DNA of 64,000 nucleotides from an uncultured Candidatus Peribacteria bacterium (GTDB lineage Bacteria > Patescibacteriota > Gracilibacteria > RBG-16-42-10). Location of the stretch: positions 310,001-374,000 of the forward strand of contig CAZERA010000001.1 of NCBI GenBank assembly GCA_964514565.1. The letters run 5' to 3'. Numbering within the stretch: position 1 is the stretch's first letter; each line of letters opens with the position of its first letter. The translations under genes were made by a program, and so were the position numbers. This document shows, piece after piece, positions 1 to 64,000 of this stretch. A model generated the notes under the pieces. The model saw only the letters and a list, made by a program, of their open reading frames with translations, searched no databases and had not been told where the DNA came from.

Positions 1-12
1 ACCCTGACGCCT

Positions 13-591
13 GTGATCGAAGGTACCCAATTAGTGCATCCTCAACCCCTATCAGCTGAATTAGCAACTCAAGCCAATCAAGCTGGATATGTTAGCCCTG
101 CTAGTTGTAAATTGGGTGAGATTCCTTATAGCAATGAAATCATTAGTCGAAATGTTCTGCTTGATAATGGCCAAACAAAATTAGTTGCTTTCCCAATTCA
201 CAAGACTATCGACTGTATTCAAAATGATCCCACTAAGCTCAGTGTGCGCTCAGTGCAGCTAGGCAAAGTAGTGCGTAGAGTAGAAGAAGATACGGTGCTA
301 GGTAAGTATGTCACTGTCGAATATCCCAATGGTCTTCGCGTCTCTTATTATCACCTAGACGCTATTCCAGATACGATAGCCTTGGGTAGTGTCGTGAATG
401 CCGGACAATCAGTCGGTACTATGGGAAAAACTGGTCAAATCAGCTTCACCGGCACCCAAATGCTCTTCGAACTCAAAGACGCCGATGGTAACTGGCAAGT
501 CTTCAACCCAGTCCGAGACACCGCCGACACAAGTATTCTAACTATTTTCCCCTGCGCAGGAGACATCAGCACTAAATGTTTACTACAGTAA
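13..591 (+). CDS. M23/LytM-family domain protein, probably 5'-truncated by the window edge and possibly inactive
   Basis: HKTID (HxxxD), G-K-YVTVEYPNG..YYHL and V-x-AGQ-x-VG-x-MG-x-TG are M23 motifs; the GPHLH motif reads GTQML. Confidence 0.7.
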   Translation: MIEGTQLVHPQPLSAELATQANQAGYVSPASCKLGEIPYSNEIISRNVLLDNGQTKLVAFPIHKTIDCIQNDPTKLSVRSVQLGKVVRRVEEDTVLGKYVTVEYPNGLRVSYYHLDAIPDTIALGSVVNAGQSVGTMGKTGQISFTGTQMLFELKDADGNWQVFNPVRDTADTSILTIFPCAGDISTKCLLQ

Positions 592-601
592 CTTCATAGT
601 T

Positions 602-641
602 TCCCAACCTCTGCCCTCGTACCTCTGAACTCTGACCTATC
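602..641. repeat. Degenerate heptamer tandem repeat (CTCTGAx-type) after a stop codon
   Basis: cctctgccctcgtacctctgaactctgacctat; its reverse complement resembles 22491-22521 and 27580-27590. Confidence 0.5.
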
Positions 642-697
642 TTTGATCTCCTCCCCAGAGCTGTGTTATTGTGCTCTCGTAATTAAGCGTTTTTTCT

Positions 698-1219
698 ATG
701 GCTTCCACTACTTCAACTCCATCACAAAAAGAGATCCCTGCAGCTGTTTGGGTTGCTTTACCTGTACTGATTGCGGTGCTTGTATTTGGTTATTTCCGTT
801 TTCTTTCACCTGGAGATTTGACTGCATTTGCTCAATGTCTCAATGAAAAGAAAGCAATATTTTACGGCTCTAGTACTTGTCCTCACTGTGCAGCCCAAAA
901 GCGTGATTTTGGTAAGGCTTTTCAATATGTGCACTATGTAGAGTGTAATGCGAATGGCCAATTGGCTGATGTTTGTAAAAATGAGGGAATCGATAGCTTC
1001 CCAACATGGAAATTTGATGGAAAGGATGCTACTACTGGTCGCCAAGATTTGACGATCTTAGCTGACAAGACTGGCTGTAAGTTGCCTGAAAAAGGCGTAG
1101 TCCAAGAAGGTTCTGATATTGTAAGACCTGGTAGTACTGATCAAGCTGAAGTGACCAAGGTAAATCCTACTACTAGCTCTAGTCCAGCGCCTACCCCTAC
1201 AGCTACAGCAACCAAATAA
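698..1219 (+). CDS. Membrane-anchored thioredoxin-like protein (CPHC)
   Basis: N-terminal TM; FYGSSTCPHC..QK..FG, YVEC and I-x-SFPTW cis-Pro motif as in VKOR-associated Trx-like domains. Confidence 0.8.
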   Translation: MASTTSTPSQKEIPAAVWVALPVLIAVLVFGYFRFLSPGDLTAFAQCLNEKKAIFYGSSTCPHCAAQKRDFGKAFQYVHYVECNANGQLADVCKNEGIDSFPTWKFDGKDATTGRQDLTILADKTGCKLPEKGVVQEGSDIVRPGSTDQAEVTKVNPTTSSSPAPTPTATATK

Positions 1220-1228
1220 TTGCTTTTT

Positions 1229-2521
1229 ATGTGGAGAAGAATGATGGGAGCTGCAGTTGCAGTACTAGTATACGGCATCGTCAGCTCCATCGTGGTAGCG
1301 ATGGCTCAGGGCTATACCTGGGATCGTAACCAACAAAAGGTGGTGATGACCAGTGTCTTGGAAGTCAACTCTTTTCCCACTGGTGCTCAAGTGAGTGTTG
1401 ATGGTCAAGCCTTGAAACAACTGACTCCACTTTCTATTGCTCAGACTCCTGGTGCGTATCAAGTGGATGTGACCAAGGACGGCTATTATCCTTGGCAGTT
1501 TTCTACTTTGCTTGCTCCTCAGCTGCTTACCCAAATTCCGCAGGTACCTTTATTCCCTCAATCGAATTTGTTTCACTCCTTAGCTTTGAGTGATTCAGTA
1601 AGCAAAGTAGTCATTTTTGATAATGGTTTATTATTGGTGACCCAAAGTGAAAAAGCTTTGCACTGGTGGCAAGAAAAGGATGGTCAACTCAAAGAAATTT
1701 TTACAGTGCCAGTATCGGTTGATGTGAAGTACACCTGCCAAGCCGATGGGCCAGTGTGTTTACTGGTCAATGATGATCGTGCTTATTTATTGGATTTGGC
1801 GATGTTGCGAATGCAATATGTAGAGGGGAGACCTTTGCTTTACGATCAACACACCTTTTTCCAATTCCATGATAGTTATTATCTGCTAACCAAGCAGGCC
1901 AACTCAGTAATTTTACAGAAAATTGGTACTACCATTACTAGTCAAACCTTTTTGGCTGATGCCGATGCATTTACACTCTCTGATAATGCCGTATTTTTTG
2001 TGCAAGATGGCATTGTGTGGGAACAATCTTTGATTACTAGTATTAGTAAAAAGGTGACTAGCCTTAGCAATAAAAAACTCAAAATTAAATCGATTTATGC
2101 TGATGCGCATAATCTGATTTGGCAAACAACTGAGGGGGCAGTGACTGTGTGGGATCGAGAAAAAGCTAAATCAATTGGGGCATGGGATAATGCTCAATTG
2201 ACTCGCCATGATGACTTTGTTGCTATCACTAGTGGGGCAAAGGCTTGGGTAGTAACTAAAGACGGTTCAGAAGTTACCTTCCTTGGGCAGATGGCTGATA
2301 CGGTGTTGGATGTACAACCCTATACCACTGCATCTTGGCTAGTGACTCTGCCAGCAGGAGATTATGTACTGACTATGAAAGAGCCACAGATCCAAAATGC
2401 TTTTCATGCTCCTTATAGTGAAGTACATGTAATGGCAAATCAGACTGTAGTTACTGTCAACCAAAGCAAACTCTACTATTACAGTTTCCCTACTAAATCT
2501 TGGTTTGGTCCCAATCAGTAA
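1229..2521 (+). CDS. PEGA-domain membrane-anchored protein with a beta-rich C-terminus
   Basis: TM helix, GY-x-WD, LEVNSFPTGAQVSVDG..TP..PG-x-Y-x-V-x-VTKDGY-x-PW; ATG 1229 preferred over TTG 1220. Confidence 0.8.
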   Translation: MWRRMMGAAVAVLVYGIVSSIVVAMAQGYTWDRNQQKVVMTSVLEVNSFPTGAQVSVDGQALKQLTPLSIAQTPGAYQVDVTKDGYYPWQFSTLLAPQLLTQIPQVPLFPQSNLFHSLALSDSVSKVVIFDNGLLLVTQSEKALHWWQEKDGQLKEIFTVPVSVDVKYTCQADGPVCLLVNDDRAYLLDLAMLRMQYVEGRPLLYDQHTFFQFHDSYYLLTKQANSVILQKIGTTITSQTFLADADAFTLSDNAVFFVQDGIVWEQSLITSISKKVTSLSNKKLKIKSIYADAHNLIWQTTEGAVTVWDREKAKSIGAWDNAQLTRHDDFVAITSGAKAWVVTKDGSEVTFLGQMADTVLDVQPYTTASWLVTLPAGDYVLTMKEPQIQNAFHAPYSEVHVMANQTVVTVNQSKLYYYSFPTKSWFGPNQ

Positions 2522-2524
2522 GCT

Positions 2525-3478
2525 TTAACTACTGACTAAGTTGCTTGGTGCTGCGATCACTCCACTGGTGGGAGCTGTATTCGTGGCAGGATCTGGGTAA
2601 ATTTGTTTAGAGCGTATAATCAAGCGGTTGAGTGATGTACCGACTGGAGTACATGTCATCAAGGTCATGATCGAAGGATATTCATTGCCACTTTGTTGTA
2701 GTACCCATGTCTCGCTAGGGGACACTACTTTGATGTCATATGCTTGGTAGATATATTTCTGACCTTCCCAATAAACGGTCACTTTATCTCCGACCACTAT
2801 TTCATTGAGTAGGGCAAATACATTGTTGTAGTCACCTTTAATCCATACATAGTTTGAGCTATGACCAGTAAAGAAGGCATTGCCAGTTTCGCCCGGATTA
2901 GCTGTGCCAGGATAGTGCACGATGCCTTTGAGTAACGATGCTTGGATATCTTTTTCTAAGCCAGCATAGTCACCATCAATCAGTTTTGTATCAGGCACCG
3001 TGACTACTGGCACATTCTTGCCAATTTTGCCAATCACCACTCGATTGTCACTAGGTGCTACTTCGAAGTTGTTGTAATTGATCACTTCTTGGCGAGTGGA
3101 AAAGCTTTCTTCTACGCTATTGCTAGTCGCAGCTTCTGCCACTTGCGTAGTGCTGATGCCAGCATTATTCGGTGTCTTTTGTAAATTCTTGAGGATTTCT
3201 TGTTGAGGATTTTTGATCGCCAATTGTTTCTCTCTGAAGTAGTCGTATTGTTGCTTATATGCTGGAAAGTTGATACTGATTTGGATGACACCAAAGATCA
3301 GCGCTGTAGTGACTACGAAGCGGGTCAGTGACTTACCTGCCCCCCATAGTTTACGTGGTAGACTGATAGGTAAAGGAGAAAGGGCTATTTCAGCGCTGCC
3401 GCTTCGATAGCCTAGATTATTGATAATCAGATCTCCCTCAGATAGGGCGTTTTGAGCAAAATATTGACGTAGGTCCAT
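2525..3478 (-). CDS. Sortase
   Basis: HYPGTA-x-PG-x-x-GN-x-FFTGHSS, TLMTCTPVG catalytic Cys and downstream R (NRLII). Confidence 0.9.
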   Translation of the reverse strand: MDLRQYFAQNALSEGDLIINNLGYRSGSAEIALSPLPISLPRKLWGAGKSLTRFVVTTALIFGVIQISINFPAYKQQYDYFREKQLAIKNPQQEILKNLQKTPNNAGISTTQVAEAATSNSVEESFSTRQEVINYNNFEVAPSDNRVVIGKIGKNVPVVTVPDTKLIDGDYAGLEKDIQASLLKGIVHYPGTANPGETGNAFFTGHSSNYVWIKGDYNNVFALLNEIVVGDKVTVYWEGQKYIYQAYDIKVVSPSETWVLQQSGNEYPSIMTLMTCTPVGTSLNRLIIRSKQIYPDPATNTAPTSGVIAAPSNLVSS

Positions 3479-3534
3479 AAAAGAAATTCATTCCTTTTAG
3501 TATACCTCAATCATGTATTTTTCTCAATGCGTGG

Positions 3535-5520
3535 TTATACATTCATGATTGAGACCAAAATCATTGGTTGACGTTCGGTCTTCTTGAACAAGAATTGGCT
3601 AACTGTGCTTTGAATCATGCCTTTCAGCTCGTTCACATTCGTGCTGTAGAGTCTCTTGCCATGTTGGGTAAACAGATCAGTGACAACTGCCTTTGCTTCG
3701 TTGCTAAGGACGTCTGCACCACGTACATAAATAAATCCTTTGGACATGATGTCTGGTTGACCAATTAGGTCACCTTGTTTAGAAACTGCGAGGTTGATGA
3801 TGAAAATACCTTCTTCAGACATTTCATGACGCTCTGTAATCACAGATTCGCTTACATCACCCATTCCAAGTCCATCAATAGCAATTAAGCCATGAGGTGC
3901 TTTTTCTCTCTGACGGATCACTTTACCTTGGGTATCAAAGTCTAAAATTGTTCCATTATCAGGAATAATAGTGGTTTGTTCTGTGAACCCTACCTTAGCT
4001 GCAATCTCAGCATGCTTACAAAGCAAGTAATGGTTACCTTCGATTGGAATAAAGTATTTAGGTTTGAGGATACGGAGCAAGATTTGAGTATCTTGTTCTT
4101 TGGCATGTCCACCAGCATGAATTTCCATCATACGGTAGTTGATGGCTTTAGCTCCTAGACGATACAGTCTGTCCATGAGTTGGCCGACACTTTGTTCATT
4201 ACCAGGAATGATTGAAGATGAGAACACTACTGTGTCACCCTTTTGAATCTGGATGAAGCGATGTTCACCGAGTGCTGCACGCATCAATGCTGCGTTCTTT
4301 TCTCCTTGAGCACCAGTCAAAATAATAGTGACTTGATCAGGGCGAAGTCTATTTGCTTCTTGAATAGTGATGAGAGTGTGAGGAGCGACTTTCATGTATT
4401 TGAGATTGCGAGCAATCAATACATTGTTGGTCATAGTTCGTCCCATCAGGACCACTTTGCGGCCGTATTGTTCAGCAAGACCGATTAGTTGTTGTACACG
4501 GCTTAGGTTAGAAGCAAATGTACCGACAATAATACGTTGTTTTGCTTTGAAGAAAATGCTGTCGAGCGGGTCTTTGACTGCACTTTCAGACATTTGAAGA
4601 CCGACTTGGTAGGCATTGGTACTATCACAGAATGCTGCCAGTACGCCTGCTGCTCCGATCCGAGTCACTTTGACGAAATCAAATACTTCATCATTGACTG
4701 GATTGAGATCGATTTTCCAATCGCCAGTGTGGACGATGTTACCTACTGGTGTACCGATTACTACACCGACCGCATCTGGAATACTGTGATTGACGCGGAA
4801 GAAGTCGATAGTAAATGGGCCGATCTTGATAGTGTCTTCTGGTCTAATGATCTGAAGATTGAGGCGTTGTTTGCTTTCTTCTTGACGCTTTTGAATAAGC
4901 GCGCCAGTCAGAGGAGTACAATACACTGGTATCTGGAGACCGAGTTTTGGCATTACATGAGGGATACCACCAATATGATCTAAGTGACCATGAGTAATGA
5001 TGACACCTTTGATGTTTTTTTCCTTACCACGGAAATAGCTATAATCAGCTACAGCATAGTCGATACCATGCATATTCTCGTCAGGGAATTGGAGACCCAT
5101 GTCTACAATGATGGCACTATCACCATATTCAAAGGCGATAGAGTTTTTGCCTACCTCTTCTAGACCACCCAGTGTAATAACACGTAATTGGTTTTGAGCC
5201 AAAGGAGGCACTGGTTTAGCATTGGTTTCTTGTACAAATGCAGGGCGCTGTGGCATTGGTCGGCGTTGGCCGTGACCATGTTGTTGGCGTGGCTGGAAGT
5301 GCTGTTTTGGTCCATTTTGTGGTGGACGTTGGTTAGGATTTTGATTTGGATTGTGTGGTTGGGGAGCTCGAGGCGCTTGAGGTCGTTGTTGTTGTGGAGC
5401 TTGAACTGGGCGACTCTGCTGAGGATTTTTAGGAGGCAGCGGAGCAGGAGGATTGGAGTTTTGTGGTTGGCTAGAATCCGGTTTTTTAGGATCCTTCAAC
5501 CAAGATGTGAATAAATTCAT
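3535..5520 (-). CDS. rnj: Ribonuclease J with a ~100-aa P/Q/N/R-rich N-terminal extension
   Basis: LGGLEEVGKN, THGHLDHIG, HSIPD, HTGDWKID, DSTNA, FASN-x-x-R, IPGNE, HAGGH. Confidence 0.95.
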   Translation of the reverse strand: MNLFTSWLKDPKKPDSSQPQNSNPPAPLPPKNPQQSRPVQAPQQQRPQAPRAPQPHNPNQNPNQRPPQNGPKQHFQPRQQHGHGQRRPMPQRPAFVQETNAKPVPPLAQNQLRVITLGGLEEVGKNSIAFEYGDSAIIVDMGLQFPDENMHGIDYAVADYSYFRGKEKNIKGVIITHGHLDHIGGIPHVMPKLGLQIPVYCTPLTGALIQKRQEESKQRLNLQIIRPEDTIKIGPFTIDFFRVNHSIPDAVGVVIGTPVGNIVHTGDWKIDLNPVNDEVFDFVKVTRIGAAGVLAAFCDSTNAYQVGLQMSESAVKDPLDSIFFKAKQRIIVGTFASNLSRVQQLIGLAEQYGRKVVLMGRTMTNNVLIARNLKYMKVAPHTLITIQEANRLRPDQVTIILTGAQGEKNAALMRAALGEHRFIQIQKGDTVVFSSSIIPGNEQSVGQLMDRLYRLGAKAINYRMMEIHAGGHAKEQDTQILLRILKPKYFIPIEGNHYLLCKHAEIAAKVGFTEQTTIIPDNGTILDFDTQGKVIRQREKAPHGLIAIDGLGMGDVSESVITERHEMSEEGIFIINLAVSKQGDLIGQPDIMSKGFIYVRGADVLSNEAKAVVTDLFTQHGKRLYSTNVNELKGMIQSTVSQFLFKKTERQPMILVSIMNV

Positions 5521-5791
5521 AAATGAAATAAAAAAGTAAACAATATAAAATAAATAGAAAAAACGATAACGAACAATAACAATAAATAAAGGTGGAATAA
5601 TGACTTGCTGATCAGCAGGAGAAGATAGCTGTCAGGTGGTCTTGGTCGGGGGAGTAAATGATTAGGGGATAAAATAAAAACATGCGTGTGCTGGATGGCA
5701 CACTTTGTAGCTAAAACGAGGAATAAAGATCGAAACTCTTAGTCATGATGTGCTGTCTCTGTGTTTGTTTGAAAATAACCAGATCGTTTTT

Positions 5792-5821
5792 AGTATAGCA
5801 CGAACTTAAGCGAACTTACAA
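5792..5821 (-). promoter_or_regulatory. Putative sigma70 promoter for rnj giving a ~265-nt 5' leader
   Basis: Minus strand TTGTAA-N18-TATACT with TG extended -10 (gtgcTATACT). Confidence 0.55.
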
Positions 5822-5861
5822 ACCTAAAGAAGGTGGTTTAAGGACAAGAAAAGCATGCAGA

Positions 5862-6617
5862 TCAGCAAGGAATCTTATTTTTTTGCAGCACAAAAATACT
5901 AAAAATACTGATCTTTTGTGCATGAAAGAATTGCGGATACTTTTTGATAAACTGGTCAGCTGGGTAGGGCTCAAACATATCCGTCATTACTAACCCAGCT
6001 TGATGAAAGTGATGCAAGTAAGTACTGAGCGTGCGATGATAGTAGTTTGTAGCTGGTATTAGTGGTCCAAAAGATTGTTTCAATGTGGGGGAGGGAACTT
6101 GGAAATAGTTATTGAGATGAAAATATGACCATGCTTGCTTAATTCGTCCTTTTATCCCTCGGCGAAATTTACCTACCGGTGGTGTAAAACAAGGGTGGAG
6201 GACAGAAAATAAAATTTGACCAGTTGGTTTTATTAACCTTCTGGTCTCTGCCAAGATAGTTTCAATATTTTTCATGTCCATTAGGACTAGATTGGCTACA
6301 ATACAATCATATTTGCCGTCAGCATAAGGCAGGGCCATATTTCCGTCATGGACGATGTATTTGATGCCTGAGTGAGCAAAATATTGTTGGGCAATGCCAA
6401 CCATCGCTTGATTGTCGAATGCATCAACCTCCGCCCCTTTTTGAGCAAGGTGATAAGCAAAGAATCCGTTGCCACATCCAATGTCTAATACTCTTTTTCC
6501 CTGCAAGGGCGACATGGTTTCCCATAGGATTGGATAAAGGAGCTCGGTGCGTAATTTGTCTGCTGGGCTATCTACAAATTGGTGATAGTGATCGGCGATT
6601 TCGCTCCAGGTATCCAT
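5862..6617 (-). CDS. Class I SAM-dependent methyltransferase
   Basis: VLDIGCGNG motif I, YDCIVANLVLMD, LFSVLHPCF, YYHRTLS. Confidence 0.9.
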   Translation of the reverse strand: MDTWSEIADHYHQFVDSPADKLRTELLYPILWETMSPLQGKRVLDIGCGNGFFAYHLAQKGAEVDAFDNQAMVGIAQQYFAHSGIKYIVHDGNMALPYADGKYDCIVANLVLMDMKNIETILAETRRLIKPTGQILFSVLHPCFTPPVGKFRRGIKGRIKQAWSYFHLNNYFQVPSPTLKQSFGPLIPATNYYHRTLSTYLHHFHQAGLVMTDMFEPYPADQFIKKYPQFFHAQKISIFSIFVLQKNKIPC

Positions 6618-6675
6618 AATAAGGTATAATATATCTGTGCGTACTCTAATCGCCCTTCATTACTTCATCAACAAT

Positions 6676-7125
6676 ATGCATATTTATTTAGGTTATGACC
6701 ATGCTGGCCGGTCGCTACGAGATGCAGTGATTTCAGCTATAGAGACTTTGGGTGGGACTGTGACTGATCTTGGGTCAGAAGGAGATTTAAATGATGATTA
6801 TCCAGATTTTGCTTTTGCTGTGGCCAAGAGGGTAGCTGAAGATCCATCTGCAAAAGGTATTCTGATGTGTGGTACAGGTGCTGGTATGGCTATTGCTGCT
6901 AATAAAATCCCGGGTATTCGTGCCGCTACAGCAGATACTGAACTAGTAGCTCAAATGATTCGCGCAGATAATGATGCCAATATATTAGCTCTAGCTGGAC
7001 GAATACTTTCTCCTGAGTTGGCTCAGAAAGTTGTTACTATGTTTTTGAATACTCCCTTCGAGGGAGGTAGACACCAGCGTCGTGTCAGTAAAATTATGAC
7101 TTTAGAAGATCAGACAATCCTTTAA
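6676..7125 (+). CDS. rpiB: Ribose-5-phosphate isomerase B
   Basis: DHAG, DYPD, CGTGAG, ANK-x-x-GIRAA, N-x-ANIL, FEGGRH-x-RR. Confidence 0.95.
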   Translation: MHIYLGYDHAGRSLRDAVISAIETLGGTVTDLGSEGDLNDDYPDFAFAVAKRVAEDPSAKGILMCGTGAGMAIAANKIPGIRAATADTELVAQMIRADNDANILALAGRILSPELAQKVVTMFLNTPFEGGRHQRRVSKIMTLEDQTIL

Positions 7126-7136
7126 TAACGATTAGC

Positions 7137-7763
7137 ATGCCGTTACTTTCCGCCTCATTATTGGCAGCAAACTCTATTAATCTTTCACAGGAGTTACGTA
7201 GCATTGAAGGCCTAGTACAAAGTCTACATCTCGATATCATGGATGGTAAAGCAGTGCCAACTACTGGTTTAGCTTTAGATGCTATTAAGTTGTTACCTGA
7301 TGGCTGGAAGAAAGAAGCTCACCTTATGGTCATTGACCCGGCTATGATAATCAATAACCTGAAAGATATAGGTATTGATGTGTTTTATGTTGGATTAGAC
7401 GCTTGGGGGAAAAAAGAGTCTCTTCCTCATATTGCTGGCAAGTTAGGTCTGGTCCTAAACCCCAGCGACTTAATTACTGAAAATAGTAGTAGCATACAAT
7501 TCGCTACAATTATTCTCATCATGGGAGTGGTGCCTGGTTGGTCGGGACATGAAATGCTTGAAGGTACAATCGAGCGTGTTCGGCAGGTAAGAGCCCTTTG
7601 TCCACAAGCACAAATAGTAGTAGATGGCGGAGTTAATGAGAAAAATGCTCAGGCTTTGGTGGAAGCTGGTGCTGACAAATTGGTGATAGGATCATATTTG
7701 TTTAAAGCTACAGACCGCATGGCTGCAGTGTCTTTACTGATAGGAGCATTTAATAAGTTATAG
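7137..7763 (+). CDS. rpe: Ribulose-phosphate 3-epimerase
   Basis: SASLL, HLDIMDG, AHLMV, M-x-V-x-PG-x-SG, VDGGVN, GS-x-LF. Confidence 0.9.
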   Translation: MPLLSASLLAANSINLSQELRSIEGLVQSLHLDIMDGKAVPTTGLALDAIKLLPDGWKKEAHLMVIDPAMIINNLKDIGIDVFYVGLDAWGKKESLPHIAGKLGLVLNPSDLITENSSSIQFATIILIMGVVPGWSGHEMLEGTIERVRQVRALCPQAQIVVDGGVNEKNAQALVEAGADKLVIGSYLFKATDRMAAVSLLIGAFNKL

Positions 7764-7873
7764 ATAATAATTCGGTGAAAATAGTATTGGTAATGTAGTG
7801 AATTAAACTTTTCACTATTCATTATTCATTTTTCATTTTTTTGTTATACTCCCATCGTCTTTTACCAGTTCTT

Positions 7874-9634
7874 ATGTCTACTAAAAACGATTCGAAGATT
7901 GAACGGATGCGTCATAGTGCTGCCCATGTTCTCGCTATGGCTGTGATGGAAATGTTTCCCGATGCGAAGCTAGCTATTGGCCCTACTGTAGAAAATGGCT
8001 TCTATTACGATGTTGATTTACCTCGTACTTTGATTCCGGAAGATCTGCCTCTACTGGAGGAGAAGATGAAGAAGTATATCAAAATGGATCTGCCATTTGA
8101 TCATTATGATGAACCAAAAGCCAAAGCTGTAGAATTTTTGAAGAGAATCAATCAAAGCTACAAAGTAGAAATGGCTGAAGATTTGGATGTGACGGAGATT
8201 TCTTTTTATAAGAATGGTTCAGCATTTGTGGATATGTGTGAAGGGCCTCATTTGGCTCGTACTGGAGAGATGGGGGCTTTCAAACTGACCAAGATTGCCG
8301 GTGCTTATTGGCGTGGTGATGAGAAGAACAAAATGTTGCAACGTATTTATGGGTTGTGTTTTGAGACTCAAGCTGAGCTTGATGCTTTTATGCATCAACA
8401 AGAAGAAGCAAAGAAACGTGACCACCGCATGCTTGGTCAAAAGTTGAAGTTGTTTACGGTTTCTAATCTAATCGGTGCTGGATTACCTTTGCTCCAACCC
8501 AAAGGTATGATTTTGCGTAAAGAGCTAGAGGATTATTTATGGGAACTTCATAAAGACAAGGGCTATCTACGAGTATGGACTCCTCATATTGCCAAGGAAG
8601 ATCTCTATGTCACTTCAGGACATGCTGCTAAATTTGGTGATGAATTATTTAGAGTAAAGGGCAAAGAGGAAAACTTCATTATGAAGCCAATGAACTGTCC
8701 TCATCATATGCAGATATTTGCCGACAATCAGTTCTCATATCGCGATATGCCTATTCGTTATTTTGAACCAGCTACCGTTTATCGTGATGAAAAGTCTGGT
8801 CAATTAGGTGGTCTCACTCGTGTCCGTGCTATTACCCAAGATGATGGACATTTATTCTGTCGTGTTACTCAAATCCATCAAGAAATTAAGACTATTGTAG
8901 GTATTATCAAAGAGTTTTATACCACGATGGGTTTACTTGATGGTTATTGGGTACGTCTATCTATTCGTGACGAGAAAAAAGAAAACTATCTTGGTTCTGA
9001 TGAGGTGTGGGATACAGCTGAAGCAGCTCTCAAATCAGTCTGTGAAGAAGAAAATCTCCCTTACCGTATTGGTAAAGGCGAAGCAGCTTTTTATGGTCCC
9101 AAATTAGACTTCATGTTCAAAGATGCGATCGGTCGTGAGTGGCAATTGGCTACGATTCAATGTGATTTCAACTTACCCAATCGCTTTGAGTTGTCTTATA
9201 CCAATGAAGACGGTCAAAAGGAACGTCCAGTCGTGATCCATCGCGCTATTTGTGGTTCATTTGAACGTTTCATGGGTATTATGATCGAACACTTTGCTGG
9301 TGCTTTCCCTACTTGGCTTGCTCCAGTGCAAATTCAAATGATTCCAATTGCGGAAAATCATCAAACTTTTGCATTTGAATTAGCAACAAAATGGAGAGCA
9401 AAAGGAGTCCGGGTGCATATTGATGATCGCAATGAGAGCTTAGGTAAGCGTATTCGTGAGTCAGAGCAAGACAAGGTGCCTTATATGTTGGTGCTTGGAG
9501 ATAAAGAAATTGCTGCAGCTTCAGTGGCTGTTCGTAACTTCCACACCAAAGAGCAAAAGGTGGTGACTATTGTTGATTTTGAGACCACGCTCATGGCGGA
9601 AATTAGTAGTCGTGCTTTATCTCTAACAGTTTAG
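7874..9634 (+). CDS. thrS: Threonine--tRNA ligase (no N-terminal TGS domain)
   Basis: RHSAAH, CEGPH, GAYWRG, RDHR, KPMNCP, RVR-x-ITQDDGH, GEAAFYGPK, IHRA. Confidence 0.97.
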   Translation: MSTKNDSKIERMRHSAAHVLAMAVMEMFPDAKLAIGPTVENGFYYDVDLPRTLIPEDLPLLEEKMKKYIKMDLPFDHYDEPKAKAVEFLKRINQSYKVEMAEDLDVTEISFYKNGSAFVDMCEGPHLARTGEMGAFKLTKIAGAYWRGDEKNKMLQRIYGLCFETQAELDAFMHQQEEAKKRDHRMLGQKLKLFTVSNLIGAGLPLLQPKGMILRKELEDYLWELHKDKGYLRVWTPHIAKEDLYVTSGHAAKFGDELFRVKGKEENFIMKPMNCPHHMQIFADNQFSYRDMPIRYFEPATVYRDEKSGQLGGLTRVRAITQDDGHLFCRVTQIHQEIKTIVGIIKEFYTTMGLLDGYWVRLSIRDEKKENYLGSDEVWDTAEAALKSVCEEENLPYRIGKGEAAFYGPKLDFMFKDAIGREWQLATIQCDFNLPNRFELSYTNEDGQKERPVVIHRAICGSFERFMGIMIEHFAGAFPTWLAPVQIQMIPIAENHQTFAFELATKWRAKGVRVHIDDRNESLGKRIRESEQDKVPYMLVLGDKEIAAASVAVRNFHTKEQKVVTIVDFETTLMAEISSRALSLTV

Positions 9635-9688
9635 GGTTGTTGACTAATCTTATATTGTTTTGTAATATCAAATCTTTAATTTTATTTA

Positions 9689-10090
9689 ATGGCTAAACAG
9701 TCATTTATTGAACATAAACCCGTTTTAGAATCTGCTCTTCTCAGCCTTGCCGTAAGAGGCCTACAGTCTGATAAAATCGAGGGTGAGGCTTTGAGAAAAG
9801 GCATGCGTACTGAGGTCTCTGCTATTGTAAACAAGACCCCGTTTGGCATGTTCAATGGTATGTTTAAAGCGTTTTTCTATGATCCATATAGGGCCATCAA
9901 ATATAATCTTCGTGGCGGACTTGGAATTGTTCCTATGGTTTTAGGCGAATTACCTATTTATGAAGGTGATGATGAAGAATTAAAAGTATTTAAACGGGAG
10001 TTTCGGGTACAAGTTTTGGCTGCTCAGTTGGGATCTCGCAGAGCAATTGAATGGTTGCTAGATGTTCAAGCTAAAGCAACTCACCAGTAA
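9689..10090 (+). CDS. Hypothetical protein
   Basis: 133-aa ORF with an AT-rich upstream region; no motif recognised. Confidence 0.6.
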   Translation: MAKQSFIEHKPVLESALLSLAVRGLQSDKIEGEALRKGMRTEVSAIVNKTPFGMFNGMFKAFFYDPYRAIKYNLRGGLGIVPMVLGELPIYEGDDEELKVFKREFRVQVLAAQLGSRRAIEWLLDVQAKATHQ

Positions 10091-10284
10091 GAAAGGATAA
10101 GTTTTTATTATCGGTCAAAAGCACTTGGTTTGCATATACATGCGATCTGAGTGCTTTTAGTAATGTGTGATAAAAATATCTCCTGTCAATTTCGGGGTGG
10201 TGAGTGGTGAGTAGAAACTCACCTTTTGAGTTGGTATGTTGAAGATGCTTTCTGATCAGAAGCGCGAACATTACTTTTAATTAC

Positions 10285-10431
10285 ATGCTTATGTTTTATC
10301 CAATTGCTCGTGCTACCAATGTTATCAAGAACACCACCAAAGTAGTGAAAGAACAACGCATGGCTCGTCGCCAAGCGAAAGAATTTCGATCTTGGTTGGC
10401 TAAGCCTTACTTATTTTCTCTTTCACAATAA
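10285..10431 (+). CDS. Small basic protein of 48 aa (not in the ORF track)
   Basis: ATG CTT ATG TTT..CAA TAA: MLMFYPIARATNVIKNTTKVVKEQRMARRQAKEFRSWLAKPYLFSLSQ; AT-rich pre-start like the real genes. Confidence 0.45.
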   Translation: MLMFYPIARATNVIKNTTKVVKEQRMARRQAKEFRSWLAKPYLFSLSQ

Positions 10432-10472
10432 AGTTTTGAAATAGTGCGTCTTCATTCTTAACTTTTATATTT

Positions 10473-11375
10473 ATGCGTTCTACTGCCTACATGCATGCTC
10501 CTTTCTTTCAAAATGCTTGGGAACAAACTCCAACTGAAACCATCAAGAAATCAAAAATAGTACTAGGAAATGTGGGAAAGAAATTGTTGTTGGGATCACT
10601 CGTCCTGGCTGGTATCTGTGTGTTAGTACAATTATGGGGAAGCTGGGAATGTGTGAATGATACTTGTATTCAAAAAGAAATTGATGGTCTGCGTACTGAA
10701 AAAGATGCTTATCAAGGTAAAATCAATGACCTCAATACGAATATTAATAACCTTAAAAAAGGTTTTAGTGCTGGCTATGTGATTGAACAAATTCAAACTC
10801 AACATTTGCAAAATGTGCATCCTGATATTCTGAGTTATGCCGAACTCATCCCTGCTACTACGGCAGGGGTGAGTCCTCCTACTCCGGCAGAGCAGGGGAG
10901 ATTGACCGCATATTTAGCCAGTAAGGGAGCTCCCTATGCCAACGAAGATATCTTGAACCATTGTGTGCAAGCACAAGTATCCAGAATGCAGTGCTATATG
11001 TTGGTAGCTATCTCAGGGTCTGAAAGTAGTTTTGGCACCCAGTTTCGCAAGAAAGATGCATCAGGTGCGATCGTAGTTGCCAATAGTGAGGGGCAACAAA
11101 AGTATAATCCTGTCGGCCTTAAAGGTGGTGGAGTGTCCTATCCTACTCCCGATGGTTTTTACATTCGCCCTTTTCAATCTTGGGAAGACTTTTGGCACCA
11201 ATACCCACAGATTATGAAGCAGGGCTACTTTAGTCGTGGTGGTAATACATTGGCTTCGATTTCTAAGTGTTATGTAGCTGGGGATTGTGTCTCGATCAAG
11301 TCTAGTTGGGTCAATCGTTCAGAACAGTTTTTACGTGAGATCTTGGTAGCCATGGCTCCTGAAAATACTGCTTAA
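10473..11375 (+). CDS. Membrane-anchored coiled-coil plus lysozyme-like (glucosaminidase-type) domain protein
   Basis: TM helix, heptad coiled coil, VAISGSESSFGT and YNPVGLK resembling AI-x-x-x-ES-x-x-G / N-x-FG. Confidence 0.6.
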   Translation: MRSTAYMHAPFFQNAWEQTPTETIKKSKIVLGNVGKKLLLGSLVLAGICVLVQLWGSWECVNDTCIQKEIDGLRTEKDAYQGKINDLNTNINNLKKGFSAGYVIEQIQTQHLQNVHPDILSYAELIPATTAGVSPPTPAEQGRLTAYLASKGAPYANEDILNHCVQAQVSRMQCYMLVAISGSESSFGTQFRKKDASGAIVVANSEGQQKYNPVGLKGGGVSYPTPDGFYIRPFQSWEDFWHQYPQIMKQGYFSRGGNTLASISKCYVAGDCVSIKSSWVNRSEQFLREILVAMAPENTA

Positions 11376-11401
11376 ATCGTCTTTCATGATCGTCGAATAC
11401 T

Positions 11402-11433
11402 AGGCTCATCCCAGCGGGAGTTGAGCCTTTTTT
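11402..11433 (+). terminator. Rho-independent terminator
   Basis: AGGCTCA-tcccagcgggagt-TGAGCCT followed by a T run. Confidence 0.85.
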
Positions 11434-11446
11434 AGTGGCATATACT

Positions 11447-11476
11447 AAAAAAGACAGCCTTGTGAGCTGCCTTTTC
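11447..11476 (-). terminator. Rho-independent terminator for the convergent minus-strand genes
   Basis: Minus strand aaggcagct-cacaa-ggctgtct followed by a T run. Confidence 0.75.
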
Positions 11477-11498
11477 TGTTCGCTTATGTACCTCGCGA

Positions 11499-11759
11499 TT
11501 ACTTACTACGACCTGCTTTCTTCATCATAGTTGGTTTGCGCGCAACCACTTTATTGTGTGTCTTTTGAGTAGAAACACGTGGATTATTCTTTGGAATAGT
11601 AGTACTCACTTTCTTAGTGGTTTTCTTGGTAGTAGGCTCAGCTGTTTTTTCTTCTTTAGAAGAAACGAGACTTACTTTTGGAGTGGCTAAACTAAAACCT
11701 GGTTGGTTGAAGCTCATACCTGCCATGCCGTACTTGTTTGATTGAGGTTTTTTTGCCAT
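11499..11759 (-). CDS. Small Lys/Thr-rich basic protein (86 aa)
   Basis: MAKKPQSNKY..KKTTKK..MMKKAGRSK; a TGcTATAAT -10 at ~11781-11789 supports the 11759 start. Confidence 0.65.
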   Translation of the reverse strand: MAKKPQSNKYGMAGMSFNQPGFSLATPKVSLVSSKEEKTAEPTTKKTTKKVSTTIPKNNPRVSTQKTHNKVVARKPTMMKKAGRSK

Positions 11760-11818
11760 ACGAATATTTATGATGACTTGATTATAGCACAGCTCCTCAA
11801 GGAAACTATACAAATTGA

Positions 11819-14356
11819 TTAGGAAGCTTTCTTTTTTGCTGGTTTACTCTTACTCACTTTCTTGCGTGATTTTGTCGCTGTACTTTTTCCTTTTCCTTGC
11901 TTGGCAGCTAACAAATCCAAGGCTTCTTCTAAAGTAATATCTTCAGGTGTGCTGTCTTTGGGCACACTAGCAAACACTTTTGATCCATCGGTAATATATG
12001 GTCCAAAACGTCCGGCCATTACTTTGACTGGTTTCTTGGTAGTAGGGCTCAGTCCCAATTCCTTGAGCGCTTGGCTACCAGCTCGGCCTGCTTTCTTTTC
12101 AGTCTGAAGCAAGGTGATGGCATCGGTGATGCTCACGGTTAGGAGGTCTTGGTCAGTGGTAATAGAGCGGAAATTGCTACCATGTTTTACATAAGGACCA
12201 AATCGTCCCATGCCCACACTGACATCTTGGTCTTGGTACTGCCCAATCACTTTTGGTAAGGCCAATAGTTGTAATGCTTCTTCCAAAGTAGGTGGATTGT
12301 GTAGTGATGGTGATACTGGCGTTTGTTTAGGACCAAAAGCAGTGGATACCTTCTTTGCTTTTTCTTTACCTTGGTCTTCACCTAGCTGTAAGTATGGACC
12401 AAAGCGGCCGTTGCGGAGAGTAATCGACAACTCCGTTTTGGGATCTAGACCAATCACAGCATTTTCAGCTGTCTTGCCATCGAGTGTCTTGGCATTTTTA
12501 CAATCAGGATAGCGAGAACATGACAAGAATTTACCAAATCTGCTGAGTTTGATCACCATTGGTGATCCACACACATCACAGATCTCGTCAGTTTGTTCAC
12601 TAACCACGTCGGCTTTATCAATATGTTCTTTTTTGTCAGCAATTTCTTGATGCAGTGGTTTGTAATATTCACCCACGACGGTAGTCCATTTCTGTTTGCC
12701 CTCTGCTATCTGATCTAGCTTTTCTTCCATCTCAGCAGTGAAATGCACATTGATGTACTGATCAAAGAACTTTACTAAAAAGTCATTGACCACTTCCGCT
12801 GTATCAGTAGGTGCTAATGTTTTTCCTTCTTTTTCTACATAGCCACGCGCAACAATGGTGGAAATGGTTGGTGCATAGGTACTTGGGCGACCAATTCCTT
12901 CTTGTTCTAGCTTCTTGACTAAGCTGGACTCGGTGTACCGTGCTGGTGGTTTGGTGAAGTGTTGCTCTGGCAATAATTTGCTTAAGCTTACCGTTTCACC
13001 ATTTTTCACCGGAGGTAAAATACTTTCTTCGTCAGATTCTTTGGCATCTTCAGCATCAAAGTCCTCAGTATATACCTTGATAAAGCCTGGGAATGTAATG
13101 ACCTGACCTGTAGTATGAAATGTGTATTTATGACTAGCAGCAGCTACCTGGACATCAGCACTTACTTGTTTGATCTTGGCTTCAGCCATCTGACAAGCTA
13201 CTGTTCTCTGCCAAATTAAGCGATATAACGCGAGCTGATCACCACGCAAAATATTCATTTCATCCACTTTGTCTGGAGTCAGTTGTACCTGTACAGGACG
13301 AATAGCTTCATGTGCTTCTTGAGCTGACTTTTTGCTCTTGAAATAGCGGATCTCAGCGGGCAAGAAGTTGGCACCGTAGTTTTTAGTGATTAGTTCTCGA
13401 ATATCTTTCAATGCACTTTGGGCCAGATTGACTGAATCTGTACGCATATAGCTGATCAAACCCATACGGCCTTGAGGAAGGTCAACACCTTCATAAAGTT
13501 GTTGGGCGACGGCCATAGTTTGTTTCACTGAAAAACCTAGTTTGCGAGATGCTTCTTGTTGAAGCGTTGAGGTAATAAATGGTGGAGCTGGATAGCGGTT
13601 CTTTTCTTTTTCAGTTACATGTTCCACTAAACCGTCATAAGGCAAATTGTGTAATGAAGCTAAAATCGCATCACTATCTGCCTGCACTTTCATGCTCAAT
13701 TTCTCGCCATCTAAATGACTAAGAATTGCTTGGAAGTTCGCTTTTGCTGCTGTGTGAAATTGACCGGTAATACTCCAGCTTTCTTGCGCAATAAAGGCAC
13801 GGATCTCACGTTCACGTTCTACAATGAGACGTACGGCTACTGACTGGACACGTCCAGCTGATAATCCATAACGGATCTTTTGCCAGAGCAGAGGAGATAG
13901 CTCATAACCCACTATACGATCGAGGATACGACGAGCTTGTTGGGCGTCCACTAAATCAATATTGATCTCAGTGGGGTGTTTGAGCGCGTCTAAAATTGCC
14001 TCCTTGGTGATTTCATGAAAAGCGACACGATGCACACTTTGGCTCTTTTTGATGGGAAGTGCTTGGGTCAGATGCCAGCCAATTGCCTCTCCTTCACGAT
14101 CCGGATCTGTTGCGATCCACACGGTTTCAGCTGTTTTTAGTTGTTCTTTTAAATCTTTGACTGCTTTTTGGGTACGCAATTCCTTCGACACTACATAGGT
14201 AGGTTCAAAATTATTGGCAGGATCGACCCCGAGTTTTGATTTAGGTAAATCACGGATATGACCAAAAGAGGCGCGGACCACATATTCTTTGCCTAAATAT
14301 TTACTAATAGTCTGTGCTTTTGCTGGTGATTCTACAATGACAAGATTTTTGGCCAT
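11819..14356 (-). CDS. topA: DNA topoisomerase I (type IA) with one Zn ribbon, C-terminal repeats and a Lys-rich tail
   Basis: IVESPAKA, ASFGHIRDL, ATDPDREGEAI, SAGRVQS, YMRTDS, QEAHEAIRP, GIGRPSTY; CDVC..CSRYPDC; three GRFGPY repeats. Confidence 0.97.
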   Translation of the reverse strand: MAKNLVIVESPAKAQTISKYLGKEYVVRASFGHIRDLPKSKLGVDPANNFEPTYVVSKELRTQKAVKDLKEQLKTAETVWIATDPDREGEAIGWHLTQALPIKKSQSVHRVAFHEITKEAILDALKHPTEINIDLVDAQQARRILDRIVGYELSPLLWQKIRYGLSAGRVQSVAVRLIVEREREIRAFIAQESWSITGQFHTAAKANFQAILSHLDGEKLSMKVQADSDAILASLHNLPYDGLVEHVTEKEKNRYPAPPFITSTLQQEASRKLGFSVKQTMAVAQQLYEGVDLPQGRMGLISYMRTDSVNLAQSALKDIRELITKNYGANFLPAEIRYFKSKKSAQEAHEAIRPVQVQLTPDKVDEMNILRGDQLALYRLIWQRTVACQMAEAKIKQVSADVQVAAASHKYTFHTTGQVITFPGFIKVYTEDFDAEDAKESDEESILPPVKNGETVSLSKLLPEQHFTKPPARYTESSLVKKLEQEGIGRPSTYAPTISTIVARGYVEKEGKTLAPTDTAEVVNDFLVKFFDQYINVHFTAEMEEKLDQIAEGKQKWTTVVGEYYKPLHQEIADKKEHIDKADVVSEQTDEICDVCGSPMVIKLSRFGKFLSCSRYPDCKNAKTLDGKTAENAVIGLDPKTELSITLRNGRFGPYLQLGEDQGKEKAKKVSTAFGPKQTPVSPSLHNPPTLEEALQLLALPKVIGQYQDQDVSVGMGRFGPYVKHGSNFRSITTDQDLLTVSITDAITLLQTEKKAGRAGSQALKELGLSPTTKKPVKVMAGRFGPYITDGSKVFASVPKDSTPEDITLEEALDLLAAKQGKGKSTATKSRKKVSKSKPAKKKAS

Positions 14357-14542
14357 GAGAAATAAAGAGCGATTACTCCATGTATATAAAGGGATTTTTT
14401 TAAAAAAGCAAATGAGTAAGATGAAAAGAATCAGCTAAAAAGGGCAATATCCTTACTAATATTGCTTGATTTTTTCTTTCCCGAAAATACCTAATCAGTT
14501 CTGATTAGGCCAACGGTAAACTCTTTCCGATAAGCGGAATAA

Positions 14543-14620
14543 TGGGACGCACGATGGGGCTCGAACCCACGACCCTCAGGACCACAACCTGATGCTCTAA
14601 CCAACTGAGCTACGTGCGTC
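14543..14620 (-). tRNA. tRNA-His(GUG) with encoded G-1:C73 and CCA
   Basis: G-ACGCACG..TCAGG-TTGTGGT-CCTGA..GGTTCGAG..CGTGCGT-C-CCA cloverleaf. Confidence 0.97.
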
Positions 14621-14729
14621 ATATACAGAGCGCTGGCAAATTAATATGTTTGGCTCACTTTGTAAAGCTTGTTCCTGCTAGACAAGCTCAGGTGAGTTTC
14701 CTACTATCATCGTGTCTTAAATAGTACTT

Positions 14730-15677
14730 ATGATTCAGCGCTGGTCTCGATGGGCGGTAGTTCTGGTTCTTGCTTTTAGCCAGATTGCTACAGTTCATGC
14801 TGCGACTAATTTTCCTGATGTACCTGTCTCACATCCTGACTACCAAGCGATTCAGTACCTGCGTGACCGTCTGATTATCAATGGTTATCCAGATGGATTA
14901 TTTCGTCCTGGTGGCGTAGTCACTCGCGCAGAGATTCTTAAAATCGCGGCCAATGGTGCCAGTATCGCTACCAATAGTTTTGCTACGCAAGCGCCTACTT
15001 TCCCAGATGTCGCTGCCAATCATCCATTGAAACAGTTTATCAACTGGGCCCAAGCAACTGGTGCTGTCAAAGGATATGCTGATGGCACTTTTAGACCAGA
15101 GGCTGTAGTGACTAGAGGTGAGGCGGCTAAGATCTTGCTTAAGATCAACAACCTCATGCCTGATCCTCCCAGCAACTATTATTTCTTAGATGTACCACAG
15201 ACCTTAGATATAGCTCCCTATATTTATTTTTCAGTACTCAAGAATTTAGTAAGTGCCAATGGCAATCGTTATGGGACTGGTCTGGGTATGAAGCGAGCAG
15301 ATGTAGCTGAAATGATGTATCGCATCCTCATTATCAAACAAAATAATTATGCCCCCTTCGGTGGTAGTACATCCAATCCCTCTCCTGCGCCAGCTCCTGC
15401 TACTACTACAACACCAGCCAAAACTGTAAATATCTCAATTCAAGGCTTTCGTTATAACCCACCAGCCCTTACTGTAAATCTAGGTGATACAGTGGTATGG
15501 AAAAACATGGATACTGCACCACATACTGTCACTACCCAGTCCGGTGCACCAATCGGTTTTGATTCAGGTACATTGGGTCAAGGTCAAACCTTCTCATATA
15601 CCTTTAATCAATCTGGTACCTACAATTACCATTGTACTTTCCATACTGAGATGAATGGATCAATACTAGTACAATAA
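14730..15677 (+). CDS. Secreted protein with three SLH domains and a C-terminal cupredoxin (plastocyanin-like) domain
   Basis: Signal peptide; F-x-DV..GY-x-DG-x-FRP..TRAE repeats; PHTV..YHCTFHTEM type-1 copper ligands. Confidence 0.9.
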   Translation: MIQRWSRWAVVLVLAFSQIATVHAATNFPDVPVSHPDYQAIQYLRDRLIINGYPDGLFRPGGVVTRAEILKIAANGASIATNSFATQAPTFPDVAANHPLKQFINWAQATGAVKGYADGTFRPEAVVTRGEAAKILLKINNLMPDPPSNYYFLDVPQTLDIAPYIYFSVLKNLVSANGNRYGTGLGMKRADVAEMMYRILIIKQNNYAPFGGSTSNPSPAPAPATTTTPAKTVNISIQGFRYNPPALTVNLGDTVVWKNMDTAPHTVTTQSGAPIGFDSGTLGQGQTFSYTFNQSGTYNYHCTFHTEMNGSILVQ

Positions 15678-15688
15678 ATATTATCAAT

Positions 15689-16996
15689 ATGATTGAAGCT
15701 AAAATTTTACAAGGATTTGCTGATTATCTGCCGCAACAAATGTATTTGCGTCGTTATCTGATGGACACTTGGCGTCGTACCTTTGAGTCATTTGGCTACG
15801 GAGAGTTAGATACTCCTGCTTTGGAACATGAGGAGATTTTCTTGGGTAAGATGGGAGAAGATGAGAAGTTGATGTATCGCTTTGAAGACAATGGTGGTCG
15901 CAAAGTCACTTTGCGTTCAGACCAAACGGTTCCACTTGCTCGTGTAGTGGTGCAGCATCAGAATGAAATTAAGTTTCCATTCAAACGCTATCAGATCGCT
16001 AAGGTATGGAGAGCGGACGCTCCTCGCAAAGGGAGAGAACGCGAATTTTATCAATGTGATGCTGATATAGTAGGTACTACTCATCCTGTAGCTGATGCTG
16101 AAATCCTTACACTGCTTTACACAGGGATGAAGACTTTTGGTTTTGATGATTTTGTCCTCAATATCAATCACCGTGGTATCCTGAAAGGAATAGTGAGCTA
16201 TGCCGGTATTCCTGAAGAGCTGCACACTGTAGCACTAAGAACTATCGATAAGTTTGATAAAATTGGTATCGATGGAGTGGCCAAAGAATGTGCTGATAAA
16301 GGTATTGCTGCTGACGCAATTGAGTTATTGAAAGAGTTTTTACAATGGCAAGGAACTGATCTAAATAAAACAATTGATTGGCTAAAAGAAAAGTTGGCTC
16401 AATTTGAACCAGCTATGAGTGGTATTGAGAATTTACAAAAAATCACTGCTTTGGCTATTGCTGCAGGAGTTAACCAAAGCAATATTTTACTTAATATTAA
16501 TCTTGTGCGCGGTCAGGATTATTATACTGGGATTATTTTTGAGTTGACGTTACCTTTATTCGGTAAGACTTCACTTGCGGGTGGCGGGAGGTTTGACCGT
16601 CTTGCTAGTTCATTTGGTGACCGTGATTTGCCTGGAGTAGGCGTTGGTGTAGGACTAGAGACTTTTTATCTTTTATTTCAGACCCATCCTTTGGCATTTC
16701 CTAAAATCGCACCGGAGATTTTACTCGTTGCCTTCAATGACGAACTTCTGGCCCAAGTCACCAGTATTGCTACCGATCTTCGTGCCATTGGTAAACGAGT
16801 AATGGTATATCCGGGTGGGGCTGAAAAGATGGGAAAACAGCTGAAGTATGCTAATGATCTCCAGTTTCCTTTTGTACTGATTCTGGGCCCAGATGAAGCT
16901 AAAGAGGGGAAGATTCAGCTCAAAGATATGCGTTCAGGTGCTTCTCAGACTCTCAAAATTGATGAGTTGGTTAGCAAGCTCAGTGTGATGAGTTAG
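15689..16996 (+). CDS. hisS: Histidine--tRNA ligase
   Basis: LRSDQTVP, WRAD-x-P-x-KGR-x-REFYQCDAD, RGQDYYTG, GGGRFD. Confidence 0.95.
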   Translation: MIEAKILQGFADYLPQQMYLRRYLMDTWRRTFESFGYGELDTPALEHEEIFLGKMGEDEKLMYRFEDNGGRKVTLRSDQTVPLARVVVQHQNEIKFPFKRYQIAKVWRADAPRKGREREFYQCDADIVGTTHPVADAEILTLLYTGMKTFGFDDFVLNINHRGILKGIVSYAGIPEELHTVALRTIDKFDKIGIDGVAKECADKGIAADAIELLKEFLQWQGTDLNKTIDWLKEKLAQFEPAMSGIENLQKITALAIAAGVNQSNILLNINLVRGQDYYTGIIFELTLPLFGKTSLAGGGRFDRLASSFGDRDLPGVGVGVGLETFYLLFQTHPLAFPKIAPEILLVAFNDELLAQVTSIATDLRAIGKRVMVYPGGAEKMGKQLKYANDLQFPFVLILGPDEAKEGKIQLKDMRSGASQTLKIDELVSKLSVMS

Positions 16997-17016
16997 TGCA
17001 AATTCCCATAGACAAC

Positions 17017-17055
17017 AATAGAGCAGAGCGGTAGAGTAGAGCCGCTCTTTCTATT
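17017..17055 (+). other. Stem-loop between hisS and aspS
   Basis: aatagagcagagcggt-agagtaga-gccgctctttctatt. Confidence 0.5.
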
Positions 17056-17067
17056 CTCTTTTTAATT

Positions 17068-18846
17068 ATGTTTCGTACCCATTTTTCTTCTCAATTATCA
17101 AGTGATTTAATTGGTCAGGAGGTTACTTTAGCTGGTTGGGTTCACCGTCGTCGTGATCATGGTGAATTGATATTTCTTGATTTACGGGACCGTGAGGGTA
17201 TGACGCAAGTAGTATTTGATCCCCAAGTAAACGGTGAAGCGCATGCCTTGGCTGAAGGTCTTCGCTCAGAGTTTGTCATTACTTTGGTAGGACAAGTAGT
17301 GGCTCGTCCCAATGGGATGACCAACAAGAATGTGACCAATGGCAATATTGAGATCCATGTAAAACACATTGAGATTCTCAACGCGTCCAAGACCCCTCCA
17401 TTTGGGATCGATCAAGATCAGGAGATCAATGAGGAATTGAGACTGAAATATCGTTATCTCGATCTTCGTCGCCAGCGCATGCAAAATAATTTAAAGCTGA
17501 GACACAATGTAATTAAACGCATTCGTGATTACTTTAGTGACAATGGCTTCTTGGAAATCGAGACTCCTATTTTGATCAAAGGTACTCCAGAAGGTTCACG
17601 TGAATACATGGTGCCTAGTCGCTTACATCCACATGAATTCTACGTGCTTCCTCAAAGTCCTCAACAGCTCAAGCAGCTTTGTATGGTTGCTGGTCTAGAG
17701 CGCTATTTCCAAATTGCGCGTTGTTTCCGTGATGAAGACCAACGTGGTGATAGACAGCCTGAGTTTACTCAGCTAGATGAAGAATTATCATTTGTTTCAC
17801 AAGAAGATATTTTGACTATCAATGAAAAGCTTTTGATTGCTTTGAGTAAAGAGTTTTTACCAGAGAAGACTATTTTGTCTGAACCATTTGTGCGTATGAC
17901 TTGGCATGAAGCAATGAGTAAATACGGTAGTGATAAACCAGATGTTCGTTTTGATTTGAGCTTCGTGGATGTATCAGAAATCATGAAAAATAGTGGATTC
18001 AAAGTATTTAGTGATACCGTACAAAAAGGTGGTGTAGTAAAGGCAATGCGTGTACCAGGTGGTGCTGTCTTTACGCGTAAACAAATTGATGAACTAACTG
18101 AAGCAGCCAAGAGCAAAGGTGCTAAGGGTCTTGCTTACCTAGCAATGGAAGAGAGTGGTGAACTCAAATCTACTTTCCTTAAGTTTATCGACGAAGCTGG
18201 TCAGAAAGCTTTGGTTGATGCCTTGTCACTACAAAAGGGTGATATTGTTTTCTTTAGCGCTGATACATTCTTTGTTGCGTGTGAAAGTCTCGGAGTAGTG
18301 CGTTTGATTGTGGCTAAATGGATGAAGCTGCAAGATGAAAATATGCTTGCTTACCTCTGGGTAACTGAGTTTCCGATGTTTGAACGTGATAGCGAGACCG
18401 GAAATCTACAGGCTATGCATCATCCATTTACTCGTCCGATGCAAGAAGACATTGCTCTTTTGGAAACAAATCCAGAGAAAGCTCGCGCTGTTGCTCATGA
18501 TGTGGTGCTCAACGGTATCGAGATTGGTGGTGGCTCAATGAGAATCCATGAACGTTCATTACAATCAAAAGTATTTAGTTTGATGAATATTAGTGAAGAG
18601 GATGCGGAGAGACGTTTTGGTCATATGCTCGAGGCTTTCTCTTATGGTGCTCCTCCTCATGGCGGAATGGCTTGGGGGCTTGATAGACTAGTGATGCTCT
18701 TTGCTGATGAACCAAATATTCGTGAAGTAATTGCTTTCCCGAAGAATCAAACTGCTCAAGATTTGATGCTCGGTGCGCCAAGTGCTGTGACTGAGAAAGA
18801 ACTCAAAGAAGTGCACATCGCTCTCCGACCAAGCAATAAACTTTAA
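17068..18846 (+). CDS. aspS: Aspartate--tRNA ligase, likely non-discriminating (Asp/Asn)
   Basis: GWVHRRRDHG, LKYRYLDLRR, PQSPQ, CFRDED, HHPFT, GAPPHGG-x-AWGLDR. Confidence 0.97.
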   Translation: MFRTHFSSQLSSDLIGQEVTLAGWVHRRRDHGELIFLDLRDREGMTQVVFDPQVNGEAHALAEGLRSEFVITLVGQVVARPNGMTNKNVTNGNIEIHVKHIEILNASKTPPFGIDQDQEINEELRLKYRYLDLRRQRMQNNLKLRHNVIKRIRDYFSDNGFLEIETPILIKGTPEGSREYMVPSRLHPHEFYVLPQSPQQLKQLCMVAGLERYFQIARCFRDEDQRGDRQPEFTQLDEELSFVSQEDILTINEKLLIALSKEFLPEKTILSEPFVRMTWHEAMSKYGSDKPDVRFDLSFVDVSEIMKNSGFKVFSDTVQKGGVVKAMRVPGGAVFTRKQIDELTEAAKSKGAKGLAYLAMEESGELKSTFLKFIDEAGQKALVDALSLQKGDIVFFSADTFFVACESLGVVRLIVAKWMKLQDENMLAYLWVTEFPMFERDSETGNLQAMHHPFTRPMQEDIALLETNPEKARAVAHDVVLNGIEIGGGSMRIHERSLQSKVFSLMNISEEDAERRFGHMLEAFSYGAPPHGGMAWGLDRLVMLFADEPNIREVIAFPKNQTAQDLMLGAPSAVTEKELKEVHIALRPSNKL

Positions 18847-18855
18847 TACTTCCCA

Positions 18856-19140
18856 ATGGACAAGCCATCAAATTCAGGACATCTATTGCTATGGGGCGTA
18901 CTGAGTGGTGTGCTCCTTGGAATGCTTTTTGCTCCTAAAAAGGGCAGTGTACTTCGTAGTCAGCTCGGTAGGGCTAGCACGGATGGGGTCACTGCACAGG
19001 CCAATATCATCAAGGATGAGCTAGCAAAAGTGCTGCAAGAGATGTTGCACAGTGTCCAGAAATTACGTGAGAATAAACAAGTACATAAACTATTAGGCGA
19101 AATAGGCGACCACACTAATAGTGAAGATGAATCAAACTAA
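18856..19140 (+). CDS. YtxH-like protein
   Basis: G-x-LLGMLFAPKKG-x-x-LR motif. Confidence 0.75.
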   Translation: MDKPSNSGHLLLWGVLSGVLLGMLFAPKKGSVLRSQLGRASTDGVTAQANIIKDELAKVLQEMLHSVQKLRENKQVHKLLGEIGDHTNSEDESN

Positions 19141-19152
19141 TCCGTTCTGTCT

Positions 19153-21135
19153 ATGAGTAAAAAGAAGAAAAAATCAGAGGCAGGTACTTCGATCACGAGT
19201 AAGCCAAAAGCAAAGGTTAAAAAGCAGCACTTAATAAAGATCATCCCAACTGTAGTAGCAGAAAATGCTATCCCTGCTGTGGAAGTTGATCCTATAGCTA
19301 CTGCTTCTGGTAGTGTTTGGTCATGGCTTCAGCCTATTTTGTTTGGCACTGTACTTACTGCAGTTATTTTAGCCGGTATTGTCGGGGGTATTTTCTTTGG
19401 TCTTGAGGCTTATTATCAAGATCGTACTTTGCCTAATACATATGTCGGTTCTATTCCAGTAGGAGGCTTACGCTATGATGATGCTGAAAAGATCATTCGG
19501 GACTCATATCAATCTCTAGCACAGCAGCAACTCACTATTATTGTCGACAACCAGCCTCACCAAATTGGTTTTTTGGAAGCTGGTGTGAGTTTTGATTTTG
19601 ATCGGGTGATGCATGATTTGAGTAGCCATAGTCGTCATGATGTTTGGGCCGCACTAGTATGGCCTAGTCATATTACGCATGGGATGGTGGTAGATAAGGC
19701 AATGCTTACGCATGCTTTGCAAAAAAACATTCCTGATATTGCCATCCTTCCTCGTAATGCCGAGGTGACTATTGCTCATGATGCCAAAGGTAAATCTTAC
19801 TTTGCCATCAAACCAGCAGAAATGCATACCACAGTGAACTTTGATGAAGTAAATACGATGGTTTTTGCCATGCTACAGCGTGGTGATTTGTTGCCAGTAG
19901 TAGCTACTACTTATCTTGGTCAGCCCGCTGTCACCGATGAAAAGGCATATCAAGCTGTGGCTGTAGCCGAGTCTTGGCTCAAAAACAAAGTGACCTTGTC
20001 ATACACACATCAAGCTAAGCGTTTTAATACTGAGATTGCTCCTAGTCAAGATTGGCAGTGGATCTCGTTTGTACCTACTCAAGACAAACTTGTAGTACAA
20101 CTTGCTACTGATAAATGGGATAATTTAATCAAAACAAAAGCAAGCCCCATCATCGAACAAACTCGCCAAGATGTGACCGTTGCTTTACCGGAGAAGGGGA
20201 GTCGCTATGCTCAAGTCTCTGGTCAAGTAGTAGATGGCTACAAGATCGACAATGAAAAGAGTAAAGCCTTGGTTAATCAGGCTCTTTCTGGCTCAGGTGC
20301 TACTACGGCTATTGATTTAGTCGTTGATTATGAGCCAGGTCAGTTTGTTTCTTCGGATGGGAGAGATTTGGGATTAAAAGATTTGCTTGGTACTGGTTAT
20401 TCAAGGTTCATTGGCTCTAGTAATGCTCGTATTTTTAATGTCCATAAAGGCCTAGATATCTTTAATAATATTATTCTTGCTCCAGGCGAGACATTGTCTT
20501 TCAATAGTATGCTGGGTGATGTCACTGTTGCTGCTGGATGGAAAGAAGAATTAGTGATCAAAGAAGGTGGAAAGAAGACCGTTCCTGAAGCTGGTGGTGG
20601 ACTGTGTCAGGTTTCTACTACCACTTACCGAGCTTTAATTGAGTCTGGTCTAGAGGTAACTGAGCGTCGGGCTCATAGTTACTTGGTATCGTATTATGTA
20701 GGGGATAATGATCCTCGGTCAGGTATTGATGCCACTATTTATCCAGGTTCCCAGGATTTGGTATTCAAAAACGACACAGCAAACTACATTCTCTTTCAAA
20801 CTGCTATTACTGCTACAGAGGCATTTGTCCGAATTTATGGTACTAGCGATGGTAGAGCTGTGAAATTGGAAGGTCCAATTAAATCTGGGCTCACTAGCCC
20901 AAGTAGTCCTATTTTGGTTCCAACTACTGATTTACCAGCTGGTAAATCTAAAATCACCAAGGCGGCCCACAATGGTCGTACCGTTCGTTGGGAACAATAT
21001 ATTACATATGCTGATGGTAGAGTAGAGAAGAATGACATTGTTTCAATCTACAAAGCTATTCCCGCTGAGGGTTTAATCGGTGTTGCTGCTGCTTCACCAG
21101 CTAATTCTCTACCTGAAGGTACTATTGCTCTCTAG
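19153..21135 (+). CDS. VanW-family protein with a YoaR-like peptidoglycan-binding region
   Basis: TM helix; LAPGETLSFN, GGGLCQVSTT-x-YRA, ERRAHSY, DATIY..DLVFKNDT. Confidence 0.9.
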   Translation: MSKKKKKSEAGTSITSKPKAKVKKQHLIKIIPTVVAENAIPAVEVDPIATASGSVWSWLQPILFGTVLTAVILAGIVGGIFFGLEAYYQDRTLPNTYVGSIPVGGLRYDDAEKIIRDSYQSLAQQQLTIIVDNQPHQIGFLEAGVSFDFDRVMHDLSSHSRHDVWAALVWPSHITHGMVVDKAMLTHALQKNIPDIAILPRNAEVTIAHDAKGKSYFAIKPAEMHTTVNFDEVNTMVFAMLQRGDLLPVVATTYLGQPAVTDEKAYQAVAVAESWLKNKVTLSYTHQAKRFNTEIAPSQDWQWISFVPTQDKLVVQLATDKWDNLIKTKASPIIEQTRQDVTVALPEKGSRYAQVSGQVVDGYKIDNEKSKALVNQALSGSGATTAIDLVVDYEPGQFVSSDGRDLGLKDLLGTGYSRFIGSSNARIFNVHKGLDIFNNIILAPGETLSFNSMLGDVTVAAGWKEELVIKEGGKKTVPEAGGGLCQVSTTTYRALIESGLEVTERRAHSYLVSYYVGDNDPRSGIDATIYPGSQDLVFKNDTANYILFQTAITATEAFVRIYGTSDGRAVKLEGPIKSGLTSPSSPILVPTTDLPAGKSKITKAAHNGRTVRWEQYITYADGRVEKNDIVSIYKAIPAEGLIGVAAASPANSLPEGTIAL

Positions 21136-21647
21136 TGAGGAAGTGATAGGAGGCTTGCCTTCAGCAATTCGCCTACTTTTGGTCCTAATAAAATAAGTGC
21201 GATCAAGGTCAAACCCAAGGCAGCCAAAGGAATAATGGTACTAAGCACCTGTTGGGTATTGGGCTTGCGTTTGTTTTGACGGCTCAATTCCTGTAGGAAA
21301 TAACCCTTTGCTGAGATGTGTGGCGCTTCATTGTGCTGCATATAGCTCATGGTCTTGCGCAAGCACTGCATCAATTCTTGCAATTCATACTCCTCAGCAT
21401 TTTCTCTGCTTATACTATCCAGACTCAATTCCCATTCAGCAAGGCGTTGTTCTAAGACATAAGATTCCGCTTCTTTATCACTGAGAAGAATCTGGTGCAA
21501 GCAGTTATTATTGCTGCAGCGATAAGCCGGTTTGTCGGCTGACTTCTCCCAAAAGGTGATGGAGTTTTCTCGAATAAGCATGAGGGCTCCACAACTGGGA
21601 CACTGCTTCTGAAGTGTGGGGGAGCGATCAATCTGAGAAAATGGCAT
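21132..21647 (-). CDS. Zn-ribbon protein with a C-terminal TM helix
   Basis: CPSCG..YRCSNNNC; hydrophobic C-terminal segment. Confidence 0.6.
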   Translation of the reverse strand: MPFSQIDRSPTLQKQCPSCGALMLIRENSITFWEKSADKPAYRCSNNNCLHQILLSDKEAESYVLEQRLAEWELSLDSISRENAEEYELQELMQCLRKTMSYMQHNEAPHISAKGYFLQELSRQNKRKPNTQQVLSTIIPLAALGLTLIALILLGPKVGELLKASLLSLPH

Positions 21648-21782
21648 GTGTTTGATATTTGATATCACTACTATTATGTAACCTTTACTGGTACTTGTCA
21701 AGAATTAGAAATGTGGTGAACTACTAATGTAGGGTTGTGAAAACTAAGCGAAGTAGTACTCTGATCACACTTAGCTACTATT

Positions 21783-22493
21783 ATGAACAAAGCGCGCTCG
21801 TATGTCGAATATCTAGTGGGGGGGATTAGGGATATTGTGTTTGGTTTAGAGGATGGGCTAGTGTCTACTGTAGGTGTGCTTACAGGCATTGCTAGTGGTA
21901 CCAATGATCACTTTGTAGTGATTCTTTCTGGATTTGTACTAGTTATCGTCGAGGCTCTTTCGATGGGGGTGGGCAGTTTTCTTTCTACCCAATCAGAAAA
22001 AGATATGCAGCAGAGGCGATTTAAAGATCTCAAAACATTGACCAGAGATGATCCAAAGGCGGCTGAAGCTATTTTGGTAAAACACTATCAAGAAATTGGA
22101 CTTACTCCATCGCAAATTAGCGTAGGTTTAAAGTTAGTGGAAACAAATAAAAAGGTCTTTGCTAAACAGCTTGGTGTATTTCATTTGGGGATGGAGACTA
22201 ATTCTGAACCGAAAAACACATGGATCAATGGAGTCTTTATGTTTTTTTCATACATTATAGGTGGTGCTGTGCCAATTTTGCCTTATTTCTTTTTGCCTGT
22301 AGAACCAGCAATTTTGCTGTCATTGCCATTTACGGTAATAGCACTTTTTATGTTGGGCGCTGCCAAGGGGAAATTAACCTATAAAAACTGGTGGAAGAGT
22401 GGATTAGAAATGGCAGTATTATCTTGTTCTGCTGCTTTATTAGGATTTTTAATTGGCAAGTTGGTGTCGTATTGGTGGGGACTACAAGTGTAG
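21783..22493 (+). CDS. VIT1/CCC1 family Fe/Mn transporter
   Basis: RDIVFGLEDGLVS, ALSMGVG, SYIIGG-x-VPILPY. Confidence 0.9.
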   Translation: MNKARSYVEYLVGGIRDIVFGLEDGLVSTVGVLTGIASGTNDHFVVILSGFVLVIVEALSMGVGSFLSTQSEKDMQQRRFKDLKTLTRDDPKAAEAILVKHYQEIGLTPSQISVGLKLVETNKKVFAKQLGVFHLGMETNSEPKNTWINGVFMFFSYIIGGAVPILPYFFLPVEPAILLSLPFTVIALFMLGAAKGKLTYKNWWKSGLEMAVLSCSAALLGFLIGKLVSYWWGLQV

Positions 22494-22521
22494 ATCAGAG
22501 ATACGAGAGCAGAGATCAGAG
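22491..22521. repeat. Degenerate heptamer repeat (TCAGAGA-type)
   Basis: tagatcagagatacgagagcagagatcagag between convergent genes. Confidence 0.5.
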
Positions 22522-22543
22522 TTTTTTTGGGGGGGAAAATTGC

Positions 22544-23602
22544 CTAGGTATTCTTAATGCGTTCAATAGCCCATGCTGCGTGTTCCTTTACTAAGTCAGA
22601 TGGATCGCTGGTTAGGGCAAGTAAGTACGGTAGTAGGTTTGAATCTTTGAGGTTACCAGCAACTACACAAGCATTTCGAATTAGCCCTACTCTTTTGGCT
22701 CTTAGAAATGGCGTGTTGGCAAAATATTTCTTGAATGTTTCTTGATCGGGAATGGTAAGAATCTTAATCAGAAAATCTTTGGAACTAGTGTATTGAGGAT
22801 TAGTTAAATCTGCCTCTATCTGAATATCTGACCATTTTTCAGGCACATAGGCTTTGGCTCGAATATTATGGGGGCAAACGTCTTGGCAAATGTCACAACC
22901 AAAGAGCCATGTACCCACTTTTTTTCGTAGCTCAAGTGGAATCGGACCTTTATTTTCGATTGTTAAATAAGAAATACAAAGTCGACTGTCTAATTCGTAC
23001 TCAGACGTGAGTGCTCCTGTTGGACACGCTGTGAGACATCTAGTACATGAACCACAGCTGCCTTGTGCTTGAACAGGTGAGGATGGTAATTCGGCAGTAG
23101 TAATGATTTCACCTAAAAGTACCCAGGAACCGTATTCTTTCGTAATAAGTGTAGTATTCTTGCCGATAAAACCCATGTGGGACTTACTAGCAAAACTTCG
23201 TTCCATGAGAGGACCATAGTCCACCGCGAAGCGATGATTAGTCTCTTGGAAGCTTTCAGAAAGTGAGGTACATAATTCGGCCAACTTCTGCTCAAATACT
23301 AAATGGTAATCAGGTTTGTTTTGGGCATATTGACCGACTCTAATCTGATCATTAGTGCTGGGTTGTGTTGCATAATTTAAGGCTACCATAATCACACTTT
23401 TGGCCTCAGGTAATATTTGTTCTGGATGACAGCGCTTAGCTGGATCTCGTGCTAAATAAGCCATATTGCCATGATGGTTTTTTTCTAACCATTGTAAAAA
23501 AGCAGCTTGATCTGAAGTCGGCATTTCTGTGTCACAGATCCCGACTAAATCAAAGCCAATTTTTTGCGCACATTGGTAAATGAGATTGACATCAGAGAGC
23601 AT
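22544..23602 (-). CDS. queG: Epoxyqueuosine reductase
   Basis: HGNM-x-YL, DYH, GFIGKN, GSW-x-LLGE, CGSCTRC-x-x-ACPT, CISYLTIE, GCDICQDVCPHN, RNA, HEAT-like C-terminus. Confidence 0.92.
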   Translation of the reverse strand: MLSDVNLIYQCAQKIGFDLVGICDTEMPTSDQAAFLQWLEKNHHGNMAYLARDPAKRCHPEQILPEAKSVIMVALNYATQPSTNDQIRVGQYAQNKPDYHLVFEQKLAELCTSLSESFQETNHRFAVDYGPLMERSFASKSHMGFIGKNTTLITKEYGSWVLLGEIITTAELPSSPVQAQGSCGSCTRCLTACPTGALTSEYELDSRLCISYLTIENKGPIPLELRKKVGTWLFGCDICQDVCPHNIRAKAYVPEKWSDIQIEADLTNPQYTSSKDFLIKILTIPDQETFKKYFANTPFLRAKRVGLIRNACVVAGNLKDSNLLPYLLALTSDPSDLVKEHAAWAIERIKNT

Positions 23603-23658
23603 AATGAAAAACCGCTAAGCTAATCGTCTCTATCCTAGCGATAAATCGTGCATATAAC

Positions 23659-23682
23659 AAAAAAGCCATCCAAGGATGACTT
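23659..23682 (-). terminator. Rho-independent terminator closing the putative long ncRNA
   Basis: Minus strand AAGTCATCC-TT-GGATGGCTTTTTT. Confidence 0.8.
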
Positions 23683-24341
23683 ATTTGTTTTTGTTGTGCC
23701 TCTCCTGTCCTATCAGCGATAGTATCATGTATTGCTGAGACGAGGAGTATGATTTTGTTTGTGAAGACAAGCTAGGGCTCTTGCTTGTATTCGTATCTCT
23801 ACCGCTCTTTGGTATGTTTAGGTCTTCACCTTGACCGTTCCCACCTTCAGTGAAATCTCTAGGAGATGACCCGTTGATGAGCATTAGAATTGGTGCGGCT
23901 CTTAGCCTTGAACCGTATTCGAGTAGTAGAGAAGAGAAAATATTTTTGAGATAAAAGTACTTTCTCTTCTCTGCTGAGGCATAACTGTGATGTGAAAGGG
24001 CAATAATGAGTTGAGGGGACCAAGCTTTGGACTTAGTCCTCAGCTCATTTTGGTTTTTGTTTTCTCGGCAAGCATTTTGGTTTTGGAGTTTTGTTATGGA
24101 TTGCCGAGGCTGCGACGATGTGTGTTATACAAGGCACACATGTGGGGGCCGGATTTCCCGGTTCATCGCTCCAAGAGAGGATCTATCGCAAGACAGTGTG
24201 AAAAATTTCAATTTTTGGTTGGGCTTGGAGATCTTGTCTGATTAGAACGATGAAAAGAAAATCGTGGTTAGAACTTTTTGTTCTATTGTTGTTGTCCGAG
24301 TTGTGAGGGGCGGTGAGTGCTCTGTCTGTTCAACTGAGCTT
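23659..24341 (-). ncRNA. Putative ~680-nt structured non-coding RNA of unknown class
   Basis: Bounded by a promoter and a terminator; at least 10 hairpins with G-U wobbles valid on the minus strand; A/C-rich linkers; no convincing ORF. Confidence 0.7.
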
Positions 24342-24347
24342 CAAATC

Positions 24348-24376
24348 AATATAACCATCCGTTAGTCGATCGTCAA
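24348..24376 (-). promoter_or_regulatory. Sigma70 promoter of the putative ncRNA
   Basis: Minus strand TTGACG-N17-TATATT. Confidence 0.75.
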
Positions 24377-24499
24377 TGATATAGAGCTGTACTTACCATT
24401 AGTCTCATTGTGTAATACTATTTGTTACAATGCATTAGATGTGGTTCTTTTGTTTTGTAGAAGTTATTTACTTGAGATTTTACCTATTACTCTGCTTGT

Positions 24500-24624
24500 G
24501 AGGTAAAAATGAAGAAGTAAGAGGTAAGAAGTGTATGTGCCTGCTCTCCGCAGAGGCGTAGGGACCCCTTTCTGAGCGGCTATTGTGTCCATCAACTTCT
24601 TACCTCTTATCTTTTACTTCTTAC
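24500..24624. repeat. Inverted-repeat element with heptamer arms (GTAAGAG/CTCTTAC), copy 1
   Basis: gaggtaaaaatgaagaagtaagaggtaagaag ... cttcttacctcttatcttttacttcttac; similar to 56116-56235. Confidence 0.65.
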
Positions 24625-24664
24625 TACCTAAGCCTAAGATAGCACCGTACTTAAAGAAAAAACT

Positions 24665-25126
24665 ATGCAGGAATTGTTATTAGAGGGCACAGTGGCTCCT
24701 CAGTTCACCGTACCATCTACTAGTGGCCACGAGGTGAGTCTGGCTGATTTGAAAGGTAAAAAGGTAGTATTGTACTTCTATCCTAAAGATGACACGCCTG
24801 GATGTACTAAAGAGGCTTGTGCTTTTAGAGACAAGACTGAGGAACTCACTGACAAAGGAGCTATTGTACTCGGGGTGAGCCGTGACAGTATTGCTAAGCA
24901 CGATAAATTCCGAGCTAAGTTTCATTTAAACTTTGATTTGCTCAGTGATGAAGCTGGCACAATCTCTGATGCTTATCATGCTTGGGGTGAGAAGAGTATG
25001 TATGGTCGTAAGTATATGGGTATGTTCCGAGTGACGTATGTTATTGATGAGGAAGGTAAGATTCTCAAGGTATTTCCAAAGGTTGATCCTGTGAAGCATG
25101 CAGATCAGATCTTGGCGGTACTATAA
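24665..25126 (+). CDS. bcp: Thioredoxin-dependent thiol peroxidase (BCP/PrxQ)
   Basis: LYFYPKDDTPGCTKEAC-x-FRD. Confidence 0.95.
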   Translation: MQELLLEGTVAPQFTVPSTSGHEVSLADLKGKKVVLYFYPKDDTPGCTKEACAFRDKTEELTDKGAIVLGVSRDSIAKHDKFRAKFHLNFDLLSDEAGTISDAYHAWGEKSMYGRKYMGMFRVTYVIDEEGKILKVFPKVDPVKHADQILAVL

Positions 25127-25135
25127 AGTCGTTTG

Positions 25136-25181
25136 TTATCAAAAAAGCAGCCCTTGCTATCAGAGGCTGCTTTTTTGATAA
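25136..25181. terminator. Bidirectional terminator
   Basis: ttatcaaaaaagcagcc..ggctgcttttttgataa between convergent genes. Confidence 0.9.
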
Positions 25182-25202
25182 CTGCGCGATTTTGCTACTA
25201 AA

Positions 25203-26591
25203 CTAAAGCGTATAGCTCTTTTCTGCTTTAGATACTGTTACTTTTGGTGATACTTTCAGATCTTCTAGCGCGTATTTAATAGCTGTAGCTGATTGTGGCT
25301 CACCATGTACAATGAATATTCCCTTCAATCCTTTGATGGGCTTGATGTAATCAACAATTTCTTGATGATCAGCGTGAGCCGAGAAAGAATTGATGATCTT
25401 TACTTGCGCTCTCAAATGGTATGGCTGTCCAAAGATGCGGACAATGTTATGTCTCTCAGCAATAGCTCTACCCAAGGTGTTCTGTGCCATAAAGCTCACT
25501 ACTAGGATAATATTGTCTGGATTTTCAATTGTGTTCCGTAAATGATGAAGAATGCGGCCACTTTCACACATACCTGATGCTGAGATAATGATCATCGGGC
25601 CCTTTTTGTAATTGAGCTCTTTGGATTCATCAGCTGTATGAATATAGTGTAGACAGCCAAAACCAAATGGATCTTCTTTTTCGTTGAGGAAGCTTTGATA
25701 TGTTTCTTGATCAAAACATTCTGGATGACGACGGAAGATATCGGTAGCATTTACTGCTAATGGGCTATCTACATAGATAGGCAAGCAGGGGATTTTAGCT
25801 TTCTTCTGCAAGAGATTGAGGTGATAAATAATCTCTTGGGTACGTTCTACCGCAAAAGCAGGGATGATAATCTTGCTTCGTTTAGCAATCGCTTCATGAA
25901 TGACTGGTAACAGCTTGTCTTCCACTTCTTGATAGTTGTCATGGAGACGCCCACCATAGGTACTTTCAGTAATTAAATAATCAAGCTCAGTCCATTGGTA
26001 AGGATTTTTGATGATTGGCATACCTTTGCGGCCCAAGTCTCCAGTAAAGCCTAGCTTAGTGATTTTGCCATTTTCATTGATGGTCAGTTCCACTAAAGCA
26101 GAACCTATAATGTGTCCAGCATTGTGTAGTGTAAGACTGACACCAGGACTGATTTCTTTGGCAGTTTCATATGGTAGACCAACAAATAGCTTGCCTACTT
26201 CGATGGCATCATCCTCAGTATAGAGTGGCTCATCATTAACAATGCCAGTGCTTTGTTCGTGCATGTATTCCCAATCTTTTTCTTGAATACGTGCGCTATC
26301 TCGCAACATAATGCTACAAAGATCTGCTGTTGCTAGACTCGTATAGATAGGTCCATGGAATCCCTTTTTGACCACAGTAGGTAAATTACCGCTGTGATCT
26401 ATGTGAGCATGAGACAAAATAATCATGTCTACGTCTTTGAGCTTCTCTGCGTGATCGAGATTTCGGGCAAAGCTATCTGCTCTGCTACCTTGAATCATCC
26501 CGCAGTCCAGCAGAATTTTGACGCCATTGACCTGGAGTAGATGCGCAGAGCCAGTCACTTCTTCAGCTGCGCCAAAAGATGTAATAGTCAT
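25203..26591 (-). CDS. MBL/beta-CASP RNA-processing metallohydrolase (YSH1/CPSF-like)
   Basis: GAAEEVTGS, LLDCG, SHAHIDHSG, AGHIIGS, GDLG, ESTYG, FAVERTQE, SASGM..GR-x-LHH, FSAHAD. Confidence 0.93.
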   Translation of the reverse strand: MTITSFGAAEEVTGSAHLLQVNGVKILLDCGMIQGSRADSFARNLDHAEKLKDVDMIILSHAHIDHSGNLPTVVKKGFHGPIYTSLATADLCSIMLRDSARIQEKDWEYMHEQSTGIVNDEPLYTEDDAIEVGKLFVGLPYETAKEISPGVSLTLHNAGHIIGSALVELTINENGKITKLGFTGDLGRKGMPIIKNPYQWTELDYLITESTYGGRLHDNYQEVEDKLLPVIHEAIAKRSKIIIPAFAVERTQEIIYHLNLLQKKAKIPCLPIYVDSPLAVNATDIFRRHPECFDQETYQSFLNEKEDPFGFGCLHYIHTADESKELNYKKGPMIIISASGMCESGRILHHLRNTIENPDNIILVVSFMAQNTLGRAIAERHNIVRIFGQPYHLRAQVKIINSFSAHADHQEIVDYIKPIKGLKGIFIVHGEPQSATAIKYALEDLKVSPKVTVSKAEKSYTL

Positions 26592-26647
26592 GTTTGTGTT
26601 TATTTATCCTATCATTGTATCATAAAATTGATTGTTTTCTTATATCT

Positions 26648-27583
26648 ATGCTGGATTTAGTCAAAAAGATCGTAGCTAATTTCAAGGAAGCCCAAGAACG
26701 TAAATATGGTGCAGCTGTTTGCGACTTAGAAATCTTTAAAGATAATGCGGAACGAATAGTGCTACGCGGTACAATGTTAGCTAGTAAACAACAAAAGACG
26801 CTGGATCAACTTTTACGTCGCAATCATCTTGATCCTATTTGGGACCTTGTCATATTGGCCGATATGGATGAGCCACCTTTAGGCTGGGCATATGCAGACA
26901 AGACTCCCGTAAACGTGTGGAGCAAAATAATCTCAGCAGAACACTTCAGTTGGTTCCAAGAAAAAACTACAGTAAGAATTGGTACTGATCATAAATCTTG
27001 GACAACAGAAAAGTTTTTTCTGGCAACCCAAGTAGCTGTGAAGGAAGACCCGATCAAACTACTTTGGGAATCAGCAGACTTTTATTGTGTGCAGCTCTTA
27101 GATGGGACGATTGGGTGGGTGCGCAAAGCTGATCTCAATCGTTTCCCAGGCTTTCCGGAGTGGATGCCGCCGGAGGCACGCACTAGTACCAATCAAGAAT
27201 TGCTAGCTTATATGGAGCGATGGTTGGGCGTGCCCTACTTATTAGGTGGTTTAACCACCAAAGGGATTGATTGCTCTGGCCTCATGCAAGTGATCTATCG
27301 TCATCTCTTCAATTACCTCTTACCCCGCCACAGTATGGATCAGCTGGCTGTAGGTATGGTAGTTCAAAACGCGCCACAGTTAGCAGACTTGGCCTTCTTT
27401 GAGCATCACACAGAGGATCACCATACGGTGGGTCATGTGGGATTAGTACTTAAAGATGGCGCCATCTTACACGCTTGTCGTTTTATCAATGGCAAAGTAG
27501 CAATAGATAAACTGCCTACTTTGATTCAGAAAGGATATACCTTTTTGGGGTATAGACACTTTGAGGTAGAAATACTGGGATAG
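26648..27583 (+). CDS. NlpC/P60 (C40) peptidase with an SH3-like domain
   Basis: DGTIGWV; LGVPYLLGG..GIDCSG, LPRHS..Q, GHVG..ILHA; no signal peptide. Confidence 0.9.
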   Translation: MLDLVKKIVANFKEAQERKYGAAVCDLEIFKDNAERIVLRGTMLASKQQKTLDQLLRRNHLDPIWDLVILADMDEPPLGWAYADKTPVNVWSKIISAEHFSWFQEKTTVRIGTDHKSWTTEKFFLATQVAVKEDPIKLLWESADFYCVQLLDGTIGWVRKADLNRFPGFPEWMPPEARTSTNQELLAYMERWLGVPYLLGGLTTKGIDCSGLMQVIYRHLFNYLLPRHSMDQLAVGMVVQNAPQLADLAFFEHHTEDHHTVGHVGLVLKDGAILHACRFINGKVAIDKLPTLIQKGYTFLGYRHFEVEILG

Positions 27584-27793
27584 GTCAGAGATTTCTCGGA
27601 CGGTTCCCTCCCCCTCGCGTCATACCGAACGCTGCAATGAGATTCAGTAGTCACGTCGACCAAAGGGAGAGGTCCGTCGACAATGTAGCCGCTATACAAA
27701 GTCAGCCGTTAATCATCTACTACCCGGATTTGATTTTCTTGAGCCTATTCTGCACTATTCACCTGAATAGTTTCCTACTTTCATCTGAAACTC

Positions 27794-29197
27794 ATGTCAT
27801 TTACTCTAGATTCATTTCGAAATAGTAAGCTCAATATTCATATTGTCGGTGCCGCTGCAGTTGAAGGGGCTGCCATTGCTCGTTTTCTGGCCAAGCTTGG
27901 GGCGCAAAATGTGGTGCTGCATGATTTTTGTGAGCAGAAAGATTTTGCTAAACGCTTCCTGACGTTTCACAACGGAGTAAAGAATCGCAAAGAGCTTTGG
28001 CAAACTGTGAAAAGTCTGCCCTATACTTTTCAGTTTGCTGACCAATATTTAGTTGACATTGAGAAAGCTGATCTGATCTTTTTGAATCAGGCTTGGTATA
28101 AATATGATTTTAACTTTCCTAAATTGGGTGAGATCGTTGATGCTGGCAAGATTATGATTTCCAGCATGGTTGATCTTTACCTGCAGCTTTTTCCTGGCAA
28201 GATCATTGGTGTGACTGGTACTCACGGCAAGACTACCGTGACTCGCTTGCTAGGTCACGTGCTCAATGCCTGTGGTTATCAGACATATGTATCAGGCAAT
28301 GATCGTCATAGTGATCAGATCCTTGACCAATTAGCTGAGCCTGAAGCGTTCAAAAAAAATGATTTCTTGGTATTAGAAATTAGCAATAGACAGCTCAAAC
28401 AGCGCTACAGCAAAGGTCCAGATATTGCGGTAATTACTAACATTTATCACAACCACTTGGACGAACATCCCAATTTTGATGAATACCGGTCGATTAAACA
28501 ACGTATTGCTGACAATCAATCACCGGGAAGTAAATTGCTGGTCGGTGACAATGATGAACAATTGGCTACTTGGGCTTTGAATAGATCTGGAGTTGTTATT
28601 GATCGTGCTTTTGTTGAGAGACTGCAGGCACAGTATCATTTACCTGGTACATTGGTGGGGAACCATAATGCTTATAATGCAGCTTTTGTCGCTCAAGTTA
28701 GTTTGTGGCTAGGGGTCACTCCTGAACAATTTCAAAGAGCGGTAGCTAGTTTTCCAGGTGTAGAAAAAAGAACGCAGAAAATCTACCAAGATGAACGGAT
28801 TGGAGTGATCAATGATTTAGCTGCTACTACACCACAAGCGACATTGTCAGCGGTGCTTGTATATCAATCATATCCATTATGGGTAGTATTGGGAGGGGAC
28901 GATAAGAATATTCCGGCTGAAAGTTGGGCAAATCTAAGTAATGCTTTAGCTAAAGCAAAAGTATTTTTATTGCCAGGATCAATTGGCACTAAACTTACTC
29001 TTGCCAATGTTGTCAAAGTACAAGATTGGTCGGACCTGGTTGGAAAGCTGCGGAGTGAATATCAGCATCTCCCTCTAAACCAAAAAGAGACAATATTGCT
29101 ACTGTCTCCCGCTGGTGAGGGCTTTTATACTGCCTTTATGCAAGGTGTAAATCTCCAAAAGGAGATTGAGTCTACTTTTGTTCCTCGATCTGTTTGA
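27794..29197 (+). CDS. Divergent MurD-like Mur ligase
   Basis: GVTGTHGKTT P-loop, SGN, LEIS, TNI-x-x-NHLDEH, G-x-HN-x-x-N, NDLAATT, LGG-x-DK, LLSPA. Confidence 0.85.
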   Translation: MSFTLDSFRNSKLNIHIVGAAAVEGAAIARFLAKLGAQNVVLHDFCEQKDFAKRFLTFHNGVKNRKELWQTVKSLPYTFQFADQYLVDIEKADLIFLNQAWYKYDFNFPKLGEIVDAGKIMISSMVDLYLQLFPGKIIGVTGTHGKTTVTRLLGHVLNACGYQTYVSGNDRHSDQILDQLAEPEAFKKNDFLVLEISNRQLKQRYSKGPDIAVITNIYHNHLDEHPNFDEYRSIKQRIADNQSPGSKLLVGDNDEQLATWALNRSGVVIDRAFVERLQAQYHLPGTLVGNHNAYNAAFVAQVSLWLGVTPEQFQRAVASFPGVEKRTQKIYQDERIGVINDLAATTPQATLSAVLVYQSYPLWVVLGGDDKNIPAESWANLSNALAKAKVFLLPGSIGTKLTLANVVKVQDWSDLVGKLRSEYQHLPLNQKETILLLSPAGEGFYTAFMQGVNLQKEIESTFVPRSV

Positions 29198-29459
29198 GAA
29201 TAGGAATACTTTTGTCAAAACCGGTGACTTCAATTTGCGCGCCACATGATTCACAGACAATTTCTGCTCCTTCGAACAGCTCTTCCTCATCGGTGATGCT
29301 GAGATCTTCTCCACAGCTTGGACAAATGATAGTGTTCACTACGTCAGCTTCAGCTGGTTCAGTGCCATCAGCTTCATCTGTATCGTCGAGATCAAAATCA
29401 TCATCGTCACCTGTATCGAGCGTCACTTTTACCTTATCTAGATATGATTGTAGTTCCAT
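29172..29459 (-). CDS. Acidic LysW-like Zn-ribbon protein
   Basis: Asp/Glu-rich N-terminus, CPSCG..E-x-VCESCGAQIEV, C-terminus IEEQK. Confidence 0.7.
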   Translation of the reverse strand: MELQSYLDKVKVTLDTGDDDDFDLDDTDEADGTEPAEADVVNTIICPSCGEDLSITDEEELFEGAEIVCESCGAQIEVTGFDKSIPILKQIEEQK

Positions 29460-29506
29460 AATTTTTAAGCAAAAACTGCCCCCAACTTTACTTATTTTTT
29501 TGCAAA

Positions 29507-30448
29507 ATGCAACTTGCTGATTGGTTAGCCAAAAACGAACGTTTTGACCTGTGGAGATATCAGGAGTTTTTGGGCGAGCTTGATCCAGTATTTTGGGTAA
29601 GTGATCAGCGATCAAGCTTTACGAGACTGGAAAAGAAAGCTGACAATCTCTGGATCAAGCATGAAGATGAACATCCAATCGGATCACACAAGGGGCGTAG
29701 TGTAGCCTACCAACTCAGTATTCTGCGTAGTAGAAATGTGAAAAAAGTCGTGCTTTCATCTTCGGGCAATGCAGCGATTGCTTTGGCTAAGCTCAATCAA
29801 TTCTTTTCGAGCTTCGTATTTGTCTCTCCTCATATTGATAATGCAAAAGGATATCAACTTTCATTACAGCAAAGCGAATACACAAAAGTAATCAGCACTC
29901 CCTTCCCTCGAAACTTTGCCCAGTACTTAGCAAAAAAAGAACAGTACTGGGATTTACGACCATCTCAAAGCGATGATGCCATTAGGGGGTTGATGACTCT
30001 TGGCTTTGAGCTGGCAGAACAAATCGCTGATTTATCAGACCAATATAGCATTTATGCTGTTACCACTAGTGGAGCGAATGTATTGGGAATGTACAAGTCT
30101 TTTTGTTTGTTGCAATCGAAAGGATTGTTGGCAACATTACCTAAGATTTTTCCCGTATTAATCTCAGATTACCAAGGGGGAACATTGACGCGTGATCGGT
30201 GCTTGGCATTAGAATCTGCTGCTTTCCACACCGGCGGAAATATTCTCGAGCACAGTGCCGTAGACAAGGGGGATCATCAAACATCTTTTGAAGGTAATAC
30301 CGCTTTTGCTGCTTATCAACAGAATCATCGTGCCGGTGAAAAAGCGGTAGTGATTTTTACTGGCAAGAAGTGGGATGCACCTTTGAAGCCTTATTCATTG
30401 CCACAATATGCTACTATCCAGGCGTTTAGGCATGATTATTTGCTATGA
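29507..30448 (+). CDS. PLP-dependent fold-type II enzyme (threonine synthase/cysteine synthase-like)
   Basis: LWRY, KHE-x-x-HPIGSHKGR (PLP Lys), SSSGNAA, G-x-x-TLGFEL-x-EQ, SGAN-x-LG, VVIFTG. Confidence 0.85.
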   Translation: MQLADWLAKNERFDLWRYQEFLGELDPVFWVSDQRSSFTRLEKKADNLWIKHEDEHPIGSHKGRSVAYQLSILRSRNVKKVVLSSSGNAAIALAKLNQFFSSFVFVSPHIDNAKGYQLSLQQSEYTKVISTPFPRNFAQYLAKKEQYWDLRPSQSDDAIRGLMTLGFELAEQIADLSDQYSIYAVTTSGANVLGMYKSFCLLQSKGLLATLPKIFPVLISDYQGGTLTRDRCLALESAAFHTGGNILEHSAVDKGDHQTSFEGNTAFAAYQQNHRAGEKAVVIFTGKKWDAPLKPYSLPQYATIQAFRHDYLL

Positions 30449-31761
30449 TTTTCTTCTTACTGCCAGAAATTCGTTATGGTATTGGTTTGGTTGAGCAAAT
30501 TGCTGATCCGATTTGTATTGTGACCAGTCACAAACATCAAGCAGTAGAGGAAATGCAGGCTTTGGGACAAACTGTTATTTGTCTAGAGTTAGCAAGTTTG
30601 GCTCCGGTGAACCAAGCTCATCAAATGTTGGAACTAGATTTAGTTCGAGCACGAATTTTGGCGATACCTAAAGCTGAAAGAAAAATTCTTACCTTTAAAA
30701 TTACGCCACGTTTAACCAAACTAGCTCTTGAGTTGGAAGCTGAAGTGCTTATGCCTCCCTATCAACTTAATCGTTTTTGGGAAGACAAGAACAAAGGCAT
30801 GGCTGAGTTTGCTAAAGTAGGTGTACCTACAAAGCCTGGTATCAGTGGTGCATTTGCTAGTTTTGATTACCAAACTATCGTCAATCAATGGAACTGTGCA
30901 AAGTTAGTAATTCAGAAGCCGAGAGGAATGGCCGGTAGTACTACGTATTTTGTGGAGAATCAAACTGAATGGCAAAAATTAGCTAGTATACTGCACAATA
31001 CGTTAGTTAAAATTACACCTTATATTGAAGGTGACCCATTCACGATCAATTGTCTGCTCAATAATACTGGTATCTATCATGGATACCCTATGTTTCAAAT
31101 CACAGGCGATAAAAGATTTACTAGATATAGTGGTGGAACCTGTGGAGTTGATATGACAGGTGGACGCACTTTTAGTGCCGCTTTTTTGCAAAAGCTTGAT
31201 GAAATAGTGCAACTTATTGGTACTGCACTCAAGAAAACAGAGTTTTGGGGCTGGTTTGGCCTAGACTTTTTAGTAACTAAAAACGAAGAGATAGTAATTA
31301 TAGAAATCAATCCACGTTTTACCGCCTCTATCAGTATCTTTTCTCAAGCTCAAAACTATTTCTTAGGAGCATCTTTCTGGCAAGCATATATTGATAAAAC
31401 CAAGAAGCTCGCTGACATGAGCAAACTGCTTCCAATAACTTCGCTGATTCTTAGGAATACATCCTCAGAACCATTTAAAGTAAAAAATAGCTTATCATCA
31501 GGCATCTACGAAAAAAATGGCTCCGCGTTCAATCTCAAAAAGCAAACCACAAAAATCTCTGATCTCTTCCCGCATGCGCGGGATGCGCTCCCTACGTTTT
31601 TAGTTGTAGCCAAATCTGTCGGCACTGAGATCCAATCAGACAGTGAGTTTGCAACTATCGTGGCACCACGAAGTGCGGTAGATATGAATGGCAATATTGA
31701 TGATGATCTGGGCAAAATAGCAGATTTCGTTACTATGGTTTTGACTTCGAGTGAAAAATGA
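30445..31761 (+). CDS. ATP-grasp domain protein
   Basis: WEDKN..GVPT, VIQK-x-x-GMAG-x-x-TYFV, PYIEG, GWFGLDFLV, IEINPRFTAS; 4-bp overlap with the upstream gene. Confidence 0.85.
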   Translation: MIFFLLPEIRYGIGLVEQIADPICIVTSHKHQAVEEMQALGQTVICLELASLAPVNQAHQMLELDLVRARILAIPKAERKILTFKITPRLTKLALELEAEVLMPPYQLNRFWEDKNKGMAEFAKVGVPTKPGISGAFASFDYQTIVNQWNCAKLVIQKPRGMAGSTTYFVENQTEWQKLASILHNTLVKITPYIEGDPFTINCLLNNTGIYHGYPMFQITGDKRFTRYSGGTCGVDMTGGRTFSAAFLQKLDEIVQLIGTALKKTEFWGWFGLDFLVTKNEEIVIIEINPRFTASISIFSQAQNYFLGASFWQAYIDKTKKLADMSKLLPITSLILRNTSSEPFKVKNSLSSGIYEKNGSAFNLKKQTTKISDLFPHARDALPTFLVVAKSVGTEIQSDSEFATIVAPRSAVDMNGNIDDDLGKIADFVTMVLTSSEK

Positions 31762-31884
31762 ATAACTAATAATTAAAAGTTTAGCGGCTGAGATAGCATG
31801 TAATGTATTGATGACCGCACTGAGACAAAACTGGTAGTTGCTCCACTTTTCACCATTCATTTTTTCATTCTTCACTAGATCCAA

Positions 31885-32526
31885 ATGGCCGATATTGAAA
31901 ATCCAATTGCATTAGAAAAAAGCCAAGATGCCATGGGCAAAAGCCAAGCCCAGGAAGGGGGAGAATTCCCACCTGGGGTCATTGAAAAGGCTCGGGAATA
32001 CGGTGTACAACCAAGCCAATGGCAACAATATGGTGCTCAAATCCAAGGTGAATATGATCGGATTGTGAAATTGATCATGAAGGAATACAAAATGCTCGAT
32101 GATGTAGAGCAAAAAGAAATTTTGTTGGCCATTCAGTCAGGGGACGACACGGCTTTGGATGATGTATTACTCAATGTAGAAGCACGTTTGTCTGATCAAG
32201 ATCGGGCTTTGCCTAGTGTGATGAACAATCTCAAAAAAGTAGCAGCTAAAAACATTTTACAGTTGGCTGCTGAAGGAAAATTGGGACAAGGAGTAGTAGC
32301 CAAGCGTGATGAAGCAATGGCTCAGCTAGTAGATATTTTGCTCGGTCTCTTTCGTGCTCTCAATCAACCTGAACAAGACAGTACTATGGTAGCTATAAAA
32401 CAAGGGAACCTAGCTGTTCTAGATTCCCTTGTGGGTAACTTACCGATGCTCGGCTACAAGACTGATAAAGTAGATTTGTTAGTACTAAAGCAGGCTTTGG
32501 CGCAGAAATTAGTGGAACTTAATTAG
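31885..32526 (+). CDS. Hypothetical alpha-helical protein with an internal duplication
   Basis: EQKEILLAIQSGD..LD versus EQDSTMVAIKQGN..LD. Confidence 0.65.
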   Translation: MADIENPIALEKSQDAMGKSQAQEGGEFPPGVIEKAREYGVQPSQWQQYGAQIQGEYDRIVKLIMKEYKMLDDVEQKEILLAIQSGDDTALDDVLLNVEARLSDQDRALPSVMNNLKKVAAKNILQLAAEGKLGQGVVAKRDEAMAQLVDILLGLFRALNQPEQDSTMVAIKQGNLAVLDSLVGNLPMLGYKTDKVDLLVLKQALAQKLVELN

Positions 32527-32534
32527 TATTGCTG

Positions 32535-33131
32535 TTAAACACTCTCAGCTAGAGAAGCTAGTTCCCAGTGAAATACATTTCTCTTACCAGCACGGACTTC
32601 TTCATATCCATTAATACGATATTGAAGCGCATTGAGGATAGCTGTAAACTTTTGATCATCATATCTAGTTCTTAGACCAGCAAAAGTAGGAGATTCCTCT
32701 GTACGAATATTTTTCTCGGCAGGAATTAATGCGAAGTTACCTTCAATTTGGAGCTCTTCTCTCAAACCTCTTACAGCAGCTTGTGAATGAGTTTCTCCAG
32801 ATTTTGCTTTTTCTCCCACAGAATAATCTCGGGGGCGTACTTTTTGTACTTTGGTGCTTAAATCCTCTTGATAGGCCTCACGTAAATAAAGAGCAGTCCC
32901 ATCATTAGGACAATGATAGACTCTTACACCACTAGGCATAATTTGACGAATTAAACCTTGAGCGTCTTTAACTAGTTGAGTCTCACCTTCGCGTAACTCA
33001 CCCAAAAGTTTCTTTACTTTTGCTCCGTCGGTTCCCCATTGAGTTAAATCAACGCCGTTTGCACGTAAACACTCAGCAAGCTCTTCCAGGGAAGAAACTT
33101 GTATCGGTGTTTCTATAATTTCAATTGCCAT
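32535..33131 (-). CDS. NUDIX-like protein
   Basis: SVGEKAKSGETHSQAAVRGLREELQI resembles the Nudix box. Confidence 0.65.
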   Translation of the reverse strand: MAIEIIETPIQVSSLEELAECLRANGVDLTQWGTDGAKVKKLLGELREGETQLVKDAQGLIRQIMPSGVRVYHCPNDGTALYLREAYQEDLSTKVQKVRPRDYSVGEKAKSGETHSQAAVRGLREELQIEGNFALIPAEKNIRTEESPTFAGLRTRYDDQKFTAILNALQYRINGYEEVRAGKRNVFHWELASLAESV

Positions 33132-33233
33132 AAATAGTAAGTTGAAAAATTAGAGAGGCTTCTGACAATCACTTTTAGCAAAAGATCAGGAAAGTAACCT
33201 AGCACTCTTGAAATAGTTTAACAAGAAGTGTGT

Positions 33234-34496
33234 TTAAGCTGATGCCAATGAAATAGTTTCTGGATCAAATAACCGAGTTGAGAATGGGGGATGATCATTA
33301 CGTTGATTCAAGGTTCTTAGCACAGTTGGCCATCTAGTACCTTCAGGTTGATTCATAGCTCTTAAAACATCATTCCACATTACTGTCGGTGGAGGCACAA
33401 TACCTAATCTTCTTAGAATGGCTCTGGGAGCCTCTCTATATTTATAAATCTCAGCGAATCCAAAGCGATCTATCCATTCAGTGGACGAAGAACTTTTTGG
33501 AATTAACACTGTATCGATATAGCGATCAATCGTATTTCTAGGTAAGCCCCAGCGTCTGGTTTCATCAGATAGAAGAATATCTCTGCGAAGATTGTAGGGC
33601 AGCAAATGCCGTCTGTTTAAATAATCACGCAATTGTTCTCGTTCAGCTAGATCTATATCCCAATCAAAAGTATTAGTATTTTCCAAACCAATTGTTCTAA
33701 TCTTTTCTTGGCGCTCTCTTTCTTTGACCTCGTCTGGATGCGCTCGCAAACTTAAACCTAACTTGCGTCGAGTGTCAGTTTTTAAGGCCAATTGATAAAT
33801 CAAATTGAAATCTTTTACTGCAAAAAGCCGCTTTTTATCAACATTGAATACCTTACTGATTTGGTCTAGTTCTCTTAAATAGCGCGCATTATTGGCTAGG
33901 TCTTCTTCAAGATCCTCTATTATTCCTTCAGCAGTTCCATCATTAGTGTCCTCAAGCAGTCTTTCTAGAGTTTGTCCGTCAGGTCCCAAGTTGTTTAAAG
34001 CTGTATTTCGGCGTTCGTGCAAAGATAAGTAATCTAGTGTTTGCCTGAATTTCCCCGCTTGGTTACCAGAAATAGCTAAATCCTCAGCTCTTTCCAGATC
34101 ATATGGCCCATCTCTTAATAGTCTATATCTTCGTTCGAAGATATCTTCTGCAGCAAATACTTGTTCCCACCACCCCTGCCATCTGGGGTCAGTACGAGCA
34201 GGTAGCCGACGATGATTAGATATACCCCAAAAAAGCATCTTGTCTCGTAATTCGGTCTCGGCTGTTAATGAGTTTGTCCTATTCTTACGAGAGAGGGCAA
34301 TGAATTCTTTCTCTGTTATATAAAGATATCGAGCTTCTCGTCTAATGTACTTTCTTTGTTCTGCAGCCAAAATATCAGCGTAGCTTTTTCTCCGCGATAA
34401 TCGGAGTGCCTCCCATTTCCAGCGATATAATTTTTCTGGTGGAGGAGCAGGTTCGAATGTCTGTAATTCAATTTCGAGTTGGGTCTTAAGATCCAT
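33234..34496 (-). CDS. Arg-rich hypothetical protein
   Basis: Long ORF of ~420 aa with no recognised motif. Confidence 0.65.
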   Translation of the reverse strand: MDLKTQLEIELQTFEPAPPPEKLYRWKWEALRLSRRKSYADILAAEQRKYIRREARYLYITEKEFIALSRKNRTNSLTAETELRDKMLFWGISNHRRLPARTDPRWQGWWEQVFAAEDIFERRYRLLRDGPYDLERAEDLAISGNQAGKFRQTLDYLSLHERRNTALNNLGPDGQTLERLLEDTNDGTAEGIIEDLEEDLANNARYLRELDQISKVFNVDKKRLFAVKDFNLIYQLALKTDTRRKLGLSLRAHPDEVKERERQEKIRTIGLENTNTFDWDIDLAEREQLRDYLNRRHLLPYNLRRDILLSDETRRWGLPRNTIDRYIDTVLIPKSSSSTEWIDRFGFAEIYKYREAPRAILRRLGIVPPPTVMWNDVLRAMNQPEGTRWPTVLRTLNQRNDHPPFSTRLFDPETISLASA

Positions 34497-34552
34497 AAAA
34501 GCATGCAAGTGTTTATGTTTAAACCATTGCATGGCATTCTGTCAATGGGTGG

Positions 34553-35227
34553 CTAAGTAATCAAATACTTCTTCAAGGAAAGCAGATTAGAAAGTTGTAG
34601 ACAATGGACTTCAGGATTAGGAATGGAGATATTAACTAATAAACATGGAATCATCAGTTCTTTCGGCACCCAATAGTCAGATTTCTCTCTGTCACCTATA
34701 TAAAGAAATTGTTCAGGCCTGAGCTCTGGATAACATTTCAACCATGCTCGATACGCACTTCCATCGCTTTTACCTACTTCGCCAGTGATAACTTGATCAA
34801 ATAGACCTAAAGGAATATTTAATTTCTTTAACTTTTTTTCAGCAATAGGTCGAATGGAACCAGTAATCAAATCAACATGTTTATACTTTTGTTTCAATTT
34901 ATTCAGTAATTCTAATACCTCGCCATTTGGTAGCAAGAATTCAGCAATGTCAGCATTTTCCAATGCTTCTTGTACTACTTCTTTTGGATTAGGAATGCCT
35001 AAGCTAGTGAGAGTCTGACTACCGCTCAATCCTTTACCACTTTGATAGAGATCAGTGAATAGTTTGCGTGCCGCAGCTAGATCGCATCCTTTATGTTGTG
35101 CAATCTTTTCATAAATGTAGCCTTGAATAGCTTCATCAATCTTAGGCGATTTAGGATACAAAGTCTGATCTAAATCAAAACCGATTACTTCAATTCCTGT
35201 GAAGTCAGTAGAACTAATAAGCGACAT
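34553..35227 (-). CDS. HAD-superfamily hydrolase (nucleotidase-like)
   Basis: GFDLDQTLY (DxDxT), LITGS, K, YIGDREKSD; ATG 35227 overlaps the upstream stop. Confidence 0.9.
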   Translation of the reverse strand: MSLISSTDFTGIEVIGFDLDQTLYPKSPKIDEAIQGYIYEKIAQHKGCDLAAARKLFTDLYQSGKGLSGSQTLTSLGIPNPKEVVQEALENADIAEFLLPNGEVLELLNKLKQKYKHVDLITGSIRPIAEKKLKKLNIPLGLFDQVITGEVGKSDGSAYRAWLKCYPELRPEQFLYIGDREKSDYWVPKELMIPCLLVNISIPNPEVHCLQLSNLLSLKKYLIT

Positions 35228-37622
35228 AGAAAAGGGTAAGAGCTCCCAATGGATAGTTGAGTGTCTGAGCGTATTGAGTGGCAATATAATTGAGCAAGTT
35301 TTGATCTTCGGCACGGTGATCAAGTGTGCGATTAGCAAACACAGCTGTCATGTGAAGCTTTTTGCCCATAACATTGGCCTGTAAGAATACTAAGCAATCA
35401 CTTTGTGGATCATCTTCCTTGGCATGATAGCTACTGATCAGTGGATTGTTGTGATTGATGCCTTTTTCTTTGAGATAGGTAATCGCTTTTTGTAATACAT
35501 TTTGGCCACGATAATTTTCTAAACGGGCTAGAAATGGGTGATCAGGTTTTGTGCTGTTTTCAATAAGATCGCTGTAGATGTATGCCAATCCATTGCTGGT
35601 TTGTGGTGCTTTTACATTGTCGCCTAATAAGTAAGGCCCAATATGAGTATCAGGGGACTCTACGGGTTTAGAAGGTTCAGCTAAAAGCTTCTTGGTACGT
35701 TGTTCTTCAGTGAGCAGCAAAATATTGGCACGGCTTGAAAGCATAAACATATCTCCCATTGGACACTTGAGCGCGTCTAATACTGTTTGTACATAAGCAT
35801 CATAAAGACCAAAAATATTCTCTGGATATGCATTGACTGTGTTGTGAGCACGGGCGATATGGAATGAATAGAGCTTGCCATCTTGTACCCAAAATATGTC
35901 ATGCGTCAGACAAGGATCATGGGAGAATTCCATTTTGTTGGTCTCCGGATTGAGCCAACTACTCATGTCTTCTGCTGGATCAAAACGTTGAACAATCGTC
36001 GCTTTGTTTGGATTCTTTTGGAGGCTTTCTACCGCTCTTGGTAATTGATCAAAGCCAAAGAAACTACGTGTGCGTTCGCCATAGCTATAGGAGCCGTCAT
36101 GGTCAAAACGAAGCAGTTGGGCTTTGTACGCTGCTCTTACTTCTTCAGGACTCTGATCACCTTGTTTATAAATCAGTGGCATTGTAGCGAGCGCTTTATC
36201 GGCCTGGCGATATACTGCCAAGACTACAGCGCTACGTGCTAAACCCTTCCATGGATCACCATGTTCTTCAGTGAGACCTTTGGTATAGATTAGCTGCAGT
36301 ACAGATTTGTGGGTAGCCAAAAAGGTATCAGTGTCGGCAATTACCAATGGTAAATTGGTAGTATTAACTTTAAAAAGATTGGGAAAGTCTTGCATGAAAG
36401 CATAGCCTTCTTTGAGTGCTAGATATGCTCTACCGATCTGCGCGCCTACATCCATACGATGCAAGATATCCATCTCATATGTCTCAAAACGATTGAGTTC
36501 GGCTAGTTTGTTAATCACAGCAGTAAAAGATGCTGAACGTAGTTCAAATACCTCTTCACATACATCAAAAGCGAGACACATGACCGAGAGCTGATCTTGA
36601 GCCAAGCCCATTCGGTAGTAATATTGCTTGTCAGTTTGCAAGAAGACTTTTGGTTCTAGTGCCACCGTTTCTCCTGCTGCCACGTCAGTATCAGCAAGCG
36701 TCAGTGGTGTAAGTGGTACATCGTCAACGATATGTGTTTTCATTAATCCCAACTCTGCTCCCAGTAACAATTGCTCTTTTGGTGATAGAAACTGTTTCTT
36801 TTCACCCAGAAATTTCATTAAAGAATAACTGAGTAAGAAGTCATCGTCACCTTGAAGTGTATAGTTTTGATTGTCTATGCGAATATCCAAAACAATATTA
36901 CGATTGTCTGATCGTACGCGAAAGGGCACAGGAGAAATTTCCTCTGGTGCATCAATACTCATGCGAGGAGGCTGCAAATGTTGGAAGTCTTTTGCAGCTA
37001 ATTCTACCGTTGCTTTTGGTGTGGTTTGGCTATTTCCTACTACTCTGATCAAGTCTTTGAGTGCATCATAATAGACTTTGTCTTTTTGGTTGATTTTACT
37101 AATCAAAGCAAAGATCTTGGGATCGATACGTGGCTCCAACCAGCTTAAATACTCAGCGACAATTTGTTTACTAAAATTACTTTTGAAAACAAAGATTGGT
37201 AGTACTGTGATATTTTCTCTAAATAAACTGAGTAAGTGGTCAGGGATATTGGGATAATGAGCACTAGCAGCTCGTCCACCCTTGATAAAATTGCCCGTTT
37301 TTTCACTGTCATAGCCGTGCTGAATCGCCAGTAATAAATTGGTGCTAGGAGAGAAGGTCAGCCCTTCTTCAGCAAATAAAATAATGTAGCGTAAAGTAGG
37401 ATGGACCAATGCATTGACGATCATGCGTTCGGCTCCGTCCCGATTCACAATGAGAGATCCCAGTACTGACACATATGGGCGGAGGTCTGGGTCAAGCATA
37501 TTGAGTACTTGGCCAGGCGCTGTGGTATTGGTACAGATACCGATACTGCCATTTTTGCCTTCTACAGGTAGTTGAAGGAGAGCATCGATCAAGGGAAAAC
37601 TTTGTGTGCTATTTGCGTTCAT
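35214..37622 (-). CDS. Multidomain MtrA-like / DUF4346-like x2 / thymidylate-synthase-like x2 protein
   Basis: IGICT..G-x-L..DGAERMIVN..P-x-LRYIIL (MtrA-like); H-x-x-DVG-x-QIGRA-x-LAL-x-x-G-x-x-F-x-QD (DUF4346-like); YSYGER..DQL..DPCL..DGKL..RAHN..AYPEN (archaeal-type ThyA-like). Confidence 0.75.
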   Translation of the reverse strand: MNANSTQSFPLIDALLQLPVEGKNGSIGICTNTTAPGQVLNMLDPDLRPYVSVLGSLIVNRDGAERMIVNALVHPTLRYIILFAEEGLTFSPSTNLLLAIQHGYDSEKTGNFIKGGRAASAHYPNIPDHLLSLFRENITVLPIFVFKSNFSKQIVAEYLSWLEPRIDPKIFALISKINQKDKVYYDALKDLIRVVGNSQTTPKATVELAAKDFQHLQPPRMSIDAPEEISPVPFRVRSDNRNIVLDIRIDNQNYTLQGDDDFLLSYSLMKFLGEKKQFLSPKEQLLLGAELGLMKTHIVDDVPLTPLTLADTDVAAGETVALEPKVFLQTDKQYYYRMGLAQDQLSVMCLAFDVCEEVFELRSASFTAVINKLAELNRFETYEMDILHRMDVGAQIGRAYLALKEGYAFMQDFPNLFKVNTTNLPLVIADTDTFLATHKSVLQLIYTKGLTEEHGDPWKGLARSAVVLAVYRQADKALATMPLIYKQGDQSPEEVRAAYKAQLLRFDHDGSYSYGERTRSFFGFDQLPRAVESLQKNPNKATIVQRFDPAEDMSSWLNPETNKMEFSHDPCLTHDIFWVQDGKLYSFHIARAHNTVNAYPENIFGLYDAYVQTVLDALKCPMGDMFMLSSRANILLLTEEQRTKKLLAEPSKPVESPDTHIGPYLLGDNVKAPQTSNGLAYIYSDLIENSTKPDHPFLARLENYRGQNVLQKAITYLKEKGINHNNPLISSYHAKEDDPQSDCLVFLQANVMGKKLHMTAVFANRTLDHRAEDQNLLNYIATQYAQTLNYPLGALTLFYVAY

Positions 37623-38484
37623 AGGTATTGTGCCACTGAGAGGGGAGATACGTAGCTAAGCTGTGTTTTTCGTATTCGTCCTTCTCGAGGGCAAAGGTTA
37701 AGATTTCTGGATCAAACTTTAGCAAGAGACAGATCTCTTGTAAAAACTGTCTACATATCCCACACATCTCACAGCAATGAGTGAGGTGCTTGGTGGACAT
37801 CAAACCAATGTGCGTGATGGGAGAATTGCTGGACATGAGTGCAATAATCACTGCCGCCATCTCAGCATGCACATTGGCTCGATGATCAAAGCTGCTGTAC
37901 TGACCGCTGAAGTAATATTTACCATCTGCGGTGATCACACAGCAGCCGTAGCCACTCGCTTCATCTTTGGTGAGAAACGTGCGTGCTAAGCCTTTCCGGG
38001 CATTGTTTCTTAATACATCGACAATGTCTTGATTTCCTACCTCACCGAAGTTTGGTTCGATTGTGGCTACTTGAGTCCGTTTCAGTGGTTTTGTAATCGG
38101 TTGATAATAGGGAAATATCTGGCTGATATCTTCACTTAAAAAACGTTGATTTCCCTCCACATCGAGTACACTGTACTCAAGTGGTACACCAGTCCTCCTC
38201 ACATGATCTACTAGTATCTTTAGTACCTGGGGAGAAGCTACTTCTTCACTGGGGAGGGATTCATACATAGTGGCAATATGTTGAATACCAAAGTCATTTT
38301 GAGCCGTCGCTAATAAAAGCACAGCTAACTCACTTGGTATGTGGAGAATATGATTGAATGATTCTACACAGCCAGCTTGATACACTTGTCCACTGCTACT
38401 GATTGCCATACTGGCTGATCGAGGATGGTCTGTTTTTGTCACTCGGGCTAGATCAAGGGCAGCATGTAAATCAGGAAAGCGCAT
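37609..38484 (-). CDS. Tandem cytidine-deaminase-fold protein
   Basis: C-terminal VHAEMAA..CEMCGICRQ..YLP; N-terminal degenerate copy (HIPSELAV..SPQVLK). Confidence 0.85.
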   Translation of the reverse strand: MRFPDLHAALDLARVTKTDHPRSASMAISSSGQVYQAGCVESFNHILHIPSELAVLLLATAQNDFGIQHIATMYESLPSEEVASPQVLKILVDHVRRTGVPLEYSVLDVEGNQRFLSEDISQIFPYYQPITKPLKRTQVATIEPNFGEVGNQDIVDVLRNNARKGLARTFLTKDEASGYGCCVITADGKYYFSGQYSSFDHRANVHAEMAAVIIALMSSNSPITHIGLMSTKHLTHCCEMCGICRQFLQEICLLLKFDPEILTFALEKDEYEKHSLATYLPSQWHNTYERK

Positions 38485-38489
38485 GGAGT

Positions 38490-39386
38490 CTAATAAATAT
38501 CTTTGTTACTACGTAGCTTGCTAACCATCAGTCCACCCGCCGTCCAATCATAACGCAATACTTTGTTGATCAAATCATGGAGCAGGTGAATTTTGTCACG
38601 TTCTAGGCGAATGTACATTTTTTCTGATTGTTTACTAGAAAGGCGCATGGTCGGCCAAAAAGAGACTGGGAATGCATAATAAGGGAGCAGGTCTCCTTCG
38701 ATTGGTTCGATCACAATCACCGTGATTGGTTTCTGTAAAATCTCCATCGCATAATCAACACGGTGGCTGCCATCACAGATCACATAAAAATCAAATCTTC
38801 CGGTATGTTGTAAGCCATAATTGATGATCGAGGCATGTGAGTGAAATATGTCGAGATGATCTACTTTGCTTACTTCATCGATATAATAACCTTCTAAATA
38901 ACGATTGCCTAAGTTGTGTAGCTGTCCTCGAGCATCACGAATATAGCAGCCATGAAATCGTCTGCTTAAGTCAGCTAAATCCAGGTAGCCTTGTTTAAGA
39001 TTGTAAGTGTGTTTTTCCACAATGGGGGGCAACACATGAAAGTCCCCGCGTTCTGGCCAATGATACTTTACAGCGCATTGGAGATCATTGATTTGGAGAT
39101 TGTTTTTACGTAAAAAACTATCTACCTCAGCCATGATATCTAACTGATTTTGGTAGATAGTTGGTTGGCTGGTGAAAAGATTGAAAGATTTTTTATTGGG
39201 CAAAACCACTTGAGGAGGAGCTCCAACAGAAGTAGGAGGAAAGATCTGAGCAAGGGAATATTTGACTGCACCATAAGGATGGATCGGCCCTCCACGCACA
39301 TTATAGACACCAGCAAAAACTATTTTTTGCAGTGACTGATAGAGGCTGGCAAGTGAGATCTCTTTTATGATGGAAATATTGCTCAT
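38490..39386 (-). CDS. ParB/sulfiredoxin-fold-like protein
   Basis: LPPIVE..VICDGSHRV (DGxHR). Confidence 0.55.
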   Translation of the reverse strand: MSNISIIKEISLASLYQSLQKIVFAGVYNVRGGPIHPYGAVKYSLAQIFPPTSVGAPPQVVLPNKKSFNLFTSQPTIYQNQLDIMAEVDSFLRKNNLQINDLQCAVKYHWPERGDFHVLPPIVEKHTYNLKQGYLDLADLSRRFHGCYIRDARGQLHNLGNRYLEGYYIDEVSKVDHLDIFHSHASIINYGLQHTGRFDFYVICDGSHRVDYAMEILQKPITVIVIEPIEGDLLPYYAFPVSFWPTMRLSSKQSEKMYIRLERDKIHLLHDLINKVLRYDWTAGGLMVSKLRSNKDIY

Positions 39387-39401
39387 AGTGCTGAAATAAA
39401 A

Positions 39402-39959
39402 TTAACAGCTAACAGCACCATTGAATAAACAGTCCCAATTGGCAGCAGTGCCATTGAGCTTGATTTGGTACGTAGTGATAGTGGGGAATTGTAAGATTGT
39501 TTGTTTCATTTGTTCTTGAATGCGAGGATTGTCACACACACCACCGATCATGATTGTGCCCGAAAGATCGATGTCAGCATGTGTACCAGTAATGGTGACG
39601 CTATTTACGGTGAAGTTGTTTTGATAAAGAGCTGTAGTCAGACCAGACATGCCATAAGCCCTCGTGTGCACACTCATTAGTTCCTCAATCGCAGTCTTGA
39701 GAGGTGTTGTGGTACTAACACTGCGGTTGACCATCTCAATTTCGTCTCCACAACCAAACGTGGTTGCACTAGGAGTACCGATCTCATTTACTAGAGCAAT
39801 TTGTACTGTAGTAGTGGTGGCAGCAGTAGCACTTGGTGTGGGAGCTACTGTCATGCTGACAGGGGACGAGCTAGGTGTTGCTGTAGTCATGGGAGCAATA
39901 GTGACATTACAGCCAGTCAGTAGTAGTCCGGCGCTGATGATAGTGAGAAGTTTTTTCAT
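39402..39959 (-). CDS. Lipoprotein with a GerMN-like domain
   Basis: Lipobox LLTGC, Thr/Pro linker, GCGD..GGVCD-x-PRI..QM-x-x-T-x-LQF. Confidence 0.75.
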   Translation of the reverse strand: MKKLLTIISAGLLLTGCNVTIAPMTTATPSSSPVSMTVAPTPSATAATTTTVQIALVNEIGTPSATTFGCGDEIEMVNRSVSTTTPLKTAIEELMSVHTRAYGMSGLTTALYQNNFTVNSVTITGTHADIDLSGTIMIGGVCDNPRIQEQMKQTILQFPTITTYQIKLNGTAANWDCLFNGAVSC

Positions 39960-40029
39960 GATTTTTTAGAGCTAAAGCTGCTGGTATTGTGGTGGTAGTG
40001 CGGCTAAAAAGCAAGATATAAATTGGAGC

Positions 40030-40692
40030 TCAACTCCACTTCAGCCTCTCACTATCGGGTATTCGTTTCTCCAAGAAACTAGTAATACGTGCTGGCACGA
40101 TACGATTATTAAACGTTTTTATGACTTGATCGCGTTGTCTAGCTATTGCTGCACGGTAAAGTGGTGCTATTCTCGCATTTCTTAACCAGCCATCAATGCC
40201 AGAACATAAAACAAATGCCGGTATGGTGTTAGTGAAAGCTTTATCTATATACCACTTGGGTAGTTGATTAGTTGATTCAGGAAATGCCTCGTCACAATCA
40301 TTACCAGAAAATAGTCGAGACTCGCCTACATTTTGGATAATGCTAGTCAGTACATCAATTGGCAGTAAAACATCCAATCTGCCATTACTGTCAGTAGGTA
40401 ATAATACGCGACTCAGACTTGCACGTATTTGGTTTCGTTCTTCTTCAGTAAAACGTTGGATCTCGGTATAGGTAGAGATGGGAAAATCTCCTTCTGTCAT
40501 TAATGCAGCTAAATTCTCATCTGCTTCACTCCCCCTTGTGCATCGTGATTGGAAATCAATTGTATCCATAGCTATAAAACTACGGATAAAATCGCGACAA
40601 TCACTTGATGAAAAGTCTACATGTGCCGGTGTGCTCTGCTCTGACGTTACTTTACTTTTCCAATCTAGAAAATGGCGAGAAGGTGTACTCAC
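40030..40692 (-). CDS. Hypothetical protein, paralog of 41548-42282
   Basis: Shared PAH-x-x-F, FP..ER-x-x-IR..VLLP..LPI blocks. Confidence 0.7.
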   Translation of the reverse strand: MSTPSRHFLDWKSKVTSEQSTPAHVDFSSSDCRDFIRSFIAMDTIDFQSRCTRGSEADENLAALMTEGDFPISTYTEIQRFTEEERNQIRASLSRVLLPTDSNGRLDVLLPIDVLTSIIQNVGESRLFSGNDCDEAFPESTNQLPKWYIDKAFTNTIPAFVLCSGIDGWLRNARIAPLYRAAIARQRDQVIKTFNNRIVPARITSFLEKRIPDSERLKWS

Positions 40693-40750
40693 AAAAAATA
40701 GTTAGGAGAATAATCTATGCTGCCCAAGTCACAAAATCAACCAATTATAT

Positions 40751-41542
40751 GTGCATACCTATTTACTGTTTCTTATTTCAATATTTGCTACATTGGTGGT
40801 GATCCTATCTTTGATAATCTCTAGTATGCTTATGCCTGGTTCCAAGTTTTCTTATTGGTTAAAAGGGCTCATGATAGTTGATATGGTTGGTTTAATTGTT
40901 GCTGCTATTTGGTTTGTCCATATCCAACAATTCTTAACAACAGCAGTTAAGACCACTGGTCATATTAGTGCCATAGTGACTGAAGTCGATGGGGAGGGGG
41001 ATCTGACCTATACTCCAGAAATTGAGTTTCAAGATCAGCATGGGAAAATTTATCGATTTCGTACAATTGTCAGCGGCAACGAACATGAGCGGCAAGTGGG
41101 CGAGCAGGTACCTGTGGTTTATGATCCCCAAAATGCGACCAATGCTAGTGTTGATACCTTAGTAGAGCTGTACCTTGGTGTATTTGCTTTATCGTTAGTG
41201 TCTCTAGTACTACTTCTTGCTGGCTTGATTGCTGGATGGCTACTCAATAAAGAAGAAAAACGAAAGTTAGATTTGGTCAATAATGGCCAAAGGATTACTG
41301 CCAGTATTGTGGATATTCTTCACCTGACTTCTATTAAGCGTCGCGGGCAGTCTCCTTGGATGGTAATAGCTACTTGGACCAACCCTCTAGATAGTAAAAA
41401 GTATGATTTTTCCAGTGAGTCAGTATGGTTTGATCCAAAGCAGTATTTAGGAGCAGGGAGAGTGAATGTTTACATTGATCCAAGTAATCCTGACCAATAT
41501 TTCATGGAAATTCCTCAGCCATTTGATGGAGAAGGTAACTAG
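40751..41542 (+). CDS. DUF3592-like membrane protein
   Basis: TM helices; Y-x-P-x-IEF-x-D-x-x-G..G-x-x-V-x-V-x-YDP-x-N; second VYIDP-x-NP-x-x-Y module. Confidence 0.75.
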   Translation: MHTYLLFLISIFATLVVILSLIISSMLMPGSKFSYWLKGLMIVDMVGLIVAAIWFVHIQQFLTTAVKTTGHISAIVTEVDGEGDLTYTPEIEFQDQHGKIYRFRTIVSGNEHERQVGEQVPVVYDPQNATNASVDTLVELYLGVFALSLVSLVLLLAGLIAGWLLNKEEKRKLDLVNNGQRITASIVDILHLTSIKRRGQSPWMVIATWTNPLDSKKYDFSSESVWFDPKQYLGAGRVNVYIDPSNPDQYFMEIPQPFDGEGN

Positions 41543-41547
41543 ACTGT

Positions 41548-42282
41548 TTAGTTAGTTCCAAATGTTCTTTGTCCTTTTCCTTTAGCTTTAGCCGGCTCAG
41601 CTACTCGTTGTGTTTTGTTCCAAGTTGCAATAAATACTTCGCGATGTTCACCCAAAGCTTGTTTGAATCTTTTTAAAAGTTCAGGTGTATTTAGAATAGT
41701 AGTGAGCTCTAGGCAGAGGGTGTATACAGTACTAAAATCACTGATATCAGTGTCTAGTATCCATTCTAAATAATTTTCTATAATACTTGGTTGGAAAAGA
41801 TACTTGCTTGCTACGTCCATCAATAATTGTGGGAAAAGATCATTGTTATTGGCAGCTTCTATGATCTCCAACAAGATTTGAATTGGAAGATAATCTGCTA
41901 AAACATTTTCGCTATTGATTGGAAGTAATACTGAGCGAATGTCCTGTCGAATTGCCGTACGCTCAGTAGTAGTCAATGTACAAATCGCTTCATATGCTTC
42001 AAGCGGAAAGTTGTCCATTACTTTATTGGCACTAGCCTCAATACTGAGGTCATCTTCCTGGCAGCTATCATCTGTTTCTAAGGCTTGTACTTGGGTCGGC
42101 TTCCCATCTGCGGTGTAGATCTTTACGCCATGCTCTTCGTCAAAAGTGGTACTTGCAATCAACGTATGCAAAAAAGCGCGAGCGTCTTCAGTCCTAAAGT
42201 AAATATGAGCAGGCTGTCCTGTTTTCCTCTCGGCCAACCGTTGTCTCCAAACAAAATGATCTGTGGTTGCAATACCGTCCAT
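41548..42282 (-). CDS. Hypothetical protein, paralog of 40030-40692
   Basis: See paralog blocks. Confidence 0.7.
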   Translation of the reverse strand: MDGIATTDHFVWRQRLAERKTGQPAHIYFRTEDARAFLHTLIASTTFDEEHGVKIYTADGKPTQVQALETDDSCQEDDLSIEASANKVMDNFPLEAYEAICTLTTTERTAIRQDIRSVLLPINSENVLADYLPIQILLEIIEAANNNDLFPQLLMDVASKYLFQPSIIENYLEWILDTDISDFSTVYTLCLELTTILNTPELLKRFKQALGEHREVFIATWNKTQRVAEPAKAKGKGQRTFGTN

Positions 42283-42455
42283 AAAATTATCTGAGAGAGC
42301 ATGCTAGCGATGTTTGGAATAGGAATCAATCTGCTGCACTTTTACAGAGCGGCTATCTTGAGTATACTAATCTCCATTAATTGTTATTGTGGCCATTTAT
42401 CAATCACCTAAACTGACTTTAGCAAGACCAAGATTTAGTGAAGTAGCTGGCCTCA

Positions 42456-43475
42456 TTGGTAGAGAAAGTGACCAATTTGGTAAAGGCTCAGTTGTGCTAC
42501 CGCGCTTTTGCTAGAGGTGTTTTGCTTACCCAGAGTCCTGCTGATCAGGCTCGCTGGGATACAGTTGCTGAATTTATTGATGATGATGTGCGCACCATAC
42601 TTATTGCTAGAAGTATTCGTAGAGCGGTAGAGAGTTTATTGAGCAATGGCAGAGAGGAACTACATGTAATAGAAGCCGGTTTTGGTACCGGTTTTTTGGC
42701 AGCCGTGGCGCTTGCTACTGATAGTAAAGTGAAGCTTATTGGCTATGATCTCCAGGAAGCTAAAGTATCTGTTGCTCAAGAAGTCTGTGGCCAATTAGGT
42801 TTTGAATCATCACGATTTAGCTTTAATCGAAAAGTAATTTCGCCAGACCTGCCTGCTCAAGAGCATGCAGATGTTTTGGTAGTGGCGGAACATATCAGTG
42901 CTGGTTTGATGCATGAACTCACCACGGATATTCCTAGAAGTATAATTGTTGATCCAAAGCTTTGCATACCCTATGCCGTGCATCCTCAGCTTTTTGTCAG
43001 TATTCCTGGTGGTGCTAGTGTGTTGTCTGGGGAAGAGATTGTACTTGGTAGCACGCAATCAGGTGATCATGTGAGGATAGCCGGAAATATTATGTTGCCT
43101 CCCAATCATCGAGTGCCTCTTTCAGTGGCCAATGGAGTGACCTGGAGTGGTCTTTCATTGCCGGGATTACCAGCGGTGCAACAAAGAGATACTCGCCAAA
43201 GCAGAGTAGATGGCAAGCGAAATCATTTACTGCGCTCGACTTGTCTGCATGCTAGTGTTGATAAAACTATTAATGCATTTTGGTGGATCGCCAATGATAG
43301 CGCTGCTGCTGTTGAAGTTTCGGTCAATGTCGAGTATCCAGTGGGTTTTCTAGCAAATCAAAAAGGTGAACCACAAGTAACTTTAACTGGTTCATCAGAG
43401 GCAAGAGTATACAAAGCTCCAATTGAAGTACATCGTTTTGACGAGTATTTAGCTGGGATGAGGCGGGGAGAATAA
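42456..43475 (+). CDS. SAM-dependent methyltransferase with a PRMT/COG4076-like motif order
   Basis: D-x-x-RT, VIEAGFGTGFLA, GYD, ADVLVVAEHISAGLMHE, CIP; start uncertain. Confidence 0.7.
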   Translation: MVEKVTNLVKAQLCYRAFARGVLLTQSPADQARWDTVAEFIDDDVRTILIARSIRRAVESLLSNGREELHVIEAGFGTGFLAAVALATDSKVKLIGYDLQEAKVSVAQEVCGQLGFESSRFSFNRKVISPDLPAQEHADVLVVAEHISAGLMHELTTDIPRSIIVDPKLCIPYAVHPQLFVSIPGGASVLSGEEIVLGSTQSGDHVRIAGNIMLPPNHRVPLSVANGVTWSGLSLPGLPAVQQRDTRQSRVDGKRNHLLRSTCLHASVDKTINAFWWIANDSAAAVEVSVNVEYPVGFLANQKGEPQVTLTGSSEARVYKAPIEVHRFDEYLAGMRRGE

Positions 43476-43478
43476 TAC

Positions 43479-44123
43479 TTAGCGTCCGTTTTGGGCGTAG
43501 GTAGTTCTTACTATTTCCATTGTAGCCATGTACCGCTGCAGAGCCATATGGGTGAAGCTGCAATGACCTTCTCGGGCGCCAGGTCCACATTCCATTCCTG
43601 GTCTTCTGCACTCAGCATTAATTAGGGCTTGGCACGTAGCATCATGAATTGGCAAGCAAGCTTGTAATTTCTGGGTTAGCTCAGCCCAATCAGTGGGTAG
43701 ACTAGCTGGCAAAGCATGGTCGCTCGCAATGAGTGAAGGTACTCTTCTTAGTGTTTGATATCCCGGACATTGGGAATTTACTATTGTGGATGCATAAAGT
43801 GATCTAGTCGCATCTACTTGGTCTCTCATCCTAATGAGCTCAGCAATAGAGAATCTACAAGTAGCCATTAATTGGCCTTCTGTTGTTTGGGTGTGGTGTT
43901 GAATCAGGCTATCAAAATCATTGGCCATATTGGCTAGTTCAAATAGTCTATCCGATGCTGTTGAGCAACTGATCTGAGTTGGTTGTTGAGGTGATTGCAC
44001 TAGTGGAACATCAACGAGTGTTGTAATAGGGTGAGTCAAATTGGTGTCAGCAATATTTCTGTTGTCGCTCTGACAAGCTTCCAAGGTAAGTGCAAGTGCT
44101 GCTGTGCTAAAAAGATTCTTCAT
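43479..44123 (-). CDS. Cys-rich hypothetical lipoprotein
   Basis: Lipobox-like LTLEAC; eight further Cys. Confidence 0.6.
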   Translation of the reverse strand: MKNLFSTAALALTLEACQSDNRNIADTNLTHPITTLVDVPLVQSPQQPTQISCSTASDRLFELANMANDFDSLIQHHTQTTEGQLMATCRFSIAELIRMRDQVDATRSLYASTIVNSQCPGYQTLRRVPSLIASDHALPASLPTDWAELTQKLQACLPIHDATCQALINAECRRPGMECGPGAREGHCSFTHMALQRYMATMEIVRTTYAQNGR

Positions 44124-44277
44124 AGACCAGTTTTTATAAGGTTAGAATTCAATATAGCGAAGCTGAATATTAAGACAAGTATATAAATAAATTGTTTAAT
44201 AAAAGATCTGTTTACGTAGTCTCTTGTTATTAAAATTTTAATAACTTAGGCTGCGGTTTAGCTAATTGTTTTAATTT

Positions 44278-45174
44278 ATGGAACAGGCAATTTTAGATTT
44301 CTACCGATCGTTTAGTGCATATACTTTTCCTGGTGCTTATCAAAAAGAATTACAAAAGACATTACCTGACAATATTCGTGAGTTGGGCTTGCTAGTCAGG
44401 AAAAGCCTAATTCATCGCTCTACACTAGCAGATGGTAATGTCGGAACCAATGCTGATTTGCGTTTTGGGGATATGACCCAGATGCCTTGGTATCGTCAGC
44501 CAGAGGATGATCTTTTCCCTACTGCAGGGGCAATGCTTATTGAGCTCTATCGCAGAGATCCTCGTGGGATTGTTGGTGATCGAAAAGTAGAAGGCAAAGT
44601 CATTCTCACTTGTCGGTATACTGCTATTTTGATGGCTAGTATTCTCAAATCAAAAGGGATACCTGCTCGGGTGCGAGCAGGACATGCGAGTTATTTTGCG
44701 TTTGAGAAAAGTATGGATATGAGTGCTGATCATTGGATCAATCAGTATTGGGATGAGCAGCAGCAGCGCTGGATCACTATTGATGTGGATGGTAGTTTGA
44801 GCTTAGTAGACGACTTTGATCCCTATGATTTACCTGCAGGTAAATTTGATTTTCCCGCTGTTGCATGGGGACTGCTTAGGGCTGGAAAAGTAGATCCGTT
44901 GCGTTTTTGGAATGGTAAACCGGAACGTGGTCAGTTGGTGCTACTTTGGTCGCTCTTCTATGATTTTCATTGTTTGATGAATAGCGAGATTTTGTATACC
45001 CATGGTCCCAAATGGGGGAATGCTCAGAACTTTTCTATGCTAACTCCCAAGCAATTTGCCCAGATTGATCATTTGGCAATGTTGATGAGCGATCCAGACC
45101 AACATTTTGCATCCCTACAAAAGATCTGGGAAAGCGAACGAGAGTTTAGGGTTTTATATGGTAGCTTGCTGTAA
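44278..45174 (+). CDS. Transglutaminase-like domain protein
   Basis: TCR..GIPARVRAG-x-ASYF..DHW..W..D (Cys-His-Asp triad). Confidence 0.85.
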   Translation: MEQAILDFYRSFSAYTFPGAYQKELQKTLPDNIRELGLLVRKSLIHRSTLADGNVGTNADLRFGDMTQMPWYRQPEDDLFPTAGAMLIELYRRDPRGIVGDRKVEGKVILTCRYTAILMASILKSKGIPARVRAGHASYFAFEKSMDMSADHWINQYWDEQQQRWITIDVDGSLSLVDDFDPYDLPAGKFDFPAVAWGLLRAGKVDPLRFWNGKPERGQLVLLWSLFYDFHCLMNSEILYTHGPKWGNAQNFSMLTPKQFAQIDHLAMLMSDPDQHFASLQKIWESEREFRVLYGSLL

Positions 45175-45217
45175 GAGCTAGATTGATGGATACTCCTTGC
45201 TCAATTTAATTTAAGTT

Positions 45218-45550
45218 ATGCCACTATTAGTTGAAGTCTATGGTAATGAACAGTGGATTAAAGTTGGTAGACTATCTGATCAAGATGCACCTGGCAGCAT
45301 CAGGCATGCTGAGGCCAACGGAAATTCACTTGTGTATGCATTTTTATGCCGAGGGAATGATTCGTCTGCTTTATACAAAGGGTTTGATCAAGTAGCTGAA
45401 ATAGCATCAGGCCGAATTATTGATCTGACTCGCTTTGAATTAGTAAAAATCTTGTACGGAGTTGATACTCCATATGAAATTGAAGTAAAAACTGCAAGAA
45501 GTCCTGTGCCAAGGCGCGTGAGATTTACTCACCAGAGTTCACAGAATTAA
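45218..45550 (+). CDS. Hypothetical protein
   Basis: 110-aa ORF with an AT-rich pre-start. Confidence 0.55.
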   Translation: MPLLVEVYGNEQWIKVGRLSDQDAPGSIRHAEANGNSLVYAFLCRGNDSSALYKGFDQVAEIASGRIIDLTRFELVKILYGVDTPYEIEVKTARSPVPRRVRFTHQSSQN

Positions 45551-45555
45551 GCTCA

Positions 45556-46428
45556 TTATTTTAGTGATGTCGCCTCTAGTTTCTCAGCATGGGTATTCCA
45601 ATCTGAAGAACTACAAAGTAAAACGGCTTCTGGACTCAAGACAACACAACTAGTACCGCCGCCGTAGCGTCCCATCGCAATCACTACTTTGTTATCTTGT
45701 CCCACAATATCATCATGCTTGATTAGCAAAGAAGTATAACCGCAAGTTGATGAGACACAGCCTTGCCCACCATCAGTTCTGTAGATTACTTCAGCAATAT
45801 TTAGGAGGTTCAAGCTGCTATATTGCCCACTTGGTGTCCAAACTCGATCTAGACTAAATATTGAGCTGGCTAGTGTTTGCTTTGCGTCGAGTGAGGAATA
45901 CTCAGCTAGATATGTTTTAGCTTGATCAAACTGATTAGCATCTTTGATCTGGGAATACCAAATTACTAGAAATTTACCTTGATAGTAGCCACTGATACCA
46001 AAATTGTTGGTAAGCAATGCTAATGGATCATTGCTACAAGCAAATCCACCTTTTGTTGTACAAATTTGTTTGATATTTTTAGCACTGGCCTGGCTTTTCT
46101 TGATCGCATCTTGTAGAGAGATCTTTGTTTCACTTTTCCAATGCCATGTTTTATTGGCAATTTGGGTTGTGGGTACCGGCATATTTTCTAAAGCGAAATG
46201 ACTTCTTCTTTGATTTGCTTGATTAGTTAAATCATGCAGAACCAATACAGGGATGTTGGTATTTGTCTCCAATGTGGGTGTGGGAGACAGTGTCGCTACT
46301 TCTGCTATTTGACTAGGGATTGGTGCTAGAGGGTTTGCTGTTGGGACTGGTGTAGATAATGTCTGCATGCCCATGGCTGCAACTACTGCCAACCACAACG
46401 AGCCCAACTTGACGGTGAAATTTTCCAT
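45556..46428 (-). CDS. Secreted hypothetical protein
   Basis: Signal-like N-terminus, Pro/Thr linker, paired Cys. Confidence 0.65.
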   Translation of the reverse strand: MENFTVKLGSLWLAVVAAMGMQTLSTPVPTANPLAPIPSQIAEVATLSPTPTLETNTNIPVLVLHDLTNQANQRRSHFALENMPVPTTQIANKTWHWKSETKISLQDAIKKSQASAKNIKQICTTKGGFACSNDPLALLTNNFGISGYYQGKFLVIWYSQIKDANQFDQAKTYLAEYSSLDAKQTLASSIFSLDRVWTPSGQYSSLNLLNIAEVIYRTDGGQGCVSSTCGYTSLLIKHDDIVGQDNKVVIAMGRYGGGTSCVVLSPEAVLLCSSSDWNTHAEKLEATSLK

Positions 46429-46527
46429 AGCAGAATATTTACAAAATGGCTTTTATTCAAAAAAAGATGGTACTTATCTTCAAGAATCAAGGCAAAATTT
46501 ATGAGTAGGCAGAATGTCGGTGCTTTC

Positions 46528-47586
46528 TTATTCTTGGTTAGCTGCTCTAATTGGAGCAGTAACTATTTCCTGTATGCTTCCATCAGGCAGGATTCTATAA
46601 ACCAAAATATTATTTGCTCGGTGAGCGGCTGTGATTGCATATATGTAGCTTGTTGGATAATGCATCACTGGGGTAGCAGTCTCTGGGATAGGTGTGTTTG
46701 CGTTGTAGAGCGCTCGTGCAAAGTACAAAGTATTGGTTAACATTCCTCGCCGACTTGGTTGAGTGATGCCAATTGTTTGTTCTAATTGCGCTACGTCGAT
46801 ATCTCCTCGTGATTGGCGCAATTGACCACCTGACAGTACATTGACGAGCTCAATCTGCATGAAGTAAGCATTCGCTTCATCTTCCACATCAACACAGGTG
46901 ACAACATGGAGTCGTGCGCGCATCAGCGGGTTGATTTGGACCAATCTACGAATCATATATCTTCTTCTACTGAGGATTTCGGCCGATCGTGCTCGTCGAA
47001 TTTCGTGCCACATCTCATGATAGAAGGCGATCAAATCCATGGTTTCATGAGCGTCAAAGCTCTCTGGTAAACCTACCCGGTCAGTCATGGGGTCATAGCT
47101 TGCAAAAACTACGCCGCTACTGACCATCCGGCTTTGGAGTAAACCATAAAAAAACTGATGGTTGGGTAGGTGAGATTCAGTGTCAGCAATGTTTAAACCA
47201 TCTTTAGCTACTTGTTCAACATTACGAAATCTATTTTGTTGGTTTGCAGTTACTTGTTCAAAAGGAGCCAACAAGCTCTCTCTATCTACATGTGGTAATC
47301 CTCGTCTATCCATCTCAGCCAATCTACGTTCGACTAGTTGTCTAAATTGGGGGAATTGGCCCTCAATATCAGCAATTAGTTGTGCTGTGCGGACATTTGG
47401 TGTTTCTGGTGTAACAGGCAATTGTGTTTCATTTTGTGGCTCAGATGTAGTAGGACTCAACGTCTCTTGGACAGCATTTCTGCAAGCATTAATAGTTCCT
47501 AGAAAACTCAGAATGGCCAACAGTGGTATCTTTTTCTTGTTGATAGTATGAACACTAGCTTCTGCGTTCGTTTGTTTTCTGCGCAT
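46528..47586 (-). CDS. Lipoprotein with a zincin-like HExxH motif
   Basis: LGTINAC lipobox-like; FYHEMWHE and downstream EDEANAY. Confidence 0.65.
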   Translation of the reverse strand: MRRKQTNAEASVHTINKKKIPLLAILSFLGTINACRNAVQETLSPTTSEPQNETQLPVTPETPNVRTAQLIADIEGQFPQFRQLVERRLAEMDRRGLPHVDRESLLAPFEQVTANQQNRFRNVEQVAKDGLNIADTESHLPNHQFFYGLLQSRMVSSGVVFASYDPMTDRVGLPESFDAHETMDLIAFYHEMWHEIRRARSAEILSRRRYMIRRLVQINPLMRARLHVVTCVDVEDEANAYFMQIELVNVLSGGQLRQSRGDIDVAQLEQTIGITQPSRRGMLTNTLYFARALYNANTPIPETATPVMHYPTSYIYAITAAHRANNILVYRILPDGSIQEIVTAPIRAANQE

Positions 47587-47684
47587 GGAATATTATTGTT
47601 CTCAGCAGTGGAAGATAGCAGTTTGTAGACAATATTTCAATTGACCTGCTAGTATGCTGACTCATTTATTTGAGTTAGCATACT

Positions 47685-47900
47685 ATGAAATATCAGTGTC
47701 CCGAACATTCAGGCACATTTTTCACACCCATTGATCATGAGTGTCACTCCCATGAAGCACCATTACAACAACGATTTCATAATTTGCACTGCCAAGCCTT
47801 GCAGTGTCCGAGAGCGCTCAAAGGGGATGAGCGCTATCCTGATGTACCTCTAATTTCACCTAGAAATTTGATTGAAAGGATTCTCAAGAATCTCGGTTAA
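47685..47900 (+). CDS. Small His/Cys-rich ORF (possible gene fragment)
   Basis: 71 aa, preceded by a strong hairpin at 47650-47685. Confidence 0.3.
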   Translation: MKYQCPEHSGTFFTPIDHECHSHEAPLQQRFHNLHCQALQCPRALKGDERYPDVPLISPRNLIERILKNLG

Positions 47901-47907
47901 AGCTCAA

Positions 47908-50382
47908 TTAATTGCTGAGCACGGTGCTGCTCATCGCTTGGATATATTTTGCTAATAGTGCGGCCATCTCTTCTCTAGAGACTTTAGCTGTAGGGATAAA
48001 CGTTGTTGGGAGAATACTTAACCTTCTTGCGTATTCTAAAGGTTGACCAAAAGTTGGATCGGGAATGTTGGTGAGATTGAGCGTCAAGATACTATTTGGT
48101 GTGCCTTGGCTAAAGTATGCTGATGAAGTGAGCAGCATTTTGATCATCTCAGCATAAGAAACTGGTGCATTGGGAAAGAAATGATCGCCAATACCAGTCA
48201 CAATACCTCTACTGAAGGCTTCGCCAATAATTTTTGATTGTTCAGAATTGTCTTGAGGGACATCTGTGAAGTGGCTATTGCTATGAGTGAAGCTGCTATT
48301 ATTGCCACCACCGACACAGTTGCTGGCCATAGCAATTTTCAAGAGTTCAAAACGTGTCAGTTGGTTATTGGGACCAAAATGCTGAGCATCATATCCATGG
48401 ATCAAGTGTTGGGAGCTTGCACCTAAAAAGGTCAGTGCTGTGAGATAATTAACATTGGTATTGTTCTGTACGTCGCTGAAATTGATTGACGAGCTGCCCG
48501 TTGCTAAACATGCTGGATCATGCGGTTGGCGAGTTGGCAGGTCATTCGCGGTAGTGCTTGTCGCAGTAGAGCTTGATCGTAAACCTGAACTTGTATCTGA
48601 GCTTGATGAACTAGAAGAGCTTGAACTACTACTACCACCGACACTGTATCCACCACCACCAAATACCACACTAGATGATCCACCGCCGCTGCCACCACTA
48701 CTGCCCGAAGACGTGGGAGTGACACCGCGATTGCCTGCATTGGTGGTTAGTCCTGTAGTGACCGTTACTGAGAAATTGTTGCTGCCTCCAGTCAATAAGT
48801 AACCAGTAGGTAGATTAACTAATAAAGTATAAGTACCAGGAGCGATTGCTGAGTTGATATTGCCGCTACTGTCGAAATGGACCTCTTCACTTTCAGATCC
48901 GTGAGTAAGTGTGAGTGTCGCTGGACTAAAGTTACTTGCTTCCCAATCGCTTTGCGTTCCGTTGCCATCGTTGTCAGTAAAGATATGGAAAAGGAGTGTG
49001 CCTGTAGGTGCTACTGGGGTGATTGAAACATTTGTAGCTAGCGCTGTTGCTGCTGTGTTACCAATACTATCTTGATAGGTAAGTATCACCGTGTAGGTCC
49101 CCACCGGTATCTCTGATGCTGTTGCTGATAGCACCTCAATAGTAGAACTAAAACCACCTGTGAGTGGTAAATGGAATGTATTTACTACTGATGAAGTTGC
49201 GTCTCGCAAATTAAGTGAAATAGACGGACCGCTTGAGGGTACAAATACCAAATGGATTGATCCAGGAGTGATAGCTTCAGGTAATAAAAAAGAAACTGTT
49301 AGAGGGATATTTTGGGGATGAGAAGAACTAGCAAGAGGAGCTGAAAGCGTTGGGCTTTCAGTAAAAGCACAACTTGCATTGAGTATGCCACCATCTGTTA
49401 GTGTCCAATCAAAATCATTGATGAGATGATTTCGAGCTTGAGTAGCTCCACAGTATTTCACCCCAGCAGCATTAAAGGTGACATTTGTTTGTAAGGTCTC
49501 AAGTGCCCATCCTCGTAAGAGCGAATCATAATTGGCAACTGAAAGATGCGTATTTGTGAATATATCCGTCATGTCGGTGACATTTGATACATCCCAACCA
49601 CTCAGACTCTGATCGAATAATATTGCATAAGCAAACATGCTTCCCATATCAGTCACATTACTGACATCCCAATCACCTAAGTCTTGGTTGAAAGCACTAG
49701 CACCATAAAACATTTCTGGGGCTGTAGTAAGACCGGATACGTTCCAAGTTGTTATGTCTTGATTGAATGCTTCATTGCCATAAAACATTTGTGTCATATC
49801 AGTCACATTAGACACATTCCAACTACCGATATTGCTATTGAATCCGCTGATAGCAAACATATTCTCCATATCGGTCACAGTCGACACATTCCAGCTGTTT
49901 ATATTGGGAATCGTTGTGAGTGAAGTAGTACCATGAAACATGAATGCTGTAGTAGTAACTCCAGATAAATTAGGCACATCTGTAGCTGTCACTGTCAAAT
50001 TCGTTGCTCCCCAAAAAGCATGATCCATTGAGTTCCACGCACCGGTGCCCCATTGGCTGATTCCTACTAGCTCAGGATGCGAGCCCGAATCTGCAAAATA
50101 AATTCTCGGAAAGGTACCAGAGATAGTTACTGTATGAGTCCCAGGTGAAGCGTAGGAATGACTAGCATCAGTTAGATTTCCGAACGAGGTAGAAAAATCT
50201 CCCCAGTCTACATCATAGAAGTATCCACCACCCAAAGTAGGGATAGTAATAGTTTGTGAGGGAGTGGTCGTTTGCCACTGGGTAATGAAATCAGCTGGTA
50301 CAGCCAAGGCCCGTGAAGGCGCTACAAATAACGCTAGTAAGCTAACTAGACTAAGGACTGGGAGAAGGAATGATTTTTTCAT
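47908..50382 (-). CDS. Surface protein: PKD-like + DUF285 (BspA-like) repeats + Ig-like + Gly/Ser linker + SLH-like domains
   Basis: VDWGD..HSYA-x-PG; five W(N/D)VS-x-x-T..F 25-aa repeats; F-x-DV..F-x-PN-x-x-LTR-x-E. Confidence 0.85.
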   Translation of the reverse strand: MKKSFLLPVLSLVSLLALFVAPSRALAVPADFITQWQTTTPSQTITIPTLGGGYFYDVDWGDFSTSFGNLTDASHSYASPGTHTVTISGTFPRIYFADSGSHPELVGISQWGTGAWNSMDHAFWGATNLTVTATDVPNLSGVTTTAFMFHGTTSLTTIPNINSWNVSTVTDMENMFAISGFNSNIGSWNVSNVTDMTQMFYGNEAFNQDITTWNVSGLTTAPEMFYGASAFNQDLGDWDVSNVTDMGSMFAYAILFDQSLSGWDVSNVTDMTDIFTNTHLSVANYDSLLRGWALETLQTNVTFNAAGVKYCGATQARNHLINDFDWTLTDGGILNASCAFTESPTLSAPLASSSHPQNIPLTVSFLLPEAITPGSIHLVFVPSSGPSISLNLRDATSSVVNTFHLPLTGGFSSTIEVLSATASEIPVGTYTVILTYQDSIGNTAATALATNVSITPVAPTGTLLFHIFTDNDGNGTQSDWEASNFSPATLTLTHGSESEEVHFDSSGNINSAIAPGTYTLLVNLPTGYLLTGGSNNFSVTVTTGLTTNAGNRGVTPTSSGSSGGSGGGSSSVVFGGGGYSVGGSSSSSSSSSSSSDTSSGLRSSSTATSTTANDLPTRQPHDPACLATGSSSINFSDVQNNTNVNYLTALTFLGASSQHLIHGYDAQHFGPNNQLTRFELLKIAMASNCVGGGNNSSFTHSNSHFTDVPQDNSEQSKIIGEAFSRGIVTGIGDHFFPNAPVSYAEMIKMLLTSSAYFSQGTPNSILTLNLTNIPDPTFGQPLEYARRLSILPTTFIPTAKVSREEMAALLAKYIQAMSSTVLSN

Positions 50383-50624
50383 GGTGGTAATTAGGAGGCC
50401 GCTGAAAGAGGTTTGATCATTCTATTATTAACATGAATCATTTATTTTCAGTATGCCAGGAAGCGATATCTGATTAGTTTGAATTGACTAGGGTGTCTTA
50501 ACTTATCTTGCTGCTGTTTGTTTGCTCTTGGTTCATAAATGACTGTACGACCAATTACGTCGATTATTATTACCAATATCAATTAACTTTATATCAGTTT
50601 TTTAGTTTAGTCTGGGCTTTTTTA

Positions 50625-51065
50625 TTATACTATACCCCGCTGCTGCATTACTCTTTTTATTCGGGACCTCACTTCAGCTTGGTTGGCTACTAAATAAGTG
50701 TTTATGATGAGATAAAAGATATTTAATGCTTTTACTAATATTTTTTTGTCCTCAATTATAAGGTAACTGCTATATAACATCATTGTAAGATGCCAACCAC
50801 CAAGTAAATAACAACCTAATAATCTTTTCTTTAATCTCTCTTCAAGGCTAGTGTTGTCTGTGCTTTCAAGAGAATAAAAAGGAAGTTTTCCGATCGCTTT
50901 AATATGTAAAAACAATGGGTTTTTAGTAGCTGTAGAATTAGGAATACAATACTCTTGGAACATTTGTAATCCACTATACTTCTTCAAGGAACCACTTATT
51001 GAAAGTGGCTTAGCTTGATCTGGTACAATAGAGCCTTCTGGGTTGTTGTCCTCTTTTTCAAGCAT
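50625..51065 (-). CDS. AT-rich hypothetical membrane protein
   Basis: 146 aa with two hydrophobic segments. Confidence 0.55.
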   Translation of the reverse strand: MLEKEDNNPEGSIVPDQAKPLSISGSLKKYSGLQMFQEYCIPNSTATKNPLFLHIKAIGKLPFYSLESTDNTSLEERLKKRLLGCYLLGGWHLTMMLYSSYLIIEDKKILVKALNIFYLIINTYLVANQAEVRSRIKRVMQQRGIV

Positions 51066-51419
51066 GAAGAAATAATTACCAGCTACTGTACATCTTCTTT
51101 AAATTATTGTCTAGTATTGTACTGTGCTGCCTGTAATCTACACTCAGTTTGAACTTTGCGCATAGCATCAACTAATGCTGTAAGCATAATGTGCTCAGGA
51201 TAAATATTAGAACAACACGAGTCACTGATGGTGCTTGTTGGTACAGTTTTGTCGAGGATTTTTACGCCAGTTACTATAAACAAACATGTTTATTTGCTTA
51301 GGAAGATGTGGTGACCAATATGGCCGCTGGAGAGTATAGTAAAAACAAGACTCGGCCATTCTTGTAATGCTGTCAGCTTATGGGTATTAACTTTCCAATT
51401 AAGGATATCTTTATCAAAG

Positions 51420-52058
51420 TTAAGAAAGACCTCCTTGAATGGTTCCTTTCTCAAGAGCTTTGGTTAGCTCTGGGATTAGTGGGCTAACATAACTTCGCAG
51501 AAAAGCTAATGCCTCTTGCCACTGATTATAGTCACCCATTCCTATAATGTTTATATCCGGATCAGTATCAACAATAGTTCTGGTTAGTGGATGAGTTTCA
51601 TTCATTCCCACTAAATTAACGAACAATCTCTTTATGTCGCCTCTATCAAGTACCCTACATTTGAGTTCAATAGCTGTACCATTTGGATCTACCCAAACTT
51701 CGGTATGGCTTACAACTTTCTGCTCATTGTCACCAGTTGAATGTGATAAAGTATAATTTAATCCTGCACTACCTTTATTTTTGGCTTCAATGCTTATATG
51801 TACGTCACTGCCATCTGTTTCTTTAGGAAATTTAAGTGGTGTCCAATGAAAAGGTTTATATTTGATACTAGAGTCTGCTGAATCCAGTCTTAATAGGTAT
51901 GTTCGTACTTGGCTTCTGACTCCAGCTTTAGCGTGTTCTGCTTCCTGGGTAATGCCCAAAATGCAAACTATTTCGATCACTTGATCAACAATATCCGTTA
52001 CTTTTGCTCTAGGATCTTCTTTGGTTCTATCTCCAGCCTCATGTGGACTATTGCTCAT
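51420..52058 (-). CDS. Hypothetical protein
   Basis: ORF directly downstream of tRNA-Leu; ATG 52058 preferred. Confidence 0.6.
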   Translation of the reverse strand: MSNSPHEAGDRTKEDPRAKVTDIVDQVIEIVCILGITQEAEHAKAGVRSQVRTYLLRLDSADSSIKYKPFHWTPLKFPKETDGSDVHISIEAKNKGSAGLNYTLSHSTGDNEQKVVSHTEVWVDPNGTAIELKCRVLDRGDIKRLFVNLVGMNETHPLTRTIVDTDPDINIIGMGDYNQWQEALAFLRSYVSPLIPELTKALEKGTIQGGLS

Positions 52059-52156
52059 GATATATTTTAAATTCCAATAATTATATCTCAATTGGTATGA
52101 GATGGGAATCGAAAGAGTCACTTAAGACAGTCTTATTCTTAAGCCATAATTAAACA

Positions 52157-52240
52157 TGGTGCCGAAGGAGGGAGTCGAACCCTCATACCTTTCGATACAC
52201 GATTTTGAGTCGTGCGCGTCTGCCATTCCGCCACTTCGGC
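52157..52240 (-). tRNA. tRNA-Leu(CAA) with encoded CCA
   Basis: GCCGAAG-TGGCGGAATGGCAGACGCG-CACGA-CTCAAAA-TCGTG, long variable arm, GGTTCGACT, CTTCGGC-ACCA. Confidence 0.97.
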
Positions 52241-52268
52241 TAAGTGCTACCCGCGAGAGGATAGCATA

Positions 52269-53492
52269 TCACTTTTTCTTTGCAATAATCTTTTGTACTT
52301 CTTCTAGGGCGCGATCCATTTGATTGTCCTTGTCTTTGGCAAAGGCAGCTTCATCCAGCTTGATTTCTACATCAGGCGCAATGCCCTTGTGATCAATATC
52401 TTCGCCTAGTGGTGGGAACCATTTGCCTACCGTGATTTTGAGACTGGCGCCATTTGGTAGGGGATGTACTTCTTGAATAGTACCTTTACCGAAACTCTTT
52501 TCACCCACCAAAGTAGCGCGGTTATTGTCTCTGAGAGCACCAGCCACAATTTCTGAGGCTGAAGCACTGCCTCCATTGATCAGTACTACCATTGGTAAAT
52601 CTGGCATGACCACATTGCCTGTTACTGGAGAGCTTTCTTGATCAGTACGCAAAATCTTTTTGACTGCGATGCCATCTTTGACAAAGAAACTAGTAACATC
52701 AATTGCTGCATCGAGGTATCCACCTGGATCCCAACGCAAATCAAGTATTATTCCTTTAGGATGTTTAGCCTTAATCTCATCACCAATAGCCCAGAGATTG
52801 TGTTTGGTATCGTCCGTAAATTTGTGAATGCTGATCACAGCAATATCACCTTTCATTTCATACTCGATTTCTTTGAGATCGATTACATCACGAGTAATAT
52901 CAATTTTACTCGTGTTCTTTTCACCATCATGAATGACGGTCAGAGTCACCAATGATCCTCTTGGGCCACGGATTTTATCGACAGCTTGGCTTAGATTGAA
53001 ATTACTAGCCAAGTCATTGTTGATTTTGTAGATGATGTCTTTAGGTTTTAGTCCTCCCTTGAACGCAGGAGAGTCTTTTATCACTCCAGTAACTGTTAGA
53101 TTCCCTTCCAAAATGCCAAGTTCAGCACCAATACCTTCAAGTGAGCCATGTAAACTATCGTTAAAACTATCTGATTGGGTCGGACTCAAGAAAATAGTAT
53201 AGGGATCCTTGAGTGAATTAATCAGTCCTTCTGCCGCTCCATACACACCCTCTTGAGTATCAATTCTATCTTTGAAGTAGAAATTGTTTTTGATTTCGCT
53301 CCATGACTGGTTGAGCAAACTAAAATTGAGAGCACTATTTGCTGTATCAGTTTGTGTGCCTGTCACTACGGTAGCAGGAGATTGATTTGCATTGATTACA
53401 CTGTGCTCTTGGCCAGCATAATAACCTAAGCCTAAGCTAACGATGATAGCAGCAGTAAAACTAACTGTTTTTTTCCATGGAGCTAAAAACAT
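52269..53492 (-). CDS. ctpA: S41 carboxyl-terminal protease
   Basis: DPYT, GIGA (PDZ), ILDLR-x-x-PGG-x-L, GSASASEI-x-AGAL-x-D, FGKG-x-IQ, GI-x-PD. Confidence 0.92.
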   Translation of the reverse strand: MFLAPWKKTVSFTAAIIVSLGLGYYAGQEHSVINANQSPATVVTGTQTDTANSALNFSLLNQSWSEIKNNFYFKDRIDTQEGVYGAAEGLINSLKDPYTIFLSPTQSDSFNDSLHGSLEGIGAELGILEGNLTVTGVIKDSPAFKGGLKPKDIIYKINNDLASNFNLSQAVDKIRGPRGSLVTLTVIHDGEKNTSKIDITRDVIDLKEIEYEMKGDIAVISIHKFTDDTKHNLWAIGDEIKAKHPKGIILDLRWDPGGYLDAAIDVTSFFVKDGIAVKKILRTDQESSPVTGNVVMPDLPMVVLINGGSASASEIVAGALRDNNRATLVGEKSFGKGTIQEVHPLPNGASLKITVGKWFPPLGEDIDHKGIAPDVEIKLDEAAFAKDKDNQMDRALEEVQKIIAKKK

Positions 53493-53495
53493 ATT

Positions 53496-54293
53496 TTATT
53501 GTGATAGGGGTAGAGCAAGCGTTTTGATGTCCTGAGTTTGACCAGTTTTAGGATCAACGTCAACAATACAAGCACAGAATAAGATTGTGCCTTTTTCTTC
53601 GACGACATATTTCTCAGGTCTTTGAGTAATGAACTTGCGAATGATCGCGGCTGGTTCAAAACCAATACTAGAATCTTGTACTAAACAAGCACCAACATCA
53701 GTAATGTAGCTCGTTCCTTTCGAAGAGATTCGAGCATCATTGGTTTGTACATGCGTGTGTGTACCAAAGAGATGACTGACGCGACCATTGAAGTAGTGAT
53801 ACAAGGCTTGTTTCTCTCCAGTAGTCTCACCATGGATATCCATGATTCTAATAGTGGCTTTTTGTACTTCAGGTTCATTCAAAATTCGGTCACCAGCTAG
53901 GAAAGGACAATCAATAGTCATCGACATGAATCCACGGCATTGGAGATTGATCACAGCGATACTGTAGTCGCCCATTTGAAAGACTCGATAACCACTACCT
54001 GGATTGCCGACAGGGAAATTGGCTGGGCGAATGATGATTGGATTGGGAGCATCCAAAAGCTCAATGATATCGTCGTGTCTCCAAATATGATTACCTGAGG
54101 TAAATATATCTACTCCGTATTCCAGCAGATCCAGTGCATTGTCTTTATTGATGCCCATACCGCTAGTCACATTGTCACTATTAGCGATTACGAAATCCAG
54201 ATTTTCTTCCTTGCGTAATTTAGGCACCATGTGTTTTACTGCTTTACGTCCGGGTTTACCGATAATGTCGCCTATACAGAGAATCTTGGCCAT
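53496..54293 (-). CDS. ymdB: YmdB-family metallophosphoesterase
   Basis: GDIIGKPGR, TSGNHIW, RPANFP, DIHGETTGEK, GTHTHVQT-x-D, YITDVG. Confidence 0.9.
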   Translation of the reverse strand: MAKILCIGDIIGKPGRKAVKHMVPKLRKEENLDFVIANSDNVTSGMGINKDNALDLLEYGVDIFTSGNHIWRHDDIIELLDAPNPIIIRPANFPVGNPGSGYRVFQMGDYSIAVINLQCRGFMSMTIDCPFLAGDRILNEPEVQKATIRIMDIHGETTGEKQALYHYFNGRVSHLFGTHTHVQTNDARISSKGTSYITDVGACLVQDSSIGFEPAAIIRKFITQRPEKYVVEEKGTILFCACIVDVDPKTGQTQDIKTLALPLSQ

Positions 54294-54340
54294 GAGCAAA
54301 AGTAAAATAAGGTAGTGCACTATATCAGCTTTTCCATTCT

Positions 54341-55156
54341 ATGTATCCAATCTTAGTTAGTCTAGGACCAATTCATTTTTATAGTTTTGGTACACTTTTC
54401 ATCATAGGTATACTAGCAAGCTGGCTTTTATTGAAGTATTTAGTTGAGCTTCACAGCTTGCTTATTCGCGTTTTTTATGTGGGTATGCCATGGTTGATCA
54501 TCGGTGGAGGAATCGGCGGGCGTTTGGGCTTTGTACTGACGCATTTAGATAAGTTCTATCGCAATTGGGGAGCTGTGTTTTCAGTCTGGACCTGGTGGGG
54601 AGAGTGGGAATTGTGGGCTGGTGTGATTGGTGCGGGACTGGCTATGATTATATTTTGGATCAAACACAACGAGCCAGTTTTTTTGTGGTTAGATGTCATG
54701 AGTATCTCCATTCAACCTTTGATTCTGTTCACGGCTTTAGGTTTACTGTTGAGTCCGATCGGACTAACTACCGAGGCTTTAGGTGGACCAACCACCATGC
54801 CGTGGGGTGTGATGGTAGACTCAGTTGATTTGCCATTTGCTAATGTCCCTGTGCATCCACTATTCTTCTATACCAGTGCAATGGCTTTGCTTACTTTGCT
54901 AGTATTACTGTACCTACGTCGTTGGGCTCCCAGGTATGTGGGCCGATTATTTGCTGTGATGTTGGTATTCTATAGTAGTCTCTGGTCTATTCATTATTTG
55001 GTCCGCTGGCATGTACCAAATTCATTATTTGGTGTTGACCTCTTTCTTTTCAATCAAGCCTTATATTTGTTATTGGCTATCATGTGCGCAATCTACATTA
55101 TCCGCAAAAGAAGACTGGCCCAACGCAAGAAACTGCAACATTTCTCCGACCTATAA
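54341..55156 (+). CDS. Prolipoprotein diacylglyceryl transferase-like protein (divergent)
   Basis: MYP-x-L-x-x-LGP-x-x-FYSFG, GGRLG-x-V, G-x-PT-x-x-PWGV, HP; the GR-x-GN signature is missing. Confidence 0.75.
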   Translation: MYPILVSLGPIHFYSFGTLFIIGILASWLLLKYLVELHSLLIRVFYVGMPWLIIGGGIGGRLGFVLTHLDKFYRNWGAVFSVWTWWGEWELWAGVIGAGLAMIIFWIKHNEPVFLWLDVMSISIQPLILFTALGLLLSPIGLTTEALGGPTTMPWGVMVDSVDLPFANVPVHPLFFYTSAMALLTLLVLLYLRRWAPRYVGRLFAVMLVFYSSLWSIHYLVRWHVPNSLFGVDLFLFNQALYLLLAIMCAIYIIRKRRLAQRKKLQHFSDL

Positions 55157-55208
55157 TCGACGTCAATTTGAAATCTATAATTTAAGATTTAGATTTTAAA
55201 ATTAAATC

Positions 55209-56078
55209 TTAGAATAGAGTCTCCGGTCCAGCAAACTTAAGGCCAAGCTTAGTAAATCCCACTTCTTCACAAACTTCGCGTGCCTTAGCTTTGTTTGGCC
55301 CCTGATAGTTGATGGTATTCAAGTGTTCAGTAATTGGTGTCTGACAATTGATTGTCACCATTTCTTTGGTAAATCGTGCTTCTTTCTCATGCTCACGCAG
55401 CTTTTTCTGAGCGCTGCCAGTTACTTTGTCGAGATTGAGATAAAGGTTATCCAAACTGCCCCATGCTGTTAGTAATGTCTTGGCTGTTTTTTCCCCAATG
55501 CCAGGCACACCAGGTAAGTTGTCAGAAGGATCTCCGCGTAGTGCTTTATAGTCAATCCATTGTTCAGCTTTGAGGCCATGTTTTTCCAGTACATTGCCTG
55601 GAGTAATCTCTACAGCGTTATTCATGCCGCGCGAGATACAATAAAAAGTAGCGTACATATTTACAAGCTGCACAAAGTCATTGTCACCAGATACAATGAT
55701 ATTGGGGAGACTTTTCTCGGTAGCTTCTTTACTGAGGGTGCCAATAATATCGTCTGCCTCATAGCCTGGGAGCATGATAGTCGGCACTTGTAAGGCTGCT
55801 AAAAATTGTAGGATCCTAGGGAGTTGTTCAAATAGCCCCTCTGGTGGCTCGGTTCGGTTGGCTTTGTATTCTGTGTACTGTTCATGACGAAATGTCTTGG
55901 TCGCAGTATCAAAAGCACAAGCAATATGGGTAGGTTGAAATAAATCAATCAAATTCACAATCGTATTAGCAAAACCAAAGGTAGCATTAATCATCTCACC
56001 ACTTTTACTCTTCATAGTAGTAGGCAAGCCATGAAAGCTGCGAAAAAGGATGGTACTACCGTCTATTAATAACAACAT
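55209..56078 (-). CDS. Stand-alone 5'-3' exonuclease / flap endonuclease (PolA N-terminal-like)
   Basis: LIDG..FRSFH, YKANR, EADDIIGTL, SGD-x-D-x-x-QL, GD-x-SDN-x-PGV-x-GIGEKTA. Confidence 0.92.
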   Translation of the reverse strand: MLLLIDGSTILFRSFHGLPTTMKSKSGEMINATFGFANTIVNLIDLFQPTHIACAFDTATKTFRHEQYTEYKANRTEPPEGLFEQLPRILQFLAALQVPTIMLPGYEADDIIGTLSKEATEKSLPNIIVSGDNDFVQLVNMYATFYCISRGMNNAVEITPGNVLEKHGLKAEQWIDYKALRGDPSDNLPGVPGIGEKTAKTLLTAWGSLDNLYLNLDKVTGSAQKKLREHEKEARFTKEMVTINCQTPITEHLNTINYQGPNKAKAREVCEEVGFTKLGLKFAGPETLF

Positions 56079-56115
56079 GTTACTTTTTAAATCTGGAGTG
56101 ATACTAATGGGAAAT

Positions 56116-56235
56116 GAGGTAAAAGGTAAGATGGAAGAGGTAAGAAATGTACGGGCTTAGGGATAATTATGCCCTCCATGCATATGGACAAACAGCATGT
56201 ACACTTTTTACCTCTTACCTCTTACTTCTTCCCTC
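56116..56235. repeat. Inverted-repeat element with heptamer arms, copy 2
   Basis: gaggtaaaaggtaagatggaagaggtaagaa ... tttttacctcttacctcttacttcttccctc. Confidence 0.65.
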
Positions 56236-56249
56236 GACAGCTTGTCGAT

Positions 56250-56278
56250 TTGACCTGTAGCATGTGTATTGCTACATT
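56250..56278 (+). promoter_or_regulatory. Promoter of the rpsF operon with an overlapping palindrome
   Basis: TTGACC-N17-TACATT; TGTAGCA-N7-TGCTACA at 56256-56276. Confidence 0.6.
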
Positions 56279-56354
56279 GTCCGCGTTCTTTCTTTCCGTT
56301 GGTGCTACTTGGGCACAGATACGGATTTTTATCCACAAGAAAGTATTTTATTAT

Positions 56355-56942
56355 ATGCCACTCAAAAAGAAAAAGGCTCTTCACTCAGAGCAACGACTTT
56401 ACGAAGTCATCGCTCTTTTCCCAGGTGATGTGCTTGATAAGGAAGGGGAAAAATTTCCTGAGATTCTCCAAAAGAATCTTGAAGCAGTTGGTGCTGAAGT
56501 GAAACGTATGGAAAACTGGGGAAAACGCCCACTTACTTACGATATAGCTGGTCATGACCATGCTTTCTTTGTGTTTGCTCACTTTGTTTTGGATTCAGAA
56601 CAAGTGATTGCTTTGACCAAAGATTTGCGTCTTGAACCAAAAGTTTTACGTTCTTTGATTACTTCTGTACCAGAAGAATATCTATTACCTGAGACTGCAC
56701 CTTTGGCTAAAGAGTTTTTAGGTTGGGTTCGTGAGCCAATTCATCCAGAAGATGCTGAGCTCATGAAAGAGAATTTTGACAAACGTGCTCACCGCCGTCG
56801 TTCTGGTTCAAATATGGACATCAAAAAGCCTGAGGGTGCTCCTGCAGCAGATGCAGCAGCCGCTCCAGCTAGTACTGCAGCTAAGAAGCCAGGTGCTCCG
56901 ATGTCTAGTATCAATCAGAAGTTGGATCAGATGCTCAAATAA
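56355..56942 (+). CDS. rpsF: 30S ribosomal protein S6 with a long C-terminal extension
   Basis: YEVIALF, ENWGKR-x-L-x-Y-x-I, VLR-x-LI; rpsF-ssb-rpsR synteny; ATG 56355. Confidence 0.9.
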   Translation: MPLKKKKALHSEQRLYEVIALFPGDVLDKEGEKFPEILQKNLEAVGAEVKRMENWGKRPLTYDIAGHDHAFFVFAHFVLDSEQVIALTKDLRLEPKVLRSLITSVPEEYLLPETAPLAKEFLGWVREPIHPEDAELMKENFDKRAHRRRSGSNMDIKKPEGAPAADAAAAPASTAAKKPGAPMSSINQKLDQMLK

Positions 56943-56969
56943 CCCAGCTAAACTTTTACTTTATTACCT

Positions 56970-57443
56970 ATGAGAAGCGTTAATATTGTCATTTTAATGG
57001 GGCATCTCACTCGCGATCCTGAACTACGTCAAACAGCCAATGGTCAGCCTGTAGCTACTTTTTCAATCGCTACCAATCGTGTCTGGACCACTTCTGCTGG
57101 TCAACGCCAAGAATCTACTGATTTTCATGATTTAGTGGCTTGGGGCCGTCTCGCAGAAATCTGTTCTCAGCAGTTAACCAAAGGATGTGCCATCCACGTA
57201 GTCGGTCGTCTCCATCAGAGAAGCTGGACTACTCCTGAAGGTATCAAAAAACACAAAACTGAGATCGTTATCAACGAGCTCAATATCGTTTTCCGCAAAA
57301 ACGGCATTCCTGGAAGTGAAGGTGGTATGGAAACTCTTTCAATCTCTAGTGATCAACATGACAATCAAGACGATCTCTATGCTGGTGCCGATATGGATTT
57401 AGATTCTGTCGGTTTGCCTGGTGATGATGATCAAAAAGTATAA
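56970..57443 (+). CDS. ssb: Single-stranded DNA-binding protein
   Basis: N-x-VIL-x-G-x-LTRDPELR-x-T, FSIATNR, V-x-WG-x-LAE, GRL-x-x-RSW. Confidence 0.95.
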   Translation: MRSVNIVILMGHLTRDPELRQTANGQPVATFSIATNRVWTTSAGQRQESTDFHDLVAWGRLAEICSQQLTKGCAIHVVGRLHQRSWTTPEGIKKHKTEIVINELNIVFRKNGIPGSEGGMETLSISSDQHDNQDDLYAGADMDLDSVGLPGDDDQKV

Positions 57444-57462
57444 ATTATAACTGTTAAACTGT

Positions 57463-57744
57463 ATGGCCAATAAAAATCCTCCTCCACGTATCAAGAATGA
57501 AAAGTTAAAGCGTTGTTACTTCACTGCTCAACACGCTACGTATATTGATTACAAAAATCTACGTATTATCAGCCGTTATATCACTTCTTTCGCACGTATT
57601 ATGCCAAGACGTTATAGCGGTATCCAGGTTAAATACCAACGTATGCTTTCACAAGCTGTGAAACGCGCTCGTTTCTTGGGATTGTTGCCTTACACAATGC
57701 AACATCGTCAGTATCCTAAGTACGCTGAACCAGCTGCTGAGTAA
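57463..57744 (+). CDS. rpsR: 30S ribosomal protein S18
   Basis: IDYKN, I-x-PRR-x-SG, QR-x-L-x-x-AVKRAR-x-LGLLPY. Confidence 0.95.
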   Translation: MANKNPPPRIKNEKLKRCYFTAQHATYIDYKNLRIISRYITSFARIMPRRYSGIQVKYQRMLSQAVKRARFLGLLPYTMQHRQYPKYAEPAAE

Positions 57745-57749
57745 TCTGT

Positions 57750-58400
57750 ATGAGGTTTCATATCCTCACGCTCTTTCCCGAGATGTTTGTCGGAGTATTA
57801 TCGACAAGCATCTTGAAGCGTATTCAGGATAAAAAGTTAGTTGAGGTCTTATTCTACAATCTACGTGAGTACGGTAAGGGCAAATATCATCAAGTAGATG
57901 ATGTCCCCTACGGTGGAGGCGCTGGCATGGTAATGATGCCCGAGCCTCTTAGTGCTGCCATCAAAGCGGCCAAAGCGCAAACTAAAGGTAAATCAATCGT
58001 TGTGTACTTAACTGCAGGTGGTAAGAGACTAAAGCAAACGCAAGTAGAACGGTTTACTAAGTATGACGATATAATTTTACTTTGTGGCCACTATGAAGGG
58101 ATCGATCAACGCATTATTGATCGCTATATCGACTTAGAGCTTAGTATCGGGGATTATGTCCTGACAGGTGGTGAACTTGGCGCTCTGGTTGTTGTGGATG
58201 CTGTCAGCCGTTTAATTCCAGGTGCCTTGGGCTCTGATGCTTCCGTGCATGAAGAATCTTTCAGTAAAGAACTGGGCCGTAAGCGCGAATACCCACATTA
58301 CACTAGGCCTGAAGTATTCGAAGGGATGCCAGTACCTCCAGTACTTTTGTCAGGACACCATGCTAAAATTAAAGAATGGCGAAGAAGTTTGTTGAAATAA
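57750..58400 (+). CDS. trmD: tRNA (guanine-N1)-methyltransferase
   Basis: LTLFPE, VDD-x-PYGGG-x-GM, CGHYEGIDQR, SIGDYVLTGGE, YP-x-YTRP, LLSG-x-H. Confidence 0.97.
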   Translation: MRFHILTLFPEMFVGVLSTSILKRIQDKKLVEVLFYNLREYGKGKYHQVDDVPYGGGAGMVMMPEPLSAAIKAAKAQTKGKSIVVYLTAGGKRLKQTQVERFTKYDDIILLCGHYEGIDQRIIDRYIDLELSIGDYVLTGGELGALVVVDAVSRLIPGALGSDASVHEESFSKELGRKREYPHYTRPEVFEGMPVPPVLLSGHHAKIKEWRRSLLK

Positions 58401-58510
58401 GGTTTAGCTTGCCCCCTTTTGAATAATAGATAGCCGTTATACTAATGCTACGGAAGCTTCCGCTTGGCCGCATGAATTTGCAATTTAATTAGCGATCCGC
58501 TACATTGCTT

Positions 58511-58530
58511 TGTATTAGTGTAGTAATACA
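58511..58530. promoter_or_regulatory. Palindromic operator directly before the TrpR/YerC start codon
   Basis: TGTATTA-GTGTAG-TAATACA abutting ATG 58531. Confidence 0.6.
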
Positions 58531-58824
58531 ATGATCGCGAGCTCACAAAAAAAATTAATGCAGGCTTTGACGCTTCTCCAAAATGAAAAAGAAGCAGCCG
58601 CTTTTTGTCGAGATTTGCTAACCATGGATGAAATCACAGAGTTGAGCTTGAGATTGGAGATCGCCACTATGCTCAATCAAGGTAAGACGCAACGCGTGGT
58701 AGCAAAGCTAACTGGTACCAGTATCACTACTGTTACTCGAGTAAATCAATGGTTAAAGCGAGGAAAGGGCGGATATAAACTGGTGCTTGAACGTCTCTAT
58801 AACCATCGTCATCAACAGCATTGA
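58531..58824 (+). CDS. TrpR-like repressor (YerC/YecD family)
   Basis: F-x-RDLLT-x-x-EI-x-x-L-x-x-R-x-x-IA-x-ML, HTH TGTSITTVTRV, G-x-GGY. Confidence 0.9.
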   Translation: MIASSQKKLMQALTLLQNEKEAAAFCRDLLTMDEITELSLRLEIATMLNQGKTQRVVAKLTGTSITTVTRVNQWLKRGKGGYKLVLERLYNHRHQQH

Positions 58825-58847
58825 AAGGCCTCTTTTTGCTGTTTCCT

Positions 58848-58880
58848 AAAGCTGCCTTTCTCTCTGGAGGGCGGCTTTTT
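58848..58880 (+). terminator. Rho-independent terminator (possibly an attenuator)
   Basis: aaagctgcctttc-tctct-ggagggcggcttttt. Confidence 0.8.
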
Positions 58881-58896
58881 ATTTACTCTTACTTTT

Positions 58897-59583
58897 ATGA
58901 AAAAAACTATTATTGATCAACAACCCCTACAGATTTTAGCTCCCGAAACAGATGATGAGCTTTCTGTATGGATACCAAGAATTGTGCCAGTATATAAGCA
59001 GGTATTTGGAGATGAGATTTGGAAGGAAGGTTGGAAATGCACCCGCTGCAAAAGCAAGTATGCTTTAAGTGATCCAAATTGTGCTGATGGTACCTGCTGT
59101 GCCCAGAAGCTTGCTGAATTTTATAGTGATGAAGAGGTTGCTGTAATGTTGAGAGATTTGTTAGTGAAGCGGTATCAGCTCCGAATGGTAGTGGATCAAG
59201 CTGAGCAAGTCGTGGGATTTCAGTGGGGATGGAAAGAAACGCTAACGGGGATGAATACAAAGCTAGAACTATGGCCTGAAGTGCTCGATTTCTTGCGGGA
59301 AGAGTTGAAGCGTAAAGGGCTTTATGATGAACAGATGTATTACTGGTCAGAAAGTGGTGTCTTACCCAGTTTTAGACGTCGTAATTTAGCTAAGTTGATG
59401 TATGAAGACGTCCGTAAGTCTCTGGTGGTCAATACTCGTTACAAATTACTACGCACTTCGCCCCAGTCGCCTCAGTATCAGTTGTCTCGCAAGCAGGGAG
59501 ATGTGGTGGTCTTCAATTATACCGACAACACTCGCGACTGCCGAATTATGGATGACCGTGTGCTGTTAGCTGGGAAACTTTAA
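58897..59583 (+). CDS. GNAT-family acetyltransferase with a Cys-rich insert
   Basis: VYKQVF..W-x-E..CTRC..CC; VVGFQWG; YWSESGVLPSFRRRNLA acetyl-CoA motif. Confidence 0.75.
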   Translation: MKKTIIDQQPLQILAPETDDELSVWIPRIVPVYKQVFGDEIWKEGWKCTRCKSKYALSDPNCADGTCCAQKLAEFYSDEEVAVMLRDLLVKRYQLRMVVDQAEQVVGFQWGWKETLTGMNTKLELWPEVLDFLREELKRKGLYDEQMYYWSESGVLPSFRRRNLAKLMYEDVRKSLVVNTRYKLLRTSPQSPQYQLSRKQGDVVVFNYTDNTRDCRIMDDRVLLAGKL

Positions 59584-59601
59584 ACTGATTAATCAAACTT
59601 T

Positions 59602-60417
59602 ATGCAATCACCAATTATTCTCCAATCAGATGTTCCTGGACCTACTGTTGTGATTTTGGGAGGAGTGCATGGCAATGAAACTTGTGGAGTAGAAGCCCTA
59701 CCTGTACTCAGTAAAGTATCACTCCAAAAAGGTAAGTTGATTTTGTTGTATGGCAATCCTTTAGCGGTTGAACAAAATGTACGGTTTGTAGACTACAACT
59801 TAAATCGATTATTTTGTGTGGATGATGATGTCCCTAATGAAGCGAAACAGAGCTATGAATATCAGAGATCACGTGAAGTATTGTCGTATTTAGACCAAGC
59901 AGACTACTGTTTAGACTTACATGCCAGTTTCACTCCAGCTAGTGAGCCATTTATTATTTGTGAAAGGAATGCCCAAGATTTTATCAAGTACTTACCTCAA
60001 CATCGAGTTTGCTATGGCTTCACTAGATTGGAACCAGGTGGGAGCGATGGGTATATGAATAGTATGGGAAAGGTAGGAGTATGTGTAGAATGTGGCTATC
60101 TTCAAGATCCCGCCAGTGCTTTGGCTGCGGTCAATTCTGGGCGGTCATTTCTCCAAAGTTTGGGGATGGTAGAGTGTGATGATCTTAGAGTGAACCTGGC
60201 TCAGCAATACGTAGAAGCTTATGAGCTTTATTATACCAAAACTGCTTGTTTTAAACTGATCAGATCCTATCAGGACTTTGAAGTGCTAAAAGCCGGTGAG
60301 GTTATTGGATTAGATGGTCCTGAAGCAGTCATCTCCTCAGTTGAACAAATGATTCTCTTTGCTAGAGATAGATCCGCGGTGGGGTCAGAAGCGTTTCTAT
60401 TAGTTAAAAAATTATAG
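59602..60417 (+). CDS. Succinylglutamate desuccinylase/aspartoacylase (M14-like) family protein
   Basis: GGVHGNE, NP-x-A..RF..NLNR-x-F, LDLH, VECG. Confidence 0.9.
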   Translation: MQSPIILQSDVPGPTVVILGGVHGNETCGVEALPVLSKVSLQKGKLILLYGNPLAVEQNVRFVDYNLNRLFCVDDDVPNEAKQSYEYQRSREVLSYLDQADYCLDLHASFTPASEPFIICERNAQDFIKYLPQHRVCYGFTRLEPGGSDGYMNSMGKVGVCVECGYLQDPASALAAVNSGRSFLQSLGMVECDDLRVNLAQQYVEAYELYYTKTACFKLIRSYQDFEVLKAGEVIGLDGPEAVISSVEQMILFARDRSAVGSEAFLLVKKL

Positions 60418-60722
60418 TAACTATTTATCTATGAATAAACTTATTTCTGGTGGTGCTTGGCCGGATGGGGAAACCTTACCAATACAGGCTATTTTAACTG
60501 AACAGCCTAAAAGTGGGACTGTAGTAATAGTAGTTAGGTTAGTCTTACATAGTAAGCTGAGAGGCTATTGCTGCTGATTCGTATCGTGGAGGATGGGGTT
60601 GGCACGGGGATGGTGGAGGGTGTTGAAGAGAACTTACCTATTTAACGGCATCTGTATAGCGAAGGTAGTTTCGGTAAGGAGTAAAAATGTGGTACAATTA
60701 AGTAGATATTGATTACTTCTCC

Positions 60723-62009
60723 ATGCGTATCGGTATAGATGCCCGTTTATATTCCCCCCGTTTCGGTGGTATTGGACGTTATACACAAGAGCTTATTGAC
60801 CACTTGTCTCGTATCGATCAGGAGAATGAATACTTGTTGTTCTTCAATGAAGAGGACTATTCACAGTACCTTGCTCCAAATGCTCGCTTTGGTAAAAGAA
60901 GGGTGACTGCCAAGAAAGATACATTGCAAGAACAAACTGCTTTTGTGAAAGATTTGCATCGTGAGCAGCTCGATGTGATGCATTTTACCAACCTTGATGT
61001 GCCTGTGCTCTACAAAAAGCCGATGATTGTGACTATTCACAGTTTGGCTAGCATAAAGTTTCCAGAAAGCAACAAACAAGGTTTCTTTCAGAAGATTCAA
61101 AATAGCATGATGATGAACAATATCATGGCTAATGCTCGTCGTTTTATTACTGTGTCACAAACTGTCAAAGAAGAAGCAATCAAATTGATTGGTGCTCCTG
61201 TTGATCGCATTCGTATTATCAACAAAGGTGTCAGTGATACATTCTTGAGCGCTGTATATGACAAAAAGTTGTTGGCAGCTTTGAAAATTCGTCTAAATAT
61301 TGAAAAACCTTATATTTTGACAGTTGGTTTTTGGCGTTCATATAGCAATATTATCAATTTGATTCGGGCCTACAATTTGTTTCGTAACCGCTACAATACT
61401 GAAAATCAACTAGTAATTGTTGGTAGACCTGATGGCCAAGAAGAGGCTATTCGACAGGTGATTACTGAGCTTGGTCTTGGTAGTCATGTTATTTTGGTCG
61501 GATATGTCGACGAACGCGATTTACCATTGCTTTATCATGGTGCGCAACTCTATATCAATCCTGCTTTAGACAATGGCTTTGGTTCTACTATTTTGGAAGC
61601 GATGGCTTCAGGTGTGCCAGTGATCACTTCCAATGCTGGATCAGTGGCTGAAATTTGTGGCAGTGACAATGCTGTTTACTTTGATGCCCAAGATATTACA
61701 AATATGGCGGAAGCAATGCACCATGTATTTGATGATGAGAAGTTGAGTGCTGATTTAGCTGCAAGAGGCAAGGCTCAAGCACAAGCCTATACCTGGGCAG
61801 AAACAGCTGAAAAGACCGTGCAAGTCTACCGTGAAGTAGCGCAAGAGAGTCCTGTAAGCCAAACGAATAGTGGTATTGTTTCCAATCTCACTAGTTCAGT
61901 CTCAGGTATGGCCTCATCTACTTTAGGCTCAGTGACTGAAAAAGCTAATGCTCTGCAAGCCAAAGGCAAAGAAGCATTGAGCAAGGTGACTGATAGAGCT
62001 AGCAAATAA
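60723..62009 (+). CDS. GT4 glycosyltransferase with a C-terminal low-complexity tail
   Basis: MRIGIDAR..GIGRY, VTIH, TVS, GFG-x-x-ILEAMASGVPVITSN. Confidence 0.9.
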   Translation: MRIGIDARLYSPRFGGIGRYTQELIDHLSRIDQENEYLLFFNEEDYSQYLAPNARFGKRRVTAKKDTLQEQTAFVKDLHREQLDVMHFTNLDVPVLYKKPMIVTIHSLASIKFPESNKQGFFQKIQNSMMMNNIMANARRFITVSQTVKEEAIKLIGAPVDRIRIINKGVSDTFLSAVYDKKLLAALKIRLNIEKPYILTVGFWRSYSNIINLIRAYNLFRNRYNTENQLVIVGRPDGQEEAIRQVITELGLGSHVILVGYVDERDLPLLYHGAQLYINPALDNGFGSTILEAMASGVPVITSNAGSVAEICGSDNAVYFDAQDITNMAEAMHHVFDDEKLSADLAARGKAQAQAYTWAETAEKTVQVYREVAQESPVSQTNSGIVSNLTSSVSGMASSTLGSVTEKANALQAKGKEALSKVTDRASK

Positions 62010-62010
62010 T

Positions 62011-62316
62011 ATGCATGGCTTAGGTTCTCTTTTTCCCAAAGAATTAGCCAGACGAGGTCTGACTAAGGTAGTTTTGGCTGCACAAGTGGTCGATTTTTGG
62101 CCCAAAGCCTTGGAACAGATTTATCCCAAGGCCATACCTTATACACAGGCACTGACATTCAAAGATCAAATCCTGACAGTAAAATGTACACATAGCGCAG
62201 TGTCCTCTGAACTACAGATTTATAAAGAAGCGCTGCTTAAAGCTTACCAAACAACTTTTCCAAGGACGACGATCCAGTTTCGTTTTCAGACTGGGGCGAA
62301 GGTAAACCGAGAATAG
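62011..62316 (+). CDS. DUF721 / DciA-like protein
   Basis: W..L-x-V-x-C-x-x-SAVS-x-EL-x-x-x-K-x-x-LL pattern. Confidence 0.7.
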   Translation: MHGLGSLFPKELARRGLTKVVLAAQVVDFWPKALEQIYPKAIPYTQALTFKDQILTVKCTHSAVSSELQIYKEALLKAYQTTFPRTTIQFRFQTGAKVNRE

Positions 62317-63298
62317 CAAAGGTTTTATTGGTAGCTTTGCGTCCTTGTGGTGTTCTTTCGATTAAACCTTCTTGTACCAAGTATGGCTCATAGACATTGA
62401 GCAAGGTTTCTTCGGTTTCATTACAAGCAGAGGCTAGTGTTTTCACTCCTATCGCTCTACCTTGAAACTTTTCTGCCAACACTCGCAGGAGCATCATGTC
62501 ATTGTTGTCCAAGCCATGTTCATTGATGCCTAGTTTTGCTAAGCAATCTACAACAAATATTTCATCAATATGGCCAATGTCCGCAATATTAGCAAAATCA
62601 CGAATGCGTTTGAGTAGGCGATTGGCGATACGTGGGGTACCGCGGGACCGATGAGCAATCATTTCTGCTGTACGTTGGTCAATCGTGAGATCTAGCAGTT
62701 TTGCTGTACGCACAATAATCTGACCGAGTTCGCTAACTGTATAAAATTGTAATCGAAGCGTCTCCCCAAAACGGTGACGCAGTGGAGCTGAAAGATCGCC
62801 ACTTCTGGTAGTAGCACCAATCAAAGTAAATGGTGGCAATGGTAGCGATATAGCTTCGCTAGTATGGCCTTTGCCCACCGTAATATCTAATCTAAAGTCT
62901 TCCATCGCGGTATAGAGCATTTCTTCCAAGGGCAGCTTTAAACGATGTATCTCATCGATAAAGATCACAGTGTGTGGCTTGGTGGTACTGAGTAAGCTGA
63001 TAATATCCGCTGGTCTTTGTAAAGCTGTACCAGCACTAATGGTTAAATTAGCTTCCATCTCATTGGCAATCACCGTCGCGAGAGTGGTTTTCCCTAGTCC
63101 TGGCGGTCCAACCAATAACATATGATCCAATGCATCATGACGTTTTCGTGCTGCTTGAATGAATACATTCAAGTTATTCTTGATGTCAGTTTGGCCAATA
63201 TACTCACTCAGTTTCTTGGGTCTGAGACTAATCTCCCAAGTTTCGTCAGGAGCTGTAACTGTGGTTTGAATTGGTTTAACGTTGGTGGGTTTGCGCAT
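62237..63298 (-). CDS. ruvB: Holliday junction helicase RuvB
   Basis: LRP-x-x-L-x-EYIGQ, GPPGLGKTT, FIDEIHR, AMEDF, GATTR, RGTPRIANRLL, EPYL, RTP-x-GR. Confidence 0.97.
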   Translation of the reverse strand: MRKPTNVKPIQTTVTAPDETWEISLRPKKLSEYIGQTDIKNNLNVFIQAARKRHDALDHMLLVGPPGLGKTTLATVIANEMEANLTISAGTALQRPADIISLLSTTKPHTVIFIDEIHRLKLPLEEMLYTAMEDFRLDITVGKGHTSEAISLPLPPFTLIGATTRSGDLSAPLRHRFGETLRLQFYTVSELGQIIVRTAKLLDLTIDQRTAEMIAHRSRGTPRIANRLLKRIRDFANIADIGHIDEIFVVDCLAKLGINEHGLDNNDMMLLRVLAEKFQGRAIGVKTLASACNETEETLLNVYEPYLVQEGLIERTPQGRKATNKTFAILGLPSPQSENETGSSSLEKLFGKL

Positions 63299-63836
63299 AT
63301 TTTTGAATAGCTAAAGTCACCGCTTGGCCGGAAGAAATATCTTCAGGGAGGTCTAGGAGTAGTTCCTGAACGACACTTGGATCATAGCCCAGATTGACTA
63401 AGGTTTCAGTGGCAGTTTGATGTGCCCGTGGTTTTTCTAGGGTGGGTAAATGAGGGTTTTCGGTTAGTTCGATCAAGATCTTGAGGGCGGTTTTCTTACC
63501 AATGCCTGATATCCCTTCAAAAAAGACTTTGTCACTTCTCAAGATAGCTTGATGTAGTGGCTCGATTCCCTTACTCAGAATATTGAGAGCAGTCTTGGGA
63601 CCAATGCCTGAAATATTAATTAATAACTTGAACCATTTCTTTTCACTCATGGTAACAAAACCAAACAGTAAGTATTGTTCAGTAGTGAGATGCGGATGAA
63701 TAAATAAAGTGATCTGTTGATCCAATAAATAGGTATAGTGATGTGGCACTAACACTTCATAACCAATATTATTGGTCGTGATCAGCAAGGTATTTTCTTG
63801 GCTGGAGAGAATAGTGCCGGAAAGGTAATGAATCAT
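63276..63836 (-). CDS. ruvA: Holliday junction DNA-binding protein RuvA
   Basis: MI-x-YL-x-G, IGYEV, LFGF, ISGIGPK-x-AL, GIGKKTA-x-KI-x-x-EL, L-x-x-LGY. Confidence 0.95.
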   Translation of the reverse strand: MIHYLSGTILSSQENTLLITTNNIGYEVLVPHHYTYLLDQQITLFIHPHLTTEQYLLFGFVTMSEKKWFKLLINISGIGPKTALNILSKGIEPLHQAILRSDKVFFEGISGIGKKTALKILIELTENPHLPTLEKPRAHQTATETLVNLGYDPSVVQELLLDLPEDISSGQAVTLAIQKYAQTHQR

Positions 63837-63922
63837 AGTGGCAAGGGTTGTAAGATTAAACTTGCTTGCGATAATCGCGTAAATATTGTAATTCTAGCTG
63901 CGTTAAACTTATGTCATCATTT

Positions 63923-64000
63923 ATGAATGTAGCTCAATTTTTTTCTTTAGCATACTGGTTTGAGGTCAACCCAATCGGGGATTTCATGTATCTACGTCTG
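63923..64000 (+). CDS. Start of an ORF running off the window
   Basis: ATG AAT GTA GCT..(MNVAQFFSLAYWFEVNPIGDFMYLRL), open to the edge and divergent from ruvA. Confidence 0.5.
   Translation, partial: MNVAQFFSLAYWFEVNPIGDFMYLRL

Follow-up and report, generated by a model that had tools for sequence, protein, structure and literature searches.

A large structured non-coding RNA in one CPR family with an invariant loop motif complementary to the 5' end of a small RNA

The minus strand of the window, a 64,000-nucleotide (nt) stretch of DNA from an uncultured Candidatus Peribacteria bacterium, encodes a large, structured, stand-alone non-coding RNA of ~683 nt (positions 23659 to 24341, which correspond to C1:333659-334341 of the source genome, G000). 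Here, we report its gene, structure, distribution and complementarity to a second RNA, the newly found element being an invariant, accessible loop motif, CCAUAACAAAACUCCA, that is complementary to the front end of a small RNA encoded elsewhere in the genome. Judging from the genomes searched, the large RNA appears to be specific to one lineage, a single CPR family.

RESULTS

Transcription unit and coding capacity

The initial annotation of this DNA placed a minus-strand promoter and an intrinsic terminator around a region without a credible open reading frame (ORF). Both signals were found, and both are kept in all eight homologues:

24348..24376, minus strand: sigma-70-type promoter TTGACG-N17-TATATT, 10/12 match to the consensus; the -35 and -10 boxes align in 8/8 homologues, with a variable spacer
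23659..24341, minus strand: inferred transcript of ~683 nt, its ends deduced from the promoter and the terminator
23659..23682, minus strand: intrinsic terminator, a hairpin (23682-23663) followed by a U-run (T-run in the DNA); consensus helix 15, with GGCUUUUUU invariant

The homologues measure 677 to 811 nt when the count begins 6 nt before the inferred start. Among the sites listed by a scan of positions 23300 to 24900, only one promoter and one terminator belong to the RNA span, and a second, weaker promoter-like site lies within queG (23498-23471). Since the number of such sites in the scanned region does not exceed that in shuffled sequences (promoters, 2 versus 3.3±1.5; terminators, 1 versus 1.2±1.1), the case for the transcription unit rests on the placement and conservation of the signals. 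The 67-amino-acid (aa) ORF within the span (23681-23884) is not conserved among the homologues, which bears out the claim that no credible ORF is present: its frame contains 2 to 7 stops in six of seven homologues, the length of the segment differs by a non-multiple of 3 in five of seven, and the variable columns display no codon periodicity (23/64, 32/68 and 28/64 by position). With a conserved frame and a codon-position bias both absent, the large RNA was rejected as a protein-coding gene. The promoter proposed for queG (TTGTTA-N17-TAGGAT) is present in the sequence, but it matches the consensus at 8 of 12 positions only and is not listed by the scan. The RNA can be regarded as independent of queG, as had been suggested, because one of the eight genomes (G004) keeps it with no queG downstream.

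Assembled RNA contigs of 154 to 173 nt, with zero differing letters, cover positions 24056 to 24242, a span that takes in the 16-nt motif, in all four metatranscriptome runs considered (three studies); these contigs reach only ~190 nt of the large RNA, and DNA may have been present in the RNA libraries. The same four runs yielded no RNA contig with a good match over queG or bcp, and none was seen over the large RNA outside 24056 to 24242, which is not evidence of absence.

Fold, covariation and parts of the large RNA

The minus strand folds with a minimum free energy of -187.7 kcal/mol versus -139.7±6.1 kcal/mol in 20 shuffles (z, -7.94), and is thus more stable than shuffled sequence; z is -4.64 for the plus strand. 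Four G-U pairs (columns 105/208, 117/195, 131/172 and 853/868) are invariant in all eight sequences, in agreement with the strand-specific wobbles pointed out earlier, and would turn into A-C mismatches if the plus strand were transcribed. The consensus structure comprises 118 pairs, and 96.0% of its 941 cells are paired. Covariation is evident among the homologues from related genomes: compensatory changes on both sides occur in 22 of the 118 pairs versus 13.2±2.0 in shuffles, none of 500 shuffles reaches 22, and six slid controls give 0 to 4 such pairs.

From the 5' to the 3' end, the RNA is composed of the following parts:

24334..24347, minus strand: conserved 5' end UGAAG(C)U, in invariant columns
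24149..24266, minus strand: conserved 5' domain, a 23-pair irregular long hairpin around an inner 7-pair hairpin (helices 2 and 3)
24216..24233, minus strand: nearly invariant stretch GAUCUCCAAGCCCAACCA within the 5' domain, unpaired in the consensus
24118..24141, minus strand: variable hairpin AUGUGUG/CACACAU (aligned stems by eye and local folds, no pair counts)
24064..24108, minus strand: hairpin of CUCGGCAA with UUGCCGAG, motif in the loop (aligned stems by eye and local folds, no pair counts)
24084..24099, minus strand: invariant 16-nt motif CCAUAACAAAACUCCA, complementary to the 5' end of the partner small RNA
24005..24049, minus strand: hairpin with a ~19-bp stem (helices 4 and 5 and local folds), structure kept despite sequence divergence
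23925..23975, minus strand: long A/U-rich hairpin of 22 pairs (helix 6), six of them changed on both sides
23791..23922, minus strand: conserved 3' multi-branch domain with a closing stem, a hairpin, a nested three-helix arm and two more hairpins (helices 7 to 13)
23766..23790, minus strand: hairpin CAAGC/GCUUG, its loop with a conserved GAG(C/U)C
23702..23747, minus strand: conserved 3' hairpin of 15 pairs (helix 14), 99.2% of cells paired
24048..24063, 24283..24297, 23746..23763 and 23680..23698, minus strand: four conserved, G-poor, A/C-rich linkers

Fast-evolving hairpins with A/C-rich single strands thus lie between the conserved 5' and 3' domains, for which the column identity is 82% (alignment A2) and 83% (alignment A3), respectively. 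Five pairs of the 5' domain are changed on both sides. No partner was found for GAUCUCCAAGCCCAACCA, a 14-mer match at C3:12995 of the source genome being located inside a 1259-aa ORF. Four pairs (GCUC/GAGC) may join the 5' end to the loop of the hairpin at 23766-23790; this pairing (helix 1) is tentative because it includes no double compensatory change. Stems are kept while their sequences change: the 24118-24141 stem is AUGUAUG/CAUACAU in G001 and G002 and GACUCU/AGAGUC or GAUUCU/AGAAUC in G004 and G006, the stem of the motif hairpin consists of CUUAAG-type sequences in the latter two genomes, and the 23766-23790 stem is CAAAC/GUUUG in G006. G-poor, A/C-rich linkers had been described earlier, and four are conserved; AACAAAA occurs at four places, in the motif and in three of the linkers (its enrichment being an estimate).

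Of the 11 hairpins in the initial annotation, seven are kept across genomes, but four are not conserved. The former include those at 24005-24049, 23928-23972, 23896-23915, 23767-23788 and 23703-23746, as judged from pair counts or local folds, and those at 24118-24141 and 24064-24108, as judged by eye from aligned stems and from local folds. The hairpin at 24270-24284 is specific to the source genome, while those at 24247-24265, 24169-24230 and 24149-24162 are displaced by a different, long-range covarying pairing; the CUCCAAG/CUUGGAG and CCGG-GAAAU-CCGG hairpins were rejected, since the alternative pairing covaries.

Distribution and neighborhood

The large RNA is present as a single copy at a fixed position in all eight genomes of one CPR family. 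It follows bcp in each of them, queG lies downstream on the same strand in seven, and G004 has other genes there; nothing about these neighbors (bcp, queG and a gene for a beta-CASP-type hydrolase) is out of the ordinary, and a gene order shared inside a single family is not very informative. It is conserved above the flanking genes and occupies the fourth-largest ORF-free gap of the genome. In the source genome only, a dispersed palindromic repeat is located directly upstream.

A model of the 3' domain (R1) scored 138 to 151 bits in the eight family genomes, and a model of the 5' domain (R2) likewise detected all eight. The large RNA was not found in the one sister-family genome (G008), where R1 was negative also without strict filters. 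R2 had no match among 142 other genomes of the class sample; the two weak R1 matches there (23.4 and 21.5 bits) were treated as chance, one being inside a 491-aa ORF and the other in a 615-nt ORF-free gap of G082 that contains neither the 16-nt motif nor any other similarity to the large RNA. Scans with a 27-nt degenerate motif added no new lineage, the three loci from metagenomes and the six from the genome collection being identical or nearly identical to known sequences. Fourteen DNA runs, with shares of 0.42 to 0.78, were labeled as wastewater, sludge, bioreactor, sediment or groundwater.

Relationship to known RNA families

At the gathering threshold, the Rfam 15 models, among them those of riboswitches, 6S RNA and SRP RNA, matched only two tRNAs in the whole window and nothing in the RNA; at E values up to 10, the best score, 25 bits, belonged to a microRNA model (gathering score, 100) on the long hairpin. 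The partner small-RNA locus had no Rfam match either. The initial annotation had assigned the RNA to the OLE/ROOL size class, and the size class is indeed shared, but membership is excluded by the covariance models. The RNA is also distinct from RNase P RNA and tmRNA, as stated at the time, both of which are encoded elsewhere in the source genome (C1:276175-276571, 192.5 bits, and C1:18368-18783, 101.6 bits, respectively). The signal recognition particle (SRP) RNA model RF00169 had no match in the source genome at E values up to 10 and none in 41 class-sample genomes at E values up to 0.001, RF01854 had no match in the source genome, and the Ffh M domain (PF02978) was detected in none of the 41 class-sample genomes versus 14 of 14 controls. 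Either RNA as the missing SRP RNA was therefore rejected, the Ffh M domain being missing across the class sample as well. That many CPR bacteria have lost SRP subunits has been published (PMC8080830).

Partner small RNA and the 16-nt match

The partner is a candidate small RNA of ~120 nt, encoded outside the window on the minus strand at approximately C1:40206-40087 of the source genome, ~294 kb from the large RNA. In all eight genomes, the motif is the exact complement of its first 14 to 19 nt: the complementary stretch begins where transcription is predicted to start, includes GGAGUUUUGUUAUG as a minimum in every genome and extends to 19 nt in one copy of G007. Six genomes have one copy of the motif, while G005 and G007 have two near-exact copies and a third, degenerate one. 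Allowing up to one mismatch, the 16-mer occurs at two kinds of locus in every genome, namely, the large RNA (one to three copies) and one other, and only three further one-mismatch sites exist across all eight genomes.

The small-RNA block is nearly invariant (93% column identity, above the adjacent genes). Its conserved minus-strand promoter, TTGACA-N17-TAGAAT, matches the consensus at 11 of 12 positions, with TTGACA invariant, and its predicted fold is a 42-pair rod followed by a U-run. Ten of the 11 variable pairs are standard in all eight sequences, mostly via G-U pairs that are valid on the minus strand only, and pair 61/134 is broken in one sequence. A model of the small RNA (R3) was found in 8/8 family genomes and in 0/1 sister genome, the same distribution as that of the large RNA, with one weak partial match only among the 142 other class genomes.

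According to the fold predictions, the motif is open, with a mean unpaired probability of 0.72 to 1.0 at the main copies versus 0.42 to 0.44 for the whole RNA, and the predicted dimer contains a 16-bp duplex in all four pairs tested (of eight). In silico, the large RNA thus has one feature expected of a base-pairing sponge or decoy, an accessible stretch that complements the end by which the small RNA would pair. The duplex energy in six genomes, -26.4 to -29.4 kcal/mol, lies 1.3 to 3.2 standard deviations below shuffles and does not discriminate there; the best shuffle beats the real duplex in seven of the eight genomes, G007 alone being clear of the shuffles. The 5' end of the small RNA is already paired to its own 3' arm, and the net predicted gain is small (-0.9 to -7.8 kcal/mol). 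For a 690-nt query in a 1.1-Mb genome, we estimate ~0.35 chance matches of a 16-mer, which is not rare.

Other exact matches of at least 12 nt between the large RNA and the genome extend to 14 to 15 nt at most; of four examined as possible partners, three are inside ORFs of 295 to 1259 aa, and the fourth is in an A/T-rich gap of low complexity that only a 64-aa ORF overlaps; all were discarded. A search of the eight genomes for conserved mRNA targets of the small RNA was negative: additional exact 11-mer sites numbered 10 versus 8 for a reversed-pattern control and fell in unrelated gene contexts. One 15/16 site is located 9 to 22 nt before an ABC-2-type ORF in the source genome only.

DISCUSSION

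We lean, on balance and with some reserve, towards a lineage-specific structured RNA with its own promoter and terminator that captures the small RNA by pairing, in order to sequester or carry it. The motif hairpin, of which two genomes have two or three, would hold the 16-nt motif open in its loop, and the large RNA would capture its partner by base pairing between this loop and GGAGUUUUGUUAUG at the partner's 5' end; upon duplex formation, the stem of the small RNA itself would be opened at its base, and the captured molecule would then be either sequestered (sponge or decoy) or carried in a two-RNA particle. That the pairing takes place in the cell, and which RNA controls which, we infer from the sequences. 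Since the motif and the small-RNA 5' end are both invariant, the intermolecular duplex cannot show covariation, and the eight family genomes amount to roughly one observation of the match. As no conserved mRNA target was found, a classical sponge role would be left without its third party, and the two large conserved structured domains, being more than a sponge would need, count against the capture reading. It is conceivable, if somewhat doubtful, that the two RNAs instead constitute a dedicated machine of this CPR family only, with the complex as the working unit, which may control ribosome access or be a new ribonucleoprotein; the large RNA would then serve as a folded platform, its loops unzipping and retaining the 5' arm of the rod, which resembles a ribosome binding site (RBS; GGAG-N7-AUG). 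The setting of such a machine would be cells in which Hfq, CsrA, SRP RNA and the Ffh M domain were not detected.

The large RNA could also be a protein-binding scaffold, as in the OLE RNA-protein particle, with the linkers and domains as protein sites and the small-RNA match secondary or accidental. The two domains at 82 to 83% column identity with their invariant unpaired stretches, the four conserved A/C-rich linkers, an estimated chance of a 16-mer match that is not rare in one genome and a duplex energy that is unremarkable in six genomes all agree with a scaffold; nevertheless, we consider it unlikely, as no candidate protein partner was identified (neither an Hfq nor a CsrA gene was found in the source genome, which is 92.7% complete), the neighbors bcp, queG and the beta-CASP-type hydrolase gene are ordinary, with synteny uninformative within one family, and the multiplication of the motif in G005 and G007, as well as its start at the first base of the small RNA, would be left unexplained. 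As for the protein sponge envisaged in the initial annotation, nothing tested points to it, and the sequence itself points only to an RNA partner. We would give still less weight to the notion that the small partner is a tiny mRNA (GGAG, 7 nt, AUG; a peptide of 28 to 72 aa) repressed by the large RNA as a trans-acting antisense over the Shine-Dalgarno (SD)-AUG region, in the manner of a type I toxin-antitoxin system. The complementarity common to the eight genomes does extend from the start of GGAG to the end of AUG, the frame is open for at least 28 codons in 8/8 and at least 37 codons in 7/8 genomes, the 5' end folds back to pair with the 3' arm, and RNase III is encoded in the genome. On the other hand, (i) the first 28 codons have eight amino-acid-changing versus two silent sites (hand count), a pattern of RNA constraint; (ii) the stop is not conserved, the frame passing the U-run into unconserved sequence in seven of eight genomes and giving 28 to 72 aa; (iii) the 28 residues include nine charged ones and no hydrophobic stretch; (iv) only six predicted proteins match, all 84 to 94% identical; and (v) the genes are ~294 kb apart rather than adjacent. 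A type I toxin-antitoxin pair as such is not supported, given that a conserved hydrophobic peptide ORF with a conserved stop is absent and that the loci are unlinked.

Two further explanations dispense with a partner RNA. QueG acts in the synthesis of queuosine, a pathway with known riboswitches, and queG is next on the same strand in seven of eight genomes, which would suit a long regulatory leader (riboswitch or attenuator). This is very improbable in view of G004, which keeps the RNA with other genes downstream, and of a terminator that is invariant and follows an unstructured A/C-rich linker, with no alternative pairing seen in the consensus; preQ1, cobalamin and other riboswitch models had no match at E values up to 10, and the riboswitches known to us are all several-fold shorter than 683 nt. 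A decayed gene or mobile-element relic without RNA function, to which the fourth-largest ORF-free gap of the genome and the dispersed palindromic repeat just upstream might point, has the least credit with us: the structure is preserved by compensatory changes, for which the covariation controls speak, conservation exceeds that of the flanking genes, the locus is single-copy at a fixed position in 8/8 genomes, its promoter and terminator are conserved, and the upstream repeat is confined to the source genome.

To our knowledge, structured bacterial RNAs above ~500 nt outside the ribosome are very few, and each has either revealed unexpected biology or stays unexplained. A literature search found no described regulatory RNA for this CPR lineage. 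The capture of a small RNA, which we favor, offers what most orphan RNAs lack, a concrete handle: an RNA partner is predicted, and the 16-nt contact with it can be disrupted by mutation and then restored. Should the pairing prove real, RNA-RNA regulation would operate in a cell where no Hfq was found, and the small RNA would have an RNA partner of unusual complexity; the reach is limited to eight genomes of one family, none of them cultured.

Comparison with known systems

The functions of the large structured bacterial RNAs OLE, ROOL, GOLLD, HEARO and raiA, all non-coding, are known in part or not at all. The large RNA resembles these RNAs in its size of several hundred nt, its many covarying helices, its narrow range, its own transcription unit and its non-coding nature, but it matches none of their covariance models at E values up to 10, it is a single-copy chromosomal locus at a fixed position with no link to a prophage or mobile element, and it is limited to one CPR family and has a predicted RNA partner.

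Repeated single-stranded motifs are found in protein-sponge RNAs such as CsrB/RsmZ, which bind CsrA, and CrcZ, which binds Hfq/Crc. Short motifs repeated in loops and linkers between hairpins are common to these and the large RNA, whose A/C-rich linkers recall the A-rich sites of CrcZ; in contrast, CsrA and Hfq were not found here, GGA loop motifs are absent, and the motif conserved best extends over 16 nt and is matched by an exactly complementary RNA. In the type I toxin-antitoxin pairs hok/sok and aapA1/isoA1, the toxin mRNAs are inhibited by folding back. Here too, the RBS region of a small transcript is paired to its own 3' end and a second RNA is complementary to it, whereas the loci are ~294 kb apart, the peptide is not hydrophobic, its stop is not conserved, and the "antitoxin" would be a 683-nt structured RNA.

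Known base-pairing sponges of small RNAs are short and often pieces of mRNAs or tRNA spacers. The large RNA differs from them in its ~683 nt with two conserved structured domains, in that neither Hfq nor a conserved mRNA target was found and in that the pairing end of its partner is pre-folded in a rod. What it shares with SroC, the sponge of GcvB (PMC4474525), and with a sponge RNA of Vibrio cholerae (PMC9732341) is an accessible perfect complement to the functional end of a small RNA and a number of sites that varies among relatives.

Structure and coding potential of the large RNA

About 683 nt of the minus strand are enclosed by a promoter and a terminator. Both signals, proposed in the initial annotation, are present at their minus-strand positions and hold in an alignment of eight homologues, in which the spacers vary but both promoter boxes are retained, as is the terminator stem together with GGCUUUUUU. 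The promoter and terminator count in the scanned region was not above that of shuffles, so the case for these signals rests on where they lie and on their conservation. The elements, all on the minus strand, are as follows.

24376-24348, minus: promoter TTGACG-N17-TATATT, 10/12 matches
24266-24149, minus: 5' domain, 23 pairs around an inner hairpin of 7 pairs, consensus-supported
24099-24084, minus: 16-nt loop motif CCAUAACAAAACUCCA, best-conserved piece of the variable centre
23975-23925, minus: A/U-rich hairpin of 22 pairs, consensus-supported
23922-23791, minus: multi-branch 3' domain, consensus-supported
23682-23663, minus: terminator, 8-pair hairpin and T-run; consensus-supported, as are two additional hairpins

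The minimum free energy of the minus strand was -187.7 kcal/mol, compared with -139.7±6.1 kcal/mol for 20 shuffles (z -7.94), so the suggested check of folding against shuffles came out in favor of a structured RNA; the plus strand gave a z of -4.64. The region is not coding, as had been read from the sequence: among ORFs of the RNA strand, the longest (67 aa, 23681-23884) contains 2-7 in-frame stops in 6/7 homologues, differs in length by other than a multiple of three in 5/7 homologue segments, and lacks codon periodicity (variable columns 23/64, 32/68, and 28/64), and the longest ORFs of the homologues differ among themselves in position and frame.

An RNAalifold consensus from the eight full-length sequences comprises 118 pairs, with standard pairing in 96.0% of 941 cells. 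Changes on both sides were found in 22 pairs, against 13.2±2.0 in column shuffles (22 reached in 0/500) and 0-4 in six slid controls, in which the 3' partner was moved by 1-3 columns. Four G-U pairs are invariant across all eight sequences, which fixes the strand of the RNA. The proposed chain of hairpins needed revision: those at 24247-24265, 24169-24230, and 24149-24162 are kept only among the closest relatives and give way to a long-range, covarying pairing of GAUUUUCU with GGGAAAUC and CAUCGUUCUAA with UUGGAGCGAUG, and that at 24270-24284 is restricted to the source genome. The centre (approximately 24148-23976) aligns poorly and folds in every genome to 3-6 hairpins with A/C-rich single strands between them; in aligned stems read by eye, equivalent stems change compensatorily, for example, from CUCGGCAA/UUGCCGAG to a CUUAAG-type stem.

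Distribution and identity

By DNA search, the large-RNA region is single-copy in all eight genomes of one family (71-86% identity for full-length matches) and was not found in the sister family (n = 1 genome). Covariance models of the 3' core (R1) and 5' domain (R2) scored 138-151 and 103-138 bits, respectively, across the eight genomes. Among 142 other genomes of the class, R2 had no match and R1 had two, of 21-23 bits, judged to be chance on inspection. A conserved 27-nt piece occurs in six public genome records, titled as uncultured Candidatus Peribacteria (4), Abawacabacteria (1), and Gracilibacteria (1), and a metagenome scan returned near-duplicates only.

The weak R1 match of 23 bits lies in a genome from another family of the class (G082), in a 615-nt gap (locus L043, 1184-1798) without ORFs of at least 60 aa and with several hairpins; it gave no evidence of homology. 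Two more internal gaps of >1 kb without ORFs of at least 100 aa lie in the source genome, G000, at C1:478814-479952 and C1:239827-240878.

The syntenic order is a beta-CASP hydrolase gene, bcp (opposite strand), the large RNA, and queG. Genome G004 retains the RNA beside genes other than queG; the RNA is therefore not tied to queG, in agreement with its description as a stand-alone RNA. Between bcp and the promoter, at 24500-24660, lies a ~130-nt palindrome (arms GGTAAGAAGT..., ...ACTTCTTACC). It belongs to a dispersed repeat, of which the G000 contigs carry dozens of copies, some full and some partial, and it is missing at the same position in relatives.

At threshold, Rfam 15 yielded two tRNA genes in the window and no other family.

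14546-14619, minus: tRNA gene
52160-52240, minus: tRNA gene

The large-RNA region itself returned only microRNA and snoRNA noise at E up to 10, so no known family matches it. RNase P RNA and tmRNA are located elsewhere in the genome, and the 6S and SRP RNA models had no match, which upholds the earlier exclusion of these four identities. Neither the small SRP RNA (RF00169) nor the Ffh M domain (PF02978; control 14/14) was found in the 41 class-sample genomes G000-G040 (0/41 each). That many CPR bacteria have lost SRP subunits is stated in a published account (PMC8080830).

Expression

Metatranscriptome cover was drawn from four of the six RNA runs listed (three studies). Each of the four contained one contig of 154-173 nt with zero differing letters over 24056-24242, which is part of the 5' domain plus the motif hairpin; other contig pieces on the flanks were few, short, and diverged and continued unlike the window. 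These contigs, which carry no information on strand or transcript ends and come from libraries that may contain DNA, weakly hint at an abundant large RNA or a stable part of one.

A small RNA complementary to the loop motif

The loop motif is invariant in 7/8 genomes, with one change in G006, and lies in a hairpin loop in every case. G005 and G007 have three copies each, the 5'-most being degenerate (one and two mismatches, respectively); the second-best copy of G005 has one mismatch. With up to two mismatches, the 16-mer has 30 sites in the family genomes, of which 12 belong to the large RNA, 8 to a second locus that is orthologous among the genomes, and 10 are scattered; a reversed-pattern control gave 12.

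G000 C1:40087-40243 (L053 2088-2244), outside the window: small-RNA gene and promoter, present in 8/8 family genomes

This locus, ~294 kb from the large RNA in G000, has an fpg-like gene on one side and a nifS-like gene on the other. The block of ~120 nt shows 93% column identity, its flanking genes being far more diverged. Its promoter, TTGACA-N17-TAGAAT (11/12), lies on the strand that does not carry the motif; TTGACA is invariant, the -10 box reads TAGAAT or TATAGT, and the spacing is fixed. The predicted fold is a 42-pair rod with paired 5' and 3' ends, followed by a U-run. Ten of 11 variable rod pairs are still standard in all eight sequences, mostly as G-U, which would be C-A mismatches on the other strand; pair 61/134 is broken in one. 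The covariance model R3 found the small RNA in 8/8 family genomes and 0/1 sister genome, with a single weak partial match among the 142 others, and no Rfam family matches it. The RNA begins with (U)GGAGUUUUGUUAUGG, within 0-2 bases of the predicted first nucleotide, and GGAGUUUUGUUAUGG is exactly complementary to the loop motif. All eight genomes share GGAGUUUUGUUAUG of this complement, which one G007 copy lengthens to 19 nt.

The small RNA is thus a predicted partner of the large RNA, and the motif shifts our reading of the latter toward RNA-RNA pairing. Several observations favor this prediction: (i) the two RNAs co-occur; (ii) the motif is invariant within a fast-evolving region and its copy number is higher in one genus; (iii) predicted accessibility at the main motif copies is 0.72-1.0 against a mean of 0.42-0.44; (iv) complementarity starts at the predicted transcription start of the small RNA; and (v) predicted dimers hold the 16-bp duplex in all four genome pairs tested (of eight). 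Four points weigh against it. Both partners are invariant, hence there is no intermolecular covariation, and the eight genomes come close to a single observation. By our estimate, a 690-nt query has ~0.35 chance 16-mer matches in a 1.1-Mb genome, and chance 14-15-mer matches between the large RNA and the genome do occur. Duplex energy is within the shuffle range in seven genomes. The 5' end of the small RNA already pairs with an imperfect motif copy in its own 3' arm, which leaves a net predicted gain of just -0.9 to -7.8 kcal/mol. What makes the match notable, as an argument rather than a test, is that it coincides with the initial bases of the one other noncoding element with deep conservation that it could have met.

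An improbable alternative is that the small RNA is a tiny mRNA: its first 14 nt read GGAG, 7 nt, and AUG, and in all eight genomes the ensuing frame stays open over 28 codons or more. Against this, we counted eight amino-acid-changing sites and two silent ones, the stop is not conserved (in 7/8 genomes the frame passes the U-run), and the peptide is charged, not hydrophobic, with just six close relatives among predicted proteins. Returning to a small RNA that would pair with the large one, exact 11-mer sites in the family genomes revealed no conserved mRNA target; sites outside both loci numbered 10, against 8 in the control, with no gene context in common. A 15/16 motif copy at G000 C4:19649-19664 (L054), inside the final codons of a 476-aa ORF and 9-22 nt upstream of the ATG that opens a 261-aa ABC-2-type ORF, would be complementary to the small-RNA 5' end; it occurs in G000 only and is not kept in relatives. 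RNase III is encoded in G000 (92.7% complete), in which no Hfq and no CsrA were found. With no conserved mRNA target and neither protein found, the classical sponge model of the large RNA is incomplete, and a dedicated complex of the two RNAs is equally likely.

Comparison with known RNAs

We rate the large RNA as a new RNA family, of solid interest yet confined to one lineage. Literature searches on Abawacabacteria, the candidate phyla radiation, and Patescibacteria turned up no account of a regulatory or structured RNA in this lineage. By size and ornateness, we would group it with OLE, ROOL, GOLLD, and similar RNAs; the size class assigned to it initially stands, but it matches none of their Rfam models, which excludes membership in those families. 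The only feature that can be interpreted, the complementary motif with its predicted pairing, likens it to base-pairing sponges and trans antisense RNAs, but it is far bigger and more structured.

Follow-up and report, generated by a model that had tools for sequence, protein, structure and literature searches.

The largest of the four proteins analysed here contains a domain of the thymidylate synthase (TS) fold. Within this fold, D169N has been published as diagnostic for flavin-dependent 5-hydroxy-dCMP synthases, a change of L143 from a bulky hydrophobic residue has been linked to non-methyl products, and all described 5-hydroxy-dCMP enzymes carry an Asp at position 177 (N177D) (PMC13326640). 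Another domain of the protein resembles MtrA, in which His84 is the cobalt ligand (PMC4915002). Our literature search retrieved no published description of the gene cassette analysed here.

The window, a 64,000-nt stretch of an uncultured Candidatus Peribacteria contig (CAZERA010000001.1), carries the four ORFs of this cassette, all on the minus strand: g1 (38490-39386; 298 aa), a ParB/Srx-fold protein with a small beta-barrel insert; g2 (37609-38484; 291 aa), with a tandem cytidine-deaminase fold; g3 (35214-37622; 802 aa), an MtrA-like/DUF4346-like/TS-fold fusion; and g4 (34553-35227; 224 aa counted from the ATG, the longest ORF having a TTG start at 35338), a HAD-superfamily phosphatase. An earlier note, made from the letters alone, had reported one separation of 5 bp and two overlaps of 14 bp among the genes. 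The ORF coordinates bear this out, with the 5 bp separating g1 from g2 and the overlaps at the g2/g3 and g3/g4 junctions, and the four protein labels of the note hold by profile and structure matches. It had also proposed that neighbourhood conservation be checked, and all four genes were found together in 26/26 metagenome loci long enough to contain them, in the order g1-g2-g3-g4 in 24 and g3-g4-g1-g2 in two. Natural fusions of g2 with g3 (P0246, 1111 aa) and of g3 with g4 (P0247, 981 aa) were also observed. The cassette was found in Patescibacteria (CPR) only: g3 identity was at least 51% across the 120 homologs listed, whose source-given names are all CPR lineages, and 42-57% (best segment) across the lineages of the metagenome loci. 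JGI annotates some of these g3 homologs as 'thymidylate synthase'. We propose, with a probability of about 60%, that the four genes constitute one conserved CPR-specific operon that converts cytosine nucleotides or nucleosides to thymidylate, replacing ThyA or ThyX together with dCMP deaminase.

Since the earlier note had suggested a search for thyA, thyX and folA elsewhere, the genomes were inspected for these functions. Among 401 genomes of the phylum, ThyA was detected in 195 and ThyX in 164, and 55 had neither of them. The cassette is rare (2/401), and both genomes that carry it, G000 and G027, are within these 55; the other 53 lack the cassette as well as any TS, so that a missing TS alone proves little and other means evidently exist. 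In the window's own family the cassette is present in 6/8 genomes. PF00303 gave no match in any of these six cassette-bearing genomes, and ThyX was found in 0/6 family genomes tested, with genome completeness of 92.7% for G000, 81% for G470 and 85% for G454. The cassette is exclusive with ThyA and ThyX in all genomes tested.

Sister genomes share a slot between a homolog of window positions 31885-32526 and a Germane lipoprotein gene. In G000 and G446 this slot is occupied by the cassette. In the cassette-free family genomes G427 and G436 it holds genes for a cytidylyltransferase-like protein, a 273-aa dCMP-deaminase-family protein, a HIT protein, an aminotransferase and a 482-aa protein with MtrA, TS and PterinBD-DUF4346 domains. 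When G000 was searched by tblastn, no homolog of that deaminase or of the 482-aa TS was detected. Two thymidylate-kinase-family genes are present in G000, and both G000 and G027 encode ribonucleotide reductase and SHMT; thymidine kinase was not found in either, and there was no dNK match above the cut-off. Likewise, DHFR was not found in G000 or G027, the two cassette genomes of the 401-genome sample. DHFR is present in 152/160 genomes with a canonical ThyA, in 1/35 genomes with weak TS matches and in 0/27 of those without another TS; the 482-aa type was confirmed in 5/5 spot-checked genomes with weak TS matches. The suggestion of the earlier note that the organism is likely short of folate synthesis is only partly borne out, DHFR being missing and SHMT present.

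Protein g1 matched the Pfam family ParB-CE (PF24392) at 25.4 bits (cut-off 23), and its motif C204-D-G-x-H208-R209 is invariant in 34 sequences. Its AF2 model has a pLDDT of 88.3; the best eight VIA matches (sulfiredoxin, PadC, free serine kinase, SbnI, Atu1540, Srx, ParB-N and KorB) have low Z values, between 5.9 and 4.0, and every one of them has the ParB/Srx fold. No match to PDB sequences was obtained at E<=10. The 142 g1 homologs are each ∼300 aa and have CPR source names only, and for many of them the longest contig is of the same size as that of g3 homologs. On this structural likeness we propose that g1 may be an NTP-dependent phosphotransferase, i.e., a nucleoside kinase or NTPase.

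The C-terminal half of g2 resembles cytidine deaminases (PF00383, E 9.8e-5; TIGR01354, E 4.3e-8; like every family match of g2 and g3, both fall below the curated cut-offs). Its N-terminal half aligns to the C-terminal half (hhalign Prob 96.5%, E 9e-10), and g2 is therefore a tandem ('double') deaminase. The deaminase motif, H206-A-E208 with C241/C244, is retained in the C-terminal half only; this half is the predicted active deaminase, and the N-terminal half is, judged from its residues, a pseudo-domain. The HAD assignment of g4 is above cut-off (PF00702, 43.7 versus 26.4 bits), residues 17-22 read F-D-L-D-Q-T, and matches below cut-off to TIGR01993 (pyrimidine 5'-nucleotidase, E 3.1e-11) and TIGR02253 (E 1.8e-11) make g4 a putative pyrimidine 5'-nucleotidase. 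A Nudix-like gene of 198 aa (32535..33131, minus strand) matches PF00293 at E 0.0026 in the window, and its homologs do so at 3.5e-5 in L018 and 1.6e-5 in L034. These homologs adjoin g4 in 9/59 metagenome loci, and also in L001/L002; the gene is a frequent yet inconstant neighbour, loosely associated with the cassette.

Nucleotide-depleting defences typically include deaminase, Nudix/MazG and HAD enzymes, and the cassette might be taken for an anti-phage or conflict system in which deaminase, phosphatase and pyrophosphatase jointly deplete or corrupt the pyrimidine dNTP pool once a phage infects. In L050 a SMODS-associated NUDIX gene (E 1e-8) lies within the cassette, and a cassette that is sporadic (2/401) yet highly conserved is compatible with horizontal spread. 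We nevertheless consider this explanation very improbable. PADLOC gave no match of weight, the best being to an unrelated BrxC model (E 0.0024, 15 bits). The flanks are housekeeping genes rather than a defence island, the conserved companions of the cassette include no sensor, nuclease or regulator, and both the strict TS exclusivity and the exchange of TS genes in the slot would be left unexplained. Furthermore, 0/32 pattern-matched stretches of a viral collection encode a cassette relative. The phage and defence framing of the earlier note is unsupported.

Outside the catalytic domain, g3 comprises four regions. Residues 6-206 (37005..37607, minus strand) form an MtrA-like Rossmann domain, which VIA superimposes on MtrA 5laa_B with Z 16.8 (152 residues, rmsd 2.1), against Z 8.4 for the next unrelated fold; the profile match to PDB MtrA is weak (E 1.3e-3). 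The position of the MtrA cobalt ligand is an invariant Phe90 in g3. A beta-hairpin/helix insert follows (residues 207-327; 36642..37004, minus strand), which is confident in the AF2 model and for which neither a profile search of the PDB nor the ESM Atlas gave a match. Residues 328-414 (36381..36641, minus strand) form a PterinBD-DUF4346-like domain. A Pfam search of g3 did not return DUF4346 at E<=0.1; the assignment comes from an hhalign alignment with residues 395-481 in the 482-aa type (Prob 93.4%, E 2.6e-7), which itself matches PF14251 at E 1.4e-15, and from a BLASTP segment joining g3 386-412 to 452-478 of that type. This domain lies before the TS domain in g3 and after it in the 482-aa relatives. 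Residues 655-802 (35217..35660, minus strand) form a second, degenerate TS-like core from which the catalytic motif is absent; its counterpart in the 482-aa type is residues 223-370 of the TS part (hhalign Prob 89%, E 2.1e-6; by BLASTP, g3 743-798 to 311-367), and its ESM Atlas feature matches to TS clusters are 0.93-0.94.

The catalytic TS-fold domain of g3 spans residues 424-650 (35673..36353, minus strand). VIA gave Z 18.9 to 9iqc_A, 17.0 to MilA and ∼16 to ThyA, Foldseek retrieved 9iqu (E 1.2e-9), and hhalign gave a Prob of 85% (E 5.8e-6) against eight canonical ThyA and of 98.5% against the 482-aa type; the PF00303 score, 16.1 bits, is below the cut-off of 24.3. The catalytic Cys571, Tyr514, Arg591 and Asn602 (equivalent to the uracil-specifying N177) are retained and invariant in 63 sequences. 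In the same sequences the altered residues Asn594 (D169), Asn633 (H207) and Leu635 (Y209) are invariant as well, and the altered His568 (L143) is present in at least 90%. S167A and the loss of the Arg126/127 pair further set g3 apart from ThyA.

The TS fold, the catalytic Cys, the Asn177 equivalent, the JGI names and the presence of SHMT could all be accommodated if g3 were an ordinary folate-dependent TS with decorative domains, and g1, g2 and g4 unrelated neighbours. This is very improbable: the four genes stay together in every informative locus despite the divergence of g3, they overlap and fuse naturally, and the g1 homologs found share one size and carry CPR names only. In addition, the equivalents of Asp169, His207 and Tyr209 are lost, and there is no DHFR to recycle dihydrofolate.

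The D169N signature, together with a best structural match to a 5-hydroxy-dCMP hydroxylase, suggests that g3 may perform a different C5 chemistry. Its TS domain might make 5-hydroxy- or 5-hydroxymethyl-(d)UMP instead of dTMP, with g1 and g4 processing a product that could replace or supplement thymine in host DNA or feed a small metabolite. In its favour are the invariant Asn594, the His in place of L143, the top rank of 9iqc and 9iqu, both entries for flavin-dependent dCMP hydroxylase, among the structural matches, and the loss of H207 and Y209, which are ligands of the deoxyribose. Neither hydroxymethylases nor hydroxylases are known to oxidise folate, which fits the absent DHFR, and a modified base instead of thymine would also explain the absence of another TS or of TK. 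However, the residue at 177 is still Asn, the residue at 143 is neither Asp nor Glu, and ThyA follows close behind in the structure match. The cassette takes the slot of a TS with a canonical-looking active site, which hints at an unchanged end product; its conserved neighbourhood contains neither a glycosyltransferase nor another gene for downstream modification, and the 32 viral stretches are without a relative. CPR bacteria are mostly fermentative, and an oxygen-dependent hydroxylase as a core CPR function seems unlikely. On balance we regard this chemistry as unlikely, but worth keeping in view. Of the modified-pyrimidine route that the earlier note had entertained, the D169N signature and the lost deoxyribose-binding His/Tyr thus speak for the chemistry, and its phage/defence setting is unsupported.

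The match to MilA, a CMP hydroxymethylase, and the altered sugar-binding residues, which are likewise altered in ribonucleotide-acting enzymes such as MilA, would also suit a nucleoside-antibiotic-like metabolite (cf. MilA in mildiomycin and BcmA in bacimethrin). We give this hardly any credence: metabolism is minimal in these genomes of ∼1 Mb, the cassette has no conserved companion genes for tailoring, export or resistance, and the TS-gene exclusivity would find no explanation.

We return to the thymidylate route, the probable reading, which would be non-canonical, DHFR-independent and lead from cytosine to thymine at the nucleotide level. The g4 5'-nucleotidase would lower (d)CTP/(d)CMP to (deoxy)cytidine, in some genomes helped by the adjoining Nudix or a MazG-like pyrophosphatase, and the C-terminal domain of g2 would convert (deoxy)cytidine to (deoxy)uridine. 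As an NTP-using phosphotransferase of the serine-kinase/sulfiredoxin kind, g1 would then return (deoxy)uridine to the monophosphate; this kinase role, based on fold matches with Z <6, is the weakest step of the proposed route. Cys571 of the g3 TS domain would attack C6 of the uracil, a one-carbon unit being added at C5, and the MtrA-like and DUF4346-like domains would handle a pterin or reducing cofactor, so that a separate dihydrofolate reductase might be unneeded. The folds and motifs, the conservation of the operon, its exclusivity with other thymidylate synthases and the slot exchange in sister genomes are observed. We infer all of the substrates, the order of the first three steps and the roles of the accessory domains, as well as the identity of the product as dTMP and not another C5-substituted uracil nucleotide. 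A non-standard dTMP pathway had been among the options of the earlier note, and it is favoured by the ThyA/ThyX exclusivity, the TS slot swap, the thymidylate kinase of G000, the ribonucleotide reductase and the missing TK. Against the proposed route, the g3 TS domain, with its derived site, is far more divergent than the 482-aa type found in the same slot, and a detour of dephosphorylation, deamination and rephosphorylation costs ATP that dCMP deaminase would save.

How the cassette stands to known systems can be set out protein by protein. With SerK, SbnI and sulfiredoxin, g1 shares the fold core (Z 4.9-5.9, among the top structural matches) and a D-G-x-H-R-type motif, but the similarity is weak and g1 has an inserted beta-barrel. 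With ThyA (PF00303/TIGR03284), g3 shares the fold (Z ∼16, rmsd ∼3.0 over ∼195 residues), a Pro-Cys motif that holds the catalytic Cys, and residues equivalent to Tyr94, Arg166 and Asn177; it differs in D169N, S167A, H207N, Y209L, L143H, the missing Arg pair and the fusion to three additional domains. The phage 5-hydroxy-dCMP synthases (RB69 gp48, DLP3 gp80 and HY126 AfhB; 9iqu, 9iqc) share D169N and are the top structural matches, but they have N177D (cytosine substrate) and L143E where g3 has Asn and His, and are single-domain proteins of ∼220-235 residues, whereas g3 is multi-domain and its flavin binding hypothetical. MtrA, the corrinoid-binding subunit of the methanogen methyltransferase (5laa, 5l8x), has a Rossmann-type fold in common with g3 (152/159 residues aligned); in the g3 family Asn/Ser aligns with its Glu54, the partner of His84, and unlike MtrA, g3 has no membrane anchor and its operon no MtrH partner. 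Bifunctional DHFR-TS of protozoa and plants also combines TS and a pterin-cofactor domain on one polypeptide, an analogy only, since the partners in g3 are MtrA-like and DUF4346-like domains, not a DHFR fold, and their reductase role is putative. The 482-aa CPR proteins (e.g., L075:760-2208), whose TS part is nearest to the methanogen-type TS TIGR03283, share with g3 an MtrA-like N-terminus (27% identity, E 5e-7), an origin in genomes without DHFR and the lack of the cobalt-ligating His84. Unlike g3, they exceed the Pfam cut-off for each of their three domains and keep F-R-S-x-D and A-H-x-Y (the D169, S167, H207 and Y209 equivalents) that g3 lost. They adjoin a dCMP-deaminase-family gene, whereas g3, with its 802 aa, extra insert and degenerate second TS core, is always accompanied by g1, g2 and g4.

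The four genes of the cassette lie on the minus strand of the window: g1 (ParB/Srx-like; 38490-39386, 298 aa), g2 (a tandem deaminase; 37609-38484, 291 aa), g3 (a fusion of MtrA-like, DUF4346-like and thymidylate synthase (TS) parts; 35214-37622, 802 aa) and g4 (HAD; 34553-35227, 224 aa counted from the ATG). They are separated by 5 bp (g1/g2) or overlap by 14 bp (g2/g3 and g3/g4). The flanking genes are co-directional and close: a gene for a Germane-domain lipoprotein lies 15 bp upstream of g1, and a 432-aa ORF without a family match (33234-34532, minus) lies 20 bp downstream of g4, between g4 and a Nudix-like gene. Hence, the transcription unit in this genome (G000; 1.12 Mb in 7 contigs, 92.7% complete) may extend beyond the cassette. 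In a promoter and terminator scan of the region, counts were no higher than expected from shuffling, and no clear operon boundary emerged. Among all fetched loci, a homolog of the 432-aa ORF was found in the window's own genome only, which suggests an insertion specific to this lineage. As a whole, the window represents ordinary chromosome, with genes for aminoacyl-tRNA synthetases, topoisomerase I, RuvAB and ribosomal proteins. The closest records that carry a name are MAGs of 'Candidatus Peribacteria', which places the organism among the Patescibacteria (CPR). An origin of the cassette from a prophage or mobile island was rejected, since housekeeping genes surround it and the gene order is conserved throughout the family. 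Two paralogous proteins of 220 and 244 aa (40030-40692 and 41548-42282, minus) are encoded on either side of a DUF3592 membrane protein, and their homologs occupy the same place in the relatives L001, L002, L008 and L078. Elsewhere in the window, a protein encoded at 14730-15677 (plus) joins S-layer-homology repeats to a plastocyanin/azurin-type cupredoxin domain, which is unusual for a CPR bacterium of minimal redox metabolism.

A search with g3 at E<=0.001 recovered 178 homologs, of which the 120 listed share 51-96% identity with g3 over nearly the full length. Every name given by the source is a CPR lineage; the 142 homologs of g1, all of ~300 aa, likewise carry CPR names only. In the library clustered at 50% identity, 28 g3-like representatives were found at E<=1e-30, of which 8 are full-length (~800 aa or more). 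A single-sequence scan of genome contigs revealed two close relatives only; three further matches, from Selenomonas, were spurious (25-27% identity over 90 residues). From 59 metagenome loci that were fetched, the 26 with enough room all contained the four genes, in the order g1-g2-g3-g4 in 24 cases and g3-g4-g1-g2 in the other two. The earlier note had named conservation of the neighbourhood as a check on the operon, and all informative loci pass it (26/26). The 33 shorter loci showed the expected partial orders, with two exceptions: L062, a 38%-identical relative, has 1850 bp upstream without g1 or g2, and L066, a soil metagenome contig, holds a decayed cassette with stops, in which g1-, g2- and g3-like pieces persist as short frames of ~28% identity. 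Two natural fusions join cassette proteins, g2 to g3 in P0246 (1111 aa) and g3 to g4 in P0247 (981 aa); given the overlaps between cassette genes, such products could also arise by a frameshift or through misassembly. With the four genes kept together in this way, we give little credence to g3 being an ordinary TS with unrelated neighbours.

Other neighbours are inconstant. A Nudix-like gene accompanies the cassette in 9 of the 59 loci and in the window; a MazG-like gene, a further HAD-like gene and, in one case, an SMODS-associated NUDIX gene also occur. The last of these (L050:4188-4904, minus; E 1e-8) interrupts one cassette between g2 and g3, in the opposite orientation, and other loci have a MazG-like or a HAD-like gene at this position. 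Phage base modification and antiphage defence had been offered as possible settings, and neither framing found support: in addition to the housekeeping flanks, a scan of 10 proteins against PADLOC-DB 2.0 gave no defence match worth weight (best E 0.0024, 15.2 bits, for a BrxC model on g3; then 0.0089 for PDC-S07 on the neighbouring Nudix-like gene and 0.02 for DruB on g1), and none of the 32 stretches matched by pattern in a viral contig collection encodes a cassette relative. The cassette proteins matched only generic TS and HAD phage families in PHROGs. A defence system is thus very unlikely, and we consider synthesis of a secondary metabolite very unlikely as well.

The cassette occurs where other thymidylate synthases are missing. 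In a phylum sample of 401 evenly drawn genomes, PF00303 (ThyA) was found in 195, ThyX in 164, DHFR in 175 and the cassette in two (G000 and G027), both of which are among the 55 genomes without any TS. Many CPR ThyX matches appear as two Thy1 matches within one 460-800-aa frame (e.g., G305, G218, G063, G087); each is a ThyX protein duplicated in tandem, in some cases with additional length. In the class sample, 7 of 301 genomes matched the g3 profile, one by a weak TS-domain match and six, including G000, as members of the window's family. Within the eight-genome sample of that family, the six cassette-bearing genomes (G000, G416, G454, G462, G446 and G470; G416 and G454 being, judged by coordinates, the G401 and G402 of one ThyA search) have no PF00303 match. 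The two without the cassette, G427 and G436, are congeners of G470 and G446, respectively, and each has a PF00303 match with E 2e-20. A search for ThyX in six of the eight family genomes (all but G454 and G462) found it in none. As the family genomes are related to one another, their counts stand for a small number of independent events; G027 adds a second case that is independent of them. The earlier note had also named a search for thyA or thyX elsewhere as a check, and neither gene was found in the cassette genomes tested for it.

The two family genomes without the cassette have a different TS gene in the same place. In G427 and G436 the gene order on both sides is that of the window, and the slot is bounded by a homolog of window 31885-32526 and by the Germane lipoprotein gene. 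In G000 and G446 this slot holds the cassette; in G427 and G436 it holds genes for a cytidylyltransferase-like protein, a 273-aa protein of the dCMP-deaminase family, one or two HIT proteins, an aminotransferase and a 482-aa TS. The slot deaminase, HIT, aminotransferase and TS had no tblastn match in G000, where a canonical ThyA query matches g3 alone. The possibility that g2 is a diverged copy of the 273-aa deaminase was rejected, as BLASTP (E 0.028) gave no real similarity. The 482-aa protein matches MtrA (1.7e-18), Thymidylat_synt (1.1e-19), PterinBD-DUF4346 (1.4e-15) and TIGR03283 (1.8e-36). It keeps the motifs F-R-S-x-D and A-H-x-Y, which hold the equivalents of Asp169, His207 and Tyr209 of ThyA. 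By appearance it is a functional dUMP methylase. A deaminase of this kind is encoded just upstream of a gene of the 482-aa type in G051 too. By weak PF00303 matches, about 35 of the 401 CPR genomes carry this MtrA-TS-DUF4346 family (482-546 aa; e.g., L075:760-2208, L078:8568-10016 and L080-L084), and all five genomes spot-checked hold a full-length homolog; the protein appears to be the sole TS in about 27 of the 401. In one paper, thyA of groundwater Patescibacteria is mentioned as a horizontal acquisition (PMC12455944).

DHFR accompanied canonical ThyA in 152 of 160 genomes of the phylum sample (151 of 159 without the unpublished genome G154) and ThyX as sole TS in 21 of 151. Beside weak PF00303 matches it was found in 1 of 35 genomes, and in 0 of the 27 that have no other TS. 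Neither DHFR, for whose gene (folA) a search had been suggested, nor thymidine kinase was found in G000 or G027; SHMT and ribonucleotide reductase are present in both. With DHFR missing but SHMT present, the folate shortage suspected from the sequence alone is borne out by half. The near-absence of DHFR beside weak PF00303 matches and the cassette indicates that both the MtrA-TS-DUF4346 family and the cassette live without it. A dNK search gave no match above the cut-off. G000 has two adjacent genes of the thymidylate-kinase family outside the window (G000:C1:35138-36306), a pair also present in G446 and G436, and one of the two might serve a nucleotide other than dTMP; no gene of this family was found in G027 or G427.

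We propose, with a probability of roughly 0.6, that the cassette functionally replaces dCMP deaminase plus TS, as a module turning cytosine nucleotides into thymidylate. The earlier note had left the choice between a modified pyrimidine and a non-standard dTMP pathway, and the mutual exclusion with known TS genes, the exchange within one slot and the DHFR-less genomes favour the pathway to dTMP.

The labels double deaminase and HAD, first given from the sequence alone, were borne out, and ParB/Srx-like was borne out at the level of family model and motif. In g2, the C-terminal half resembles cytidine deaminase models below their cut-offs (PF00383, 22.6 bits vs 25; TIGR01354, 33.5 vs 113.65) and carries the zinc and catalytic motifs H206-A-E208 and C241-G-I-C244-R-Q. 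The N-terminal half aligns to it (hhalign, Prob 96.5%, E 9e-10) and has lost the zinc ligands, so that g2 is a double deaminase with one domain predicted from its motifs to be live. We take the C-G-x-C-R-Q and H-A-E motifs to be hallmarks of the nucleoside-deaminase type, to which g2 is assigned on this basis. The g4 product is a clear HAD phosphatase (PF00702, 43.7 bits vs a cut-off of 26.4) with the D-x-D nucleophile motif F-D-L-D-Q-T at residues 17-22; its best specific models are pyrimidine 5'-nucleotidase-like, all below cut-off. The g1 product exceeds the Pfam cut-off for ParB-CE (PF24392, 25.4 bits vs 23) and its C-D-G-x-H-R motif is invariant across 34 aligned homologs; a D-G-x-H-R-type motif is conserved in the ParB/Srx superfamily. 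The AlphaFold model of g1 is confident (pLDDT 88.3), and in a structure search (VIA) its best eight matches were all of the ParB/Srx fold, at low Z (5.9-4.0): sulfiredoxin, PadC, free serine kinase, SbnI, Atu1540, human Srx, ParB-N and KorB. Foldseek with this model gave no match at E<=0.001, and a PDB profile search with g1 none at E<=10.

If g2 acts on nucleosides, a phosphatase before it and a kinase after it would make a coherent path to dUMP: g4 would dephosphorylate the substrate of g2, and g1 would phosphorylate its product to give dUMP for g3. The g1 product could equally be an NTPase heading the path, and g4 could be a nucleotidase that regulates the pool.

The g3 model, built with 63 homologs (pLDDT 87.1, pTM 0.70), sustains the MtrA and TS parts of the original label. 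Residues 6-206 adopt the MtrA fold (Z 16.8, rmsd 2.1 over 152 residues to 5laa_B; next unrelated fold, Z 8.4), although MtrA sequence models stay under their cut-offs (PF04208, 13.9 bits vs 25; NF002126, 20.1 vs 161). An insert (residues 207-327) has no fold match in ESM Atlas or PDB profile searches. Residues 328-414 appear DUF4346-like: they align to the PF14251-positive PterinBD-DUF4346 region of the 482-aa type (Prob 93.4%, E 2.6e-7), while Pfam detects no DUF4346 in g3 at E<=0.1, ESM Atlas gives no usable match with residues 207-423, and the best PDB profile match of the middle region is a DUF35 protein (E 0.87). Residues 424-650 form the TS fold (Z 18.9 to 9iqc, 17.0 to MilA and about 16 to ThyA), whose best PDB profile match is Cryptosporidium DHFR-TS (E 1.5). 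A second, degenerate TS-like core was detected at residues 655-802 (Prob 89%, BLASTP and ESM Atlas features). P0289 (786 aa), a 482-aa-type protein in which the TS and DUF4346 part is tandemly duplicated, may be an intermediate towards the two cores of g3; P0266, P0271, P0275, P0276, P0278 and P0290 (811-906 aa) are laid out like g3, to which they are weakly similar (E 1e-12 to 1e-32), and could constitute a sister family.

The window also encodes a QueG-like epoxyqueuosine reductase (22544-23602, minus; QueG_DUF1730 and 4Fe-4S). QueG is cobalamin-dependent, so G000 may use salvaged corrinoid, which bears on a possible ligand of the MtrA-like domain. In a HMMER alignment to 5laa, His84 of MtrA pairs with the invariant F90 of g3, and Glu54 with N60 or Ser. 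In MtrA, His84 is described as the lower axial cobalt ligand (PMC4915002), and its replacement by Phe90 makes MtrA-style His-on binding of a corrinoid unlikely. His-on cobalamin-dependent methyl transfer by this domain was rejected on that replacement and on the lack of an MtrH-like partner; the MtrA-TS-DUF4346 family also lacks the cobalt-ligating His. The accessory domains are conserved to the same degree as the catalytic core, with R61-D-G-x-E-R-M, C349, C355 and H388 invariant. Given this conservation and the missing DHFR, we propose that they would handle a pterin or a reductant.

Two enzyme families, ThyA (with DHFR) and ThyX, are generally taken to account for thymidylate synthesis, and in these CPR bacteria the cassette stands where their genes should be. 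More tentatively than the dTMP reading itself, and somewhat doubtfully, g3 may be a third kind of thymidylate maker. In the first form of this proposal, a ThyA-fold enzyme may have given up the classical folate-oxidising reaction; either a flavin or its own accessory domains (MtrA-like, DUF4346-like and Cys-rich) would serve reductive methylation, and DHFR would be unneeded. In the bolder form, covered by the same modest expectation, g3 may make 5-hydroxymethyl- or 5-hydroxy-dUMP, and the chromosomal DNA of cassette bacteria may itself contain a substitute for thymine; g1 would then be a ParB/Srx-fold kinase of a new kind, acting on pyrimidine nucleosides or nucleotides. Should dTMP be the product, the cassette would be a new DHFR-independent solution, would give the MtrA-like and DUF4346 domains their first function outside methanogens, and would probably include a ParB/Srx-fold kinase not seen before; with any other product, non-canonical DNA may exist in some CPR bacteria. 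Both outcomes bear on the supply of DNA precursors in ultra-small symbionts. Within the open-access full-text literature, no paper was found on the operon, the 802-aa fusion or the 482-aa family, or mentioning DUF4346.

Active-site residues were mapped by profile-profile alignment of g3 to eight canonical CPR ThyA proteins (Prob 85%, E 5.8e-6); for Asp169, His207 and Tyr209, an alignment with the 482-aa relatives (Prob 98.5%) gives the same result. In E. coli ThyA, Asp169 lies near C5 and contacts folate, His207 and Tyr209 bind the deoxyribose 3'-OH, and Arg126' and Arg127' form a phosphate clamp. Tyr94, the catalytic Cys146, Arg166 and the uracil-specifying Asn177 are kept in g3 as Tyr514, Cys571, Arg591 and Asn602. 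Changed are Leu143 (His568), Ser167 (Ala592), Asp169 (Asn594), His207 (Asn633) and Tyr209 (Leu635), and Arg126/Arg127 have no counterpart. Across 63 sequences the mapped residues vary little or not at all, with C571, N602 and N594 invariant. According to passages of Lee et al. (NAR 2026, PMC13326640), Asn177 marks a uracil substrate and Asp a cytosine substrate among TS-fold enzymes, methyl products are associated with a bulky Leu at position 143 and hydroxymethyl products with an acidic residue there, and D169N is diagnostic of flavin-dependent 5-hydroxy-dCMP synthases. With Asn177 kept, and Asp169, Leu143 and the sugar ligands altered, g3 looks like a uracil-nucleotide C5-modifying enzyme whose cofactor and sugar sites differ from those of classical TS. 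The same changes (Asn594, His568 and the lost sugar ligands), together with the top structural match, speak for the main rival to the dTMP reading, a different C5 chemistry of the TS domain, which we nevertheless consider unlikely.

In g3, a ThyA-fold enzyme without the residues that hold folate and deoxyribose is joined to domains whose other known contexts are corrinoid and pterin chemistry. It resembles ThyA in its TS alpha/beta fold (VIA Z 16.0-15.4, rmsd about 3.0 over about 195 residues), but differs from it in sequence (PF00303, 16.1 bits vs a cut-off of 24.3; TIGR03284, E 0.097; TIGR03283, 54 bits vs 174.55). It shares with the flavin-dependent 5-hydroxy-dCMP synthases the equivalent of D169N (the invariant N594), but lacks both their N177D change (N602) and the acidic residue at L143 (H568). 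The folds of the parts are known, as is the likely function; what is new is the enzyme variant, its partners and its independence of DHFR.
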